DNA of 64,000 bases from Candidatus Rokuibacteriota bacterium (lineage in GTDB: Bacteria > Methylomirabilota > Methylomirabilia > Rokubacteriales > CSP1-6), in the NCBI GenBank assembly GCA_016193045.1, contig JACPSW010000007.1, positions 6,487 to 70,486 on the forward strand, in the 5' to 3' direction. The translations under genes were made by a program, and so were the position numbers. This document shows positions 1 through 64,000 of the stretch, piece after piece (the first letter of the stretch is position 1; each line of letters opens with the position of its first letter). Below the pieces are notes generated by a model that saw only the letters and a list, made by a program, of their open reading frames with translations, was not told the origin of the DNA and did no database searches.

Positions 1-569
1 AGGCGGCGCCCGATGTCGAGCGTTTCCAGCAGCTCTTGCCGCAGGAGCGGATCCGGGATGACCACCGAGGCGATCCGGTCCGCCACCACTCCGGGGACCG
101 TCGCCGCGCGGAGCGCCCGCTCCACCTCGCGCGAGGATTGACCCTGGGCCTTGAGGAGCCTGAGGCAGGCCGCTTTGACGCGATCGGTCTGGGAGGCGAG
201 CCGGCCGCCATCTCCCTGAGGGACGGCCTCTTCCAGGACGCGCGCCCGCACCACCCGGTAAAGCGTGTCCGTCGGCAGTTCGGTCTCGATCCTCACACGG
301 CAATCGCCACGGACAAGGATGTTGAACCGGCCCGTGGCCAGCCGCTCCCACCGCACGATCTCCCCCGCTCCGGCCACGGCGTACACCTCAGGCTTCCCGT
401 CATAGGTCGCCTCGTAGCCGGGCTTGAGCCCCACCACGGCCAGGCGCCGATCGCGGGCCAGGCAGTCGGTGACCATGGCGCGGTAGCGCGCCTCGAAGAT
501 GTGGAGCGGCAGGAGCGTGTGAGGAAAGAAGGTCAGGCCGGGGAGCGGGAAAATCGGCAGGACCACCAC
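1..569 (-). CDS. Lon protease N-terminal (substrate-binding) domain protein, partial (runs off window)
   Basis: Not in ORF track. Manual translation from GTG at 569: MVVLPIFPLPGLTFFPHTLLPLHIFEARYRAMVTDCL...GRFNILVRG, the typical LON_substr_bdg signature. Starts immediately after the mrp stop. Confidence 0.85.
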   Translation of the reverse strand, partial: MVVLPIFPLPGLTFFPHTLLPLHIFEARYRAMVTDCLARDRRLAVVGLKPGYEATYDGKPEVYAVAGAGEIVRWERLATGRFNILVRGDCRVRIETELPTDTLYRVVRARVLEEAVPQGDGGRLASQTDRVKAACLRLLKAQGQSSREVERALRAATVPGVVADRIASVVIPDPLLRQELLETLDIGRR

Positions 570-570
570 G

Positions 571-1647
571 CTAGCTGATCTTCGGGAGCGTGAACGCAGA
601 GAGGGTGGTGACCCGGTCGGCGACGGCCGCCGCCAGTTTCCTGAAGGCCGCGGCCTGGGCCGAATCGGGCTTCCGGACCAGAATGGGCTCTCCTTCGTCG
701 CCGCCCTTCCGCGTCTCGGGATCGATCGGGATCTGGGCCAGGACCGGCACGCCCGCTTCCCGGGCGATCTTCTGCCCGCCGCCCTCGCCGAAGATCGGCG
801 TCCGCCCGCCGCAGTGAGGGCAGACGAAGTCGCTCATGTTCTCCACGATCCCGAGGATCGGGACGTTGAGCTTCTTGAACATCGCCACTGCCTTCCGCAC
901 GTCCAGCAGCGCCACGTCCTGGGGCGTGGTGACCATCACCACGCCCCCGAGCGGGATCACTTGGGAGAGGGACAGCTGGGCGTCTCCGGTGCCGGGTGGC
1001 ATGTCGAAGACCAGATAATCCAGCTCGCCCCAGAGCACGTCCCGGAGAAACTGCTGGACTGCCGAGTGGATCATGGGGCCGCGCCAGACGATGGCCTCCC
1101 CCGGCGCCACGAAGAAGCCGATGGAGATCAGCTTGATCCCGTAACTCTCCACGGGGATGATGCGATTCTCGAACATCCCGGGCTTGCCGCGCGCCCCCAT
1201 CATCATCGGAATGTCCGGGCCGTACACGTCCACGTCCACGAGCCCCACCCTGGCGCCGGTCTCGTGGAGCGCCAGGGCAAGATTGACGGCGACGGTGGAC
1301 TTGCCCACGCCGCCCTTGCCGGAGGAGACCGCGATCGTGTGCTTGACCTCGGGGATGAGGTCTTCCTTGGGAGGCTCGGCGGGGGCGGGGCGCCCGGCCG
1401 CCTGGGCCTGGCCTCCCATCGCCACCTGCACGTTGGAGACGCCCGGCACTCCGGCCACCACCTTCTTCGCCTGGCTGTGGATCTGGGCCTTGGCAAGCGC
1501 CGGCTGGGTCGTGAACTGGAGGGTGAACGACACGTTCCCGTCCTGGATGGTCATGCCCTGGACCAGGCCGAGGCTGACGATGTCCTTGCCCGCGTCGGGG
1601 TCCTGGACAGTCCGGAGCGCCTGGAGGACGGCTTCCTCTGTGATCAT
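571..1647 (-). CDS. mrp: Mrp/ApbC/NBP35 family Fe-S cluster carrier ATPase with N-terminal DUF59-like domain
   Basis: SSGKGGVGKST deviant Walker A, DVDVYGP, WRGPM, DMPPGTGD, ENMS..CPHC. Start set at MITEEAVL. Confidence 0.93.
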   Translation of the reverse strand: MITEEAVLQALRTVQDPDAGKDIVSLGLVQGMTIQDGNVSFTLQFTTQPALAKAQIHSQAKKVVAGVPGVSNVQVAMGGQAQAAGRPAPAEPPKEDLIPEVKHTIAVSSGKGGVGKSTVAVNLALALHETGARVGLVDVDVYGPDIPMMMGARGKPGMFENRIIPVESYGIKLISIGFFVAPGEAIVWRGPMIHSAVQQFLRDVLWGELDYLVFDMPPGTGDAQLSLSQVIPLGGVVMVTTPQDVALLDVRKAVAMFKKLNVPILGIVENMSDFVCPHCGGRTPIFGEGGGQKIAREAGVPVLAQIPIDPETRKGGDEGEPILVRKPDSAQAAAFRKLAAAVADRVTTLSAFTLPKIS

Positions 1648-1654
1648 TGGACTC

Positions 1655-1683
1655 ACTATAGGGGGCGGTCGTCCCCGAGTCAA
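1655..1683 (-). promoter_or_regulatory. sigma-70 promoter for a leaderless mrp transcript
   Basis: Minus strand TTGACT-17 nt-TATAGT, ending 7 nt before ATG 1647, with no Shine-Dalgarno. Confidence 0.6.
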
Positions 1684-1705
1684 TCCGTGTTATCCTGATC
1701 CTGCC

Positions 1706-2191
1706 ATGGGCATCGGCCCCGATGAATTCCGCCATGTTCTCGGCCATTTCGCCAGCGGCGTCACGGTGGTCACGACGTGGGGCCCCGACGGGCGCCCCAC
1801 GGGCCTCACGGCCAGCGCCTTCACGTCAGTTTCCCTCGAGCCGCCGCTGATTCTGGTCTGCGTGGACCACAACGCCCAGAGCTATCCCGCCCTCCGCGCC
1901 AGCGGCCGCTTTGCGGTCAACGTCCTGGCCATCGAGCACGAGACCGTGTCCCGACGCTTCGCCACGGCGGACGCCGACAAGTTCAACGGGGTGAGCTACC
2001 GGTCCGGCCCCCTCGGCCTGCCGCTGCTTCCCGAGGCGCTGGCCCACCTCGAGTGCCGAACCGTTCACGCCTACCCGGGCGGCGACCACACGATCTTCGT
2101 CGGCGAGGTGGAGGCGGCCCAGGCGCGCGATGGAGACCCGCTTCTCTATTTTCGTGGGGACTATACGCGACTCGACCAGAGGAGATCCTGA
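1706..2191 (+). CDS. flavin reductase family protein (HpaC/RutF-like)
   Basis: FRHVLGHFASGVTVVT, SFTSVSLEPPL-like motif, GGDHTIFVGEV. Confidence 0.9.
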   Translation: MGIGPDEFRHVLGHFASGVTVVTTWGPDGRPTGLTASAFTSVSLEPPLILVCVDHNAQSYPALRASGRFAVNVLAIEHETVSRRFATADADKFNGVSYRSGPLGLPLLPEALAHLECRTVHAYPGGDHTIFVGEVEAAQARDGDPLLYFRGDYTRLDQRRS

Positions 2192-2194
2192 CCC

Positions 2195-3274
2195 ATGAAG
2201 ATCCCGCTTTCCCGCCCCCCCGTGGACGACGAGATCAAGGGGGCGGCCCTCGCCGCCATCGACTCCCGGCAGTACATCCTCGGCCCCGAGTGCAAGGCGT
2301 TCGAGGCCGAGTTCGCCCGTTACGTCGGAACGCGTCATGCCGTCCTGACGAGCTCCGGAACGGCCGCCCTCTGGATCACCCTGGAGGCCCTCGGGGCCAA
2401 GGCGGGCGACGAAGTCCTCGTCCCCGCCCACACGGCCTTCCCGACCGTCGAGGCAGTCTGCTTCAGCGAGGCCACGCCGGTCTTCGTGGACGTGGACGGC
2501 ACCTACACGCTGGATCTGGCCGATGCCGCCGAGAAGATCACGTCGCGGACGGTCGGCATCATCCCGGTTCACATCTACGGCCATCCCGCCAACCTCGCGC
2601 GCGTCCAGGAGCTCGTGTCGCGCCACGGGCTCTGGCTCCTCGAGGACTGCTGCCAGTCCCACGGGGCGACCTGGCAGGGCAAGAAGGTCGGCAGTTTCGG
2701 CCGCGGCGGCGCCTTCTCGTTCTACCCCTCGAAGAACCTCACCGTCATGGGCGACGGCGGCATCCTCGTGACCGACGACGACGAGATCGCGGCGCGGTGC
2801 CGGCGCCTGCGCGACCACGGCAGGCTCAACAAGGACGTCCACAGCGAGGTGGGCTTCAACCTGCGGTTCAACGATATCCAGGCCGCGATCGGGCGCGTCA
2901 TCCTGCGCAGGCTGGACGCCATGAATGAGCGGCGGCGCCAGCTGGCGCAGCGCTATGCCGAGCGCCTGGAGGGCCTCCCGCTGGTTCTTCCCACCGAGCA
3001 GCCGGGGGCCCGCCACGTCTTCCACCTCTACGTCATCCGCACCGATCGGCGCGACGCGCTGGCCGGCTTCCTCCGGGAGCGGGGAATCCAGACCGGCATC
3101 CACTACCCCGTCCCCTGTCACCGCCAGCCCGCTGTGGAGCACCTGAATCCGCCGGCGCTTCCACGGACCGAGAGGATCGTCCGGGAGATCCTCAGCCTGC
3201 CGCTCTCGGCCGGTCACACGGAGGAGGAGATCGACCAGGTCGCCGCCGCCGTCCGCGAGTTCTTCCAGGCGTGA
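2195..3274 (+). CDS. DegT/DnrJ/EryC1/StrS family PLP-dependent sugar aminotransferase
   Basis: SSGTAAL, EDCCQSHG, FSFYPSKNL (PLP lysine), GDGG. Confidence 0.92.
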   Translation: MKIPLSRPPVDDEIKGAALAAIDSRQYILGPECKAFEAEFARYVGTRHAVLTSSGTAALWITLEALGAKAGDEVLVPAHTAFPTVEAVCFSEATPVFVDVDGTYTLDLADAAEKITSRTVGIIPVHIYGHPANLARVQELVSRHGLWLLEDCCQSHGATWQGKKVGSFGRGGAFSFYPSKNLTVMGDGGILVTDDDEIAARCRRLRDHGRLNKDVHSEVGFNLRFNDIQAAIGRVILRRLDAMNERRRQLAQRYAERLEGLPLVLPTEQPGARHVFHLYVIRTDRRDALAGFLRERGIQTGIHYPVPCHRQPAVEHLNPPALPRTERIVREILSLPLSAGHTEEEIDQVAAAVREFFQA

Positions 3275-3291
3275 GCAGCAAGAGCCGTCGG

Positions 3292-3562
3292 CGTCTCCCC
3301 TTGCTCGCTGGCCTGGGCCGGCAAACCAAGTCGACGGCGATCTGCCCGAGTGAGCCATGCCGAGAGGCGGTCGGGTCCCCGTCGTGAGCGAGCGGGGAAG
3401 GGGAAGCCGGACCGCACGCCCCGGCCGATGGGACGCGGACGGCGCGGGGATTCAACGTATGGCGAGAGAGTCGAGTGCAGCGGGAGCGAGTCCGGAGGGG
3501 CGTCCCCGCCCCGTGAGCCACTGACGGGTGACCGCCGAAGGCCCGGCGAGCGAGGGCAGACG
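3292..3562. repeat. long imperfect GC-rich inverted-repeat element (MITE-like or structured RNA)
   Basis: Arm 3292-3314 matches the reverse complement of 3539-3562 at about 20/24 positions, with further nested complementary blocks inside. Confidence 0.5.
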
Positions 3563-3570
3563 GCGTCGAC

Positions 3571-4695
3571 ATGGGAAAATTGATTACTGAGCCGCTGAGG
3601 ATCCTGCAGCTCTACCCGAAGGAGGACTACTTCACCGGGGCGGCGATCCAGCTCCGCGACCTGGCCGTGGGGCTCCTCGCCCGCGGCCACCATGTCGTGG
3701 TGGCGACGCGTCCGAGCCCCCTGTGGCGGCGGAAGGCCGAAGAGGCGGGCATCCCGCACGCGTCCCTCCCCATGAGGCACGAGCTGGACCTGCGATCGGT
3801 GGTCGGGATCGTTCGCCTCCTGCGCGAGCACCGGATCCAGATCGTCCACTGCCACAAGGGCCGCGCCCGGACTCTGGCGCTCTTCGCCGGCCTCTTCGAG
3901 AAGATCCCCGTGCTGATCCTGAACCGCGGCGTCAGCTTCCCGCTGGACCCGTGGAACCGCCTGGGCTATACGACGGACCGGGTGACCGCCGTCGTGGCTG
4001 TTTCCCAGTCCATCAAGCGGGGGCTCGTGACGGCGGGCGTCGCGGGGGAGAAGATCGAGGTCATCTACTCCGGCACCGACACCGACAGCTTCCACCCCGG
4101 CGTGGACGGCAGCCGCGTTCGCTCCGAGCTGGGGCTCCAGCCCGACCACTTCCTCGTGACCCAGATCGGCGTCCGGAGCTGGCGCGGGAACGACGACGTC
4201 CTGGATGCCATGGCGCGGGTGGCCCCGGCGGCGCCGCAGGCTCGCCTGCTCGTCGTGGGGGCGCCGCCACCCCGGATCGTCAGCCTCGGCGAGAAGGCCC
4301 GCCAGCGTGGGATCGGGGACGTGACGCGGGTGCTCGGCCACCGGGAGGACGTTCCCGAGATCCTGGCGGCCAGCAACGTGACCGTGGACGCCTCCTACGC
4401 CGGCCTCGGGCTCACGGGCTCGCTGAGGGAATCGCTGGCGGTGGAGACGCCCGTGGTCGGGACCAACCTCGAAGGGATCCCCGAGCTGGTCCTGGACGGC
4501 GAGACCGGCCTTCTCGTGCCGCCGCGGAACCCCGAGGCGCTGGCCCAGGCCATCCTGAGAGTCGTCGAGAACCCCACGCGCGCCAAGGCCATGGCCCGGG
4601 CGGGCCGCAAGCGGGTGGAGGCGCTCTTCTCCACCCGGATCAAGCTGGAGAGGACCGAGGCGCTCTACACGCGCCTGCTGGCGCAACGCGCGTGA
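3571..4695 (+). CDS. glycosyltransferase family 4 (GT-B), probably LPS core related
   Basis: IVHCH, LGHREDVPEILAA, ESLAVETPVVGT, GIPELVLDGETGLLV. Coupled to the MsbA-like gene. Confidence 0.88.
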   Translation: MGKLITEPLRILQLYPKEDYFTGAAIQLRDLAVGLLARGHHVVVATRPSPLWRRKAEEAGIPHASLPMRHELDLRSVVGIVRLLREHRIQIVHCHKGRARTLALFAGLFEKIPVLILNRGVSFPLDPWNRLGYTTDRVTAVVAVSQSIKRGLVTAGVAGEKIEVIYSGTDTDSFHPGVDGSRVRSELGLQPDHFLVTQIGVRSWRGNDDVLDAMARVAPAAPQARLLVVGAPPPRIVSLGEKARQRGIGDVTRVLGHREDVPEILAASNVTVDASYAGLGLTGSLRESLAVETPVVGTNLEGIPELVLDGETGLLVPPRNPEALAQAILRVVENPTRAKAMARAGRKRVEALFSTRIKLERTEALYTRLLAQRA

Positions 4696-6422
4696 ACGTC
4701 TGGCCCCTGTACCTCCGCCTCCTGGCCTACCTCCGCCCCTACTGGCGCTGGCTCCTCGTCGGGACCGGGCTGGCGCTGGTGGTGGCGGCGATGGACGGCG
4801 CCATCGCCTGGCTCGTCAAGCCCGCCATGGACGACATCTTCCTCAAGCGCGACCTTCTCATGCTCAGACTCATCCCCTTGGCCCTGCTGGGAGCCTACCT
4901 GCTCAAGGCGGTCAGTCGATACGGCCAGTCGTACCTGATGGCCGCGGTGGGCGAGCGCGTGATCGCGACGATCCGGCGGAACCTCTACGCCCACATCCAG
5001 GGCATGCCGCTCTCCTTCTTCACGGACCTCCACTCGGCGGAGCTCATGTCGCGCCTCACGAACGACGTGAACCGGCTGGCGCGGCTCTCCTCCACGGTGA
5101 TGGTCATGGCGATCCGCCAGGTCTTCACGATCGTCGCGCTCCTGGGCGTGATGATCGCCCGCGAATGGGTCCTCGCCCTGATCGCCGTCGTCGTGTTCCC
5201 CTTCGTGGGGGTCACGGTCCGCGCCATCGGGAGGAAGCTCTACAAGATCAACAAGCGGACCCAGGAGAAGATCGCCGAGCTGAACGTGGTCCTCCAGGAG
5301 GTCTTCGCGGGGACCAAGATCGTGAAGGCGTTCGGCCGCGAGGCCCACGAGCAGGAGCGCTTCGACCGGGTCAACGAGCGCCTGCTGGACCTGTCGCTGA
5401 AGGACCACCGGACCGACGAGATCACCGAGCCCCTCATGGAGGTCTTCGGCGCCCTCGGGATCATGGGGGCCCTCTGGTACGGCGGCTACCAGGTCATCCA
5501 GGGACACATGACGCCCGGGACCTTCTTCTCCTTCACCGCCGCCGTCATCATGCTCTACGGCCCCGTCCGGAAGCTCTCACGCATCGCCAACACCATCCAG
5601 CAGTCCACCGCCTCGGTGGAGCGCGTGTTCGACGTCCTCGACACGCCCCCCGCCATCGCGGACCGTCCGGGAGCCGCCCGCCTGCCGGCCTTCCGCGACC
5701 GGCTCGACTTCGACCGCGTCTCCTTCCGGTACCCTGATGCGGAGGAGGACGTGCTCAAAGATATTTCCCTCACGGTGCGGCGAGGCGAGGTGGTGGCGTT
5801 CGTGGGCCTGAGCGGCGCCGGCAAGTCCACCCTGATGGACCTCGTCCCCCGCTTCCACGACGTGACGCGCGGGAAGATCCAGATGGACGGCCACGACCTC
5901 CGCGACCTGACGGTCGCCTCGCTCCGCGCCCAGATCGGCGTCGTCACCCAGGAGACCTTCCTCTTCAGCGACTCGATCTTCTACAACATCGCCTACGGCA
6001 AGCCGGGGGCGACGGCCGAAGAGGTGGAGCAGGCGGCGAAGCTGGCCCATGCCCACGACTTCATCCTGGCCGCCCCCGAGGGGTACCAGTCGCGAGTGGG
6101 CGAGCGGGGGGTGAAGCTCTCAGGCGGCCAGCGCCAGCGCCTCGCCATCGCGCGGGCATTTCTGAAGGACCCGCCCATCCTGATCCTGGACGAGGCGACC
6201 TCGGACCTGGACGCCGAGAGCGAGTTCATCGTCCAGCAGGCCTTGACCGACCTCATGAAGGGCCGGACCGTGCTGGTCATCGCGCACAGGCTATCGACCG
6301 TGAGAAACGCCGACAGGATCTACGTCATCCACGAGGGCCAGATCGCCGAGGTGGGCCGCCACGAGGATCTCCTGGCCAAGGACGGCATCTACCAGCGCCT
6401 CTACGGAATCCAGGTCGGCTAG
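4692..6422 (+). CDS. msbA: MsbA-like lipid A/lipid ABC exporter (TMD + NBD)
   Basis: GTG 4692 overlaps the upstream TGA. Multiple TM helices, GLSGAGKST, LSGGQRQR, ILDEATS, IAHRLST. Confidence 0.8.
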   Translation: MNVWPLYLRLLAYLRPYWRWLLVGTGLALVVAAMDGAIAWLVKPAMDDIFLKRDLLMLRLIPLALLGAYLLKAVSRYGQSYLMAAVGERVIATIRRNLYAHIQGMPLSFFTDLHSAELMSRLTNDVNRLARLSSTVMVMAIRQVFTIVALLGVMIAREWVLALIAVVVFPFVGVTVRAIGRKLYKINKRTQEKIAELNVVLQEVFAGTKIVKAFGREAHEQERFDRVNERLLDLSLKDHRTDEITEPLMEVFGALGIMGALWYGGYQVIQGHMTPGTFFSFTAAVIMLYGPVRKLSRIANTIQQSTASVERVFDVLDTPPAIADRPGAARLPAFRDRLDFDRVSFRYPDAEEDVLKDISLTVRRGEVVAFVGLSGAGKSTLMDLVPRFHDVTRGKIQMDGHDLRDLTVASLRAQIGVVTQETFLFSDSIFYNIAYGKPGATAEEVEQAAKLAHAHDFILAAPEGYQSRVGERGVKLSGGQRQRLAIARAFLKDPPILILDEATSDLDAESEFIVQQALTDLMKGRTVLVIAHRLSTVRNADRIYVIHEGQIAEVGRHEDLLAKDGIYQRLYGIQVG

Positions 6423-6602
6423 AGCAATTTCACGGACCTTTACTGGCCATCGGCGGCCTCGATGGGTCGACTCTTGACAGGCTAGTGCAAATGACCTAGG
6501 AATATTCCAACTAACCGCCCTCCGCCTCCTAGCAGGGTATGGTGCAACTTGTACTGGCTGGTAGGTTTTTTACCACCACGTCTCAGTCCGCCAAGCGCAA
6601 TC

Positions 6603-7015
6603 ATGCCCAACCGGCTATTTTCTCAGCATTCCTATTTGGCATCGGCGTTGCCTTCTCTGCTCCTCCTGCTCTTGCTTGCCCGTCGAAACACTGACCTGCG
6701 GGTTGCGGATGTGAGCGGTGACTCGCGTCCTCGAGCCGAGCGTCCGGTTGTGGACCTGTATCAAGGCCGAGTGGGCCAACGTGGCAGTCTCCGCCATCAC
6801 GCCCACACAGTCGAGCGGGGGACCCGGCCAGATCTACATGCTGAACCGCGGGGGGGCGAGCCTCGGGACGGCGCGGCTACGCGCCGTATTACAACCTGCT
6901 CTGGCGGTCCTCCACGCTCTATCTGCCGGCCTTCGTGGGCTTCGTCTGCCTGGCCCGCGCCCTGTTCCAGGACGCGCGGGGGGTCGTGCGGCCGGCCTGG
7001 TCAGCGGTCGGGTGA
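6603..7015 (+). pseudogene. degraded UPF0104 / lysylphosphatidylglycerol-synthase TM-domain family gene
   Basis: One frame reads LPVETLTCGLRM*AVTRVLEP...WANVAVSAITPTQSSGGPGQIYMLNRGG (TP..GG.P.Q family motif; TGA at 6712 where Trp is expected). Another frame gives the C-terminal LLWRSSTLYLPAFVG. The middle of the gene is missing. Confidence 0.6.
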
Positions 7016-7042
7016 AATGCTTCCGATCAATGCCTCTCAAAC

Positions 7043-7106
7043 GCAACCCTCATGGGTTGCTCCTAGCCCAACTTCTGCGGAAGTTGGGCTAGTGCAAACG
7101 GACTAG
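7043..7106. promoter_or_regulatory. inverted repeats and repeated CTAG motif upstream of the activase operon
   Basis: GCAACCC-tcat-GGGTTGC at 7043-7060; 13-bp perfect stem at 7063-7092; GGCTAGTGCAAAcGgaCTAG at 7087-7106 echoes 6480-6499. Confidence 0.45.
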
Positions 7107-7139
7107 CCCAAATCAGGCGGTCCTAGGGGGAGGAAAGAC

Positions 7140-8657
7140 ATGGCAACGGCGACCCTTCAGCCGTACCGGGCATATTCCCCGAAGCCGTTCACGAAAGACG
7201 AGCGAGGGCAGGTCACGATCCTCTTCGGCGGCCTCCACTGGAGAGCCGAGCGGGTGCTCCAGGCCGTGCTCGAGAACCTGGGCTACCGGGCGCAGGTCCT
7301 GCCTGTCGCCACCAAGGAGGATCTCCTGAGGGGCCGGGAAGTGGCGGACATCGGGCAGTGCTGTCCCACCAGCTTCACGACGGGAAATCTGGTCAACTTC
7401 CTCCGGTCGGAGGCCGAGCGTATCGGAAAGGAGGAAGTCGTCCGGAAATACGTGTACTTCACGGCCGGCTCGTGCGGCGCGTGCCGCTTCGGCCAGTACC
7501 ACCAGAGCTACGAGCTGGCGCTGCGAAATACGGGGATGGAAGCCTTCCGCATGTTCCTGATGGCCCAGAACCAGCTGGACCAGGGGGCGGCCATCGGGGA
7601 CGGGCTGGAGATCAACCTGCCCTTCACGCTGGGGGCGGCCTGGGCGGTGCTCTGCACGGATGTCCTGCAGAACCTGGAGTACCAGGTCCGGCCCTACGAG
7701 GTGATCCCCGGCCAGACGGATCAGGTCGTCAAGGAGAGCGTCGAGTATCTGTGCGAGGTGTTCCGGAACCGCCCCCTTCGGGGGAAGAAGTGGGGATCGC
7801 TCCTCTGGCACCTGACGACCGGCTACTTCACGAAGGCGCTTCGCGAGGTGCACCGGAAATTCGCCGCCGTCGAGGTCGACCGCCTTCGCGCGAAGCCCAT
7901 CGTCAAGATCACCGGCGAGTTCTACCTCCAGACCGTGGAGGGTGACCCGAACCACAACATCCACCGCTGGCTGGAGTCGGAAGGGGCCGAGATCTATCCG
8001 GCCGCGATCGCGGTGTGGCTCGACTATCTGATGCGGTTGGCCATCCAGGACATCGAGGAGTACGTCGGGATCGACCGCCGCGCCCGCCTCAAGGTAGCCG
8101 CGCTCAAGACGCTGCAGCGGGTCTACCGGTGGCAGTACGACCGGCTGCGGCATGCCCTGGGCGGCCAGCCTCCCGCGCTGCCGGACCAGTATGAGCTCAG
8201 GCGGCTCGCGGCCCCGTACTTCCACCACCGCCTGTCGGGCGGGGAAGGCGACATGCTCGTGGGGAAGGCCCTGTGGGCGTACCACCACAAGAAGGCCCAC
8301 ATGACCTGCGAGCTCTCCCCCTACTCGTGCATGCCCAACACCATGAGCATCGGCGCGATGGCCGGCGTCGTGGGGAAATATCCGGACCTCCTGTATGCCC
8401 CCCTGGAGATCAAGGGGGACGCCGAAGTCCACGCCCTCTCCCGGTGCCAGATGATTCTGACCGAGGCCAAGAAGCGGGCACAGAAGGAGTACGAGGAGGT
8501 CCTCGAGCGCACCGGGCTGACCGCGGAACGGGTCCGAGGCTACCTCGACGCCCACCCCGAGATGAAGAAGGCGACCTATCGGGTCCGGCGTGATGGCGTG
8601 GTCGGCACCGCCGCGAACCTGGTGCTGGACGTGGCGCGGCGGGGGGGCGGGCGATGA
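7140..8657 (+). CDS. 2-hydroxyacyl-CoA dehydratase/reductase-like Fe-S subunit (PlsR-like)
   Basis: GQCCPT, GSCGACRFGQY, KITGEFY, GGEG and PYSCMPN motifs. SD GGAGG. Coupled to the activase gene. Confidence 0.75.
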   Translation: MATATLQPYRAYSPKPFTKDERGQVTILFGGLHWRAERVLQAVLENLGYRAQVLPVATKEDLLRGREVADIGQCCPTSFTTGNLVNFLRSEAERIGKEEVVRKYVYFTAGSCGACRFGQYHQSYELALRNTGMEAFRMFLMAQNQLDQGAAIGDGLEINLPFTLGAAWAVLCTDVLQNLEYQVRPYEVIPGQTDQVVKESVEYLCEVFRNRPLRGKKWGSLLWHLTTGYFTKALREVHRKFAAVEVDRLRAKPIVKITGEFYLQTVEGDPNHNIHRWLESEGAEIYPAAIAVWLDYLMRLAIQDIEEYVGIDRRARLKVAALKTLQRVYRWQYDRLRHALGGQPPALPDQYELRRLAAPYFHHRLSGGEGDMLVGKALWAYHHKKAHMTCELSPYSCMPNTMSIGAMAGVVGKYPDLLYAPLEIKGDAEVHALSRCQMILTEAKKRAQKEYEEVLERTGLTAERVRGYLDAHPEMKKATYRVRRDGVVGTAANLVLDVARRGGGR

Positions 8658-10828
8658 AGCTCGTCGGGGTCGACGTCGGATCCACCACGGTCAAGGCCGT
8701 CGCGGTGGAGGACGGCCGCGTCCTGTGGCAGGACTACCACCGGCACAACACCAAGCAGGCGGAAATGGTCCTGCAGTTCCTGGAGCGGATTGAATCGGAG
8801 TGCGGGCTCGCGCCCGGGGGCGACCGGATCTTCTTCACCGGTTCCGGAGCCGGCCTGATCGGCCCCCTGGTGGGAGGCAAGTTCGTCCAGGAGGTCGTCG
8901 CCGTCGCCGCGGCGGTGGAGCGCCTCCACCCGGGGGTCCGGTTCGTCTCCGAGATCGGCGGCGAGGACATGAAGACCATCTTCTTCACGTCCACCGGCAA
9001 CGGCAAGGGCAAGCAGGTCTACATGCAATCCGCCTGCAGCGGCGGGACCGGCACGTTCGTCGAGAAGACGGCCCGCAAGCTCCAGATCCCCACCGAGGCC
9101 CTCTGCCAGATGGGATACGCCGGATACAGCCTGCACAAGATCAGCTCCAAGTGCGGCATCTTCGCCGAGGCCGATTCGAACACCCTCGTCAAGACGGGCG
9201 TGCCGGTGGAGGAGATCATCGCCAGCCTGTTCGAGGCGGTGGTCTACCAGAACCTCGCGACCCTGACCAAGGGGAATACCCCCATGCCCGAGGTGCTGCT
9301 CCTGGGCGGGCCCAATCTCTTCTTCAAGGGGCTCCAGGAGGCCTGGCGGCATCACCTGAAGAATCTGTGGGCCCAGCGGCGGGTCCCCCTGCCGGACGGC
9401 GGCGAGCCCGAATCCCTCATCCACGTGCCGGCCGACGCCCTCTACTACGCGTGCCTGGGGTGCGTCGAGGTCGGACGAGAGGAAGCCCAGGCGGTCGGCG
9501 TCTATCGCGGGACCCAGAAGCTCCGATGGTGGGTCGAGGAAGGGCAGCACGAGCAGAAAGCCAAGGAGGGGGCGCGGGGACTCGTTGGAGGCGAGGGTGA
9601 TCTCTCGAGCTTCACCGAGCAGTACGGCCACAGCCAGCGGAACGGCACCGCAGAACGATCCGACATCGACCGAGGGGCTCCCGTCCTGGTGGGCTGCGAC
9701 TTCGGGAGCACCACCGCCAAGGCCGTCGTGCTGTCCGAGGACAAGGAGCTCCTCTTCAGCTGCTACGCGCTCTCGAAGGGTAACCCCATCGAGGACGCCA
9801 AGGCCCTCTTCCGCCAGATCCGGGAGGCGCATTTCCGGCGCGTCGGCGCGCTGGCGCTCACGGGGTACGGGAAGGACCTCCTCAAAGACATCCTGGGGTC
9901 CGACGTGGCGATCGTCGAGACGGTGGCCCACGCGGCGGCGGCCCTGCACGTGTTCCCCGATGCCGACGTCATCTGCGATGTGGGGGGAACCGACGTCAAG
10001 ATCATGATCCTCCGGCAGGGGACCGTCTCCGACTTCCGACTGAACTCGCAATGCTCGTCGGGCAACGGGGCGTTCCTGCAGGGGGTCGCCGAGCGCTACG
10101 ACATCCCCCTGGAGCGCTACGCCGACAAGGCCTTTCTGGCTAAGGCCATGCCGACGCTGGCGATGGGGTGCGGCGTCTTCCTCCAGTCGGACATCGTGAA
10201 CCAGCAGCGGAAAGGGTGGTCGGCGGAAGAGATCATGGCGTCGCTCGCCGCCGTGCTCCCACTCAACGTCTGGGTCTACGCCGGCCAGCTCCAGAACCTC
10301 GGCGCCGTGGGGCGGAAGTTCGTCCTGCAGGGAGGAACCCACCGGAACCTGGCGGTGGTCAAGGCCCAGGTGGACTTCATCACGGGCAAGGTGCCCGACG
10401 CCGAGATCGTCGTCCACCCCTATTCGGGCGAGGCGGGCGCAATTGGCGCGGCGCTGTGCGCCTTCGACCGGTGGCGCGGGGGGCACCCCACGCGGTTCCG
10501 GGGCTTCGACACCATCGAGGCGTTGACTTACACCAGCACCACGAGCGAGCACACCGTCTGCCACTGGTGCACGTGCAACTGCAAGCGCACGTTCATCGAC
10601 GTCCAGCTGCCGGACGCGAAGGGCCGGACCTGGAGCAAGGTGCCGATCGCCGAGGGATGGGAACGAGTCATCAGCGGCAACTCGTGTCCGAAGGGGCTGG
10701 TCGAGGATGTCAACGAGATGCGCGTCGTGAAAGCCAAATTCGAGGAGGTCAAGCGTGGCTACCCTAACGTTGCCGAGATGGTTCGCAAGGACGCCTTCCG
10801 GCGACCCAAAGTCGCGGTCTCACCTTAG
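8654..10828 (+). CDS. double BadF/BadG/BcrA/BcrD (ASKHA) ATPase, CoA-substrate enzyme activase (PlsA N-terminal part)
   Basis: Two activase modules (GVDVGSTTVK..EIGGEDMK..CSGGTG; GCDFGSTTAK..DVGGTDVK..CSSGNG) and a C-terminal CHWCTCNC..GNSC. Confidence 0.88.
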   Translation: MKLVGVDVGSTTVKAVAVEDGRVLWQDYHRHNTKQAEMVLQFLERIESECGLAPGGDRIFFTGSGAGLIGPLVGGKFVQEVVAVAAAVERLHPGVRFVSEIGGEDMKTIFFTSTGNGKGKQVYMQSACSGGTGTFVEKTARKLQIPTEALCQMGYAGYSLHKISSKCGIFAEADSNTLVKTGVPVEEIIASLFEAVVYQNLATLTKGNTPMPEVLLLGGPNLFFKGLQEAWRHHLKNLWAQRRVPLPDGGEPESLIHVPADALYYACLGCVEVGREEAQAVGVYRGTQKLRWWVEEGQHEQKAKEGARGLVGGEGDLSSFTEQYGHSQRNGTAERSDIDRGAPVLVGCDFGSTTAKAVVLSEDKELLFSCYALSKGNPIEDAKALFRQIREAHFRRVGALALTGYGKDLLKDILGSDVAIVETVAHAAAALHVFPDADVICDVGGTDVKIMILRQGTVSDFRLNSQCSSGNGAFLQGVAERYDIPLERYADKAFLAKAMPTLAMGCGVFLQSDIVNQQRKGWSAEEIMASLAAVLPLNVWVYAGQLQNLGAVGRKFVLQGGTHRNLAVVKAQVDFITGKVPDAEIVVHPYSGEAGAIGAALCAFDRWRGGHPTRFRGFDTIEALTYTSTTSEHTVCHWCTCNCKRTFIDVQLPDAKGRTWSKVPIAEGWERVISGNSCPKGLVEDVNEMRVVKAKFEEVKRGYPNVAEMVRKDAFRRPKVAVSP

Positions 10829-11939
10829 GGTCGGCATCCCGAGGCTCCTGAACGTCTGGTCGACCCACCAGTTCTGGTGGGGCTTCCTCACGGCCCTCGG
10901 CATCGAGGGGGAGGCAATCGTCTTCTCGTCCGACACCTCGGAGGACCAGAACCGGCAATTCGGAAAGGGCCGGGGCACCGTGGACTGTTGCTACCCGGTC
11001 AAGTGCGGCGCCGGGCATTACGGCGAGCTGGTCTTCGGCCAGAAGCGGAAGATCGACATCTTCTTCTCACCGATGATCTACACGCTGCCTTCTTTTCTCC
11101 GGGGCCACGTCGCCGAGACGCTCTCCTGCCCCCGGGTGATGGCGGGCCCCGAGAACATCAAGGCCGGCTTCATCAAGGAGAAGGATGTCTTTGCCGAGAA
11201 CGGCATCCGCTATGTGTCCCCGCTTGTGTCCCTCGGCGAACCCTTGATTGTCCCGAAACAGCTCTACGAAACCCTCAAGGACGTCCTGCCCGGGCTGACT
11301 CTCGAGGAGACCAGGAGGGCCGTCCACGAGGGCTACCAGACGCTCCAGGATTTCAACGAACGGCTGCGGGCCAAGGGGCGGGAAGTCCTCGAGGCGTGCG
11401 CCAGGGAAGACAAGCCGTGCCTGCTGGTGCTCGCCAGACCCTATCACATGGATCCCGGGATCGGGCATGAGATCGAGGTGGACCTGCAGGTGTACGGCTA
11501 TCCGATCCTCTGGGTGCAGTATTTCCCGGTGGACCCCGACCTCCTGGGGTGGATGTTCGGGGAGGACATCCGGGCCGGCATCGTCAAATCCCCCTTCGAC
11601 ATCTCCGACGTGTGGCCGTCCTCCTACAGCTCCAACACGAACGAGATTCTCTGGGGAGCCAAGGTCGCGGCGCGTGTCCCCTGGATCGCGTGCGTCATCC
11701 GGCTCTCCAGCTACGAATGCGGCATGGACCAGCCCACCTACACGCCCATCCAGCAGATCGTCGAGCGCTCCGGCACGCTCTTCTTTTCCTTCCAGGACCT
11801 CGACTCCACCAAGCCGGCCGGTTCCGTGAAGATCCGGGTCGAGACGATCGCCCACTACCTCGAGAAATACTCCACAGAGATCATCGAGAAGAAGAAGGCC
11901 TCGATGCCTCCCGGCTGCCCCCTTCTGCGTGACCCCTAG
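10755..11939 (+). CDS. DUF2229-type activase-related reductase/dehydratase domain protein (PlsA C-terminal part)
   Basis: LRVGIPRLLN, DCCYPVK, LSCPRV, LARPYH, SSYECGMD. GAGGAGG lies 6 nt before GTG 10755. Overlaps the upstream CDS by 74 nt. Confidence 0.78.
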   Translation: MATLTLPRWFARTPSGDPKSRSHLRVGIPRLLNVWSTHQFWWGFLTALGIEGEAIVFSSDTSEDQNRQFGKGRGTVDCCYPVKCGAGHYGELVFGQKRKIDIFFSPMIYTLPSFLRGHVAETLSCPRVMAGPENIKAGFIKEKDVFAENGIRYVSPLVSLGEPLIVPKQLYETLKDVLPGLTLEETRRAVHEGYQTLQDFNERLRAKGREVLEACAREDKPCLLVLARPYHMDPGIGHEIEVDLQVYGYPILWVQYFPVDPDLLGWMFGEDIRAGIVKSPFDISDVWPSSYSSNTNEILWGAKVAARVPWIACVIRLSSYECGMDQPTYTPIQQIVERSGTLFFSFQDLDSTKPAGSVKIRVETIAHYLEKYSTEIIEKKKASMPPGCPLLRDP

Positions 11940-11940
11940 C

Positions 11941-12135
11941 GCGCATTAGTCACGAACGTGATGGCGCGAGCGGGCGGGTGGCGCAGGGTGCAGTCCCCAC
12001 GGGGCCGCGCGCAGTGGGCCCCCCTCGTCCCGCCCGCCGCGCGCAGCGCGGCGTTCGGGCAAGTGGGTGACGAAGCCGGACCCACGGGGGGCTGCGCCCT
12101 GCGACAGGCCCCGCCCGCTACACTCGCCCATGCGC
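11941..12135. repeat. GC-rich long imperfect hairpin element between convergent genes
   Basis: AGCGGGCGGG..CGCAGGGTGCAGTCCCC is complementary to GGGGGCTGCGCCCTGCG..CCCGCCCGCT. Internal CGCCGCGC-gca-GCGCGGCG hairpin. Confidence 0.5.
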
Positions 12136-13860
12136 CTAGGGCTCGCGGAAGCGGTTCACGATGGGCAGGCGCCAGTCCTTGCCGAAGGCGCGCGGGGTAA
12201 TCTTGATACCGATGGGACCCTGGCGGCGCTTGTACTCGTTCGTGTCCACCATGCCGATCACCTTGCGCACGGTGGCAGTGTCGAACCCCAGGGCGCTGAT
12301 CTCCTTCAGCCCCTTGTCCCCCTCCACGTAGGCCTCCAGGATCGCGTCGAGCACGGGGTACGGCGGGAGCGTGTCCTGATCGGTCTGGTCGGGGCGCAGC
12401 TCGGCCGACGGCGGCCGCTCGAAGACGCTCTCGGGGATCACAACCCGCCCCGCGCGCTGGTTCACGTGGCGGGCCAGCCTGTACACCATGGTCTTCGGCA
12501 CGTCCTTGAGGACGGCGAAGCCGCCGGCCATGTCGCCGTAGAGCGTGCAGTAGCCCACGCCGATCTCGCTCTTGTTCCCCGTTGTGAGGACCAGCCACCC
12601 GAACTTGTTGGAGAGCGCCATGAGGAGCGTGCCGCGGATCCGCGCCTGGATGTTCTCCTCGGTGACATCCTCCTTGAGCCCCTTGAAGGGCCGGGTCAGG
12701 GCGCGCTTGAAGGCCTTGAACACGGCGGTGATGGGGAGGGTGAGGAACTCGATTCCGAGATTCTTGGCCAGGCGCTTGGCATCGCTCCGGGTTCCCTTGG
12801 ACGAATAGGGCGAGGGCATGGTCACGCCCGCGACGTTCTCGGCCCCCAGGGCCTCGCAGGCGAGAGCGGCCACGAGGGAGGAGTCGATGCCGCCCGAGAG
12901 CCCGATCACGACCCGCCGGAAGCCGTTCTTCCTCACGTAGTCCCGGGCGCCGACGACGAGGGCCTTGAAGATCTCCTCCACGGGCTCGAGGCGCTCGACC
13001 TCCCGCGCCGGCAGCGGCGGCTTTGGAGCCGGGGGCAGCGGTTGGAGCTCGATGCGGGGCACGCGATCCGCCAGGCGCAGCTTTTCCTTTCGGCGGCGGG
13101 AGTCGTGGAGCCGCGCCCGGAACACGGCGTCGAGATCGAGGTCGGCGACGACCAGCTCCTCCTCGAATGCCTTGCCCCGCGCCACGCACTCGCCCTTCTC
13201 GTTGAAGACGAAGGACTGGCCATCGAAGACCAGCTCGTCCTGGCCCCCCACCATGTTGACGAAGGCCAGACACACGAGGTCGTCGGCCGCCCGGGTGGCG
13301 AGCATCTTCTCCCTGAAGTTGCCCTTGCCGGCATGGTAGGGCGAGCCGTTGATCGTGATCACAAGCTCGGCGCCCGCCAGCGCCTGGGCCGTGGTGGGGC
13401 CGGTGGGGTACCAGATGTCCTCGCAGATGTTGGCGGCGATCAGAGTCTCGCCGAGGGCGAAGACGGGCGCGTCGGTGCCGGCCTGGAAATAGCGGTTCTC
13501 GTCGAAGACCCCGTAGTTCGGCAGGTACTGCTTGTGGTAGACGCCGGCCCGGCGGCCGTCGTGGAGGACCGCCGCCGCGTTGAAGATGTCGTCGCGCTTG
13601 TCCACGAAGCCGACGACGGCTGTCAGGTGACGCGACGCCTTCGCGACCTCGTCGAGCGCCCTGAGGTTGGCCTCGATGAAGGCGGGCTTGAAGAGGAGGT
13701 CCTCGGGGGGGTAGCCGGTGAGCGCAAGCTCCGGGAAGCCCACCACGTCGCAGCCCAGCTGCCGCGCCTTCTCCATCCAGTCGAGGATGAGACGCACGTT
13801 CCCCTCGAGATCCCCCACGGTGGGGTTCACCTGGGCCAGGCCGATCCTGAGCCGCTTCAT
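12136..13860 (-). CDS. nadE: glutamine-dependent NAD+ synthetase
   Basis: Nitrilase domain ([22 protein letters not shown]) plus synthetase domain ([29 protein letters not shown]). Confidence 0.96.
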
Positions 13861-13919
13861 TCCCCTCGTTTCCCTGGTATATTCTAATCCCCTGGACGGG
13901 CCAAACGCTGCGAATTGCT

Positions 13920-14102
13920 ATGTGGAAGGCTCCCTGGCTCCCATCCCACGTCCCGCACGGGGAGACCCCTGAGCGCTGCCCCCGCTGCGGGCGGCGCGCC
14001 CTGATCCGCTGGACGCTCCGCCGCGACCTCCAGCGCCGGGTCTTCCGCCTGTGGGTCTGCGCGGACTGCCAGGCCACCCAGGAGCGAGAGGAGCCGGAGT
14101 AG
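13920..14102 (+). CDS. small zinc-ribbon protein (60 aa)
   Basis: CPRC...CADC pair and GC3-rich codons. Fills the gap divergent from nadE. Confidence 0.6.
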   Translation: MWKAPWLPSHVPHGETPERCPRCGRRALIRWTLRRDLQRRVFRLWVCADCQATQEREEPE

Positions 14103-14121
14103 CCGCACCGAGGGCGGGGGC

Positions 14122-14151
14122 TTGACAGATCAATTTTCGTTGATATATGAT
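14122..14151 (+). promoter_or_regulatory. sigma-70 promoter with overlapping ArsR-type operator, leaderless
   Basis: TTGACA(14122)-18 nt-TATGAT(14146). Palindrome ATCAA-N6-TTGAT at 14129-14144. ATG follows 6 nt after the -10 box. Confidence 0.7.
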
Positions 14152-14157
14152 TCGGCC

Positions 14158-14460
14158 ATGGCGTTGCTGAAGATCGCCCAACCCCACGCCCGGGCCGCGG
14201 CCGCCCGGGGCTTCCACGCCCTCGCGGACGACACCCGCCTGCGGATCCTGGACCTCCTGCGCGACGGCGAGCGCTGCGTGTGCGAGCTCCAGGACTGGCT
14301 CGGAATGTCGCAGTCCGCGCTCTCGTTCCACCTGAAGACCATGAAGGACGCCGGGCTCCTCCTCGACCGCCGCCAGGGACGCTGGGTGTACTACCGGCTG
14401 AACCCGGCGGGCCTCACGGCGCTCGAAGACACGCTCTCGGGACTGATCAATACTCTTTGA
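14158..14460 (+). CDS. arsR: ArsR/SmtB family arsenic-responsive repressor
   Basis: [20 protein letters not shown] metal-binding box, [18 protein letters not shown]. Confidence 0.88.
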
Positions 14461-14474
14461 TGGGAGGCGCGAGT

Positions 14475-15308
14475 ATGGACACGAAAGAGCTGAAGGCCAC
14501 GATCCAGGAGAAGTACGGCAAGGCGGCGCTGAAGGCGAAAGAAGGCGCCAGTTGCTGCAGCGGCTCGTCCGGGGCCGACGTCGTCACGAAGGACCTCTAC
14601 GTCAAGGACGAGCTCACCGGCCTGCCGGCGGAAGCCGTCGCGGCGTCCCTCGGCTGCGGGAATCCCACGGCCCTGGCCCAGCTCAAGCCGGGCGAGGTGG
14701 TGCTCGACCTGGGCTCGGGCGGCGGCATCGACGTGCTCCTCTCCGCCAGGCGCGTGGGCCCCACCGGCAAGGCCTATGGCCTCGACATGACGGACGAGAT
14801 GCTGGCCCTGGCGCGGGAGAACCAGCGAAGGGCGGGCGTCCCGAACGCGGAGTTCCTGAAGGGCGAGATCGAGAGCATCCCCCTGCCCGACCGCTCGGTG
14901 GACGTCATCATCTCGAACTGCGTCATCAACCTCTCGGGCAACAAGGACCGGGTGCTGGCCGAGGCGTTCCGCGTCCTCAGGCCCGGGGGCCGCTTCGCCG
15001 TCTCCGACATCGTGGTGCGCGGTGAGCTTCCGGCCCCGATCCGCCGGAGCCTGGAGGCCTGGGCCGGCTGCGTGGCCGGGGCCCTCACGGAGGAAGAGTA
15101 CCGGGAGAAGCTCGGCCGCGCCGGGTTTTCTCGGGTCGACGTCGAGCCGACCCGGATCTACCGCCTCGAGGACGCCAAGGAGCTCCTCACGCAGTACAAG
15201 GACCTGCTCGAGACGGGGACGCTCGAGGGCGCGCGCCTGGAGGACCTCATCGCTGGGACGGAGGGCAAGCTGATGAGCGCCTTCGTCCGCGCCGTCAAGC
15301 CCGCCTAA
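14475..15308 (+). CDS. arsM: arsenite S-adenosylmethionine methyltransferase
   Basis: [31 protein letters not shown]. Directly downstream of arsR. Confidence 0.92.
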
Positions 15309-15324
15309 CGGTGCCGGCCTGGCG

Positions 15325-16371
15325 CTAGGAGCGGTTGAGGAAGTCGATCAACTGCCGCAGCCGCCCGTAGTTCGTCCGGTTGAACGGCAGGACGAGGCGG
15401 GGCAGATCGGGGTACTCGTCCCCTTCTGGGGGGAGCGGCCCCGAAACCTGCTCGGCGGGACCCTTGAGAATGTCGTCGAACTCCCGCTGGAGGTCGGCGA
15501 GGGCCCCCTCGGAGAGCCGCTGGCGGAGCCGTAGCACCAGCTGGTCGCCCACGTCCCGCTGGGAGTGGTACACACGGTAGAAGGAGAGAATCTCGCGGGT
15601 GGCGTCGTCCGCGCTCTCCACCACTCGGTAGAGGTGGACGTCCTCGCCTGAGACCAGCTCCTGCCCCACCATCTGCCCCCGCACGAAGGTTTCCCACGTC
15701 TTCCAGTAGGAGCCCCCGGGGACGTCGAGCAGGATCACCGGGATCAGGCGGGTCTTCCCCGTCTGGATCAGCGTGAGCACCTCGAACGCCTCGTCGCAGG
15801 TGCCGAAGCCGCCCGGGAGGTAGCAGACGGCGGCCGACTCCTTGAGCAGGAAGAGCTTGCGGGTGAAGAAGTACTTGAAGGTGATCAGCTTGGGATCATC
15901 GGCGATCCACGGGTTGGCCTCCTGCTCGAAGGGCAGGCGGATGTTGAGCCCGAAGCTCTTCTCGCGGCCGGCTCCGGCCTGAGCCCCGCCCATCACGCCG
16001 CTCCCCGCCCCCGTGACGACCATCCACCCTGCTTCCACCATCCGGCGCCCCAGGTCGCGCGCCAGCGCCGAGAACGCGTGATCCACCGGCGTCCGGGCCG
16101 AGCCGAAGACGGTGACCTTGGGCACCTCCCGGTACGGGGCGAACACCTTGAAGGAGTAGCGGAGCTCCTTCAGGGCCGAGTTCGCGATCTTCAGGTCGCC
16201 GACGTCGGCGCCGTCCTCGAACATCTTGAGGACGGTGGTCAGCATCTGGGAATAGTACGGCCAGGTCTCGCGGGGGATCTGGAGCCCTTCCAGCAGCGCA
16301 TCGAGCTGTCGGTTGGACTCCTCCGACTGGAGCTGATACTTCCGTTCATTCGCCACGTACACAGTATACAT
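15325..16371 (-). CDS. LOG family (TIGR00730-like) nucleotide phosphoribohydrolase, long form
   Basis: VFGSAR, TGAGSGVM, FKYFFTRK, PGGFGTCDE. ATG 16371 overlaps the phoU TAA; an alternative GTG lies at 16356. Confidence 0.85.
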   Translation of the reverse strand: MYTVYVANERKYQLQSEESNRQLDALLEGLQIPRETWPYYSQMLTTVLKMFEDGADVGDLKIANSALKELRYSFKVFAPYREVPKVTVFGSARTPVDHAFSALARDLGRRMVEAGWMVVTGAGSGVMGGAQAGAGREKSFGLNIRLPFEQEANPWIADDPKLITFKYFFTRKLFLLKESAAVCYLPGGFGTCDEAFEVLTLIQTGKTRLIPVILLDVPGGSYWKTWETFVRGQMVGQELVSGEDVHLYRVVESADDATREILSFYRVYHSQRDVGDQLVLRLRQRLSEGALADLQREFDDILKGPAEQVSGPLPPEGDEYPDLPRLVLPFNRTNYGRLRQLIDFLNRS

Positions 16372-17027
16372 TACGCCAGTGTGTGCCTCACCATCTTCCC
16401 TTCCACCATGTAGATCACCATCTCGGCGATGTTGGTCGCGTGGTCGGCCACCCGCTCGAGAAAGCGCGAGACGAGAATCAGGCGGATGGCGCGCGGAATG
16501 GTCCGGGCGTCCTCCATCATGAAGGTCAGGAGCTCGCGGAAGACCTGCTCCTTGAGCGCGTCCACCTCGGCGTCCTCGGCGCACACCCGCCGGGCGAGCT
16601 CCGTGTCCCGCGTGACGAACGCATCCAGGCTTTCCTTGACCATCCGCGCCGCTTTCTCCGTCATCCGGGGCAGGTCGATGTAGGGCTTGAGCTGGGGCTC
16701 GCGGTTCAGCTCGATGGCGCGCTGGGCGATGTTCACCGCTTGATCCCCGATCCGCTCCAGGTCCGTCACGATCTTCATAGCCGTGGTGATGAAACGGAGG
16801 TCGCTGGCCGCCGGTTGGTGGAGCGCCAGCAGCTCCACGCACTTCTCGTCCACCTCGACGTCGTAGGTGTTGACCTGCCGGTCCCGATCGATGACTTCCT
16901 GGGCGAGGCCATCGTCACGCTCGACGAGGGCTCGCATCACCCGGTGGATCTGATCCTCCACCAGCGCGCCCATGGCGAGCAGGGTCTGCTTCAGGCCTTC
17001 GAGTTCCTCGTGAAAGTGCCGCTGCAT
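16371..17027 (-). CDS. phoU: phosphate signalling complex protein PhoU
   Basis: QPAASDLR, DLERIGD, LERVADHATNIAE. Confidence 0.96.
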   Translation of the reverse strand: MQRHFHEELEGLKQTLLAMGALVEDQIHRVMRALVERDDGLAQEVIDRDRQVNTYDVEVDEKCVELLALHQPAASDLRFITTAMKIVTDLERIGDQAVNIAQRAIELNREPQLKPYIDLPRMTEKAARMVKESLDAFVTRDTELARRVCAEDAEVDALKEQVFRELLTFMMEDARTIPRAIRLILVSRFLERVADHATNIAEMVIYMVEGKMVRHTLA

Positions 17028-17040
17028 GTCGGCCTCCCGC

Positions 17041-17859
17041 CTACCCGAACCGGCCCGTGATGTAATCCTCGGTGCGCTTGTCCCGGGGATTGGTGAAGAG
17101 CTCCTTGGTGACGCCGAACTCCACCAGCTCTCCCAGCAGCATGAAGCCCGTGTAGTCGGACACCCGCGCCGCCTGTTGCATGTTATGCGTGACGATCACG
17201 ATCGTGTAGCTGTTCTTCAGGTCGAGCATCAGCTCCTCGATCTTGGCCGTGGCGATGGGATCGAGGGCCGAGCACGGCTCGTCCATCAGCAGCACGTCGG
17301 GCTCCACCGCGATGGCCCGGGCGATGCACAGCCGCTGCTGCTGGCCCCCCGAGAGCGCGAGCGCGCTCTCGCCCAACCGGTCCTCCACCTCTTCCCAGAG
17401 GGCGGCCGCCCGGAGGCTCCGCTCGACGATGCCGTCCAGGTCGGCCCGGCCCTTCGCGCCCAGGATGCGCGGGCCGTAGGCCACGTTCTCGAAGATGGAC
17501 TTCGGGAACGGGTTCGACCTCTGGAAGACCATCCCCACGCGCTTGCGCAGCTCCGTGACGTCCAGCGCGGGATCGTAGATGTCGGTGCCCCCGAGCCGGA
17601 TCGTTCCCGCGATCCGGACGCCATCGATCAGGTCGTTCATCCGGTTGAGGCACCGGAGCAGCGTGGTCTTGCCGCAGCCCGAGGGGCCGATGTACGCGGT
17701 GATCCGGTGCTTCGGTACCGACATCGAGATGTCCCGGAGCGCCTGCTTCTCGCCGTACCAGAGCGAGAGGCGGTCGATTTCCACCATCGGTGTCTCCATG
17801 ATACCCGACGGACCCGCCTTGGGGTTGAGGCTCGCGGCCACCTGAATAGGACCGACCAT
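17041..17859 (-). CDS. pstB: phosphate ABC transporter ATP-binding protein
   Basis: [43 protein letters not shown]. Confidence 0.96.
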
Positions 17860-17868
17860 GAATCCCTC

Positions 17869-19542
17869 CTAGACCGCCGCCACGGCGTACTTCCGCCGCA
17901 GCCGGTTGCGCAGGCCGATGGCGAAGAGGTTCAGCAGCACGACGATCGCCAGCAGGAGCAGCGTGGTCACGAACACCATCGGCCGGGCGGCGTCCACGTT
18001 GGGCGACTGGAAGCCCACGTCATAGATGTGGAACCCCAGGTGCATGAATTTCCGGTCCAGATGGACGAAGGGCCAGAACGAGTCGAGGGGCAGCGCCGGC
18101 GCCAGCTTCACGACGCCCGTGATCATGAGCGGCGCCACCTCGCCCGCCGCCCGGGCCATGGCCAGGATGAGGCCGGTCAGGATCGACGGCATCACCGCCG
18201 GCAGCACCACGCGGACGGTGGTCTCGAGCTTGGTGGCGCCGACGGCATACGAGGCCTCCCGCGCCCCCATGGGGATGGCCGCGAGCCCCTCCTCGGTCGC
18301 CACGATCACGACCGGCACCGTCAGGAGCGCCAGCGTGAGCGAGGCCCAGAGGATCCCGCCGGTGCCGAAGGTGGGCGTCGGCAACGCCTCGGCGAAGAGG
18401 AGCCGGTCGACGGTCCCCCCGACGAAGTAGATGAAGAATCCCACGCCGAAGACGCCGAAGACGATGGACGGAACGCCCGCCAGGTTGTTGACGGCGATCC
18501 GCACGAGACTCACGAAGGGTCCCTGCTTCGCGTACTCCCGGAGATAAAACGCGGCGAGCACCCCCAGGGGCGTCACCATGAGGCTCATGATCATCACCAT
18601 CATCACGGTGCCGAAGATGGCGGGGAACACGCCGCCCTCGGTGTTGGACTCGCGCGGGTCATCGGCGACGAACTCCCAGACCTTCCCGAGGTAGTGCCCG
18701 GCCTTGGCCGCCACGCCCATCGCGTTGGGGAAGTAGACATTCACCACCTGAACCAGCGGCAAGTCCTTCTCCTTGCCGTCGTCAGCCGCGACGAGCACGC
18801 TGACCGTCTGCCGGGCCCGGAGTGCGGCCAGCCGCCCTTCCTGCTCCGTGTAGCGCGCCTGGAGGTCCGCCATCTCTCTCTGAAGGGCGTCTACTCGGTC
18901 CTCGCCTCGTGGCTCGCCTCGCGACGGCCTCCGCGGCAGCCCTTCGGCTCGAACTGCCTCCGGGCCGGCGGTGACCCCACGGAGCTCCAGCCGCCGCAGC
19001 TTCAGCCGGATCTTCTCCTGCTCGAAATTGATCCGGCCGATCTCCCCCTTCTCGATGCCGCGGATCTCCCTCCGGATCCGAGTGGCCTCGGGGAGCCGCT
19101 TCGCCATCTCGGCCCACCCGGCGGCAGGCCCCGCAGCCACCGGCTTGCCGCCCTCGCGGAGCTCCTTGACGACCCCGATCAGCGGCCCCCACTCCACGCG
19201 CTCGATGACCACCGCGTCCCCCGGATATTCCCGCCTGAGGACCTGCCCCTCCTCCAGCCACTGGAAGTCCGCGCCGTAGAGGTCCCGGTTGGCGACCTTG
19301 AGCTTGATCCGGAACTGGCCGGCCTTCCCCGGCACCGGCTCGCGTTCGACGATCTGCCCCGTCCGCGTCGTGCCGTCGGCGAGGGCCAGGCGCACCACGT
19401 CCTTCGGCCAGAAGAACCCGAGGCCGTTGACCAGGATCAGCCCAACGAGCCCCGCGACCAGCAGCAGGGCGAGCGCCAGCGCCCCGCCCGTCAGCCAGAT
19501 GAACGGTTCCCCGCTCCGCCAGAGTCGGCCCGCGCCTCTCAT
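17869..19542 (-). CDS. pstA: phosphate ABC transporter permease PstA (long form)
   Basis: PRESNTEGGVFPAIFGT, NLAGVPSIVFG, ARAAGEVAPL. ATG overlaps the pstC stop. Confidence 0.93.
   Translation of the reverse strand: MRGAGRLWRSGEPFIWLTGGALALALLLVAGLVGLILVNGLGFFWPKDVVRLALADGTTRTGQIVEREPVPGKAGQFRIKLKVANRDLYGADFQWLEEGQVLRREYPGDAVVIERVEWGPLIGVVKELREGGKPVAAGPAAGWAEMAKRLPEATRIRREIRGIEKGEIGRINFEQEKIRLKLRRLELRGVTAGPEAVRAEGLPRRPSRGEPRGEDRVDALQREMADLQARYTEQEGRLAALRARQTVSVLVAADDGKEKDLPLVQVVNVYFPNAMGVAAKAGHYLGKVWEFVADDPRESNTEGGVFPAIFGTVMMVMIMSLMVTPLGVLAAFYLREYAKQGPFVSLVRIAVNNLAGVPSIVFGVFGVGFFIYFVGGTVDRLLFAEALPTPTFGTGGILWASLTLALLTVPVVIVATEEGLAAIPMGAREASYAVGATKLETTVRVVLPAVMPSILTGLILAMARAAGEVAPLMITGVVKLAPALPLDSFWPFVHLDRKFMHLGFHIYDVGFQSPNVDAARPMVFVTTLLLLAIVVLLNLFAIGLRNRLRRKYAVAAV
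18895..18954 (-). repeat. 60-bp repeat-like element apparently inserted in frame in pstA
   Basis: GTTCGAGCCGAAGG...GGCGAGGACCGA encodes an atypical VRAEGLPRRPSRGEPRGEDR. Flanked by AGT on both sides; termini shared with the elements at 31861 and 63115. Confidence 0.55.
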
Positions 19543-21827
19543 AGGTAGCGGTACTTCCGTCTCAGCCTGAGCCGGACTAGCTCGGCTGCGGTGTTCACGA
19601 CAAAAGTGAGGCAGAAGAGCAGGAACGCCGCCAGGAAGAGCACGCGGAAGAGCGTCCCGCCCTCGGGCGCCTCCGGCAGCTCCACGGCAATGTTGGCAGA
19701 CAGCGCGCGGAAGCCGTTGAAGATGGACCAGTCCATCACCGGGGTGTTCCCGGTGGCCATGAGGACGATCATGGTCTCGCCCACCGCCCGCCCGAACCCG
19801 ATCATGATGGCCGAGAAGATCCCGGGGCTCGCCGTGGGAAGGACGATCCGGAGGGCCGTCTGCCAACGGGTGGCGCCGAGCGCCAGGGAGCCCGCACGCA
19901 GGTGCTGGGGGACGTTCGCGAGGGAATCCTCGGCGATCGTGAAGATGATGGGGATGACGGCAAACCCCATGGCGATCCCGACGACCAGCGAGTTGCGCTG
20001 GTCGTAGGTGAGACCGAGCGCCGAGAGGAGCCACGTCTGATAGCTCCCGCCCAGGAGGGCGGCCTCCACGAGCCCGCCGAGCGCGAAGGCGACCCACAGG
20101 CCGAGCACGGTCACCGGGACGAGGAGGAGGGCCTCCGTCCCGGGCTTGACGCGGTTTCGAAGCGCGACGGGAAGCCGCCGCCAGCCGAGGAGCGCGAGGA
20201 GAATGCACGAGGGCAGAACCAACGGCATCAGGAAGACCCCCGGCACCACGCGCTCCACCATGGGGGCGAGCCAGAGCCCGGCCAGGAAGCCCAGCACGAC
20301 GCTCGGGAGGGCGGCCATGATCTCGACCACCGGCTTCACGTAGCCCTTCACGTTGGGGTGCATGAACTCGCTCACGTACAGGGCCGCCAGGAGCGCCAGC
20401 GGCACCGCGAAGAGAAGGGCGTAGAAGGTCCCCTTGAGCGTGCCGTAGATGAGCGGCGTCAGGCTGAGCTTCGCCTCGAAGTCGTCCGTGCCGCCGGTGG
20501 ACTGCCAGACGTAGGCCGGCTCCGAGTACCCCTCGTACCAGACCTTCCCGAAGACCGTCCGGAGGGTCACCTCCGGGTGCGCGTTGTCCACCCCCCAGTG
20601 GGAGATCGCGCCGTGCGCGTCCACGGCGAGGAGGCCGTCGGCCTTGGGGGCGAAGTCGATCGCCCTGAGCTGGACGCCCTCCTCCGCCTTGAGCGAGAGC
20701 AGCGTCTTCCCCGACGTCCCGTAGTGGACCTGGACCTGGCCGGAGGCGTCGGCCGTGGCGAAGCCCTTGTCGCGCTTGGAGGCGGTGATCGCGATGACGG
20801 GACCGCTATGCCCCTGGAACCGGTAGACGCGCGTGAGCCGGCGCTCCCCGCCCACCGGCCGCGGGATCACTTGCCAGGTCGAGACCGCGCCCCCCTCGTC
20901 GCCGGCCACCAGAGTCCGGTCGCCGATCAGGAAGCCGAGGGCGGTCACGGGGGCGCCAGCGGCCGAGACGCCGACCGCTTCGAGCAGCTTCGGCGTTTCG
21001 CGCTCCCGCAGGTCGTACCGCAAGACCTGACCGCTCGAAGTACCCACGAAGAGGTCCTCCGCCCGGCCGTCCAGCCTGAGGGCGGTGATCTCTCCCTCGG
21101 TTTCCGCCGTGAGCGCCTGGACGGACCGCTCCGTGCGGCTCTCGCCGATCAGAGCCCTCTTCTCCACCACCGTCTCGACGAGGAGCTCGCGGCGACCCAC
21201 CTGAGCGATCGTGACGGCCCCGCCGCCCGTGGAGGCGAACGCCACGCGCCGGATCGGGCGCTTCCGCGCGGGATCCAGGAGCGCCGCTTCCTTGAACTCG
21301 GGCTGCGGCGTGACGCTCCGCCGGCCGTCCCTGAAGGCTACGTCGAACCTCATCTCCACCGGGATGGTCCGGCCGTCCGACGTCCCGAGGAGGAGGCCCC
21401 GATTGCCGGCGGAGGCGACCGTCGTGATACTGGCGCCATCCAGCCCGGGGACGGGCACGGGCGACGGGACCGGCCCCTCTTTCAAGGTCACGAACTCGAT
21501 CGCCCCATCCCCCGTGATCCGGTACGCGACCTCCCGGTACTCCTCAACGCCGAGGGAATCGCCGGCAGCCGGCGCGCGGACACCCCCCGCGGCGTGACGG
21601 CCGAGGAAGCTCCCGGTGGGCTTCGTGAAGAGGGGGTAGACCTCGCCCGCGATCACCACGAGGATCGCGAGGATGGAAGCGATGATGATGACGCCGCCGC
21701 CCGCGACCAGGCGGGCGGCGGCACGGTCGGCCAGGAGCCGCCGCCTGGTGCGCCGGCGGCTCGCGGCGAGTGGGCGAGCCGGCGTCGCCGGCCCGCCCGC
21801 CCCGAGGGTCTGGGTGCTGATCGCCAC
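19539..21827 (-). CDS. pstC: phosphate ABC transporter permease PstC (long form with beta-propeller-like domain)
   Basis: WQSTGGTDDFEAKLSLTPL, LPSVVLGF, GRAVGETM, WD40-like repeats in the N-terminal half. Confidence 0.92.
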   Translation of the reverse strand: MAISTQTLGAGGPATPARPLAASRRRTRRRLLADRAAARLVAGGGVIIIASILAILVVIAGEVYPLFTKPTGSFLGRHAAGGVRAPAAGDSLGVEEYREVAYRITGDGAIEFVTLKEGPVPSPVPVPGLDGASITTVASAGNRGLLLGTSDGRTIPVEMRFDVAFRDGRRSVTPQPEFKEAALLDPARKRPIRRVAFASTGGGAVTIAQVGRRELLVETVVEKRALIGESRTERSVQALTAETEGEITALRLDGRAEDLFVGTSSGQVLRYDLRERETPKLLEAVGVSAAGAPVTALGFLIGDRTLVAGDEGGAVSTWQVIPRPVGGERRLTRVYRFQGHSGPVIAITASKRDKGFATADASGQVQVHYGTSGKTLLSLKAEEGVQLRAIDFAPKADGLLAVDAHGAISHWGVDNAHPEVTLRTVFGKVWYEGYSEPAYVWQSTGGTDDFEAKLSLTPLIYGTLKGTFYALLFAVPLALLAALYVSEFMHPNVKGYVKPVVEIMAALPSVVLGFLAGLWLAPMVERVVPGVFLMPLVLPSCILLALLGWRRLPVALRNRVKPGTEALLLVPVTVLGLWVAFALGGLVEAALLGGSYQTWLLSALGLTYDQRNSLVVGIAMGFAVIPIIFTIAEDSLANVPQHLRAGSLALGATRWQTALRIVLPTASPGIFSAIMIGFGRAVGETMIVLMATGNTPVMDWSIFNGFRALSANIAVELPEAPEGGTLFRVLFLAAFLLFCLTFVVNTAAELVRLRLRRKYRYL

Positions 21828-21828
21828 G

Positions 21829-22815
21829 CTATTGGATCTTGTTGAGCTCTTCCTTGGCGATCGAGGCAGGGATCGGGAAGTAGCCGTCCTTGATCACGAC
21901 CTCCTGCCCTTCCTTGGAGAGCACGAGCTTGACGAACTCCCGGGTCAGGGGGTCGAGCGCCTTCCCGGGCGCCTTGTTCACGTACACGAAGAGGAACCGC
22001 GAGAGCGGGTAACTGCCGGCATAGGCGTTCTCAGGGTCCGCCTCGTAGCACCGGGCCCCTTCCTTCTCCGCCAGCGGCACCGCCCGGACCCCCGCCGTGG
22101 CGTAACCGATCCCGCTGTAGCCGACGGCGTAGCGGTCCACCGTCACGCCCTGGACGACCGACGCCGAGCCCGGCTGCTCCTTCACCGAGTCCTTGAAGTC
22201 CCCGTTCTTCAGCGCGTGCTCCTTGAAAAAACCGTAGGTCCCAGAGGCCGAGTTGCGGCCGTAGAGGCTCAAGGGCTTGTTGGCCCACTCGCCGGTCAGC
22301 CCGAGCTGCCGCCAGGTTTTGACGTCCTCCTTGTACCCGGAGCGGCGCGACTTGGAGAAGATCGCGTCCACCTGGGCCATCGTCAGGCACTTGATCGGGT
22401 TGTCCTTGTTGACGAACACCGCCAGCGCGTCCACGGACGTGCGGATCGGCGTCGGCTTGTAGCCGTACTTCTTCTCGAACTGGTCGATCTCGGTCCCCTT
22501 CATCGCCCGGGACATGGGGCCGAGCTGCGCCGTCCCCGAGATCAGGGCCGGGGGCGCCGTGGAGGAGCCCTTCCCCTCGATCTGGATCTTGGCGTTGGGG
22601 TAGAACTTGTTGAAGCTCTCGGCCCAAAGGGTCATCAGGTTGTTCAGGGTATCCGACCCGATGCTCGACAGGTTGCCGCTGACGCCGGGCGCCGTCTTGT
22701 ACGAGACCAGCGCCGGGTCGAGCTTGGGCGGCCCGGACGCGAACACCTCCGCCGCGGCCAGACCCGCCAGGATGACAGCTGCCAAGGCCATCGCGATCGC
22801 TCTGCGCGTCCTCAT
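21829..22815 (-). CDS. pstS: phosphate ABC transporter substrate-binding protein
   Basis: Signal peptide, [34 protein letters not shown]. Confidence 0.95.
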
Positions 22816-22870
22816 CGCTTCTCCTCCTTGTTCGTCGGTTTCCAGCATGGCCGACCCGTGTTTCGGCCTG

Positions 22871-22897
22871 GTTACGGGCGTGTTACAAGTACGTTAC
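22871..22897 (-). promoter_or_regulatory. Pho box (three direct repeats with 11-bp period)
   Basis: GTTAC at 22871, 22882 and 22893 (GTAAC on the coding strand), just upstream of pstS and beside phoBR. Confidence 0.75.
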
Positions 22898-23002
22898 GGC
22901 TGTCCTCCACCACTGAGGCGAGTCTGGCCTGGAGAAATTACGAAGGGATGACGGGCAAGTAAATAATGGGTAACGCCCTGCGCGATCGAAGAGAGGCCGG
23001 GC

Positions 23003-24805
23003 CTACGCCAGGGGGAGGGTGAAGCGGACGGTGGTGCCCTTGCCCGCCTCGCTCTCGATCCCGAGCGCTCCGCCGTGGGCCTGGACGAGGTGCTTGACGA
23101 TGGCAAGCCCGAGCCCGGTCCCTCCCAGTTCCCGGGAGCGGGCCTTGTCCACGCGGTAAAAGCGCTCGGTGATCCGGGGTAAGTCGGTGGAGGGGATGCC
23201 GATGCCGGTGTCGGCGACGGCGATCTCGACCATCTGGTCCCGGGCAGCCGCGGTGACGGTCACGCGGCCCCCCGCCGGAGTGAACTTCACCGCGTTGTCG
23301 AGGAGGTTGATCAGGATCTGGGCCAACCGGTCCGCGTCCGCGAGGACGCGCGGGAGATCGGGCGGGAGGTCGGCGGCAAGAGACACGTCTTTCCCCGCAG
23401 CCCGCGGCTCGATGATCGCCACCACTGCCTCGAGCGCCTCGCCGAGCTCCGTCGGCTGCAGTTCGAGGGCCACTTTCCCCAGCTCGATGTTGGAGAGGTC
23501 CGTGAGGTCGTCCAGCAGCCGGCCCAGTCGCTCGGTGTGGCGGGAGACGATCTCGAGGAAGCGCCGCGCGTTGTCCCGCTCGTCGAGCCCTCCCTCCAGC
23601 AGCGTCTCCAGATAGCCGCGGATGGCCGTCAGCGGCGTCCTGAGCTCGTGCGACACGTTCGCCACGAACTCCGTCCTGACGCGCTCCAGCCGGCGGAGCT
23701 GGGTGACATCATGGAGTACCATGAGCACGCCGGTCCCCTCGCCGCCGACGCGCAGCGGGAGGGCGTGCACGTCGAGGATCCGCTCCACGGGTGTGGTCAG
23801 GCTGAGCTCGCGCGAGACCATCTCCCCCCTCGCCTCCCGGCAGGCCCGGAGGAGGTCGAGGAGGTCGGCGTTCCGGATCACCTCGAGAAAGGGCTTCCCC
23901 TCTCCCGGCCGGAGGCCCAGGCGGAACATCGCCCGGACGCTCTGGTTCAGCAGGAGAAGATGGTCGTGGGCGTCCACCGCCAGCACGCCCTCTACCATGC
24001 TGTCGAGGATGGCGGTGATCGTGGCCTGCTCGCGCCCCAGATCCTGAATCTTCTCCCGGAACCTGGAAGCCATCACGTTGAGCGCCCTGCCGAGGCCGCC
24101 GATCTCGTCGGGGGAACGGACGGGCGCCCGCACCGAGAAGTCCCCGCCCGCCATCTGACGGGCGACGGACTGCATGTCGATGACCGGCCGGGTGACGCGG
24201 CGGGCCACGAAGAGACCGATCCCGAGCGCCACCCCGAGGGCGAGGAGCCCTCCGGCCACCAGCACTTGACGGATGGAGGCGTAAGCGCCGGTCACGACTT
24301 CGAGCGACAGGGCGAGCCTGATGATCCCGACGGTGCGCGCACCGTCCCGGACGGGGAGCGCCGCATAGAGGAGGTCCTGCCCCACGATCTCGCTTCGCCT
24401 GACGGCCCGGCCGACGCCGGTGGCGAGGGCATCCCGGACCTCGGGGCGATCCCGGTGACTCTCGATCTTGGCCAGATCTTCCAGGGGCCGATCGGATTCG
24501 GCCACCACGCGGCCGTCGGGCAGGATGAGGGTGACGCGGGCGTCGGTGGCACGCGCGGTCTTGAGCGCGAACTCCCGTCGCGCCCGGGGGGACGCCCCCG
24601 GAGCGAAGAGCGGGCGGGCGTCGTCCTGGAGGAGCCGGGCCAGCGCCACAAGCCGCCCCTCCAGCACCTGGACGGCGCGCTCCTCGAGGGCCCGCGTCAG
24701 GTACAGCCCCGCGACGACCTCGACGACGGCTACGAAGGCCAGGAGCGTAAGGGTGAGCTTGACGGCGATGCGCCGGCGGAAGAACAGGATCAGCCGGCGG
24801 AGCAT
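23003..24805 (-). CDS. phoR: phosphate regulon sensor histidine kinase (HAMP, PAS, HisKA, HATPase)
   Basis: EFVANVSHELRTPL, NLLDNAVKF, ERFYRVDKARSR, GTGLGL. Confidence 0.92.
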   Translation of the reverse strand: MLRRLILFFRRRIAVKLTLTLLAFVAVVEVVAGLYLTRALEERAVQVLEGRLVALARLLQDDARPLFAPGASPRARREFALKTARATDARVTLILPDGRVVAESDRPLEDLAKIESHRDRPEVRDALATGVGRAVRRSEIVGQDLLYAALPVRDGARTVGIIRLALSLEVVTGAYASIRQVLVAGGLLALGVALGIGLFVARRVTRPVIDMQSVARQMAGGDFSVRAPVRSPDEIGGLGRALNVMASRFREKIQDLGREQATITAILDSMVEGVLAVDAHDHLLLLNQSVRAMFRLGLRPGEGKPFLEVIRNADLLDLLRACREARGEMVSRELSLTTPVERILDVHALPLRVGGEGTGVLMVLHDVTQLRRLERVRTEFVANVSHELRTPLTAIRGYLETLLEGGLDERDNARRFLEIVSRHTERLGRLLDDLTDLSNIELGKVALELQPTELGEALEAVVAIIEPRAAGKDVSLAADLPPDLPRVLADADRLAQILINLLDNAVKFTPAGGRVTVTAAARDQMVEIAVADTGIGIPSTDLPRITERFYRVDKARSRELGGTGLGLAIVKHLVQAHGGALGIESEAGKGTTVRFTLPLA

Positions 24806-25494
24806 CACTCGGCCTCCTCGAAGCGGTACCCGACGCTCTTGGCGGTGACGATGCGGCGCCCCTCGACGCCCAGCTTCTGCCGGAGACGGCGGACGTGCAC
24901 GTCCACGGTGCGCGACTCGATCTCGCCGGCGCGAGCGTATCCCCATACGCCGTCCAGGAGAACCTCGCGGGAGAGGACCCGGCCGCGGGCCTCGATGAGG
25001 GCGCGAAGGAGGTCGAACTCCTTCGGCGTGAGCACGGCCGGCGCGCCGCCCACGGCCACCTGGCGCTTGCCGAAATCGACGCTGAGGCCGCCGACGCTGA
25101 ACACGGCCGGACCCTCCGGGGGCCGGGCCCGTCGGAGAACCGCCTTGACCCGGGCCACCAGCTCCTTCGGCGAGAACGGCTTGGTGATGTAATCGTCGGC
25201 GCCGAGCTCCAGGCCGACCAGGCGATCGGCCTCGTCCCCCTTGGCGGTGAGCATGATCACGGGGAGGGAGGCGGTGGAGGGATCCCGGCGGAGGCGGCGG
25301 CAGACCTCGAGGCCGCCCAGCTCGGGCAGCATCAGGTCGAGGACGACGAGGTCGGGGGGAGCGGTCTTGACGTGCCTCAGCGCCTCCGCGCCGTTCCGGG
25401 CCGTGCGGACCTGAAACCCCTCCCGCTCGAGGTGGAGGACGACGAGGTCGCGGATGTCCGGCTCATCCTCGACCACCAGCACCCGCGCCGCCAT
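24805..25494 (-). CDS. phoB: phosphate regulon response regulator (OmpR/PhoB family)
   Basis: REC domain (DLMLP, KPFS) plus winged helix (SRTVDVHVRRLRQK). Coupled to phoR. Confidence 0.9.
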   Translation of the reverse strand: MAARVLVVEDEPDIRDLVVLHLEREGFQVRTARNGAEALRHVKTAPPDLVVLDLMLPELGGLEVCRRLRRDPSTASLPVIMLTAKGDEADRLVGLELGADDYITKPFSPKELVARVKAVLRRARPPEGPAVFSVGGLSVDFGKRQVAVGGAPAVLTPKEFDLLRALIEARGRVLSREVLLDGVWGYARAGEIESRTVDVHVRRLRQKLGVEGRRIVTAKSVGYRFEEAE

Positions 25495-25506
25495 GGCGAT
25501 CCCATC

Positions 25507-26553
25507 TTACCAGTGGCGTGTCTCACCGTGCTTGAGTAGGAACAGCCGGTCGGGGTCGATCCCGCGCCGCCGGGCTTCGGCCGCCAGGCGCTTCGGGGGC
25601 TCCTCGATCGGTTCTTCGGTCAGGTCGAACGTCCCCCAGTGGACGCCGAGGAACCGCCGGCCGCGGACGTCCTCGAAGAGCTGGAGGGCTTCCTCCGGCG
25701 TGGTGTGGGCCGGCCGCATGATGACGGCCGGCACATACGCGCCGATCGGGACGGCGGCCAGGTCGAAGGGGCCGAGACGCCTGCCGATCTCCTTGAAAAC
25801 GTCGTAGTAGCCCGTGTCGCCCGCGAAGAAAAGCCGCTTGGCCCGCCCGGCCACCGCCCATCCGCTCCACAGGCGGCGGTTCCGGTCCCAGAAGGTGCGG
25901 CTCGAGAAGTGCTGGGCCGGCAGGCACGTCAGCGTGAGCCCCCGGACCGAGCGGCTCTCCCACCAGTCCAGCTCCTCCACGCTCGTGATCCCCAGGCCGG
26001 CGAACCACGCCTTGAGCCCCAGTGGGACGAGGAACAGCGGGCGGTGGACTTCGGCCAGGCGCGCAACGGTGGCGACGTCCAGGTGATCGTAGTGGTCATG
26101 GGAGATCAGGACCAGGTGGATGGGCGGGAGGTCCTCGAACCGGAGGCCGGGCGGCGTGACGCGCTTGGGTCCCATGAAGGGCAGCGGGCTCGCCCGCTCG
26201 GACCACTGGGGATCGGTCAGGAGGTTGACGCCGTCGAGCTGGATCAGGAGCGTGGAGTGCCCCACCCAGGTGACGGTGGCTTCGCTCCGGTTCCCGCGGA
26301 GCGCGCGGCCGTCGTTCTCCACGCGCGGCAGGCTCGCCGTCCGCGGATGGAAGGTCGTCGCCCAGATGCGGGAGAGGAAGAATTTTGTGCGGACCCAGGC
26401 CGGCGCCGGGACGTAGGCGGGGTTGGGATTCCTGAACCCGCCTTCCGCGTGGTGGGCGGGAGCGCCGGCCTTCGAGTCGCCGACGCCGGCGCACCCCGCG
26501 AGGAGACCGGCCAGCAGAATCGGGACGCCCCCGACGACGCGATTGAGGCTCAC
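25507..26553 (-). CDS. MBL-fold metallo-hydrolase (NAPE-PLD/RomA-like), probable lipoprotein
   Basis: LLAGC lipobox, WVGHST, SHDHYDHLD, FAGDTGY, HWGTF. Start position uncertain. Confidence 0.85.
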   Translation of the reverse strand: MSLNRVVGGVPILLAGLLAGCAGVGDSKAGAPAHHAEGGFRNPNPAYVPAPAWVRTKFFLSRIWATTFHPRTASLPRVENDGRALRGNRSEATVTWVGHSTLLIQLDGVNLLTDPQWSERASPLPFMGPKRVTPPGLRFEDLPPIHLVLISHDHYDHLDVATVARLAEVHRPLFLVPLGLKAWFAGLGITSVEELDWWESRSVRGLTLTCLPAQHFSSRTFWDRNRRLWSGWAVAGRAKRLFFAGDTGYYDVFKEIGRRLGPFDLAAVPIGAYVPAVIMRPAHTTPEEALQLFEDVRGRRFLGVHWGTFDLTEEPIEEPPKRLAAEARRRGIDPDRLFLLKHGETRHW

Positions 26554-27459
26554 GGACCGCGAGTGTACCCCGGACCGTGACCGCGTGCCAGCGGAGCGGG
26601 CGCACAATCCTTAGGGCAACCCCGCCGGGGTCACGACTTCCGGAGGTCGAGGGCAGGGAGACCGAGGAGCGAGCGCCGGGCCACGGCCCACAGGCCCCGG
26701 GTTGCTTCGGTGAGGTCGCAGGCCGAGGGCGCGAGGAACCGAACCAGACATCCGCCCCGGGCCACGAGGCTCACGCCGCCCAGAACCGACGGCGACGCGG
26801 CGAGCCGCGCTTCCAGGGCGGACATCACGGCCTCCCAGCCCGCGAAGCCGTCGGCGAAAAGCCCGAGGCTCGCGACGTAACCGAAGCGCTCCATCCCGCC
26901 GAGCCCCTGGGGGATTCGTCGCGAGGGATCGAGGTGGATCCGCTCCAGAAAGATCGGCCGCCCGCCGGAGGTGACGGTGATCCGGCTCATGATCTCTGCG
27001 AATGCCCAGCGCTCCTCCCGGGCGAGCCGGCCGATGGCCAGGGCGTCGGAGAGGATCGCCCGGCTCCCGGGCCCCATTTCCACGGTCAGGGACTGATGGA
27101 ACGCCGAGCCCGGATGGGGGATCACGTGATCTGGAATGTATTCGACCGTGGCGCCGGCCGCCAGCCGGATGCTGGTGTCCTGAACGGCGGGAGGGCCGAG
27201 CGCCCGATAGACCCGTGTGGCGGAGGGCGTGGTCAGGCAGACGTGGGCGCCGGGCCCGAGCGAGATCCCGCTCTCCAGGCGATCGCCTCCCAGCACCCCG
27301 CCCGTGGGATTCAGGAGCATGAGACAGACCGAGCCATCGGCCTCAAGGGGGATCGGCTCCAGCGCCTGGAGGGGAAGCGTGAAGCGGCGGGCGGTCAGGA
27401 TGGTGCCCCCGCCCCGGCGCTCGAAGGCGAGCGCCAGGGCCCCGTCCCGCCCGACGCGA

Positions 27460-28044
<585 letters not shown>

Positions 28045-28057
28045 CCCGAAGCCGTAG

Positions 28058-28231
28058 CGCCGCGCGAAGCGCAGGGCGGCGGAGCGCGCTGAGTCCCGCA
28101 GGGACGAAGCCTACCCCCCGCCGCGGGGGGATGGGGGGGCCAGCGGAGCCGCCCGAGCGAGCGCCAGGCGTCGAGGCGAGGAGGTCTGAGCGAGCGGGGC
28201 ATCCCCGGCGGGAGCGGCGCAAACTCGAGTA
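28058..28231. repeat. ~175-bp GC-rich multi-hairpin element inside the 5' end of ureG
   Basis: Separates MIPGP from LR.GVGGPVG. Contains CCCCCCGCcGCGGGGGG, GTCCCgcaGGGAC and GCGCgaaGCGC hairpins and ends in CGAGTA. Confidence 0.6.
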
Positions 28232-28242
28232 AGGACCAGGGA

Positions 28243-28932
28243 TCATGAGCGGAAGAGCCTCGCGTCCAGCCGGGCGTGACGCATGCCCGCGATCTCGAGC
28301 CCCGGGGCAAAGCTCCAGAGATCCGCGGGCCCCTTGCCCTCTGCTTCGCGGGCGAGCCGCTCGATGAGCGGCGCCGCCGCCCGGAGGATGCGCTGGCCAT
28401 CGAGCTGGCCGAGCGGCAGCAGCCTGAGCGCCGCGCCGACGAGGAGCGCCGCCGTCGAGTAGAGATACGCGCGGGCCGCGGCCTCGGCGGGCCACCCGAG
28501 CGCGCTCCCGGCCAGCCCGAAGGCCAGGGGGTGATGGCCCGGCGTCCGGCCCGCCTCGGCGAGCTCCGAGACGGCGCGGAGCACCGGGTGATCGGTCAGG
28601 GTAGCGGCGACGCGGAGGGTCTGGCGGCCCATCTGACGGCTGGCTTCCCGGAATTCAGCGACCGGCTTCATGGCCTCGAGGATCTCGTCGAGGGCGAGGC
28701 AGCCGTCCAGATCTTCCCTGTCGCCGAGGGCGAGCGCGACGACCACGCCGGCCGCATCGCACGGCCCCGCCGCCCCTTCGAGGTGGGCGCGGACGAACGC
28801 CTCGACGCCCGCGGCATCGCGGACCTCGCCCGCCTGCACGTAAGACTCCAGCCCGAAGGAATGGGCGTAGCCGCCGCTGGGAAAGAGACCGTCGGCGAAC
28901 TGCAGGAGGCTCAGCAGGGGATCAGGGCTCAT
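28243..28932 (-). CDS. ureF: urease accessory protein UreF
   Basis: LLQFADGLFPSGGYAHSFGLE, C-terminal RLFRS. Confidence 0.95.
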   Translation of the reverse strand: MSPDPLLSLLQFADGLFPSGGYAHSFGLESYVQAGEVRDAAGVEAFVRAHLEGAAGPCDAAGVVVALALGDREDLDGCLALDEILEAMKPVAEFREASRQMGRQTLRVAATLTDHPVLRAVSELAEAGRTPGHHPLAFGLAGSALGWPAEAAARAYLYSTAALLVGAALRLLPLGQLDGQRILRAAAPLIERLAREAEGKGPADLWSFAPGLEIAGMRHARLDARLFRS

Positions 28933-29368
28933 GGGCGTGGGCAGCCCCGATGGGATTGAAGACGGCCGTCCGCCGCTCCCACCTCACCCCGAGCCGGGTG
29001 AGGAGCTGCTCCATCGCCGGGTCGTCCGGGACGAGGAGGGCATCGGGCTCGAGGGCGAGCGAGAAATGGCGGTTGCCGACCTCGAAGGCGAGGCGGAGCG
29101 ACTCGACGTGATCGCGCGGGAAGACGGCGATGACCGGCTCGGGGACCGATTCCACCTCCAGATACCACTCGGGCTCCACCGCGAGGATCTGCCCCGCGTG
29201 CAGCACGCTCCCGGTCGGCAGCGCGAGGGCGACTTCCCGCCCCCTCACGGTCGTGAGCCTCCGCCGGACCCACCGCCGCTCCTCCCAGGTCAGCCCGAGC
29301 GTATCCCGCTCCTTCCCGGCAAGGCTCGTCGGCTCCACGCGCGCGTGCGGTTCACTGATGACCTTCAT
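28922..29368 (-). CDS. ureE: urease accessory protein UreE
   Basis: LTWEERR, AFEVGNRH, His-containing C-terminus. Confidence 0.9.
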   Translation of the reverse strand: MKVISEPHARVEPTSLAGKERDTLGLTWEERRWVRRRLTTVRGREVALALPTGSVLHAGQILAVEPEWYLEVESVPEPVIAVFPRDHVESLRLAFEVGNRHFSLALEPDALLVPDDPAMEQLLTRLGVRWERRTAVFNPIGAAHAHEP

Positions 29369-29369
29369 G

Positions 29370-31085
29370 TCAGAAGAGGAAGTAGCGCTGGGCCATGGAA
29401 AGGCTCCGCGCCGGCTCGCACGTGAGGAGCTCGCCGTCGGCGCGGACCTGGTAGGTCTCCGGGTCCACCTCGATGCGCGGGCAGTAGTCGTTGCCGACCA
29501 TCGCCCGCTTCGTGAGCCCCCGGCAGTTCTTCACCGCCGCCACCCGCTTCTGGAGCCCGAGGCGGGCCGCGACCCCGTCCTCCAGCGCCGCGCGGGAGAG
29601 GAAGGTCAGCCCCGTCGCGAACGGCGCGCGCCCGAAGGCACCGAACATCGGGCGGTAGAGCACCGGCTGGGGGGTGGGGATCGAGGCGTTCGGGTCCCCC
29701 ATGGCCGCCCAGGCGATGAACCCGCCCTTCACCACCAGCTCGGGCTTGACGCCGAAGAAGGCCGGCTTCCAGAGCACCAGGTCGGCGAGCTTCCCGACCT
29801 CGATCGAGCCGGCCTCGTGGGCGATCCCGTGGGTGATGGCGGGGTTGATCGTGTACTTGGCCACGTAGCGCTTCGCGCGGGCGTTGTCGTGGCGGCCGTC
29901 CCCCCGCAGCGGGCCGCGCTGACGCTTCATCTTGTCGGCGGTCTGCCAGGTGCGCGCGACCACTTCGCCGATGCGCCCCATGGCCTGCGAATCGGAGGAG
30001 AGCATGCTGATCGCGCCCAGATCATGGAGCACGTCCTCGGCGGCGATCGTCTCGGCCCGGATGCGCGACTCGGCGAAGGCCAGGTCCTCGGGGATCTTGG
30101 GGTTCAGGTGGTGGCAGACCATCAGCATGTCCAGGTGCTCGTCCATCGTGTTCACGGTGAACGGCATGGTCGGGTTCGTCGAGGACGGCAGGCAGTTCGG
30201 CTCCCCGCAGACGCGGATGATGTCGGGCGCGTGGCCGCCGCCGGCGCCTTCGGTGTGGTACGTGTGAATCGTCCGCCCCTTGAAGGCGCGAATCGAGTCC
30301 TCGACGAAGCCCGCCTCGTTCAGCGTGTCGGTGTGGATCGCCACCTGGACGTCGTGTTCCTCCGCCACCCCGAGGGCGCAGTCGATGGCCGCCGGCGTGG
30401 TCCCCCAGTCCTCGTGGAGCTTGAGGCCGATGGCGCCCGCCTCGATCTGCTCGCGCAGGGGCTGGGGGCGCGAGGCGTTGCCCTTGCCGAGGAAGCCCAG
30501 GTTCATCGGCAGGCCGTCGGCTGCCTCCAGCATGCGGTGGATGTTCCACGCTCCCGGCGTGCAGGTCGTCGCGTTGGTCCCCGTGGCCGGCCCGCTGCCG
30601 CCGCCGATCAGCGTGGTCACGCCGGCGGACAGCGCCTCCCAGGCGAGCTGAGGGCAGACGAAGTGGATGTGGGCGTCGATCCCGCCCGCCGTGACGATCC
30701 GCCCTTCGCCCGCAATGACCTCCGTGGCCGCGCCGATCACCATCCCCGGCGAGACCCCGGCCATCAGATCGGGATTGCCCGCCTTCCCGATCCCGACGAT
30801 GCGGCCGCCCCTGATCCCGATGTCCGCCTTGACGATCCCCCAGTGGTCCAGGATGAGGGCGTTGGTGACGACGCAGTCGAGCGCCCCCTCGGCCGCGGTG
30901 GCCCGGGCGGACTGCCCCATCCCGTCCCGGATCACCTTCCCGCCGCCGAACTTCACCTCGTCGCCGTAGACCGTGAAATCCCGCTCGACTTCGATGAGCA
31001 GCTCCGTGTCGGCCAGCCGGACCCGGTCGCCGACGGTGGGGCCGTAGAGATCCGCGTACTGCTTCCGCCCAAGCGTGAGACTCAT
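29370..31085 (-). CDS. ureC: urease subunit alpha
   Basis: [53 protein letters not shown]. The recognisable Ni-ligand motifs are all present. Confidence 0.98.
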
Positions 31086-31453
31086 TTCGCCGCCCCCTGA
31101 AACCCCTCGCGCGCCGCGCGGCCCACGGCGCCCGCCCGCCCCGCGTCGCTCGCCGGCCCGTCGGTCAGGGCGTTCAGCCCGTACACCTCGCGGGCGCCGG
31201 CCAGCTCGACCAGCGTCACGCGCTTCTCGTCGCCGGGCTCGAAGCGGACCGCCGTCCCTGCCGGGATGTTGAGCCTCATCCCGAAGGCCCGGGCGCGGTC
31301 GAAGCGGAGCGCCTTGTTGGCCTCGAAGAAGTGAAAGTGCGAGCCGACCTGGATCGGGCGGTCGCCGGTATTGGCCACGGTCAGCTCGACGGTCCGGCGT
31401 CCGGCGTTGGCCACCACCGGCTCGTCGCTCAGGAGATATTCGCCAGGTATCAT
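31082..31453 (-). CDS. ureB: urease subunit beta
   Basis: [28 protein letters not shown]. Confidence 0.97.
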
Positions 31454-31465
31454 CGGAACCTCCGT

Positions 31466-31555
31466 CCCCCGCACCCTGCTCTCCCCCCCTCACCTTGATC
31501 CTCTCCCCCGCTGGGGAAGAGGGTGGGGTGAGGGGGAGAGATGAAGGTCAGGGGA
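31466..31555. repeat. REP-like CCCTCACC/CTCTCCC..GGGGAGAG palindrome (family copy 1)
   Basis: CCCCCTCACC...GGTGAGGGGG nested hairpin. Related copies at 43701, 53627 and 55248. Confidence 0.75.
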
Positions 31556-31858
31556 TCATCGTATCGGGTGGTGGATCGTGACCAGCTTCGTGCCGTCGGG
31601 GAAGGTCCCCTCGACCTGGACTTCCTCCAGCATCTCCGGGACGCCTTCCATCACATCGTCGCGGGTCAGGATTTTCACGCCCTCGGCCATGAGCTGGGAC
31701 ACCGACCGGCCGTCGCGGATCCCTTCGAGGACCTCCGCGGTGATGAGAGCGAGCGCCTCCGGATAGTTCAGCCGGAGGCCCCGCGCCCGGCGGCGGCGCG
31801 CGACCTCCGCGGCGGTGAAGATCAGCAGCTTCTCCTGCTCACGCGGCGTCAGATGCAC
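31556..31858 (-). CDS. ureA: urease subunit gamma
   Basis: [27 protein letters not shown]. Confidence 0.97.
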
Positions 31859-31860
31859 GG

Positions 31861-31941
31861 TTACCTCGGAGGGGGGCTTCGCCCCCCTTCCGAATCCTCC
31901 CCCCTCGATCAGGATTGCGCGGGCAAAGCCCGCGCTCGAAC
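31861..31941 (-). repeat. two-hairpin dispersed element GTTCGAGCGCGGGCTTTGCCCGCGC...GGAAGGGGGGCG.AGCCCCCCTCCGAGG
   Basis: Closely similar copy at 63115-63187. Confidence 0.8.
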
Positions 31942-31960
31942 AGACCCGTAAGTGATGCCC

Positions 31961-32653
31961 CTACACGCTCAGAAACTGGCTCACCTCGTCCACGCGAAAC
32001 GCCCCCCGATCGCCCTCCAGGGCCACGCTGCCTTTTTCCATCACGTAGAAGCGGTCGCAGATCGCGCGGGCGAACTCGAGGTACTGCTCCACCAGAAGAA
32101 TGGACCGCGTTCGTTCTCCCTTGATCCGCTCGAGCACCGCGGCGATCTCCTCCACGATGGACGGCTGGATCCCCTCGGTGGGCTCATCCAGGAGAAGTAG
32201 CTTCGGATCCGAGATCAGCGCGCGGGCGATGGCCAGCTGCTGCTGCTGCCCCCCGCTCAGGTCCCCGCCGCGCTTGCCGAGCATCTGGGACAGCGCGGGG
32301 AAGAGGGACAGGACGTAGTCCAGGGACTCCGGCGGCGGCCGCTTCCGGCGCGCTCCCAGGACCAGGTTCTCACGGACGCTCAGGGACGGGAAGATCTCTC
32401 GCCCCTGGGGCACGTAGCCGATCCCCCGGCGCGCCCGCTCGTAGGGAGTCAGGCGATCGATCTCGTGCCCGTCGAAGACGATCGTGCCCCGGCGCGGCGC
32501 CAGGAGTCCCATGATGGTCCTGAGCAGGGTGGTCTTGCCGACGCCGTTACGCCCCATCACGCACACCACCTGGCCCTCCCCCACGGCGAGGCTCAGGCCC
32601 GTGAGAATGGGGCTTTCGCCATAGGAGACGTCGATGGCGTTGACGGCTAGCAT
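31961..32653 (-). CDS. urtE: urea ABC transporter ATP-binding subunit UrtE
   Basis: GRNGVGKTT, YVPQGREIF, LSGGQQQQL, DEPTEGIQP. Confidence 0.93.
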   Translation of the reverse strand: MLAVNAIDVSYGESPILTGLSLAVGEGQVVCVMGRNGVGKTTLLRTIMGLLAPRRGTIVFDGHEIDRLTPYERARRGIGYVPQGREIFPSLSVRENLVLGARRKRPPPESLDYVLSLFPALSQMLGKRGGDLSGGQQQQLAIARALISDPKLLLLDEPTEGIQPSIVEEIAAVLERIKGERTRSILLVEQYLEFARAICDRFYVMEKGSVALEGDRGAFRVDEVSQFLSV

Positions 32654-33432
32654 GGCGCCTCCGCCTCCGCGCTCACCGTGCCACGGCCCAGGTACGCCTC
32701 GATCACCCGCTCGTCGGACTGCACCCGATCGATGGAGCCCTCCGAGAGCACGCTTCCCTCGTGGAGCACCGTCACCCGGTGGCCGCGGCCGGCGATCTGC
32801 CGGACGAACTGCATGTCGTGCTCGATGAGCATGACGGTGCAGGTCGAGCGCTGTACGATCGACTCCATCAGGGCGACGGTCTTCTCCTTCTCCGCCCTCG
32901 TCATCCCGGCCACGGGCTCGTCGAGGCGGAGGAGCGTCGGCTCCTGGAGGAGCAGCATGGCGATCTCCAACCACTGCTTCTGGCCGTGCGAGAGGGTCCC
33001 GGCCCGCGCGCGCGCCTGCTGGAGCAGCCCGACCTGCTCCAGCACCCGGGCGATGCCATCCAGCTCCGGCGAAGCCGCGCGGGCGGCGAGGGTGGCCAGG
33101 AACCGCTTGCGACCGGAGGAGAGCACCATGTTCTCGAAGACGGTGTGATCCGGGAACACGGAGGGAGTCTGGAACTTCCGGATCACGCCGTGGTTGGCGA
33201 TGGCATGCTCGCTCAACCCGAGCAGATCCACGTGATCCTTGAAGAGGACGCGGCCATGGTCCGGTTTGACTTGGCCCGTGAGCGCGTCGAACAGCGTGGT
33301 CTTCCCCGCCCCGTTGGGGCCGATCAGCAGGCGGATCCGCTCCTGCCGCTCCAGGATGAGGTTGAGGGTTCTCAACGCGAGAAACCCGTCGAACGAGACG
33401 CTGAGGCCTTCCACGTACAGCAGCGTGTCCAT
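32647..33432 (-). CDS. urtD: urea ABC transporter ATP-binding subunit UrtD
   Basis: VSFDGF, GPNGAGKTT, RKFQTP, LSHGQKQWLEI, DEPVAGM. Confidence 0.93.
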   Translation of the reverse strand: MDTLLYVEGLSVSFDGFLALRTLNLILERQERIRLLIGPNGAGKTTLFDALTGQVKPDHGRVLFKDHVDLLGLSEHAIANHGVIRKFQTPSVFPDHTVFENMVLSSGRKRFLATLAARAASPELDGIARVLEQVGLLQQARARAGTLSHGQKQWLEIAMLLLQEPTLLRLDEPVAGMTRAEKEKTVALMESIVQRSTCTVMLIEHDMQFVRQIAGRGHRVTVLHEGSVLSEGSIDRVQSDERVIEAYLGRGTVSAEAEAPC

Positions 33433-34572
33433 TTAGAGCGGGTGCCCTTCCACCTTCGATGCCGGAGCGACCCCCAGCGTCGTCAGAAAGATCCGCCTGC
33501 CCTTCCCGAGGGATCGGAGCTTGTTCCCGAGCCCGACGAGTCCCTGCGGGAAAAACAGGATGACGGTCACGAACAGGCCGCCCAGGATGATCGGCCACAG
33601 GCTGGGATACGTGGCGGTCAGCACGCTCCGGAGCCAGTTGATGGAGATCGCCCCGAGCAGAGCGCCCCACAGCGTCCCCCGGCCGCCGAAGGCGACCCAG
33701 ATGACGATCTCCAGGGAGGGGAGCACCCCGACCTGGCTCGGCGTGATGATGCCGACCTGCGGGGCGTAGAGCAGCCCCGCGAGCCCGGCCAGCGCCGCGG
33801 AGACTGAGAAAACGAAAATCTTGTAACTCGCGACATTGTAGCCCAGAAACTCCAGCCGCCGCTCGTTGTCCCGGATGGCCTGGAGAACCAGCCCGGTCTT
33901 CGAGCGGACGAGCCACCGGCTCACCAGGAACGCCCCGACCAGCGCCGCCGCCGTGAAGATATAGAGGGCCCTGAGCGTCGCGGGCTGGCCCAGCGAGAAT
34001 CCCAGGATGGACTTGAAGTCGGTCAGGCCGTTGGTGCCTCCCAGCTTCATCTCATTGCGATTGAGCATCAGCCACACGGCGAAGGCGATGGCCTGGGTGA
34101 GGATGGCGAAGTAGGTCCCGCGGAGCCGCCGGCGAAAGGTCAGAAACCCAACGAGCGCGGCCAGGGCGGCCGGCAGCACAACCGAGGAACCCAGGGCGAA
34201 GACAAAGGACGTGTAGGGCTTCCAGAAGAGCGGAAGCTGGTAGACCTGGTTCCAGATCATGAAGTCGGGGACCGGCTCTCCGTACACGCCCTGGCCGGTC
34301 CCCTCCAGCATCATGTGCATCCCGATGGAGTAGGCCCCGATCCCGAAGAAGATGGCCTGGCCCAGTGAGAGGATCCCCGTGTACCCCCAGATGAGGTCCA
34401 TGCCCAGGGCCAGGATGGCGAGCGACAGGTACTTCCCGAAGAGGTTCAGGTAGTAGTCCGAGAGGAAACCCAGCGCGTTGGCCAGCGGGAGGACGACGAT
34501 GAACACGATCCCGAACAGCGCGAGCCACAGGAGGTGCGCGTCCCAGCTCCGCCGCCCCAGGGTGGGACCCAT
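33433..34572 (-). CDS. urtC: urea ABC transporter permease UrtC
   Basis: DLIWGYTGILSLG, PDFMIWN, GGTNGLTDF, GGRGTL. Confidence 0.93.
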   Translation of the reverse strand: MGPTLGRRSWDAHLLWLALFGIVFIVVLPLANALGFLSDYYLNLFGKYLSLAILALGMDLIWGYTGILSLGQAIFFGIGAYSIGMHMMLEGTGQGVYGEPVPDFMIWNQVYQLPLFWKPYTSFVFALGSSVVLPAALAALVGFLTFRRRLRGTYFAILTQAIAFAVWLMLNRNEMKLGGTNGLTDFKSILGFSLGQPATLRALYIFTAAALVGAFLVSRWLVRSKTGLVLQAIRDNERRLEFLGYNVASYKIFVFSVSAALAGLAGLLYAPQVGIITPSQVGVLPSLEIVIWVAFGGRGTLWGALLGAISINWLRSVLTATYPSLWPIILGGLFVTVILFFPQGLVGLGNKLRSLGKGRRIFLTTLGVAPASKVEGHPL

Positions 34573-34580
34573 GGGCGGGC

Positions 34581-36227
34581 TCAGGCGCCCTCGGCGGCGC
34601 GCCCCTTGGCGGGGAAGAAGCCCGTGGGCCTCCACTGGAGGAACCAGATCACGAGCGCGAGAATGGCGACCTTGGCGTAGATGGCGGCCGCGGTCCCCCC
34701 GATGGATGGCTCCAGGATCTTGTTCGACAGCCCGATGCCGAACGAGGCGACGACGGCCCCGAGGAGCTTCCCGACCCCGCCCAGCACGACCACCATGAAG
34801 GCATCCACGATGTAGGTCTTCCCGACCTCGGGATCCACCGTGCCGATCAGGGCCAGCGCGCACCCCGCCACCCCCGCCAGCGCCGTCCCCAGGGCAAACG
34901 TCAGGGCATCGATCCTCCGGGTGGACACGCCCAGGCACGAGGCCATCCCCCGGTTCTGCATCACGGCCCGCACGCGGAGCCCCGCGTAGGATCGCTGGAG
35001 CAGGAGATAGAGCGCCGCCAGCGCGAGGAGGGACAGCCCCACGATGAAGATCCGGCTCCAGGGGAAGATCAGTCCCCGCATCACCTCTACGCCGCCCCGA
35101 AACCAGCTCGGGGAGTTCACGCTCGTCTGGTCGCCGAAGTAGAGCCGGGCCGATTGCTGGAAGATCATCCCGATCCCCCACGTGACGATGAGCGTCTCCA
35201 GGGGCCGGCCGTAGAGGAAGCGGATGATGCCGCTCTCGATGGCGAGCCCCACCACCCCCGCGACGAGGAACGAGAGCGGCAGGGCCACGAAGAAGAAATA
35301 GTCCTGGTGGGCGGTGAAGCGCGCGGCGAAGATCTCCTGCACCACGTAGGCCGTGTAGGATCCGAGCATGAGCATCTCGCCGTGCGCCATGTTGATGATC
35401 CCCATCAGGCCGAAGGTCACGGCGAGCCCGAGGCTCATGATCAGCAGGACGGCCCCGAGGCTCACGCCGTTGAAGAGATAGCCGGTCAGGTTGCGCCAGG
35501 TGAGGAACACTTCGACGCGCCTGACGGCCGCCTGGGCGGCGCGCTTCACCTCCGCGTCCCCGTCCTGCGCCGCCACGACCCTGAGCTGAGCCAGGCCCGA
35601 CTCGGACCACGCCTGGCCCAGGAACTGCGCCGCCCGCGCGCGCGCGGGCGCGTCCGGGGACGAGAGGCTCAACCGGTTCAGCGCTTCCTGCATGACGCCT
35701 CTGACCCGCCGGTCCGTCTCCCGATCCAGGGCCTTCGCGAGCACCGGGATCGCGGAGAGGTCCCGCGAGTTCCCGAGCTTGAAAGCCGCCGACTGGCGCG
35801 CCTCGCGCTCCGCGCCGAAGACCTCGAGACGGTCGAGGAGGTTCTGGACGAGGCCGAAGAGCCGCTCTTCCAGGGCGATCGCCTCTTGCCCCTCGGCGGG
35901 CGAGACCGGCTGCCCGCGGTCATCCACGATCGGCTGCCCCGCCAGATCTTTCAGGGTGCCGTCATCCGCCAGGACGGTGAGCCGCGCCTTCCACCGATAG
36001 AGGGCCCCGTCCTTGAGCGCCCGCAGGAGGATCCCCACGGACGGGTCGCTGATCTCCCGCAGGGCGAGGATCGCCGCTTCCTGCGTGACCGGGGCCTCCA
36101 GGCGCGCGGGCAGCGAGGACAGGTCCGGGATCCCGGGCCCGGGGGCGGAGCCCGCCGCCGCGGGCCCGGGGATCGCCGGCAGAACCAGCAGAGCGAGAGA
36201 GACTACGACTGCTTTTCCGAGAGCCAC
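34581..36227 (-). CDS. urtB: urea ABC transporter permease UrtB (with N-terminal HEAT-like periplasmic domain)
   Basis: GLAVTFGLMGIINMAHGE, LYGRPLETL, FMVVVLGGVG. Confidence 0.92.
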   Translation of the reverse strand: MALGKAVVVSLALLVLPAIPGPAAAGSAPGPGIPDLSSLPARLEAPVTQEAAILALREISDPSVGILLRALKDGALYRWKARLTVLADDGTLKDLAGQPIVDDRGQPVSPAEGQEAIALEERLFGLVQNLLDRLEVFGAEREARQSAAFKLGNSRDLSAIPVLAKALDRETDRRVRGVMQEALNRLSLSSPDAPARARAAQFLGQAWSESGLAQLRVVAAQDGDAEVKRAAQAAVRRVEVFLTWRNLTGYLFNGVSLGAVLLIMSLGLAVTFGLMGIINMAHGEMLMLGSYTAYVVQEIFAARFTAHQDYFFFVALPLSFLVAGVVGLAIESGIIRFLYGRPLETLIVTWGIGMIFQQSARLYFGDQTSVNSPSWFRGGVEVMRGLIFPWSRIFIVGLSLLALAALYLLLQRSYAGLRVRAVMQNRGMASCLGVSTRRIDALTFALGTALAGVAGCALALIGTVDPEVGKTYIVDAFMVVVLGGVGKLLGAVVASFGIGLSNKILEPSIGGTAAAIYAKVAILALVIWFLQWRPTGFFPAKGRAAEGA

Positions 36228-37489
36228 ACGCGCTTTCCGCCGACCGTGTCGTAGGTGCCCTTGCCGCCCTTGCTCCAGTCGCAGCCGCGAGACGGGTACG
36301 TCACGGTGCTCCAGGGCTCCGGGCGCACCCAGCCCTTGGTCTTCCACGCCACCTCGAACTGGCCGTCCGCCCGGATCTTTCCGATATACACGGGCTTCCA
36401 CGTGTGGTGGTTCTGCTCGTCCACCTTGTACTTGCCCACTGGGCTCGGGACGTCGAGCCCCTCGAGGGCCTTCAGCACCCGGTCCACGTCGGTGGACTCC
36501 GCCTTGGAGACGGCCTTGGCCCAGAGCTTGACGTGGAGGTACGCGTGCATCATGGGGTCGTCGGTGACGGCCTGCTTGTCCGGGATCCCCCGCTGCTTGG
36601 CCCACTCCTTGTAGGCCTTGACCCACTTGAGGTTCTCGGGGGTCTTGAGCGACATGAAGTAGTTCCAGGAGGCGAGGTGGCCGACGAGCGGCTTCACGTC
36701 CAGGGTCTGGAGCTCCACCTCGGCGAAGCTGAACGACATGGTGGGCGTCCGGTCGGCGGTCACCCCCTGGTTGGCGAGCTCCTTGAAGAACGGGACGTTG
36801 CTGTCGCCGTTGATCGTGTTGATGACGGCCGCGTCGCCGGCGGCGCTGAAGCTCTTGATCTTCCCCACGACCGTCTGGTAGTCCTGGTGATGGAACGGGG
36901 TGTACTCCTCGGCGATGGCCGACTCCGGCACCTTCTTCACCTTCGTGAGGTAGAACTTCCTCTTGCCTCCGCCCTCGGGACTCATCAGGTAGTCGATGGC
37001 GGGCGTGGCCTGCTGGTTGATCGTCGCCCCGGTGTAGATCACGTTCTTGGAGCACTCCTCGCCCTCGTACTGCACGGGGTAGAAGAGCAGGCCGTTGTTC
37101 TTCTCGAAGACCGGCAGGACCGACTTCCGGCTCACCGAGGTCCAGCAGCCGAAGACGGCGGCCACCTTGTCCTGAAGCAGTAGCTTCTTGGACTTCTCGG
37201 CGAACAGGTCCCAGTTGGAGGCCGGATCCTCCACCATGGGCGCCACCTTGCGCCCCAGCACGCCGCCGGCCTTGTTGATCTCGTCGATGGCCATCAGGAC
37301 GATCTCCTTGATCGGCGCTTCGCTGATGGCCATGGTGCCGCTGAGCGAGTGCAGGATACCGACCTTGATGGGCCCCTTTTCCTGGGCCCGAAGGATCGCG
37401 GGAAAGGACAGTCCTCCCGCAATCCCGGCGCCCGCGATGCCGAGGGCCGAAGCCTTGAGGAAATCCCGACGGGTATGACCCTGCGTCAT
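36203..37489 (-). CDS. urtA: urea ABC transporter substrate-binding protein, Tat-exported, apparent internal deletion
   Basis: TRRDFLK Tat motif, GILHSLSGTMAISE, GCWTSVSRK, FYPVQYEG, NTINGDSN. Confidence 0.93.
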   Translation of the reverse strand: MTQGHTRRDFLKASALGIAGAGIAGGLSFPAILRAQEKGPIKVGILHSLSGTMAISEAPIKEIVLMAIDEINKAGGVLGRKVAPMVEDPASNWDLFAEKSKKLLLQDKVAAVFGCWTSVSRKSVLPVFEKNNGLLFYPVQYEGEECSKNVIYTGATINQQATPAIDYLMSPEGGGKRKFYLTKVKKVPESAIAEEYTPFHHQDYQTVVGKIKSFSAAGDAAVINTINGDSNVPFFKELANQGVTADRTPTMSFSFAEVELQTLDVKPLVGHLASWNYFMSLKTPENLKWVKAYKEWAKQRGIPDKQAVTDDPMMHAYLHVKLWAKAVSKAESTDVDRVLKALEGLDVPSPVGKYKVDEQNHHTWKPVYIGKIRADGQFEVAWKTKGWVRPEPWSTVTYPSRGCDWSKGGKGTYDTVGGKRVWLSEKQS

Positions 37490-37505
37490 GTGCTGCTCCT
37501 TTCGA

Positions 37506-37621
37506 CAAAAGGCGTTCTGGGCAAGAAGGAACGTTTTGGCCTCATCGCCCCTCCGCGCGCCCTTGCGCGATCGATCCACGGGTGAGTCGTTCGAGCCCGC
37601 CCTGACCGACTCCGCTGTCGG
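37506..37621 (-). promoter_or_regulatory. ANTAR-type RNA leader (hexaloop hairpins plus overlapping terminator-like stem)
   Basis: CCGAC-AGCGGA-GUCGG, CGCGC-AAGGGC-GCGCG and GGC-GAUGAG-GCC, followed by a CGUUC..GAACG stem and UUUU. Confidence 0.6.
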
Positions 37622-37645
37622 CGGTGCGCTTTGTAGTGACCAGTT

Positions 37646-37661
37646 AGCAAGCCACGTGCCG
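37646..37661 (-). promoter_or_regulatory. sigma-54 promoter of the urt-ure operon
   Basis: CGGCAC-gtggc-TTGCT (-24/-12). Confidence 0.8.
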
Positions 37662-37746
37662 TTGAACGGGAGGAGGGAATGGTTCGATTCCGTAGAGAAT
37701 TCAAGGGATTGCCCGGCGCGTCTATCCGGGATGAAACGGCGACGGC

Positions 37747-37792
37747 TGCCTGCTTCTTGGGCAAGCGCGCCGGGCTGCTAACGAATGCGGCA
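37747..37792. promoter_or_regulatory. tandem NtrC-type enhancer sites
   Basis: TGCCTGCTTCTTGGGCA and TGCTAACGAATGCGGCA (17 bp each, 29 bp apart). IHF-like ATTCAAGGGATT near 37699. Confidence 0.65.
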
Positions 37793-37795
37793 GGG

Positions 37796-38413
37796 CTACC
37801 GCGGGGCCGACTGCTCGCGGCGGGGATGCGTTCCTTCGAGGCGTTCGACCAGCAGGAGCGCCCGCGCGACCTCGACCATCGGCCTGCGGCTGTCCATGGC
37901 GGTCTTCTGGATCTTGCGGAAGGCCTCCGCCTCGCTCAGTCCGTGTCGGCTCATCAGGAGCCCCTTGGCGCGCTCGACCAGCTTGCGGGACTCCATGGCC
38001 TTCTTGAGATCCTCATTCTCCCGCCTGATGGCGTCCAGCTCGCGGAACCGACCCGCGGCCAGCTCCATGGCCGGCTCGAGCTCTTCGGGGCGGAGGGGCT
38101 TGACCAGAAACGCCATGATGCCCGCGTCACGGGCCCGCCGGACCACCCCCGCGTCCGTCCGGCTGGTCAGGAGCACGATCGGGCACGGCACCCGATCCAT
38201 CACCGCCCGCGCGGCCTCGACGCCGTCGCCGTCGCGCAGGCCGACGGCCAGAATCAGGACGTCGGGGCGGGAGCGCTCCGCCAGTTCCAGGGCCTCGCGG
38301 GTCGACCCTCCGGCGCCGACGATCACTCCCCCGAGGGCGGTGACTGCCTCCGCCACCGCGACCCTGGACGGGGCATGGTCATCGACGAGGAGAACGCGCC
38401 AGTGCGGCTTCAC
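37796..38413 (-). CDS. AmiR/NasT-like (pseudo)receiver-ANTAR antitermination regulator
   Basis: REC fold plus RKLVERAKGLLM..LSEAEAF..AM ANTAR signature. The phospho-acceptor position reads Ala (DVLILAV). Confidence 0.9.
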   Translation of the reverse strand: MKPHWRVLLVDDHAPSRVAVAEAVTALGGVIVGAGGSTREALELAERSRPDVLILAVGLRDGDGVEAARAVMDRVPCPIVLLTSRTDAGVVRRARDAGIMAFLVKPLRPEELEPAMELAAGRFRELDAIRRENEDLKKAMESRKLVERAKGLLMSRHGLSEAEAFRKIQKTAMDSRRPMVEVARALLLVERLEGTHPRREQSAPR

Positions 38414-38420
38414 GCCGGCA

Positions 38421-39614
38421 TTAGAAGAACGAGTAGAAGAGGCTGACCGAAACGGTGTCCAGGCTCTGAGAGGTGGGGGTGAGCCCCGGCGTGCGGATCT
38501 TGAACACTTTCTCGTCCGCGCTGTCGTGGCGGTATTCGAGCCGCCCGACCAGGCCCCTCCAGATCTTGTACTGGACGGTCGCCGTCACCTCGTAGAGCGA
38601 GACCTTGGAGCCGGCGGCGACCCCCAGGGTGCGGATCCCGTCGGCGTCCTTGAAGTACTCGAGCCGGAGCGCCGTCCGGAGCTTCTCGGTCCAGTCGTAG
38701 GCCGCGTACGCCGCCCACCCCCACCAGGAGGCGTCGGAGTTGCTCCGGGTCGCGGCCGCGAGCAGCGAGGCCTCGTCGTCCTCCCAGCCGTAGTCGGAGT
38801 TGAGGCCGAGCGTGAGGTTCTTGATCCCGGTGTAGTTCACCACCAGGTCGAAGACGGTCCGGCGCTCTCCCTGGTTGAGCTGCTCGGGCCCGGTGATCCA
38901 CTGGAAGTTCGTGGCGAGGTCCTTCAGCGGGGTCACCGCGATCTGGCCGGTCCAGGAGAGCTTGTCGTTGTTGTCATCGGCCACGTCCCAGCCGACGACC
39001 GGCCCCGCCGAGACGCTCAGCCAGTCGGTGACGGGGTACGACGCCAGCGCCCCCACGTGGGTCAGCGGGATGGCGAAGGTGAACAGGAGCGCGCGGGAGA
39101 AATTCAGGTTGTTCGGCGACTCGATGACCTCGTAGCCGAGCAGCGTCACCCACTTCCCCGCCTTGATCGTGAGCCCGTTCCCGAGGGGGATCATCCCCGA
39201 CACGTACCCCTCCTGGAGATCGTACTTGCGCGTGTTGCGGAACGGGAAGGCGTCGTTGTCGTCCCGGAAGATCCCGATGGCATGGTTCTTCTGCGAATCG
39301 ATCCCCGACGTGACGACGAGGCCGTAGCCGAACGGGTACTTCTCCGACGGGTCCTTCTTGATGCTGAACTCGGCGACGTTGAAGGTGTACCCCTCGTCGA
39401 AGTCGTAGAGGCGGAGCTCGTTGGTGGCGTCCCGCCCCGATCCGGTCAGGTTGAACGTGTAGCTGTTCTCGACGTAGGCGAAGAGCTTGTGCTCCTCCCA
39501 GAGGGTGGGCGGCCTCTTCTCTTCCTTGGTTTTTTCCTGGGCAAACGCGGAGGCAGCCACACACACCAGCAGGCTGGAAAGGACTAGCCTCAACAGCGTT
39601 CTCAGGTTTTTCAC
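38421..39614 (-). CDS. outer-membrane beta-barrel porin (BBP2/OmpL-like)
   Basis: Signal peptide, GKWVTLLGYEVIE..N.NFSR, RLEYRHD, alternating beta pattern, C-terminal Phe. Confidence 0.8.
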   Translation of the reverse strand: MKNLRTLLRLVLSSLLVCVAASAFAQEKTKEEKRPPTLWEEHKLFAYVENSYTFNLTGSGRDATNELRLYDFDEGYTFNVAEFSIKKDPSEKYPFGYGLVVTSGIDSQKNHAIGIFRDDNDAFPFRNTRKYDLQEGYVSGMIPLGNGLTIKAGKWVTLLGYEVIESPNNLNFSRALLFTFAIPLTHVGALASYPVTDWLSVSAGPVVGWDVADDNNDKLSWTGQIAVTPLKDLATNFQWITGPEQLNQGERRTVFDLVVNYTGIKNLTLGLNSDYGWEDDEASLLAAATRSNSDASWWGWAAYAAYDWTEKLRTALRLEYFKDADGIRTLGVAAGSKVSLYEVTATVQYKIWRGLVGRLEYRHDSADEKVFKIRTPGLTPTSQSLDTVSVSLFYSFF

Positions 39615-39690
39615 GTGGAAACTCCTCGTTCGGTCACGCCGTTGGGACCGGTCCCGTGCGCGCGTTTTCCGCGGCCTTTGCTGTACCCGT

Positions 39691-41115
39691 TTAGATGTCG
39701 AAGTAGAGCGCGAACTCCCACGGATGAGGCCGGAGCCGGATGGGGTCCACCTCGTTCTTCCGCTTGTACTCGATCCAGGTCTCGATCAGGTCGGGCGTGA
39801 AGACGTCGCCCTTCAGGAGGAACTCGTGGTCCTTCTCGAGCGCGTCCAGCACCTCGCCGAGCGATCCGGGAAGCTGCTTGACCTTCTTCGCCTCCGCCGG
39901 CGGTAGCTCGTAGAGGTCCTTGTCGATGGGCTTGCCCGGATCGATCTTGTTGGCGACGCCGTCGAGCCCCGCCATGACGCAGGCGGCGAAGGACAGGTAC
40001 GGGTTGCAGGTGGGATCCGGGGTCCTGAACTCGATCCGCTTGGCCTTCTCCGACCGCGAGTACATCGGGATCCGGATGCAGGCCGAGCGGTTCCGCTGGC
40101 TGTACACGAGGTTGATGGGCGCCTCGTAGCCCGGCACCAGCCGGCGGTAGGAGTTCGTCGTGGGCGCGATGATCGCGCAGAGGGCCGGGGCGTGCTTCAG
40201 GATCCCCCCGATGTAGTAGAGGCAGAACTTCGAGATGTCGGCGTAGCCCCCGCGCTCGTACATGAGGTTCTTGCCGTTCTTCCAGAGCGACTGGTGCGTG
40301 TGCATGCCCGAGCCGTTGTCCTGGAAGATCGGCTTGGGCATGAACGTGGCCGTCTTGCCGTGCTTCCGCGCGGTGTTCTTGGCGCAGTACTTGTACCACA
40401 GCACGCTGTCGGCCATCTTCGTCAGCGTGTTGAAGCGCATGTCCACCTCGGTCTGCCCGGCGGTGGCCACCTCGTGGTGGTGCACCTCCACCTTCACGCC
40501 GACCGACTCCAGGGCCAGGACCATGTCGGAGCGGATGTCCTGGAACTTGTCCATGGGCGGCACGGGGAAGTACCCCTGCTTGTAGCGGGGCTTGTAGCCT
40601 AGGTTCGGGCGGTCGGGCGTGCCTTCCTTGCCCGAATTCCAGAAGCCGGCCTCGGAGTCGATGTAGTAGTAGCCACAGTTGTAGGTCTGGTCGAAGCGGA
40701 TCTCGTCGAAGAAGAAGAACTCCAGCTCCGGGCCGATGTACACCGTGTCGGCCACGCCCGACTTCTTCACGTAGGCCTCGACCTTCTGGGCCACGTAGCG
40801 GGGATCGCGGGTGTAGGCCTTGCCCGTGACCGGATCCTTGACGTTACAGATGAGGACGAGGGTCGGCACCGCCGTGAACGGATCCATGGTCACCGACGCG
40901 GGGTCGGGCATCAGCAGCATGTCCGACTCGTCGATCGTCTGGAAGCCGCGGATGGACGAGCCGTCGAAGCCGATCCCCTCCTCGAAGAGGTCCTCGGTGA
41001 GCTCCGCCACCGGGATCGAGAAGTGCTGCCAGAGACCGGGGACGTCGATGAAGCGGAGGTCCACGATCTTGGCGCCCTTCTCCTTGGCCAGCTTGATCGC
41101 TTCTTTCGGGGTCAT
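39691..41115 (-). CDS. glnA: type I glutamine synthetase
   Basis: [39 protein letters not shown] adenylylation motif. Confidence 0.98.
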
Positions 41116-41206
41116 GCGTCGCCTCCTGGCGCGAGGCCCCGGCAGGCGCCGGGGCCGGAATGAAGTGGTCGGGACCCAATGAACATACTGGGATGGCCGA
41201 GCAAAA

Positions 41207-42658
41207 TCAAGCGGGCATCGTCGGTTTGGGCGGAGGCTTCATGCCTTCCGCAAAGGCCCCGCCGCTCGTGATCCCGTAGCCCGGGCTCTCCAGCGCATAG
41301 GCGGTCTCCGAGTGCTGGGAGAGATCGAGCCCCGCGACTTCATCCTCCTCCGTGACGCGAAGGCCCATGGTGGCGTCGAGGATCTTCAGAATGATCACGG
41401 TCCCGAAGAACGCCAGCACCCACGACGCCAGGATGGCGACGATCTGCGGGCCCATCTGGGCCGGGTTGCCGGAGAAGAGCCCGTCGCCGCCGGCGTCGTT
41501 GACGGCCTTGGTGGCGAAGAGGCCGGTGGCCAGCGCCCCCCACGTGCCGCCGACGCCATGCACACCGACCACGTCCAGGGAATCGTCGTAGCCCAGCTTG
41601 GTCTTTACGTTGCAGGCGTTATAGCAGAGGAACCCCGCGACGGCGCCGATGATGATGGAGGCCAGCGGTGTGACGAAGCCCGAGGCCGGGGTGATCGCGA
41701 CCAGCCCCGCGACGGCCCCCGACGCCGCGCCCAGGACGGTGGGCTTCCCGCGCATGGCCCACTCCGAGAACATCCAGCCCAGCGCGGCGGATGCGGTGGC
41801 AGTGTTGGTGACGACGAAGGCGCTGGTCGCCAGGGCCCCCGCGCTGATGGCGCTGCCGGCGTTGAAGCCGAACCACCCGAACCAGAGGAGCGCGGCGCCG
41901 GCCACCGTGAGCGGCAGGTTATGGGGGCGCATGGGCTCGTGCCCATAGCCCTTCCGCCGGCCGACGACGAGAGCGGCGGCCAGGGCCGAGACCCCGGAGC
42001 TGATGTGCACCACGGTCCCCCCGGCAAAGTCGAGCGCCCCCCAGCCGCGGAGCCACCCCCCGACCCCCCAGACCCAATGGGCCAGCGGATCGTAGATGAA
42101 CGTGGCCCAGGCCAGGGTGAAGACGATGAAGGTGGAAAACTTGATCCGCTCGGCGAACGCCCCCGTGATGAGCGCGGGCGTGATGATGGCGAACATGAGC
42201 TGGAAGACCATGAACGCCTGGTGGGGCACCGTGGCCCCGTAGTCGGGGTTCGGCTGGAGCCCCACCCCCCGCAGGCCGATCCATTCCAGGCCGCCGATGA
42301 TGCCGCCCTTGTCGGGCCCGAAGGCCAGGCTGTACCCCCACAGCACCCACTGGACCGAGATCAGCGCCAGGATGATGAAGCTCTGCATGATCGTGGCCAG
42401 GGCGTTCTTCGGGCGGACCATTCCGCCGTAGAAGAGGGCCAGGCCGGGCGCCGTCATCAGCAGCACGAGGGCCGAGGAGGTGAGCAGCCAGGCCGTGTCG
42501 CCCGAGTCGATCTTCGGGGCCGGGGCGGGAGCCGCAGCGGGCGCGGCCGGGGGCGGCGCCGCGGTCGGCTGCTGGGCCAGGCCCCACCCGATCGCCGCAA
42601 CGAAGAGAATGAAACAGAAGACTGCCAACGTCAGTGTCGAGCGTCGCGCTGTGACCAC
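41207..42658 (-). CDS. amtB: ammonium transporter
   Basis: [40 protein letters not shown]. Confidence 0.97.
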
Positions 42659-42677
42659 TGCGTCACCTCCCCTACGC

Positions 42678-43106
<429 letters not shown>

Positions 43107-43132
43107 TCACCAGGGGGGATGGGGCGACCGCC

Positions 43133-43179
43133 TGCCTACGGATTGGGCAGGCCCCCAACGCCTGCCGCCTGCTTGGGCA
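43133..43179. promoter_or_regulatory. tandem NtrC-type enhancer sites
   Basis: TGCCTACGGATTGGGCA and TGCCGCCTGCTTGGGCA (17 bp each, 30 bp apart); same motif as upstream of urtA. Confidence 0.7.
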
Positions 43180-43182
43180 GAG

Positions 43183-43572
43183 TTACTCCCCTGCCGGCCT
43201 GGATCTGAAGACGAAGTGCGGAGCGCCCGGACTCTGGACGGCCCGGATGGCCGAGTGGAGTGCGCGGAGGCCCGGCGACTTCTCCGCGATACCGACGCAG
43301 GGCGGCGGAGGCGGCCCGCCGGCTGGGAGCGCCGCCGTGCACAGGATCACGGGAACCGTCGAGCCGCGAAGGCTCAGCGCGGCCAGGAACGCGAGGCCAT
43401 CCATGCGGGGCATGTGGAGATCCAGGATGACCAGGTCGGGGGCGAGGGCATCGAAGAGGATGAGCCCCTCGAAGCCGTCCCGGGCCTCGACGACGTCCCA
43501 CTTCCGCTCGAACTCCAGGCGGTAGAGGCTCCGCCAGGCCGGGTCGTCGTCGATGACCAGCAAGGTCGCCAT
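43183..43572 (-). CDS. single-domain response regulator (REC)
   Basis: LLVIDDD, DLVILDLHMPRMDG, PVILCT. Confidence 0.8.
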   Translation of the reverse strand: MATLLVIDDDPAWRSLYRLEFERKWDVVEARDGFEGLILFDALAPDLVILDLHMPRMDGLAFLAALSLRGSTVPVILCTAALPAGGPPPPPCVGIAEKSPGLRALHSAIRAVQSPGAPHFVFRSRPAGE

Positions 43573-43585
43573 GACCGGTGGAGGG

Positions 43586-43601
43586 TGCAAACCTGCTGCC
43601 G
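43586..43601 (-). promoter_or_regulatory. sigma-54 promoter of the single-domain REC gene
   Basis: CGGCAG-caggt-TTGCA, with an AT-rich IHF-like tract upstream. Confidence 0.6.
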
Positions 43602-43700
43602 CGAGCGCGAGAAACAGAAAAACAGAGGCTTAGAAAGCGCGACGCGGCGAATGGCCGTTCGAGAAATAACGCAGTGGTCGGAAGTCCGTCAGTCGGCCGA

Positions 43701-43794
43701 CCCCCTCACCTTTATCCTCCCCCCCCCACCCTGCCTCTCCCCAGTGGGGAGAGGAGAAGAGGTGAGGGGCATTCGAGTGGGGCAGGGTGAGGGG
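43701..43794. repeat. REP-like CCCTCACC/GGGGAGAG palindrome (family copy 2)
   Basis: CCCCTCACC..CCTCTCCCCAgTGGGGAGAGG..GGTGAGGGG. Confidence 0.75.
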
Positions 43795-43799
43795 CGGCG

Positions 43800-45157
<1,358 letters not shown>

Positions 45158-45161
<4 letters not shown>

Positions 45162-46630
45162 GGCTGCCTCACCGGCAGGAGCACCCGCACGCGGGTCCCC
45201 TGCCCGAGCCGGCTGTCGATCTGGATCTGCCCGCCGTGGAGGTCCGCGACGGACCTGGCGATGGCCATGCCCAGACCGGTGCCGTGCGGTTTGGTGGTGA
45301 AGAAGAGGTCGAAGGCTCGCGAGAGTGTCTCGTCGGACATTCCGCACCCGGTATCCTCGATCGTCACCTGGATCTCCTCGCTCTGATGGGTGACCGCCAC
45401 GGTCAGCGTCCCCTCGTCGCCCATGGCATCCAGGCCGTTCAGCAGGAGGTTCATGAAGACCTTTCTGAGCTCCCGGGGATCCAGCAGCGCGTCCGGTACG
45501 TCGGCCGCGTACTGCCGCTCGACGCGGATCCGCCTCCCCGCCAGGCGATCCTGGGCGAGGGAGAGGCAGTCGTCGAGGAGCTGGGCCACCTTGACCGGCT
45601 CGCGTTTCAATTCGGAGGGCCGGCCGAAGGCCGTGATCTCGGTGACGAGGTCGGAGAGGTGGTCGATGGCCCGCCCGATCTTCTGGGCCAGCTCGCCGAG
45701 CTCGGGATCCTGGACGGTCCCGAGCCGCTTTTCCAGATGGCGGGCGTAGAGCTTCAGCCCGCCGAGGGGATTCTTCAGCTCGTGGGCGACCTGGGCGGCC
45801 ATCCGTCCCAAGGCGGCCAGGGCTCCGCTTCGCAGCTGGGAGAGTTCGTGAGCGTTCTTGAGCGCCACCGCGGCCTGGAAGGAGAAGAGGGCCAGGAGCT
45901 CGAGGTCCTCCGGCGTGGGAGACACCCGCTCGGGGCATTCGACGACGAGGGCTCCCATTGGTCCCCCGCGGACCACGAGGGGGGCGGCGAGCGCGACGCG
46001 CCCGTCCGTCCCCGTGAGCATCGTGGGCACTCCCTTCTCCACCGCCGCCTGCGCGGCAGCCTGAAGGGGCTCCCACGCCTTGGGCTGCGTCCCCGCGCTG
46101 GCCATGGGGATGAGCTGGTCCCGCTCGAGCAGGAAGACGACCGAGCGCTCGGCTTCGGTCGCCTCCACCGTGGCCTGGGCCACGGCATCCAGGATCCGCT
46201 CCATCACGCCGGACGACGCGAGCGTCTCCCCCACCACCTTGAGCCGGCCGCGGTCGCGGGCCCAGCGGCGCTCCGACAGGGCCCGGCCCACCCGGGTCCG
46301 CAGCTCCTCGGGGTTGAAGGGCTTGGTGAGATAGTCGAAGGCCCCCCGCTGGATCGCCGCCACCGCCTCCTCGATGGAGCCGTGGGCCGCCATGATGAGC
46401 ACCGGCAGCCCCGGCAGCCGCTCGCGGGCCGCCTCCATCAGGGCGATCCCGTCCATGCGCTCCATGCGGAGGTCGAAGAGCGCAAGGTCGAATCCTCCTC
46501 CGTCCAGCGCCGCCAGCGCCTCCCGGGAGCCACCCACGGCCGTCACCTGGAGCCCAAGGGCCTCGAGCCGCCTCCCTAGCACCTCGCGGATTTTCGCGTC
46601 GTCATCGACAACGAGTACACGCCCCTTCAC
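45158..46630 (-). CDS. cytoplasmic hybrid histidine kinase (REC-GAF-HisKA-HATPase)
   Basis: N-terminal REC, GAF-like segment, AHELKNPL, NLLLNG, FFTTKPHGTGLG. No TM helix. Confidence 0.88.
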
Positions 46631-46846
46631 GGCATCCTCTTCTGGTGTGGCTTCGACAGTAGCACAAGGACTTGGCCAGTGTCACGCAGCTGACACCTGC
46701 CTCTCCCCCCATTGTCCCACCCCGGACGGAACCGGAGGCGGGCCGGACGCACTGGTTCAGTGATTTTCATTTAAAACTCAATGGGTTTGATATCTCTGGC
46801 GTGCCGACAGCCCCCGCTTATTCCTGCAAGCCGAAGGCCGACCGAT

Positions 46847-46870
46847 GGGGTCAGGCATGCGTATTTGCGT
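46847..46870 (+). repeat. REP-like half element GGGGTCAGGCATGCGTATTTGCGT
   Basis: Matches both arms of the hairpin at 60504-60562. Confidence 0.65.
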
Positions 46871-46878
46871 TACGGGGG

Positions 46879-47328
46879 CTAGCGGGCGGGAGTGGGGGCG
46901 ATCTGGGTGGCCACGAGCGTGGCGATCAGCTTGCCCCGCTCGTCTCTGACCTTGACCTCGACGACGAGAGTTGTGCGCCCGCGGTGGATGATCTCCGCCT
47001 CCGCCGTCAGGGTGCCCTGGCCGGCGTTGCCGACGAGGTTGACCGAGAGCTGGATGGTGAGGGGGAACAGCTCGGGCTTGAGCTCCCCGGTGGGGTTGGC
47101 CTCCCACATGGCGGCGGCCGTGGCCGTCTCGTCGGCAAAGGCGATGATGGCGCCGGCGTGGAAGCGCCCGGTGAGCTGGGTCAGCTCCGGCTTGAAGGCC
47201 AGCTCCGCTCGCGCCTTCCCCTCGCCCGCGCTGATGAAGCGGGTGCCGTGGGCGCCGATCATGGTGCCCCGGGCCCACTCGTTCAGCTTCTGGGCATAGG
47301 CGCGGGGATCGAGCCGCTCAGAACTCAC
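46879..47328 (-). CDS. PaaI family hot-dog thioesterase
   Basis: QLTGRFHAGAIIAFADET, LSVNLV, HRGRTTLVVEV. Confidence 0.85.
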   Translation of the reverse strand: MSSERLDPRAYAQKLNEWARGTMIGAHGTRFISAGEGKARAELAFKPELTQLTGRFHAGAIIAFADETATAAAMWEANPTGELKPELFPLTIQLSVNLVGNAGQGTLTAEAEIIHRGRTTLVVEVKVRDERGKLIATLVATQIAPTPAR

Positions 47329-48583
47329 GCCTTCGCTCTAGCAGGTGGTAGATGTTCTGGGCGCGGGTCTCCTTGACGAGGAACGCCACCAGCGCGGCCC
47401 CGAGCACGAGGAGCGCGCAGACGAAGAAGGCGAAGCGGTACGCCTCGAGCGGATAGACCCGCGCGCCCCCTTCCATCGCTCCGGCCCAGCGGGCATCCAG
47501 CAGCGCCCCCATCGGCACCTGGGTCACCGCCGCCCCGAGGAAGCCGCCGAGGTTCACCACGGCCACGCTCACGCCCGCCAGGTGCGGGGGATTGACCTCC
47601 CGGCCGATGGGCCAGGTCAGGACGAAGGCCCCGCCGAAGAGCCCCAGCGTGAAGAGGAGCGCGTAGAGGCTGCCCAGGGCGAGTTGACCGAGCGTCAGGA
47701 CGAACACTCCCCAGAGGAGCAGGTAGATCCAGCAGAGCACGATATAGGGGAGCCGGCGAAGCCCGAGGACCCGGTCGGAGAGATAGCCGGTGAGCGGCCC
47801 CGAAAAGATCACCGCGACCCAGGTGGCGGTCACATAGGTCGCCGCTCGCCCGAGCGAAAGCCCGTAGACATCGCGGAAGAAGGGAATCCCCCAGAGCATC
47901 AGGTTGCTGGCGGCGCCGTAGAGGCCGAAGAACGTCAGAAAGGGGGGCCAGGTATGCGGGTTCCTCAGGATGCGCCACGTTCCCTTCATGATCTGCGCGA
48001 AGGTCTGGGAAGGGGCGGCCTCGGCGGCGCCGGGGCGGTCGCGCACGAGAGCCCAGCAGAGGAGGGACGCGACGAGGGAGACCAGCCCCACCCAGACGAA
48101 CCCCCAGCGCCAGCCGACGGCGCCGGCCAGGAACGCGAACGGCGCGGTAGCGGCCAGGGCGCCCAGCACGCCCATCGTGGAGGTGAGCGCCGACACGGTT
48201 CCGAACCAGCGCGGGGGGAACCAGACCGCCGCCACCTTGAGCGCCCCCACGAAGGTGACCGAGGCGCCGAGGCCGATCAGGAGCCGCCCGGCAAAGAGCG
48301 GCCCCCCGCTCCACGCCCACCCCATGAGGAACGTGCCGAGCGCCATCAGGGTGCCGCCCACCGCCACCACCCGCCGCGGGCCGTAGGCGTCCACCAGGAG
48401 CCCGGCGGGCAGCATGAGCCCGGCGTAGGCGTAGAAGTAGAGCGAGGAGAGCAGGCCGACCAGCGCGCCGCCGCCCTGAAAGGCGGCCATGAGCTCTTTG
48501 GCAACGGTCCCCGGCGCGACCCGATGGAAGAAGGCGATCAGGAAAATGAAGGACGGGACTCCCCACATCACCCATGGGCGCAT
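47318..48583 (-). CDS. MFS transporter
   Basis: About 12 hydrophobic helices, GLLVDAYGPRR motif A, GYLSDR. Confidence 0.9.
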   Translation of the reverse strand: MRPWVMWGVPSFIFLIAFFHRVAPGTVAKELMAAFQGGGALVGLLSSLYFYAYAGLMLPAGLLVDAYGPRRVVAVGGTLMALGTFLMGWAWSGGPLFAGRLLIGLGASVTFVGALKVAAVWFPPRWFGTVSALTSTMGVLGALAATAPFAFLAGAVGWRWGFVWVGLVSLVASLLCWALVRDRPGAAEAAPSQTFAQIMKGTWRILRNPHTWPPFLTFFGLYGAASNLMLWGIPFFRDVYGLSLGRAATYVTATWVAVIFSGPLTGYLSDRVLGLRRLPYIVLCWIYLLLWGVFVLTLGQLALGSLYALLFTLGLFGGAFVLTWPIGREVNPPHLAGVSVAVVNLGGFLGAAVTQVPMGALLDARWAGAMEGGARVYPLEAYRFAFFVCALLVLGAALVAFLVKETRAQNIYHLLERRREF

Positions 48584-48641
48584 GCAGAGCCTGACCCTAT
48601 CATCCCCGGTATTTGCGGCGCAAGCCGCGGCGTTTTCTCTT

Positions 48642-48808
48642 GGGCCGTGCCGAGAACCGAGCCGGGTACCCACCGTAGGTGGGTGGAGGCCCGAGGGAGG
48701 AGGCCACCGGAGGCGTAACGACCCAGCCCGCCTGCGGCGGGACTGGGTGCCCGCAAAGGAATGCCGACGACCGAGAACGACGGGATGCGATGGTTATCGG
48801 CACGGCCC
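48642..48808. mobile_element. MITE-like element with 17-bp terminal inverted repeats
   Basis: GGGCCGTGCCGAGAACC ... GGTTATCGGCACGGCCC (1 mismatch), 167 bp, no credible ORF, several internal hairpins. Confidence 0.65.
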
Positions 48809-48869
48809 TGCCGGTTGCAATACGGTCCCTCATAGCCTAGCATGGGGCATCCCCGAGGAGGCTCTGCCA

Positions 48870-49832
48870 GTGAACTTCGGCTTCTCGATCCCCGGTCGCG
48901 GGCCGCTTGCCGACCCCGAGCTGATCCTCAAGCTGGTCCCCAAGGCGGAGCAGCTCGGCTATTCCTCCCTCTTCGTGACCGACCACGTGGTGCTTCCCAC
49001 TGCCAGCCGGTCCGTGTACCCGTACCAGCCGTCGGGCCAGTTTCCCGGAGGCTACGATCAGGATTACCTGGAGCCGCTGACCCTCATGAGCTACCTGGCG
49101 GCCGCCACGAAGAAGATCCGCCTGGGAACGAGCGTCCTGATCGTGCCTTACCGGAACCCCCTCGTGGCGGCCAAGATGCTGGCCACCCTGGACGTGCTCT
49201 CGGGCGGGCGGGTCATCGTCGGCGCGGGCGTCGGCTGGCTCCAGGAGGAGTTCGCCGCGCTGGGCGCGCCGCCGTTCGGCGAGCGCGGCAGGGTCACGGA
49301 CGAGTACATCCGGCTGATGCGCGAGTGCTGGACCAAGGACCGGATCGACTTCCAGGGAACGTATTACCGGGTGAGCGACATCGTGTTCCTGCCCAAGCCC
49401 GTCCAGAAGCCGGCGATCCCGATCTGGATTGGCGGCCACACCGAGGGAGCGCTGCGCCGCGCCGGGGAGCTGGGCGACGGCTGGCACCCGATCGGCCTCC
49501 GCCCTCCGGCGCTCCTCCATCCGCCGGAGTACGCCGAGAAGGTGAAGAAGATCCACACCTGGGCGGCGCGGGCCGGGCGCAACCCGAAGCAGATCACGCT
49601 GACCCTCCGCGCGCCGATGGAGGTGTGGCCGAAGCGGGCCAAGCCCCCCGCCGGCGAGCGACCGCTGCTGCGGGGCACGGCCGAGCAGGTGGTCGCCGAC
49701 ATCCGCCAGTACCAGGCGCTCGGCGTGACGCACTTCGTCTTCGATCACACCGCGACCGATTTCAAGGCCATCGCGGCCAACATGGAGCGCTTTGCGGAGG
49801 AGGTGAGGCCCAAGGTGAGGCGCGCCCCGTGA
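48870..49832 (+). CDS. LLM-class (luciferase-like) probable F420-dependent oxidoreductase
   Basis: FVTDHVV, RLGTSVLIVPYRNP, LDVLSGGR, GVGW..EEF. SD GAGGAGG. Heads the cof cluster. Confidence 0.9.
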   Translation: MNFGFSIPGRGPLADPELILKLVPKAEQLGYSSLFVTDHVVLPTASRSVYPYQPSGQFPGGYDQDYLEPLTLMSYLAAATKKIRLGTSVLIVPYRNPLVAAKMLATLDVLSGGRVIVGAGVGWLQEEFAALGAPPFGERGRVTDEYIRLMRECWTKDRIDFQGTYYRVSDIVFLPKPVQKPAIPIWIGGHTEGALRRAGELGDGWHPIGLRPPALLHPPEYAEKVKKIHTWAARAGRNPKQITLTLRAPMEVWPKRAKPPAGERPLLRGTAEQVVADIRQYQALGVTHFVFDHTATDFKAIAANMERFAEEVRPKVRRAP

Positions 49833-50266
49833 GCGCCCTGCTCGCGCCGGAGGTGAGCGACTTCCTCAAGGCCGGGCGGGTCGCGCGCCTCGGCACCGCC
49901 GACGCGACGGGCCAGCCGCTGGTCGTTCCGATCTGCTACGCCTTCGACGGCCGCCACTGCTACTCGGCCATCGACGCCAAGCCCAAGCGGCAGGTCCCCG
50001 GCCGGCTCAAGCGGGTGAGGAACATCAGGGAAAACTCGCGGGTCTCGCTCCTCGTGGACCACTACGACGAAGAGTGGAGCCGGCTCCGGTACGTCGTCCT
50101 CCAAGGCCGGGCCGACCTCCTCTCGGAAGGCGCCGAGTTCGCGCACGCGGTGGATCTCCTGCTCGAGAAGTATGCGCAGTATCGCGCCATGAGCCTCGAC
50201 CGCGGCTCGGGGCTGGTGATCAAGATCACTCCCGAGCGGGTGATCCAGTGGAGCTTCGCGGCGTGA
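49829..50266 (+). CDS. PPOX-class F420-dependent oxidoreductase (Rv0121-like)
   Basis: RVARLGTAD, YSAIDAKPK, LKRVRNI, VDHYDEEW. Confidence 0.88.
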   Translation: MSALLAPEVSDFLKAGRVARLGTADATGQPLVVPICYAFDGRHCYSAIDAKPKRQVPGRLKRVRNIRENSRVSLLVDHYDEEWSRLRYVVLQGRADLLSEGAEFAHAVDLLLEKYAQYRAMSLDRGSGLVIKITPERVIQWSFAA

Positions 50267-51450
50267 CGCGCGCCGAGCGCGCTCTCGACCGAATCCACTC
50301 CGGGGTGGCCCCCAGCCGGGACGAGGCGGTGAGCCTCCTGGGAGTTTCCGACGCTCGCCTGCCCGAGCTCCTCGGGGCCGCGTCGGCGGTGAGGGACCGC
50401 GGCCGGGGGCGGCGGATCACGTTCTCCAAGAAAGTCTTCGTCCCGCTCACCACCCTCTGCCGCGACTACTGCGGCTACTGCACGTTCCGGCGGGACCCTG
50501 GCGAGCCGGGGGCGCACACGCTGACTCCCGAGGAGGTCATCGCCCTCGTGCAGGCGGGCGCCCGGCTCGGGGCCAAGGAGGCGCTCTTCTCCCTCGGCGA
50601 TCGGCCCGAGGCGCTCTTCCCCGAGCACCGCGCCTTCCTGAGGGTCATGGGCCATCGGACCACGCTGGGCTATCTCAGGCAGATCTGCGAGTTGGTCCTG
50701 AAAGAATCCCCCCTCCTTCCCCACGCCAATCCGGGCCTGATGGGCGAACGCGACCTGGCCCGCCTCCGCGAGGTCAACGTCAGCATGGGGCTGATGCTCG
50801 AGACGACCTCCGAGCGTCTGCTCCGCCCGGCCATGGCGCACCACCGCGCGCCGGACAAGGTGCCCACCCGCCGGCTCAGGACACTCGCGCTGGCCGGCAA
50901 GCTCCAGATCCCCTTCACGACCGGCATTCTGATCGGCATCGGCGAGACCCTGGAGGAGAGGGTAGACTCCCTTTTTGCGATCAAGGACTTGCACGAGCGC
51001 TTCGGCCACATCCAGGAGGTCATCGTCCAGAATTTCAGGGCGAAGCCCCGCATCCCCATGGCGCATCACCCAGAGCCGTCGGCGGGGGAGATGCTGCGCA
51101 CGGTGGCGGTGGCGCGGCTTTGCCTGGGGGGAAGCGTCAACGTTCAGGCGCCCCCGAATCTGGCGGGAGACCTCTACCCCGCGCTGCTCCACGCGGGACT
51201 GAACGATTGGGGCGGGATCTCCCCCCTCACGGTGGACCACATCAACCCCGAAGCCCCCTGGCCCCTGATCGGCGCGCTGCGCCGGGCCACGGAGGCGGCC
51301 GGCTTCGAGCTTCGCGAACGGCTGGCCATCTACCCCGAGTACGCTTCCCGTCCCGAGTTTCTGGCGGAGGGGCTGCGCCCCCGCGTCCAGGCGCTTTTGG
51401 ACGGCGACGGCTGCGTGAGGACCGACTATGAGCGCTGGAGACAGTGGTAG
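50263..51450 (+). CDS. cofG: FO synthase subunit CofG (radical SAM)
   Basis: ITFSKKVFVPLTTLCRDYCGYC, PHANPG, QEVIVQNF, NDWGGISP. Confidence 0.94.
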   Translation: MTRAERALDRIHSGVAPSRDEAVSLLGVSDARLPELLGAASAVRDRGRGRRITFSKKVFVPLTTLCRDYCGYCTFRRDPGEPGAHTLTPEEVIALVQAGARLGAKEALFSLGDRPEALFPEHRAFLRVMGHRTTLGYLRQICELVLKESPLLPHANPGLMGERDLARLREVNVSMGLMLETTSERLLRPAMAHHRAPDKVPTRRLRTLALAGKLQIPFTTGILIGIGETLEERVDSLFAIKDLHERFGHIQEVIVQNFRAKPRIPMAHHPEPSAGEMLRTVAVARLCLGGSVNVQAPPNLAGDLYPALLHAGLNDWGGISPLTVDHINPEAPWPLIGALRRATEAAGFELRERLAIYPEYASRPEFLAEGLRPRVQALLDGDGCVRTDYERWRQW

Positions 51451-52702
51451 AGTCCCGGTGAACGGGCTCGCCGCATCGCTCGACTGGGTGGAGCCGGAGA
51501 TCCGCCGGATCCTGGCGCGCGCGCTCGACGGCGCCGAGCCGTCCGCGGCGGAGGGGGCGCGGCTCGCCGGCGTCGAGGGGCGCGAGCTCCACGCCCTGGC
51601 CCTCGCGGCCGACGAGCTGCGGCGGCGGCAGGTCGGCGACACCGCCACCTACGTCGTGAACCGCAACGTCAATTTCACCAACGTGTGCATCAAGCACTGC
51701 ACCTTCTGTGCCTTCAGCCGCGACCACCGGGAGGAGGAGGGCTACTTCCTGCCGATGGAGGAGGTGGTCCGCCGCGCCCAGGAGGCGTGGGACCTGGGCG
51801 CCACGGAGGTCTGCATCCAGGCGGGGCTCCCGCCCAAGCTCGACGGCCGCTACTACATCGACCTCTGCCGGGCCATCAAGCAGGCGCTGCCCCGGATGCA
51901 CCTCCACGCCTTCTCGCCGGAGGAGATCCTGTACGGCTCCGTGCGCTCGGGGCTGCCGATTCGCGAGTACCTCACGGAGCTGAAGGCGGCGGGGCTCGGG
52001 ACCCTCCCCGGCACCTCGGCCGAGATCCTCGACGACGCGATCCGCGACGTGATCTCCCGGGGCCGCATCACGACGGGCCAGTGGATCGAGGTCATCACGA
52101 CCGCTCACTCGCTCGGCATCAGGACGACCTCAACCATCATGTACGGGCACATTGAAACGCCCCTGCACTGGGTCAGGCACATGGACCTGCTGCGGTCCAT
52201 CCAGCGCCACACCGGCGGCTTCACCGAATTCGTGCCCCTCTCCCTGATCCACTCGGAGGCGCCCATGTACCGGCGCGGCCTCGTGCCCGGAGTCCGCCCG
52301 GGGGCGACGGGGACGGAGGTCGTGAAGATGCACGCCCTCGCGCGCTTGATGCTCGGCCCCAGCTTCCGGAACGTCCAGGCTTCGTGGGTGAAGGAAGGGC
52401 CGAAGCTCGCCCAGCACCTCCTCACGTGCGGGGCCAACGACCTGGGGGGCACGCTGATCAACGAGAGCATCTCCACGTCCGCGGGCGCGCCGTACGGCCA
52501 GCTGGTCCCGCCGCGCGAGCTCCGGCGGATGATCCGCGAGGCGGGGCGCGTCCCCGCTCAGCGCAGCACCACCTACGAGCTCCTGAAGGTCTATGGCGAC
52601 GCGGACGAGGAAAGCCCGCTGGACGCGATCCAGGACCCGGAGGCGCGCTTCGGGTCCTACCACCGGCTGACCGCATCGGCGGAGTTCAGGTTCAGAAAAT
52701 GA
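51428..52702 (+). CDS. cofH: FO synthase subunit CofH (radical SAM)
   Basis: NRNVNFTNVCIKHCTFC, PGTSAEIL, QASWVK, NDLGGTLINESIS. The start may be GTG 51458. Confidence 0.92.
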   Translation: MSAGDSGRVPVNGLAASLDWVEPEIRRILARALDGAEPSAAEGARLAGVEGRELHALALAADELRRRQVGDTATYVVNRNVNFTNVCIKHCTFCAFSRDHREEEGYFLPMEEVVRRAQEAWDLGATEVCIQAGLPPKLDGRYYIDLCRAIKQALPRMHLHAFSPEEILYGSVRSGLPIREYLTELKAAGLGTLPGTSAEILDDAIRDVISRGRITTGQWIEVITTAHSLGIRTTSTIMYGHIETPLHWVRHMDLLRSIQRHTGGFTEFVPLSLIHSEAPMYRRGLVPGVRPGATGTEVVKMHALARLMLGPSFRNVQASWVKEGPKLAQHLLTCGANDLGGTLINESISTSAGAPYGQLVPPRELRRMIREAGRVPAQRSTTYELLKVYGDADEESPLDAIQDPEARFGSYHRLTASAEFRFRK

Positions 52703-52787
52703 CCTTGCGCTCAGCACTCCCTCGATTACAATACGGCTCTGGTCTCGTCGTACATCGTTCACCCCAACCCCTGAGGAGGACGCTCTC

Positions 52788-53075
52788 ATGGCGAAGTCGA
52801 TGACCAAGTCAGCCATCATCTCTCACCTCGCCGCCAAGACGGCGCTGACGAAGAAGCAAGTGGGGGGAGTGCTCGAACATCTCGCCACGCTCGCCGTCAA
52901 GGAAGCCAAGAACGGCTTCCAGATCCCCGACCTGGGCAAGCTGGTCCTCCGCAACCGCGCCGCGCGGATGGGGCGCAACCCCCAGACCGGCGAGCCCATC
53001 AAGATTCCCGCCAAGCGGGTCGTCAAGTTCCGTGTTTCCAAGGCCCTGAAGGACGCGGTGCTTGGGAAGAAGTAA
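52788..53075 (+). CDS. hup: HU family DNA-binding protein
   Basis: MTKS, RAARMGRNPQTGEPIKIPAK. Confidence 0.93.
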   Translation: MAKSMTKSAIISHLAAKTALTKKQVGGVLEHLATLAVKEAKNGFQIPDLGKLVLRNRAARMGRNPQTGEPIKIPAKRVVKFRVSKALKDAVLGKK

Positions 53076-53691
53076 GACCCGCCGGGCCGCGGGCGAGCGC
53101 GCCCCGGCGACGCCGCCGTTGGCCCCCTTCGCGAGCCCCCCGGCTCCCGAGGGGGTTCTGTTTGAGCCCCTGACCGAGCGGATCGACGAGGCCCGCCGGC
53201 TCTTCAGTTACGCGGGGGCGTGGGCCCCGGCGCCGGCGCCCGGCGAGGTCCTCTGGGGGGCCTCGACCGGGCGGGAGGCCGATCGGAGGCTCATCGGCGC
53301 GCTTCTCCTCGAAAAGAAGGGGGCGGCCGGCATGCTCCACGGGCCGGTGGTGGTCCTCACTGCGGGAGCCGGCTGGAACCCGATTGAGGTGGCGGCCGGG
53401 CTTCTGGCCGCCCTCATACCGCACGCCACGGGGAGTGGGATCGAGACCCTCTTCGCCCGCCCTCAGGGGCTGGACCGGGTCTGGGTCAGATTCGGCTTCA
53501 TCCCGGTTCCCGAAGCGGACCTGCCGCGGGCGTTCAAGGGACGGCCGGGGTCCGGCCTCTTCGCGTGGCGCGGTGGGACGGCGCTCTGGTCCACGCGCAA
53601 GCCGCAGAGCGACGAGGCCCCCTCGACCCCTCACCCTGCCTCTCTTCCCCCTCACCCTGCCTCTCCCCAAAGGGGGGAGGAGAAGATGTGA
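53062..53691 (+). CDS. GNAT-fold (ArgA/ArsN2-like) protein, function unknown
   Basis: LIGALLLE..GMLHGPVV..AAGLL..GIETLF..RFGF.PVP..LP pattern. C-terminus is derived from a REP. Confidence 0.6.
   Translation: MGRSKTRRAAGERAPATPPLAPFASPPAPEGVLFEPLTERIDEARRLFSYAGAWAPAPAPGEVLWGASTGREADRRLIGALLLEKKGAAGMLHGPVVVLTAGAGWNPIEVAAGLLAALIPHATGSGIETLFARPQGLDRVWVRFGFIPVPEADLPRAFKGRPGSGLFAWRGGTALWSTRKPQSDEAPSTPHPASLPPHPASPQRGEEKM
53627..53682. repeat. REP-like CCCTCACC/GGGGAG element (family copy 3), inside the GNAT 3' end
   Basis: Tandem CCCCTCACCCTGCCTCTC x2 followed by CCCCaaaGGGG. Confidence 0.7.
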
Positions 53692-54623
53692 AAAGCATAA
53701 TAGTGGCACTCGCTGGCGGCACCGGAGCCGCCAAGTTCCTCAGAGGGCTCGTCGCCGTGGTTCCGCCCGAGCAGGTCGCGGTGATCGTCAATACCGGCGA
53801 CGACGCGCTCGTCTGGGGGCTCCACGTCTCCCCCGATCTCGACACCGTGACCTACGCCCTCGCCGGCCTTCTCGACGAGGCCAAGGGGTGGGGAGTCAGG
53901 GACGACACGTTCCGCTGTCTGGCCGCCATGGCGGCCCTCGGCCGCGAGACGTGGTTCAACCTGGGGGACCGGGACCTCGGAACCCACCTCTTCCGCACCG
54001 AGCGCCTCGCGGCCGGCCGGAGCCTCACCGAGGTCACCGAGGCGATCCGCAGGGCGCTGGGCGTGAGGAGCCGGCTCCTTCCCGCGTCGGACTCCCCCGT
54101 GGCCACCCGCGTCCTGACGCCCGGAGGCTGGCTCGGCTTTCAGGAGTACTTCGTGAGGGAGAAGGCCCGGGTCGAGGTGCTGGACGTCGCCTACGGGGGA
54201 GCCGAGACGGCTTCCCCCGCGCCCGGGGTGCTCGAGGCGATCCACGCCGCGACCGCTGTCGTCATCTGCCCATCGAACCCGATCACGTCCATCGGACCGA
54301 TCCTGGCCGTCCCTGGAATCGCCGAGGCGCTGGCGAGCACTCCGGCCCGAGTCCTGGCCATCAGCCCCATCGTGGGGGGCGCGCCGGTGAGCGGCCCCGC
54401 GGGGAAGCTGATGGCGGCCAAGGGGCTGCCCGTGTCCGCTCTCGGAGTGGCGCAGCTCTATCGCCCGTGGCTGGACGTGCTCGCCCTCGACCGACAGGAT
54501 GAACGCCTGGCGCCGGATGTCGCCGCGCTCGGCATCGCGCCCCTGGTCACCGGCACGCTCATGACCGACCGCCGGGCGGAGGCGGCGCTGGCCCGCGCGG
54601 TGGTCGACCGCCTCGCGTCATGA
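53688..54623 (+). CDS. cofD: 2-phospho-L-lactate transferase
   Basis: LAGGTGAAKF, VNTGDD, SPDLDTV, WFNLGDRD, FQEYFV, PSNPITSI, SGPAGKLM. Confidence 0.95.
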   Translation: MKSIIVALAGGTGAAKFLRGLVAVVPPEQVAVIVNTGDDALVWGLHVSPDLDTVTYALAGLLDEAKGWGVRDDTFRCLAAMAALGRETWFNLGDRDLGTHLFRTERLAAGRSLTEVTEAIRRALGVRSRLLPASDSPVATRVLTPGGWLGFQEYFVREKARVEVLDVAYGGAETASPAPGVLEAIHAATAVVICPSNPITSIGPILAVPGIAEALASTPARVLAISPIVGGAPVSGPAGKLMAAKGLPVSALGVAQLYRPWLDVLALDRQDERLAPDVAALGIAPLVTGTLMTDRRAEAALARAVVDRLAS

Positions 54624-55291
54624 TCGTCGCCGCGGTCCCGGTCAAGGACCTCAGCAGCGCCAAGCAGCGGTTGGTCCCCCTTCTCTCGCCCTCGGAGCGC
54701 CGGGACTTGGCGCGGGCCATGCTGGAGGATGTGCTGGCGGCGCTGTGCGGAGCCGGCCTCGACGCGGTCCTCGTGGTCACCCGGGACGCCGAGGTCATCG
54801 AGCTGGCCCGCCGCGTGGCCGTCACGATCCTGGAAGAGGCGGCGAATCGCGGCCACACCGAGGCGGTGGCGCTGGCCCAAAGAGAGGCGGTCAAGATGGA
54901 GGCGCAGACCTTCCTCACCATCCCGGGGGACGTGCCGCTCGTCACCGCGGAAGAAATCCGCGCGCTGACCCGGGCCGTGCGCGCCGGACGGTCAGCGGTC
55001 TTCGTGCCGTCGCGGTCGGGCTTCGGGACCAACGCTGCGCTCCTGGCCCCGCCCGATGTCATGCCGCTCAAGTTTGGAGAGCCGTCGTTCGCCAACCACC
55101 TCAGCGCCGCGCGCGAGCGGGGGGTCGAGCCGACGGTGCTGGGGCTGCCGGGCCTGGGCCTCGATATCGACGGCCCCGACGACCTGGCGTCGCTCGCCGC
55201 CGAGGGCGGGCATACGCGCAGCGGCCGCCTCGTCAGCGTCTGGGGCGCCCCTCACCTCTTCTCCTCTCCCCAGAGGGGAGAGGCAGGGTGA
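54620..55291 (+). CDS. cofC: 2-phospho-L-lactate/PEP guanylyltransferase
   Basis: VPVK..AKQRL, PGDVP, GTNA, FGEPSF..H, DIDGPDDL. Confidence 0.93.
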   Translation: MIVAAVPVKDLSSAKQRLVPLLSPSERRDLARAMLEDVLAALCGAGLDAVLVVTRDAEVIELARRVAVTILEEAANRGHTEAVALAQREAVKMEAQTFLTIPGDVPLVTAEEIRALTRAVRAGRSAVFVPSRSGFGTNAALLAPPDVMPLKFGEPSFANHLSAARERGVEPTVLGLPGLGLDIDGPDDLASLAAEGGHTRSGRLVSVWGAPHLFSSPQRGEAG

Positions 55292-55317
55292 GGGGGGAGA
55301 GGATTAAGGTGAGGGGG
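55248..55317. repeat. REP-like CCCTCACC/GGGGAGAG palindrome (family copy 4), overlapping the cofC stop
   Basis: CCCCTCACC..CCTCTCCCCagaGGGGAGAGG..GGTGAGGGG. Confidence 0.75.
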
Positions 55318-55329
55318 CCCGGTAACTCC

Positions 55330-56082
55330 GTGCCGCCGCGCTATGAAGTGATCGGGGTCGTCGGCCTTCCCGAGATCGGGAAGGGGGACGACCTGGGCCG
55401 CCTGATCGTCGAGGCGGCCGCCGCCCAGGGCACCGCGCTCGGAGATGGCGACCTGCTCGTGGTCAGCCAGAAGGTCGTGTCGAAATCAGAGGGGCGCGTG
55501 GTGCCTCTGGCCGGCGTCACGCCCTCCCCCGCGGCCCTGGCCATGGCGCGCGAGCTCGCCAAGGACGCGCGGCTGGTGGAGCTGATCCTCCGCGAGTCGC
55601 GGCGCGTGGTGCGCATGGACAAGGGAATCCTCATCGTGGAGACCCACCACGGCTGGATCTGCGCCAACGGCGGCGTGGACCAGTCCAACGTGGACCTGGA
55701 CTCCGCTTCCCTGCTCCCCGAGGACCCCGATCGCTCCGCCCGCGCGCTGAGGGAGCGGATCCGCGGGCTGACCGGCGCGGACGCGGCCGTCATCATCTCC
55801 GACACGTTCGGGAGGCCGTGGCGCGAGGGGCTGACGAACGTGGCGATCGGGATCGCCGGCCTCGCGCCGATCCGGAACTACCTCGGCGCCCAGGACCCGG
55901 CGGGACACACGCTCCAGGCCACCCTCCTGGCCGTGGCCGACGAGCTCGCCGGGGCGGCTGAGCCCGTCATGGGCAAGCTGAACCGCGTGCCCGTCACGAT
56001 CATCCGCGGCCTCCCCTTCGAGCGCGGGGAGGACAGCTCGAAGGCGCTGCTCCGCGACCCCTCGCGCGACCTCTTCCGCTGA
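55330..56082 (+). CDS. cofE: coenzyme F420-0:L-glutamate ligase
   Basis: GLPEI..GDDL, QKVVSKSEGR, ANGGVDQSN, SDTFGRPWREG, ADELA, DLFR. No C-terminal nitroreductase domain. Confidence 0.95.
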   Translation: MPPRYEVIGVVGLPEIGKGDDLGRLIVEAAAAQGTALGDGDLLVVSQKVVSKSEGRVVPLAGVTPSPAALAMARELAKDARLVELILRESRRVVRMDKGILIVETHHGWICANGGVDQSNVDLDSASLLPEDPDRSARALRERIRGLTGADAAVIISDTFGRPWREGLTNVAIGIAGLAPIRNYLGAQDPAGHTLQATLLAVADELAGAAEPVMGKLNRVPVTIIRGLPFERGEDSSKALLRDPSRDLFR

Positions 56083-56239
56083 CGGAGGACCCTCGCTGGA
56101 CGATCTCGCGGGTCTCTTCGCCACGCGGAGCCGCCGCCATCTGCTCGATGACAACCAGCCTGACGCGATTTGACCAACATTTGTCATCCCTGTAATATGC
56201 GGGGACTCGGACGTGCGGTATGATCCAGCAGAGGGTCGA

Positions 56240-57583
56240 GTGACGAAACGCATCCTGGCCGTCATCTCGCTGTCGGCGTGGCTAGCCGGGTGTGCCGCCC
56301 AGGGCGCGCTCCAGGCGGCGTCGTCCGACGAGCAGGGCCTACCGCCCCCGACGCGCCAGGTGCTCGGCAACGGCCTGCGCCTGATCATCCAGGACCACCG
56401 CGCTGCCAACGTGGTAGCCCTTTATCTGTTCGTGAGCGTGGGCGGCCGCGACGAGGCGCCGAATCAGCTGGGCTTCTCCCACTTCCAGGAGCACATGCTG
56501 TTCAAGGGCACGGACACCCAGCCGCCCGGGTGGGTGGACCGCGCCGTCGAGGGCGTCGGGGGCAAGTCCGACGCCAAGACCTCGCTCGACTACACGTTTT
56601 ACTCGGTCATCGTCCCCGTCGAGGAGACGGCCAACGGGATCAGGATCCTGGCAGAGATGGCCTTCCGCTCGAAGTTCGATCCGGTGGAGCTGAAGCGCGA
56701 AGGCGAGGTCATCGTGGAAGAGGGGAACATCGAGCAGGACACCCCCCGCACCGCACTGATCCGGGGACTCTACGGGCTCGTCTTCCGCGACAATCCCTAC
56801 GGCCGATCGATCCTCGGGAGCCCCGAGACGCTGGGCGCCGCCACGCGGGAGACCGTCTTCGCCTACTACAAGCGTCACTACGTCCCCGAGGCCATGACGC
56901 TCGTCGTGGTGGGGCCGGTCTCCGAGCGGGCCGTGACCGCAACCGTTCGCGAGGTGTTTCGGAAGATCCCGGCCACAGGCTACCGGCGGGCCCCGGTGCC
57001 GCCCCCCGCCCCGCTGACGGGCGGGATCCGCCGTCAGGTGGAGCGCCCGGAGCAGCAGGCCTTCCTCGGGATGGCGTGGGTCGCGCCGCGGGCCGACGAC
57101 CCGGACGGCTTCGCGGTGGATCTCCTGGCCTCCATCCTCGGCGGATCGGAGAGCTCGCGCCTGGCCCGGACGCTCCGCGACCGCGACCAGCTCGTCTCCA
57201 GCGTCACGATGAGCTACGCGGCTCTCCAGGGGGCCGGGATCATCAGCCTCAGGGCCGAGCTGGAGGCGCCGGACCTCGAAAAGGTGGAGCGCCTGATCCT
57301 GGAGGAGATCGCGCGGATCCAGGCGGATGGGGTGACGGAAGACGAGCGCCAGCTCGCCGTCATCCAGTTCGAATCCGAGCACGCCTTCGACACGGAGACG
57401 GCGGAGGGGCTCGCTGACGCGTACGGCATCGCCGAGACGACGTGGACCCTGGACGCCGAGCTGACCTACGTGGATCGCCTCCGGCAGGTGACCCGGGAGC
57501 AGATCCGCGAGGCCGCGCGCAAGTTCCTCTCGCGGACCGACTACGCCCGGCTCGCCTTCGTGCCGAAGCCGAAGGACCGCTGA
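56240..57583 (+). CDS. M16 family zinc peptidase, catalytic subunit, lipoprotein
   Basis: LAGC lipobox, HFQEHMLFKGT (HxxEH), VIVEE. Confidence 0.9.
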   Translation: MTKRILAVISLSAWLAGCAAQGALQAASSDEQGLPPPTRQVLGNGLRLIIQDHRAANVVALYLFVSVGGRDEAPNQLGFSHFQEHMLFKGTDTQPPGWVDRAVEGVGGKSDAKTSLDYTFYSVIVPVEETANGIRILAEMAFRSKFDPVELKREGEVIVEEGNIEQDTPRTALIRGLYGLVFRDNPYGRSILGSPETLGAATRETVFAYYKRHYVPEAMTLVVVGPVSERAVTATVREVFRKIPATGYRRAPVPPPAPLTGGIRRQVERPEQQAFLGMAWVAPRADDPDGFAVDLLASILGGSESSRLARTLRDRDQLVSSVTMSYAALQGAGIISLRAELEAPDLEKVERLILEEIARIQADGVTEDERQLAVIQFESEHAFDTETAEGLADAYGIAETTWTLDAELTYVDRLRQVTREQIREAARKFLSRTDYARLAFVPKPKDR

Positions 57584-57585
57584 CC

Positions 57586-58890
57586 GTGCGGCGCCTGACG
57601 TCCCTCCTGCTCAGCCTGGCGCTCCTGGCGCTCGCGAGCCTCGCGCCCGCCGCCGAGCCCCGCGCCGTCACCCGGACGCGGCTCCCCAACGGGTTGACGG
57701 TTCTCGTGAGAGAAAACCCTGCGTCAGCCGTCGTAGCGGTCGCGCTCGCCGTGAAGCTGGGAACGCGCTGGGAGACGCCGGAGACGGCCGGCATCTCCAA
57801 CTTCCTCCAGCTCATGGTCGTGCGTGGGACGGCGTCGCGGAGCGGAACCCAGATCGTCGAGGACGCCGAGCGGCTCGGCGGCCGCATCGACGGCCGGGGC
57901 GACCAGGACTGGTCCGCCATCGAGGCGGCCGCCCTCGCGCGCAACTGGATCCCGCTCCTCGAGCTGGTCGCCGACGTCGCCCTCCACCCCTCGATGCCCG
58001 CGGGGGTCGTGGAAGGGGTCAAGCAGTTCCTGCTGCGCCAGGTCCGGAACCGCGGCGACCAGCCTTATCCCGTCGCCTTCGACACGCTGATGCAGTCGCT
58101 GTTCGGCCCTCACCCGTACGCCTGGCGTCCGCTGGGTCGCCGAGAAAGTCTGGAGCGTCTGGATCGGGCGGCGCTCCTTGCCCACTACCGGCGTCACTAT
58201 GTTCCGGGGGGGATGGTGCTGGCCGTGAGCGGCCAGGTGCGCGCTCCCCTGGTCCTGAGAGAAGTCGAGCGCCTGTTCGGCGCGATGCCGGCGGGACAGC
58301 CGCCCGCCGCGACCAGCGTGCGCGCTCCGGCGATGGCCGCCTCGCGCGTCGGGAGCGACGTGCCCGGAGCCCAGGCCCAGATCCTGCACGGAGCGCTCGC
58401 GCCTCCGATGACCCATCCCGATTACCCGGCAGTGAAGGTCCTGAGCACCGTGCTGGGCGGCGGCATGGCTGGCCGCTTCTTCTCCGAGATCCGGGACAAG
58501 CAGGCCCTGGCCTATTCGACCGCAGCGCTCTACCCCACGCTGGCGGACACGGCGTACTTCGTGGCCCAGCTGGGCACGGGGCCGGAGAATCTCTCGCGCG
58601 CCCAAGCCAGTCTAAAGAAGGAGCTGGAGCGGATCCGGGAGGAGCCGCCGGCGGCCGAGGAGCTCCGCGTGGCCAAGGCGTACCTCCTGGGCAACTTCGC
58701 GATGGACCGGCGGACCAATGAGCGGCAGGCGTGGTACCTGGCCACCTACGAGCTGGCCGGGGTCGGCTATGAATTCCTTGACCGCTATGTCACTGGCGTG
58801 AGGGCCGTGACGCCCGCCGACGTCCAGCGCGTGGCCCGAACGTATCTGGGGACGATCCGGGAAAGCGTGGCCGGCCCCCAGGTTCGCTGA
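57586..58890 (+). CDS. M16 family peptidase, non-catalytic partner subunit, exported
   Basis: Signal peptide, LPNGL, HxxEH replaced by NFLQL, retains the R/Y pair in IRDKQALAY. Confidence 0.88.
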   Translation: MRRLTSLLLSLALLALASLAPAAEPRAVTRTRLPNGLTVLVRENPASAVVAVALAVKLGTRWETPETAGISNFLQLMVVRGTASRSGTQIVEDAERLGGRIDGRGDQDWSAIEAAALARNWIPLLELVADVALHPSMPAGVVEGVKQFLLRQVRNRGDQPYPVAFDTLMQSLFGPHPYAWRPLGRRESLERLDRAALLAHYRRHYVPGGMVLAVSGQVRAPLVLREVERLFGAMPAGQPPAATSVRAPAMAASRVGSDVPGAQAQILHGALAPPMTHPDYPAVKVLSTVLGGGMAGRFFSEIRDKQALAYSTAALYPTLADTAYFVAQLGTGPENLSRAQASLKKELERIREEPPAAEELRVAKAYLLGNFAMDRRTNERQAWYLATYELAGVGYEFLDRYVTGVRAVTPADVQRVARTYLGTIRESVAGPQVR

Positions 58891-58905
58891 CCCCGAGGCT
58901 GACTC

Positions 58906-58931
58906 GGTGTCAGACACCGGTGTCTGACACC
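58906..58931. repeat. perfect 26-bp palindrome
   Basis: GGTGTCAGACACCGGTGTCTGACACC just before the SD of the protease gene. Confidence 0.7.
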
Positions 58932-58945
58932 ATGGGAGGTTTTGC

Positions 58946-60499
58946 ATGACCAAGGTGTTACGGCTGGCGCTCCTGACCCTGCTCTCGATTCCCACCGCGG
59001 CCTTCGCCGATCACCCCATCCCCGTCCAGGAGCTGGTGCTGCGGGCCAAGCCCGCCGTTGCCCTCGTAACGGCGCGAGTGGATGCCGAGGCCGTGGTGAA
59101 CTGCGGCGCGGGGGCGATCACGGTCAGGCCCGCGCCCTTCGTGGAGACCGGCACCGGCTGGTTCATCGACGGCCGCGGCTGGCTGATCACCAACGCCCAC
59201 GTCGTGGACCCGGCCCACCGGCTGCCTCCGTGGGTGACGCAGGAGCTCAAGAAGAGCGCCGTGGACGAAGCCTGCGTGAACCCCGTGCTCGCCCGGCAGG
59301 GGCTGATGCGCGGCCAGCGCCCCGACTTCGAGGACCAGATCCGACGCCGGGTGGACATGGGGAGCATCCGGCTCAAGCCGCTTCCCCAGGTGACGGTGCT
59401 CCTCTCCAGCGGCGCGCTGCTGCCGGCCGAGATCAAGAAGTTCAGCGCGCCGCTCCTGCTCGACGCGGCGGGCAAGCCCGTCGCCGACTCCGGCCGCGAC
59501 CTGGCGCTGCTCCGCATCACGGACGGCGTCTACCCGGCGCTCGCCCTGACCGACGAAGACTCCAAGATCGGGGAGCCCGTCCGCATCATCGGGTTCCCGG
59601 GCGTGGTGCTGAGCCACGAGCTCCTGAACAGGACCGCCGCCCTGGAGGCGTCGGTGACCACCGGCGCCGTCTCGGGGCTCAAGCAGGACGCCATCGGCCA
59701 GGACGTGATCCAGACCGACGCGTCGGCGGCGCCGGGTAACAGCGGCGGCCCGGCCATCGGCCACGGCGGCACGGTGGTGGGTGTCCTGACGTTCGTCTCG
59801 CTCTCGCCCTCGGGCGGGAGCATCGTCCAGGGCTTCAACTTCCTCATCCCGTCGCGCGACGTCAAGAAGTTCCTCCAGGGGACCGACGTGACGAAGCCCG
59901 GGGAGAGCCCGTTCAACACGGTCTGGGCCGCGGGCCTCCACGACCTCGGCCAGGAGAGCTTCAAGAGCGCGGCGGCGAAGTTCGCCGAGGCCAACAGGCT
60001 CCTCCCCGATCTCCCGGACGTCAAGCGCGCGCTCGCCGAGGCCGAGTTCAAGGTGAAGAACCCTCCCCCGCGCCCGTTCCCGTGGGCCTGGGTCACCCTG
60101 GGGCTCGCCGTCGTCAGCGGGGGCGGGTACGGGGCCATGTGGTATCGCCGCTGGCAGCGCAACCGCTTCCGTATCAAGGCCGGCGAGGTCGTCAGGATGC
60201 TGGAGGCCGGGGTCAACCCTCTCCTGCTCGACGTCCGGCAGGAATCCGCGGCCAAGACGGCGCCGCTCAAGATCCCGGGCGCCACCTACATCTCGCCGGA
60301 CACGCTGGAGCAGGGCCAGGCCGGCATCGAGGTGGACCCCAACCGGACCGTCGTCGCCTACTGCACCTGAACGGACGAGGCGACGAGCGCCCGTGTGGCG
60401 CAGCAGCTCCGGAACGTCGGCTACAAGGACGTGCGCATCCTCAAGGGCGGGCTCGGGGGCTGGGCCAACGCCGGCCTCCCCCTGGAGACCGCCAAGTAG
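58946..60499 (+). CDS. exported trypsin-like serine protease - TM - rhodanese fusion; candidate selenoprotein (UGA at 60368 read as Sec)
   Basis: Signal peptide, TNAHV/DLALL/GNSGGP triad, TM helix, LLDVR..KIPGA..VVAYCT-UGA-TDEATSARVAQQL..VRILKGGLGGWANAGLP, ending at TAG 60499. Confidence 0.82.
60371..60411 (+). other. putative bacterial SECIS element
   Basis: GCGCC-CGUGU-GGCGC hairpin whose loop begins 21 nt after the UGA; lower CGGA/UCCG pairing. Confidence 0.55.
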
Positions 60500-60503
60500 G
60501 CCT

Positions 60504-60562
60504 GGGGTCAGGCATGCGTTATTGCGTTTCCGGCCGCTACGCAAATACGCAAGCCTGACCCC
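60504..60562. repeat. REP-like inverted pair, possibly acting as terminator or mRNA stabiliser
   Basis: GGGGTCAGGCATGCGTTATTGCGT ... ACGCAAATACGCAAGCCTGACCCC. Confidence 0.7.
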
Positions 60563-60567
60563 GGCGG

Positions 60568-60597
60568 TTGACACTCCTGCCTGCGGCGCCCTACACT
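60568..60597 (+). promoter_or_regulatory. sigma-70 promoter
   Basis: TTGACA-18 nt-TACACT upstream of the crotonase gene. Confidence 0.5.
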
Positions 60598-60646
60598 CGG
60601 TCTCTGTCCACGCCGAACGCCATTCTCTTCATCCAAGGGGGACGCC

Positions 60647-61426
60647 ATGACGTACGCCGACATCCTCTACGAAGTCAAGAACCAGATCGCCTGGATCACC
60701 ATCAACCGGCCCGACAAGGGCAACACCTTCCGCCGCCAGACAGTCCTGGAGCTCATACAAGCGCTGAACGACGCCCGCAACGACCCCGACGTGAGGGTCG
60801 TCGTCCTCACGGGCGCCGGCGACCGCTTCTTCTGCATCGGCGGGGAGAAGGAGCCCACCGACGGCATGCTCCACTACCACAACGTCCCGCCGGTGGTGGA
60901 CCTCTACACGCTGATCGACCTGATGCCGGTGCCCGTTGTCGCGATGGTCAACGGCTTCGCCGTCGGCGGCGGGAACGTGCTGGCCAACATGTGCGACCTC
61001 ACGGTGGCCAGCGAGCAGGCGGCCTTCCGCCAGGTCGGCCCGTCCATGGGCTCCTACGACGCCGGCTTCGGCACGTGGTATCTGGAGGACGCCGTCGGGC
61101 GCAAGCGCGCGCGCGAGATCTGGTACCTGAACCGCAAGTACTCGGCCCGCGAAGCTCAGGCCATGGGGCTGGTCAACGAGGTCGCGCCCCCCGCCGAGCT
61201 GAGGGCGCGCACCGAGGCGCTCTGCGAGGAACTGAAGGCCCGAGGTCCCCAGGCGCTCGCGGCGCTCAAGGCGGCCTTCCACGCGCGGCACAACGGCGCG
61301 ACCGGCCTCTCCCGCGTCACCATCGACCACCTCGTCGCCCACTACTACCACACCGAGGAGTCCAAGGAGCTGGGCCGGGCCTTCAACGCCAAGGAGAAGC
61401 CCAACCCCGAGAGGTTCTACCGATGA
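60647..61426 (+). CDS. crotonase-family enzyme, MenB/BadI-like (naphthoate synthase or ring-cleaving hydrolase)
   Basis: ITINRP, FCIGG, VNGFAVGGGNVL, QVGPSMGSYDAGFG. Confidence 0.8.
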   Translation: MTYADILYEVKNQIAWITINRPDKGNTFRRQTVLELIQALNDARNDPDVRVVVLTGAGDRFFCIGGEKEPTDGMLHYHNVPPVVDLYTLIDLMPVPVVAMVNGFAVGGGNVLANMCDLTVASEQAAFRQVGPSMGSYDAGFGTWYLEDAVGRKRAREIWYLNRKYSAREAQAMGLVNEVAPPAELRARTEALCEELKARGPQALAALKAAFHARHNGATGLSRVTIDHLVAHYYHTEESKELGRAFNAKEKPNPERFYR

Positions 61427-62619
61427 GACCGCTCGACGGCATCAAGATCCTGGAACTGGCGCGGGTGGCGCCGGGGGAGTTCTGCACGATGCTGCTCGGC
61501 GACATGGGGGCGGAAGTGCTCAAAATTGAGACGCCACCGGCCGACGGCAAGCCCGACTTCCTGGACGACAAGCGCCGGGCGGCCTTCGCCTACATCAACC
61601 GGAACAAGCGGAGCCTGGCGCTGAACCTCAAGGCCCCCGAGGGCCAGGCGATCTTCCAGAAGCTCGCCGCGGGCGCCGACGTGATTATCGAAGGCTTCCG
61701 CCCCGGCGTCATGAAGCGGCTCGGCGGCGATTACGAGACGATCCGGAAGCTCAACCCGCGCATCGTGTACTGCTCCCTCTCCGGGTTCGGCCAGAACGGG
61801 CCCTACCGCGACTACCCGGCCCACGACATCAATTACCTGTCGCTCGCCGGCGTCCTGGGGCTGATCGGGGAACCCGACCGCAAGCCCGCCATCCCCCTGA
61901 ACATCGTCGCCGACTACGGCGGGGCGAGCCTTCACGGGGCGCTCGGCATCATGCTCGCGCTCTTCGCCCGCGAGCGGACCGGCCAGGGCCAGCACGTAGA
62001 CGTGGCCTACCTGGACACGACGCTTTCCCTGCTCGCGGCGACGCCGAACCTCCGCTTCTTCTTCAGCGACGGTCTCGCCCCCCGGCGCGGCGCCGGCTTC
62101 CTCGGCGGCTCCTACCCCTATTACGCGACCTACGAGACCAAGGACAAGAAGCTCCTCTCGATCGGCTGCACCGAGCCCTGGCTCTGGGAGAACTTCTGCA
62201 AGGCCATCGGGCGGCCCGAGTTCGTGAAGTACAGCCGCCTCGCCGACCAGTTCGTCCGCGCCGCCAATGCCGAGGAGATCAAGGCGCGGGAGGAGGTCGG
62301 GGCGATCATCCGGACGCGGACCCGCGACGAATGGTACGACTTCCTGGTCAAGCACGACGTCTGCGTCGGAAAGGTGTACGACGTCGAGGAGGTCTTCGAC
62401 GATCCGCAGGTGCAGGCCCGGCAGATGGTGGTGGAGACCGAGCACCCGGAGGCCGGCAAGGTGAGGGAGGTGGGCGTCGCCATCAAGCTGTCTGAGACGC
62501 CAGGGGCGGTGCGGCGCGCCGGGCCGTACCGGGGGGAGCACACGGACGAGGTGCTGCGCCAGCTCGGCATGAGCGAGGCCGAGATCAAGGAACTCCGCGA
62601 CGCGCGCGTGGTGGCGTGA
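61423..62619 (+). CDS. CaiB/BaiF family III CoA-transferase
   Basis: PLDGIKILE, NRNKRS..LNLK, EGFRPG, SLSGFGQ.GP, HDINY, ADYGG. Confidence 0.93.
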   Translation: MRPLDGIKILELARVAPGEFCTMLLGDMGAEVLKIETPPADGKPDFLDDKRRAAFAYINRNKRSLALNLKAPEGQAIFQKLAAGADVIIEGFRPGVMKRLGGDYETIRKLNPRIVYCSLSGFGQNGPYRDYPAHDINYLSLAGVLGLIGEPDRKPAIPLNIVADYGGASLHGALGIMLALFARERTGQGQHVDVAYLDTTLSLLAATPNLRFFFSDGLAPRRGAGFLGGSYPYYATYETKDKKLLSIGCTEPWLWENFCKAIGRPEFVKYSRLADQFVRAANAEEIKAREEVGAIIRTRTRDEWYDFLVKHDVCVGKVYDVEEVFDDPQVQARQMVVETEHPEAGKVREVGVAIKLSETPGAVRRAGPYRGEHTDEVLRQLGMSEAEIKELRDARVVA

Positions 62620-62626
62620 GGGCACC

Positions 62627-63088
62627 ATGGAAAAGCGCTACCTGACCAAGCAGATCCCGAGCAAGTGGCCCTTCTCCCACGGCGTGGCCATCAAGAATCC
62701 CGGCACGCTGGTCATCCTGGCCGGCCAGGTGGCCTTCGACCGCCACGGCCCCAACCGCCAGCTCGTCGGCCCCGGCGACCTCGCCGCTCAGACGCGCCAG
62801 GCCATTCTGAACATCCGGACGCTGCTCGGCCAGTGCGGCGCCACCCTGAAGGACGTGGTGGACCTGACCGCCTACCTGACGGACATCGGCCGCTTCGAGG
62901 AAGCCGGCCGCGTGGCGATGGAGTACTTCACCGACCCGCTGCCGACGCTAACGCTGATCGGGGTCAAGGCCCTCGCCTTCCCCGAGCTGCTCATCGAGAT
63001 CCGCGCCGTCGCCGTGCTTGCCGATCGCCCTGCCGCCGGGCGCGCCAAGCCCGCCCGGCGGAAAGCCACTAGGAGGCGCCGCAGCTAG
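62627..63088 (+). CDS. RidA/YjgF/UK114 family protein
   Basis: PFSHGV, LAGQVA, QTRQA..NI, LLIEIRAVA. Confidence 0.88.
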   Translation: MEKRYLTKQIPSKWPFSHGVAIKNPGTLVILAGQVAFDRHGPNRQLVGPGDLAAQTRQAILNIRTLLGQCGATLKDVVDLTAYLTDIGRFEEAGRVAMEYFTDPLPTLTLIGVKALAFPELLIEIRAVAVLADRPAAGRAKPARRKATRRRRS

Positions 63089-63114
63089 CCAGCGCAATGT
63101 GGAGGCTCGTACTT

Positions 63115-63187
63115 GTTCGAGCGCGGGCTTTGCCCGCGCAACCCGGGGGGGGAGGCATCGGAAGGGGGGCGGAGCCCCCCTCCGAGG
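63115..63187 (+). repeat. two-hairpin dispersed element (copy of 31861-31941)
   Basis: GTTCGAGCGCGGGCTTTGCCCGCGC...CGGAAGGGGGGCGGAGCCCCCCTCCGAGG. Confidence 0.8.
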
Positions 63188-63191
63188 ATGT

Positions 63192-64000
63192 ATGAGCGGG
63201 ATCGTCAACTGCGCCGCCTACGCCGGCGGCCGTCGCATCACCGACGTCAAGATCGAGGAGATCAGCGAGGTCCTGAAGCAGCCCGACCGCTTCGTCTGGA
63301 TCGGGCTCCACGAGCCGGACGCCGACCTCCTGAAGCAGGTCCAGGCGGAGTTCGGCCTCCACGACCTGGCGGTCGAGGACGCCCTCCGCGCCCACCAGCG
63401 CCCCAAGCTCGAGCAGTACGGCGACTCCCTCTTCATCGTCCTCCGGACGGCCCGGCTCAATCCGGAGCGGCGCGGGATCGATCTCGGGGAAACCCACCTC
63501 TTCGTCGGCGCGCGGTACCTCGTCTCGGTCCGTCACGGGGCGTCCCTCTCCTACGCCGACGTCCGCGCGCGCTGCGAAGCGACCCCCCAGCTCCTCGCCA
63601 AGGGTCCCGGGTTCGCGCTCTACGCGCTGATGGACTTCATCGTGGACCAGTACTTCCCAATCGTCGACGCCCTCGAGGGCGAGCTCGAGGCCCTCGAGGA
63701 GACGATCTTCGGCGAGACGCTCAGCCGGGCCACCACCTCGCGGATCTACGAGCTCAAGCGCGACCTGCTGGAGGTCAAGCGGGCGGTCTCGCCCCTGGTT
63801 GACATCTGCAACCGCCTGATGCGGTTCGATATCCCCCTGATCCCGGACGACACGCGCCTCTACTTCCGCGACGTCTACGACCACGCGATCCGGATCAACG
63901 AGATGGTGGACGTCCTCCGCGAGCTGCTCACCACCGCGCTCGAGGCCAACCTCTCGCTCATCGCCGTCTCGCAGAACGAGGCGATGAAGAAGCTGGCGGC
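63192..64000 (+). CDS. corA: magnesium/cobalt transporter CorA, partial (runs off window)
   Basis: Not in ORF track. Manual translation MSGIVNCAAY..FVWIGLHEP..FGLHDLAVEDA..HQRPKLEQY..YFRDVYDH..QNEAMKKL. Confidence 0.9.
   Translation, partial: MSGIVNCAAYAGGRRITDVKIEEISEVLKQPDRFVWIGLHEPDADLLKQVQAEFGLHDLAVEDALRAHQRPKLEQYGDSLFIVLRTARLNPERRGIDLGETHLFVGARYLVSVRHGASLSYADVRARCEATPQLLAKGPGFALYALMDFIVDQYFPIVDALEGELEALEETIFGETLSRATTSRIYELKRDLLEVKRAVSPLVDICNRLMRFDIPLIPDDTRLYFRDVYDHAIRINEMVDVLRELLTTALEANLSLIAVSQNEAMKKLA

What the first reader, a model, noticed from the sequence alone, without database searches (positions are those of the whole stretch)
58946..60499. Hidden selenoprotein: periplasmic trypsin protease fused across the membrane to a C-x-U rhodanese
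Seen: the ORF track stops at TGA 60368 in the middle of a rhodanese active-site loop (VVAYCT*). The frame stays open for 42 more codons that complete the fold (TDEATSARVAQQLRNVGYKDVRILKGGLGGWANAGLPLETAK). 41 of the 42 codons end in G/C, and the single exception (CGT) sits in the loop of a GCGCC-CGUGU-GGCGC hairpin 21 nt past the UGA, where a bacterial SECIS belongs. Established: DedA-type rhodaneses carry YCxCPNExxSARVA, so the UGA aligns with a Cys, and rhodanese selenoproteins are known. Inference: the protein has a signal peptide, an intact His/Asp/Ser protease, one TM helix followed by basic residues, and a cytoplasmic C-T-U rhodanese. That could couple envelope proteolysis to Se/S redox chemistry, and selenium supply would switch between a truncated and a full-length form. 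I do not know of a described protein with this architecture.
Basis: partly seen in the sequence, partly recalled or inferred. Interest (0 to 1): 0.9.

Follow-up and report, generated by a model that had tools for sequence, protein, structure and literature searches.

The report
Selenocysteine rhodanese fused to membrane protease
The gene is not cut short at its TGA: it very probably encodes a selenocysteine-containing protein that joins a periplasmic protease, one membrane helix and a cytoplasmic rhodanese domain, a family that public annotations truncate.

Summary
The ORF 58946-60370 ends at TGA 60368-60370. The frame runs 42 more codons to TAG 60497-60499, and these complete a Pfam rhodanese domain.

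The TGA is very probably a selenocysteine codon:
- The genome has selA, selB, tRNA-Sec (anticodon TCA) and a Sec-type selD.
- 40 of 57 homologous rhodanese regions taken from 61 related genomes carry TGA in the same Y-C-x-U motif.
- 39 of those 40 have a perfect GCGCC-N5-GGCGC hairpin at the same offset. Only 1 of 17 non-TGA homologues has it.
- The hairpin meets the published bacterial SECIS constraints.
- Contigs from three DNA studies carry the TGA.

The protein has a signal peptide, an HtrA-like protease (H85/D185/S266), a TM helix and a cytoplasmic C473-x-U475 rhodanese.

C-x-U rhodanese selenoproteins are already catalogued (NF041203). The fusion to a protease was not found in the papers I could search. 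Non-Sec relatives within the fusion family carry Ser, Thr or Glu, never Cys. DedA-rhodanese relatives carry Cys.

The function, probably a redox or ligand-sensing cytoplasmic module on an envelope protease, is inferred and not shown. This is a new variant of a known kind, of moderate interest.

The parts
58934..58939 (+). Shine-Dalgarno-like GGGAGG, 6 nt before the ATG
   Evidence: Read directly from the sequence; not tested further.
58946..60499 (+). Full coding sequence of the selenoprotein: 517 residues with U at 475, TAG stop included
   Evidence: Codon-position GC is the same before and after the TGA. Orthologues of 92-68% identity all have 1 TGA.
58946..59008 (+). Predicted signal peptide, residues 1-21 (MTKVLRLALLTLLSIPTAAFA, then DHP)
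   Evidence: Read from the sequence. The AF2 model has helix 2-13, then a low-confidence stretch 15-23. The cleavage site is inferred, and no signal-peptide predictor was available.
59150..59875 (+). HtrA-like (S1C) trypsin-fold protease domain, residues about 69-310. Catalytic codons are H85 (59198-59200), D185 (59498-59500) and S266 (59741-59743).
   Evidence: Pfam Trypsin_2, 77.1 bits. H85, D185 and S266 are invariant in 34 of 34 aligned homologues. The best Foldseek matches are DegS, DegP, DegQ and HtrA1 (E about 1e-14 to 1e-15).
59909..60058 (+). Helical linker region, residues about 322-371 (three helices in the model)
   Evidence: AF2 secondary structure has helices H322-335, H339-352 and H357-371. 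No family was assigned.
60083..60151 (+). Transmembrane helix, residues about 380-402, followed by the basic stretch RRWQRNRFR
   Evidence: Read from the sequence. The AF2 model has one long helix at 380-406. W380 is invariant and W403, N406 and R407 nearly so. The topology is inferred from the positive-inside rule (my knowledge).
60173..60490 (+). Cytoplasmic rhodanese domain, residues about 410-515
   Evidence: Pfam Rhodanese at 413-508. The best NCBIfam rhodanese model is NF041203, rhodanese-related (seleno)protein, at 72.1 bits, below its cut-off of 115. PDB relatives are 6mxv and 1yt8.
60362..60364 (+). Codon of the invariant Cys473 of the C-x-U motif
   Evidence: C473 is invariant in 34 of 34 full-length homologues and in 33 of 33 rhodanese domains.
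60368..60370 (+). UGA read as selenocysteine (U475)
   Evidence: TGA sits at the same motif position in 40 of 57 homologous regions. The Sec machinery is present. Contigs of independent runs cover it with no listed variant.
60387..60401 (+). SECIS core hairpin GCGCC-CGUGU-GGCGC, lying within codons S481-A485
   Evidence: The stem is perfect in 39 of 40 TGA-bearing genes and in 1 of 17 without TGA. MFE of the 26-nt core is -9.0 kcal/mol or lower in 40 of 40. The 29 TGA genes that encode SARVA use only two codon strings. One compensatory pair and one wobble pair were seen.

Best explanation
The gene encodes a 517-residue selenoprotein. UGA 60368-60370 is decoded as selenocysteine by the genome's own SelA/SelB/tRNA-Sec/SelD system. 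Decoding is directed by a SECIS hairpin 16 nt downstream that lies inside the coding sequence for S-A-R-V-A.

The product is a type-I membrane protein. It has a cleaved signal peptide, a periplasmic HtrA-like serine protease without PDZ domains, a helical linker and one TM helix. On the cytoplasmic side it has a rhodanese domain whose active-site loop carries Cys473-Thr-Sec475.

Inferred mechanism (about 30% likely as stated): the cytoplasmic domain is a regulatory sensor module. The Cys/Sec pair would cycle between a reduced state and a selenenylsulfide or persulfide-loaded state. That would report cytoplasmic redox or sulfur/selenium status to the periplasmic protease through the single helix or through oligomerisation. 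In paralogues the same position is taken by an inactive-looking Ser/Thr rhodanese plus a cyclic-nucleotide-binding domain, which fits a sensor role.

The selenoprotein identity and the architecture are shown by comparative evidence. The topology is inferred from sequence rules and a model. The regulatory mechanism is inference only.
For: Machinery:
- selA (597 bits), selB (375 bits) and tRNA-Sec (70.9 bits, anticodon TCA) lie together on contig C39.
- selD (334 bits) itself holds one TGA.

Conservation of the codon:
- In the search of 61 genomes, 31 listed places covering both protease and rhodanese carry exactly one TGA. They lie in 26 of the 37 genomes of the window's family. One of the 26 is the unpublished G025, which gives 25 of 35 without G012 and G025.
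- In the 57 regions I extracted, 40 read Y-C-[T/S/V]-U, with the tail conserved to the stop.

SECIS:
- The stem is perfect in 39 of 40 TGA rows and in 1 of 17 non-TGA rows. The one exception among the non-TGA rows is a very recent Sec-to-Glu derivative, L045.
- Third-position entropy in the four stem codons is 0-0.17 bits in TGA genes and 0.98-1.52 in the others.
- 29 of 29 TGA genes encoding SARVA use AGCGCCCG[G/T]GTGGCG. The 3 non-TGA genes with the same peptide use three other codon strings, and 0 of 3 form a perfect stem.
- The published constraints are met: loop of 3-9 nt, stem of 4-16 bp, a G in the first two loop positions, 16-37 nt between UGA and loop, and MFE of -7.5 or lower (section 5 of PMC13188914 read).

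Coding signal: 41 of 42 tail codons end in G/C.

Assemblies:
- Record 5 of run X1 (60253-60372, 0 differences) and record 15 of run X3 (59900-60516, 8 differences) cover the TGA.
- No variant is listed at 60368-60370 in any of the 4 runs.

Architecture: (mean pLDDT 84.1).

Sensor reading:
- Paralogues carry cNMP_binding after the rhodanese (84.7 bits).
- One Sec form with the cNMP domain exists, L052.
Against: - No direct evidence of selenium incorporation or of translation past the UGA. The RNA-library contig that bridges the UGA (run X15, record 12, 21 differences) comes from a relative and may be DNA carry-over.
- The 81-nt region around the hairpin does not fold better than shuffled sequence (z +1.43).
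- Covariation in the stem is thin. The five core pairs are almost invariant, with one compensatory change and one wobble. For the percentage of paired cells, 34 of 500 shuffles reach the observed value.
- The rows are relatives, not independent samples.
- The non-Sec forms within the fusion family have Ser, Thr or Glu and never Cys. This is unusual for a redox Sec. It leaves open that the residue is dispensable for the protein's main job.
- The rhodanese domain scores below the NF041203 cut-off (72.1 against 115 bits).
- It is unresolved whether U475 or C473 occupies the canonical catalytic position.
- Nothing tested here links the rhodanese to protease activity.
Confidence: 0.85

Rival explanations
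1. The TGA is a true stop. The real product is the 474-residue protease with a membrane anchor and a truncated rhodanese stub. The 42 downstream codons are a decaying remnant, so the rhodanese part is a pseudogenised domain.
For: Gene callers read it this way. 27 of the 120 best public hits end at ...V[VI]AYC[ST]. TGA is an ordinary stop in this genome: the upstream M16 peptidase gene ends with TGA at 58888-58890.
Against: The TGA and the tail persist in 40 sequences that have diverged to 45-60% protein identity, and in a second gene architecture (DedA-rhodanese). The tail keeps the codon-position GC of coding sequence and completes the rhodanese fold. A remnant would not keep a nucleotide-level hairpin at synonymous sites.
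Confidence: 0.04
2. The UGA is read through without selenium, by near-cognate Trp or Cys tRNA or a suppressor. The conserved hairpin acts as a general read-through or pausing signal and not as a SelB-binding SECIS.
For: No tool here can distinguish Sec insertion from other read-through. The stem shows little covariation. The same stem core is found in frame only in these rhodanese genes of the genome, so it is not a general SECIS type of this organism. The tail after the selD UGA looks different.
Against: The genome keeps a complete Sec system. The hairpin meets all four published bSECIS constraints. The position aligns with Cys in 103 of the 120 listed DedA-rhodanese hits, which is the classic Sec/Cys pair. 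The closest NCBIfam rhodanese model is a curated (seleno)protein family with the same C-x-U motif.
Confidence: 0.06
3. It is a real selenoprotein, but the rhodanese is a working enzyme and not a sensor. It would be a membrane-tethered sulfur or selenium transferase or reductase, for example handling persulfide or selenide at the inner face of the membrane, and the protease domain would work independently.
For: Rhodanese domains are sulfurtransferases. The same C-x-[C/U]-P-[DN]-E loop is fused to a different membrane protein (DedA/VTT domain), so membrane tethering, not the protease, may be the common theme. C473 is invariant in all forms.
Against: The loop is acidic (TDEAT or PDEAT) and lacks the basic residues seen in the sulfurtransferase chains it aligns with (CGGGFRS, C-AGRTRS). 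Sec is replaced by Ser, Thr or Glu at least five times on the tree without loss of the domain. Paralogues add a cNMP-binding domain, which suggests regulation.
Confidence: 0.3

Closest known systems
Rhodanese-like domain-containing selenoprotein form 3 (NCBIfam NF041203, rhodanese_LYCAU, motif CxU), as listed in the review PMC13188914 and as 'COG0607 form 2, CxU' in PMC9312934 (passages seen)
   Same: It has a rhodanese fold and the same Cys-x-Sec motif at the end of the central strand. It is the best-scoring rhodanese model in NCBIfam for this protein (E 3.1e-20).
   Different: NF041203 models a stand-alone protein of about 126 residues. This domain scores 72.1 bits (68.6 in the genome search), below the cut-off of 115. 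Here the domain is the C-terminal cytoplasmic part of a 517-residue membrane protease.
DedA (VTT domain)-rhodanese fusion proteins. The architecture is noted in PMC10127716, which says the connection of the rhodanese is unclear (passage seen).
   Same: The rhodanese type is the same: [YF]-C-x-[C/U]-P-[NDS]-E-x-[TS]-[SA]-A-R. The domain follows a membrane part and a basic stretch. In the window's order these proteins also carry TGA and the same hairpin.
   Different: The N-terminal partner is a polytopic DedA membrane domain, not a periplasmic protease. Public members mostly have Cys at the Sec position (103 of 120).
HtrA/DegS/DegP family (S1C) periplasmic serine proteases
   Same: The protease fold and the catalytic His/Asp/Ser are shared. 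The top structural matches are DegS, DegP, DegQ and HtrA1. Like DegS (my knowledge), it is membrane-anchored.
   Different: No PDZ domain was found. The Do-family model TIGR02037 scores 74 bits against a cut-off of 416. The anchor is C-terminal and leads to a cytoplasmic domain.
Trypsin-like serine protease selenoproteins of the GOS metagenome (PMC2398784; passages seen)
   Same: They are predicted bacterial selenoproteins with a trypsin-like domain.
   Different: In those proteins the Sec replaces a conserved Cys inside the trypsin domain (COG5640). Here the Sec lies in a separate rhodanese domain on the other side of the membrane.

Membership tests
Bacterial selenoprotein gene (Sec-UGA decoded through a bSECIS) | In-frame UGA with conserved coding sequence on both sides | tested here: met
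   40 of 57 homologous regions carry the TGA in the same motif. The tail is conserved, and 41 of 42 tail codons end in G/C.
Bacterial selenoprotein gene (Sec-UGA decoded through a bSECIS) | Stem-loop meeting the bSECIS model of PMC13188914 (section 5, Fig. 2 legend, read): apical loop of 3-9 nt, upper stem of 4-16 bp, a G in the first two loop positions, 16-37 nt from UGA to the loop, MFE of -7.5 kcal/mol or lower | tested here: met
   The loop CGUGU has 5 nt with G at position 2. The stem has 5 bp. The loop starts 21 nt after the UGA. The 26-nt core folds at -9.1 kcal/mol, and at -9.0 or lower in 40 of 40 homologues. bSECISearch itself was not available.
Bacterial selenoprotein gene (Sec-UGA decoded through a bSECIS) | selA, selB, selC (tRNA-Sec) and selD in the same genome | tested here: met
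   All four score over their curated cut-offs. ARAGORN calls tRNA-SeC with anticodon tca.
Bacterial selenoprotein gene (Sec-UGA decoded through a bSECIS) | Homologues with Cys at the position of the UGA | tested here: inconclusive
   Cys is present in DedA-rhodanese relatives (103 of 120). Within the protease-fusion family it is Ser, Thr or Glu in 17 of 17 genomic rows and in 87 of 87 database proteins.
Bacterial selenoprotein gene (Sec-UGA decoded through a bSECIS) | Selenium physically incorporated at the UGA position | not testable with these tools
   This needs 75Se labelling or mass spectrometry.
NCBIfam NF041203 rhodanese_LYCAU (rhodanese-related (seleno)protein) | Score at or above the curated cut-off of 115 bits | tested here: not met
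   The score is 72.1 bits, and 68.6 and 75.6 bits for the two copies in the genome. I therefore do not file it as a member, only as the nearest family.
NCBIfam NF041203 rhodanese_LYCAU (rhodanese-related (seleno)protein) | C-x-U motif after the central strand (the family name LYCAU; motif CxU in PMC13188914) | tested here: met
   The window reads AYCTU. The family here reads Y-C-[T/S/V]-U.
Pfam PF00581 Rhodanese | Domain score over the gathering threshold, with the whole domain covered | tested here: met
   42.7 bits against 22.2, covering profile positions 3-101 of 102, only with the read-through tail.
Pfam PF00581 Rhodanese | Catalytic Cys at the first position of the six-residue active-site loop | tested here: inconclusive
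   A gap-free alignment to 6mxv puts U475 on the Cys of CGGGFRS. Profile alignments to other chains and to the genome's own rhodaneses put C473 there, with a two-residue insertion. In the AF2 model the strand ends at 472 and the helix starts at 476.
HtrA/Do family serine endopeptidase (TIGR02037) | Trypsin-fold domain with the His/Asp/Ser triad | tested here: met
   H85, D185 and S266 are invariant in 34 of 34. Foldseek matches DegS and DegP.
HtrA/Do family serine endopeptidase (TIGR02037) | One or two C-terminal PDZ domains, and a family score over the cut-off | tested here: not met
   No PDZ family appears in the Pfam scan. TIGR02037 scores 74 bits against 416.2.
GOS trypsin-like serine protease selenoprotein (PMC2398784) | Sec aligned with a conserved Cys inside the trypsin-like domain | tested here: not met
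   The only TGA lies at residue 475 in the rhodanese domain. The trypsin domain spans residues 69-280.

The most novel reading that the evidence does not exclude
The Cys473-x-Sec475 rhodanese is a cytoplasmic selenium or redox sensor that gates a periplasmic HtrA-like protease across the membrane. Because the sensor can only be completed by Sec insertion, selenium supply and SelB activity set the ratio of a tail-less, constitutively different protease to the regulated full-length form. This would be a translational selenium switch for envelope proteolysis. The repeated replacement of Sec by Ser or Thr, together with a cyclic-nucleotide-binding domain, would then be a change of input signal on the same output module.
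Probability: 0.1. Interest if true: 0.75.

Novelty: new variant of a known kind. Interest (0 to 1): 0.5.

Why it matters
1. Annotation. At least 27 of the 120 best public relatives are deposited as proteins cut at ...AYC[ST] and named only 'trypsin-like peptidase domain-containing protein'. A whole family of Rokubacteria/Methylomirabilota selenoproteins is therefore hidden in the databases. The DedA-rhodanese genes of the same order are hidden in the same way.

2. Biology. As far as my searches reach, this would be the first selenocysteine domain tethered to an envelope protease. It gives a concrete candidate for signalling from cytoplasmic redox or selenium chemistry to periplasmic proteolysis.

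3. Evolution. The family shows Sec exchanged for Ser, Thr or Glu at least five times and never for Cys, while a Cys two residues upstream is invariant. This natural experiment bears on what the second chalcogen of a C-x-U motif does.

4. Method. The 15-nt SECIS core sits inside a conserved peptide motif. TGA-bearing and TGA-free paralogues encode the same peptide with constrained and free codons respectively. This is a clean, reusable way to tell a SECIS from protein-level conservation.

Tried and rejected
- **Rfam.** A scan of 59800-60800 at E up to 10 gave only chance miRNA-type hits, all on the palindrome after the stop. It gave no SECIS family.
- **Folding energy.** The stretch 60360-60440 does not fold better than shuffles, so energy alone was dropped as an argument.
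- **Covariation.** Only one compensatory pair and one wobble were found in the five core pairs. The case rests on synonymous-site conservation instead.
- **Register of Sec against the canonical catalytic Cys.** Three alignments disagree. I could not read the coordinates of the AF2 model, so this stays open.
- **A shared SECIS type in this organism.** The pattern TGA-N12-22-GCGCCNGNNNGGCGC matches 12 places in the genome, against 2 for the reversed control. Only the two rhodanese genes lie in frames with coding-like GC3. The idea of a general SECIS core was rejected.
- **Gene neighbourhood.**
  - A pair of M16 peptidase genes lies upstream, and enoyl-CoA hydratase and a family III CoA-transferase lie downstream.
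  - M16 and enoyl-CoA hydratase also flank the orthologue of another genus, L025.
  - The cNMP-type paralogues sit beside an M1 aminopeptidase.
  - This is too weak to assign a pathway.
- **Tree.** The careful tree did not finish, so only the quick tree with a midpoint root was used. The direction of Sec gain or loss is therefore not established.
- **RNA runs.** Contigs of one metatranscriptome library cover the gene of a relative. This does not show transcription of this gene.
- **Literature.**
  - Searches found no paper describing a protease-rhodanese selenoprotein or a Rokubacteria selenoproteome.
  - The 2026 review PMC13188914 has 0 occurrences of 'trypsin' or 'protease'.
  - PMC12013261 (Haft and Tolstoy 2025) is not held.
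  - Deng et al. 2026 (Cell Rep) was not read.
  - Supplementary tables were closed. Any of these three sources could list this family.
- **Unused caps.** I did not run the search of protein representatives, complex prediction, the protein-atlas search, the second structure job or the third homologous-protein search.
Full report
**What is in the sequence.** The table-11 ORF runs from ATG 58946 to TGA 60368-60370 (474 codons) and ends ...RTVVAYCT. With the TGA read as a residue, the frame continues for 42 codons to TAG 60497-60499, giving 517 residues. With the tail included, Pfam finds Trypsin_2 (residues 69-280, 77.1 bits) and a complete Rhodanese domain (413-508, 42.7 bits against a cut-off of 22.2). 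The tail looks like coding sequence. 41 of its 42 codons end in G/C, against 30/41 and 20/41 in the other two frames. GC by codon position is 0.71/0.50/0.98 after the TGA and 0.69/0.48/0.96 before it. Taken alone it is not remarkable, because the 81-nt stretch folds no better than shuffles (z +1.43). Rfam has no matching family.

**The genome can decode Sec.** The window lies on contig C134 of a 3.86-Mb assembly of 181 contigs. The assembly is 93.6% complete. selA (597 bits), selB (375 bits) and tRNA-Sec (70.9 bits; ARAGORN gives tRNA-SeC, anticodon tca) lie together on contig C39. selD (334 bits) lies on C181 and itself contains one TGA. All four score over their curated cut-offs. TGA is otherwise a normal stop here: the M16 peptidase gene just upstream ends with TGA at 58888-58890.

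**The TGA is conserved, not a private mutation.**
- A six-frame search of 61 genomes (the window's own and 60 relatives) found full-length matches in the window's family. The closest ones, at 92, 92, 91, 85, 79, 77 and 68% identity, each have exactly one TGA.
- Counting the listed places that span protease and rhodanese, 31 carry one TGA. They lie in 26 of the 37 genomes of that family. One of the 26 is the unpublished G025, which gives 25 of 35 without G012 and G025.
- I fetched 60 loci and located the rhodanese active-site region in 57 (3 gave no hit or no motif). 40 read Y-C-[T/S/V]-U and 17 read Y-C-[T/A]-[S/T/E]. Two of the 17, L035 and L040, come from the unpublished genomes G012 and G025.
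- After the U, the tail is conserved up to a stop 42-61 codons later. In one case (L052) it continues into a cyclic-nucleotide-binding domain.
- Public protein databases hold the same family. The best hits are named Candidatus Rokubacteria, NC10 or Methylomirabilia. 27 of the 120 listed proteins end at ...V[VI]AYC[ST], so gene callers cut them at the TGA. 87 are full-length Ser/Thr forms, mostly 651-660 residues, with an added cNMP-binding domain.

**The hairpin is a SECIS by comparative evidence.**
- At a fixed offset (stem at +19 to +23 and +29 to +33 from the U of UGA), 39 of 40 TGA-bearing genes have a perfect 5-bp stem.
- The 40th (L073) has CGGCC/GGCCC. That is four pairs in that register, with a compensatory C-G to G-C exchange.
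- Among the 17 genes without TGA, the numbers of standard pairs are 5 (one gene), 4 (six), 3 (seven), 2 (one) and 1 (two).
- The single perfect case is L045. It is a same-genus paralogue with GAA in place of TGA in an otherwise near-identical gene, so it is a very recent loss.
- Third-position entropy in the four stem codons is 0.17, 0, 0 and 0.17 bits in TGA genes, against 0.98, 1.52, 1.00 and 1.00 in the others. Flanking codons of the TGA genes vary freely, at 0.8-1.9 bits.
- The cleanest control uses the peptide itself. 29 TGA genes encode S-A-R-V-A over the hairpin. They use only two codon strings, which differ in the loop, and 29 of 29 stems are perfect. The three TGA-free genes encoding the same S-A-R-V-A use three other strings, and 0 of 3 stems are perfect.
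- The structure meets the published bSECIS model as given in section 5 of PMC13188914. That model asks for a loop of 3-9 nt, a stem of 4-16 bp, a G in the first two loop positions, 16-37 nt between UGA and the loop, and MFE of -7.5 or lower. Here the loop has 5 nt with G second, the stem has 5 bp (7 bp in the DedA-type genes), the spacing is 21 nt, and MFE is -9.0 kcal/mol or lower in 40 of 40.
- Formal covariation is weak, because the stem hardly varies. There is one compensatory change and one wobble in the core. The outer pair alternates G-C (12) and C-G (5) but is unpaired in 19 of 38 distinct rows.
- The rows are relatives, so these counts are not independent trials. They do span several paralogous clades at 45-60% protein identity and a different gene architecture at about 40%.

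**Independent assemblies.** Contigs of three DNA runs from three studies, and of one RNA library, were laid on 59900-60560. No variant is listed at 60368-60370. The bin 60360-60382 has the highest depth in three of the four runs (X3 peaks at 60498-60520), because many related organisms share this stretch. Several contigs bridge the codon: X1 record 5 (60253-60372, 0 differences), X3 record 15 (59900-60516, 8 differences) and the RNA-library record 12 (60134-60519, 21 differences). The table omits 71 weaker differences, and these are contigs, not reads. This excludes an assembly-specific error but is not read-level proof.

**Architecture.**
- In an alignment of 34 full-length homologues, H85, D185 and S266 (TNAH, GRDLALL, GNSGGP) are invariant. 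So are two periplasmic cysteines (C53, C110), and Y472 and C473.
- The AlphaFold2 model has mean pLDDT 84.1 and pTM 0.66. It shows an N-terminal helix 2-13, then a low-confidence stretch, the protease strands, three helices at 322-371 and one long helix at 380-406. The rhodanese domain follows, with its central strand at 469-472 and a helix from 476.
- Foldseek's best matches are DegS, DegP, DegQ, HtrA1 and Deg1 (E 4e-15 to 1e-13).
- There is no PDZ domain, and the Do-family model scores far below its cut-off.
- The N-terminus (K3, R6, a hydrophobic core, AFA then D) looks like a Sec signal peptide. The helix WAWVTLGLAVVSGGGYGAMWY is followed by RRWQRNRFR. By the positive-inside rule (my knowledge) the protease is periplasmic and the rhodanese cytoplasmic. 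This is inference, because no topology predictor was available.

**Where the Sec sits.** Sec475 lies two residues after the invariant Cys473, at the start of the active-site loop. A gap-free alignment to PDB 6mxv puts U475 on the Cys of CGGGFRS. From U to the conserved S-A there are five residues, as from the catalytic Cys in the aligned chains. Profile alignments to 6mxv domain 2, to 1yt8 and to three ordinary rhodaneses of the same genome instead put C473 on that Cys, with a two-residue insertion. The register is unresolved. Either way the family has a C-x-U pair in a loop that is acidic ([TP]-D-E-x-T) and not basic.

**Relatives and evolution.**
- The same rhodanese type, Y-C-[ST]-U-P-[NS]-E-A-[ST]-S-A-R-V-A-L, with the same hairpin, ends DedA/VTT-domain membrane proteins in the window's order.
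- In public databases 103 of the 120 listed DedA-rhodanese hits carry C-x-C there.
- Inside the protease-fusion family, Cys never appears at that position (0 of 17 genomic rows, 0 of 87 database proteins). The residue is Ser, Thr or, once, Glu.
- A quick maximum-likelihood tree was built from 43 rows, without the two rows from unpublished genomes and with a midpoint root only. It needs at least five Sec/non-Sec changes. The window's clade (8 Sec forms ending right after the rhodanese) is sister to the Ser/Thr + cNMP clade (11 rows), with the branch joining the two clades supported at 100 (SH-aLRT).
- Some Sec forms keep a 60-residue tail homologous to the linker before the cNMP domain. One Sec form (L052) has the whole cNMP domain.
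- The window's genome has a second Sec paralogue at the start of contig C143 (59% identity). It has no member over the NF041203 cut-off.

**What it most likely does.** Comparative evidence shows that this is a selenoprotein with the stated domains. Inference suggests that the cytoplasmic part is a regulatory module. It is exchangeable in evolution (Sec-rhodanese, Ser/Thr-rhodanese plus a cNMP-binding domain, or both). Its loop does not resemble those of the sulfurtransferases it aligns with, and the periplasmic protease is the constant part. I therefore favour a Cys/Sec redox or persulfide switch that reports cytoplasmic state to an envelope protease, at about 30% as stated. The main alternative is a membrane-tethered sulfur or selenium transfer enzyme that works independently of the protease, also at about 30%. 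The neighbouring genes give no firm pathway. They are two M16 peptidases upstream and enoyl-CoA hydratase downstream, conserved in another genus, with an M1 aminopeptidase beside the cNMP paralogues.

**Known or new.** Rhodanese selenoproteins are established in the literature. Five forms are listed in PMC13188914, including form 3 = NF041203 with motif CxU. PMC9312934 lists 'COG0607 form 2, CxU' (passages seen). The Sargasso Sea and GOS surveys list rhodanese-related sulfurtransferases. The GOS 'trypsin-like serine protease' selenoproteins have their Sec inside the trypsin domain, so they are a different thing. DedA-rhodanese fusions are mentioned as an architecture of unclear meaning (PMC10127716). 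I found no description of a protease-TM-rhodanese selenoprotein. However, one relevant paper was not held, one was not read (Deng et al. 2026, cited for a Methylomirabilota genome with 63 predicted selenoproteins), and supplements were closed. I rate it a new variant (new architecture, new clade) of a known kind of selenoprotein domain, with interest of about 0.5.

Noticed in passing
window 60504-60562: Directly after the stop codon lies a 24-nt-armed imperfect palindrome (88% complementary, 11-nt spacer). It is a dispersed repeat, with 76 matches (both strands counted) across the contigs of the genome, many of them half-copies in tandem. Contigs from other organisms join at about 60502-60503 in the laid runs. 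It looks like a REP-type intergenic element and may also serve as a terminator. The orthologues L022-L024 have related copies at the same place.
   Followed up: partly
window 58906-58931: A perfect 13+13 nt palindrome with no spacer (GGTGTCAGACACC/GGTGTCTGACACC) lies between the M16 peptidase stop and the ribosome-binding site of the selenoprotein gene. It is absent from the upstream regions of the same-genus orthologues L022 and L023 that I printed (the L024 locus holds only 16 nt before its start). It may be an operator or a small insertion.
   Followed up: partly
L045 (G002:C84), same-genus paralogue of the second Sec copy: The codon at the Sec position is GAA (Glu) and not TGA, in a gene otherwise nearly identical to its TGA-bearing neighbours L043 and L053. 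The SECIS hairpin is still perfect. This is either a very recent Sec-to-Glu replacement or an assembly artefact.
   Followed up: no
G000:C143:5-1294 and G000:C127:6239-6631: The window's genome has a second protease-rhodanese selenoprotein gene (59% identical, YCTU, same hairpin type with loop AGGAU). It is cut by the start of contig C143. An N-terminal fragment at the end of contig C127 may be its missing 5' part.
   Followed up: partly
L068-L079 (genomes of the same order): DedA/VTT-domain-rhodanese genes carry an in-frame TGA in YC[ST]U-PNE with a 7-bp version of the same hairpin. Public copies of such genes are deposited truncated at ...YCS (6 of the 120 listed hits). This is a second hidden selenoprotein architecture.
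   Followed up: partly
window 53565-56082: The F420 biosynthesis genes cofD (2-phospho-L-lactate transferase) and an F420-0:gamma-glutamyl ligase domain protein lie upstream of the two M16 peptidase genes.
   Followed up: no
G000:C181:2176-3117 (-): The genome's selD is itself a selenoprotein gene (motif ...SCAGUASKMG...). The sequence after its UGA does not contain the GCGCC-N5-GGCGC core.
   Followed up: partly
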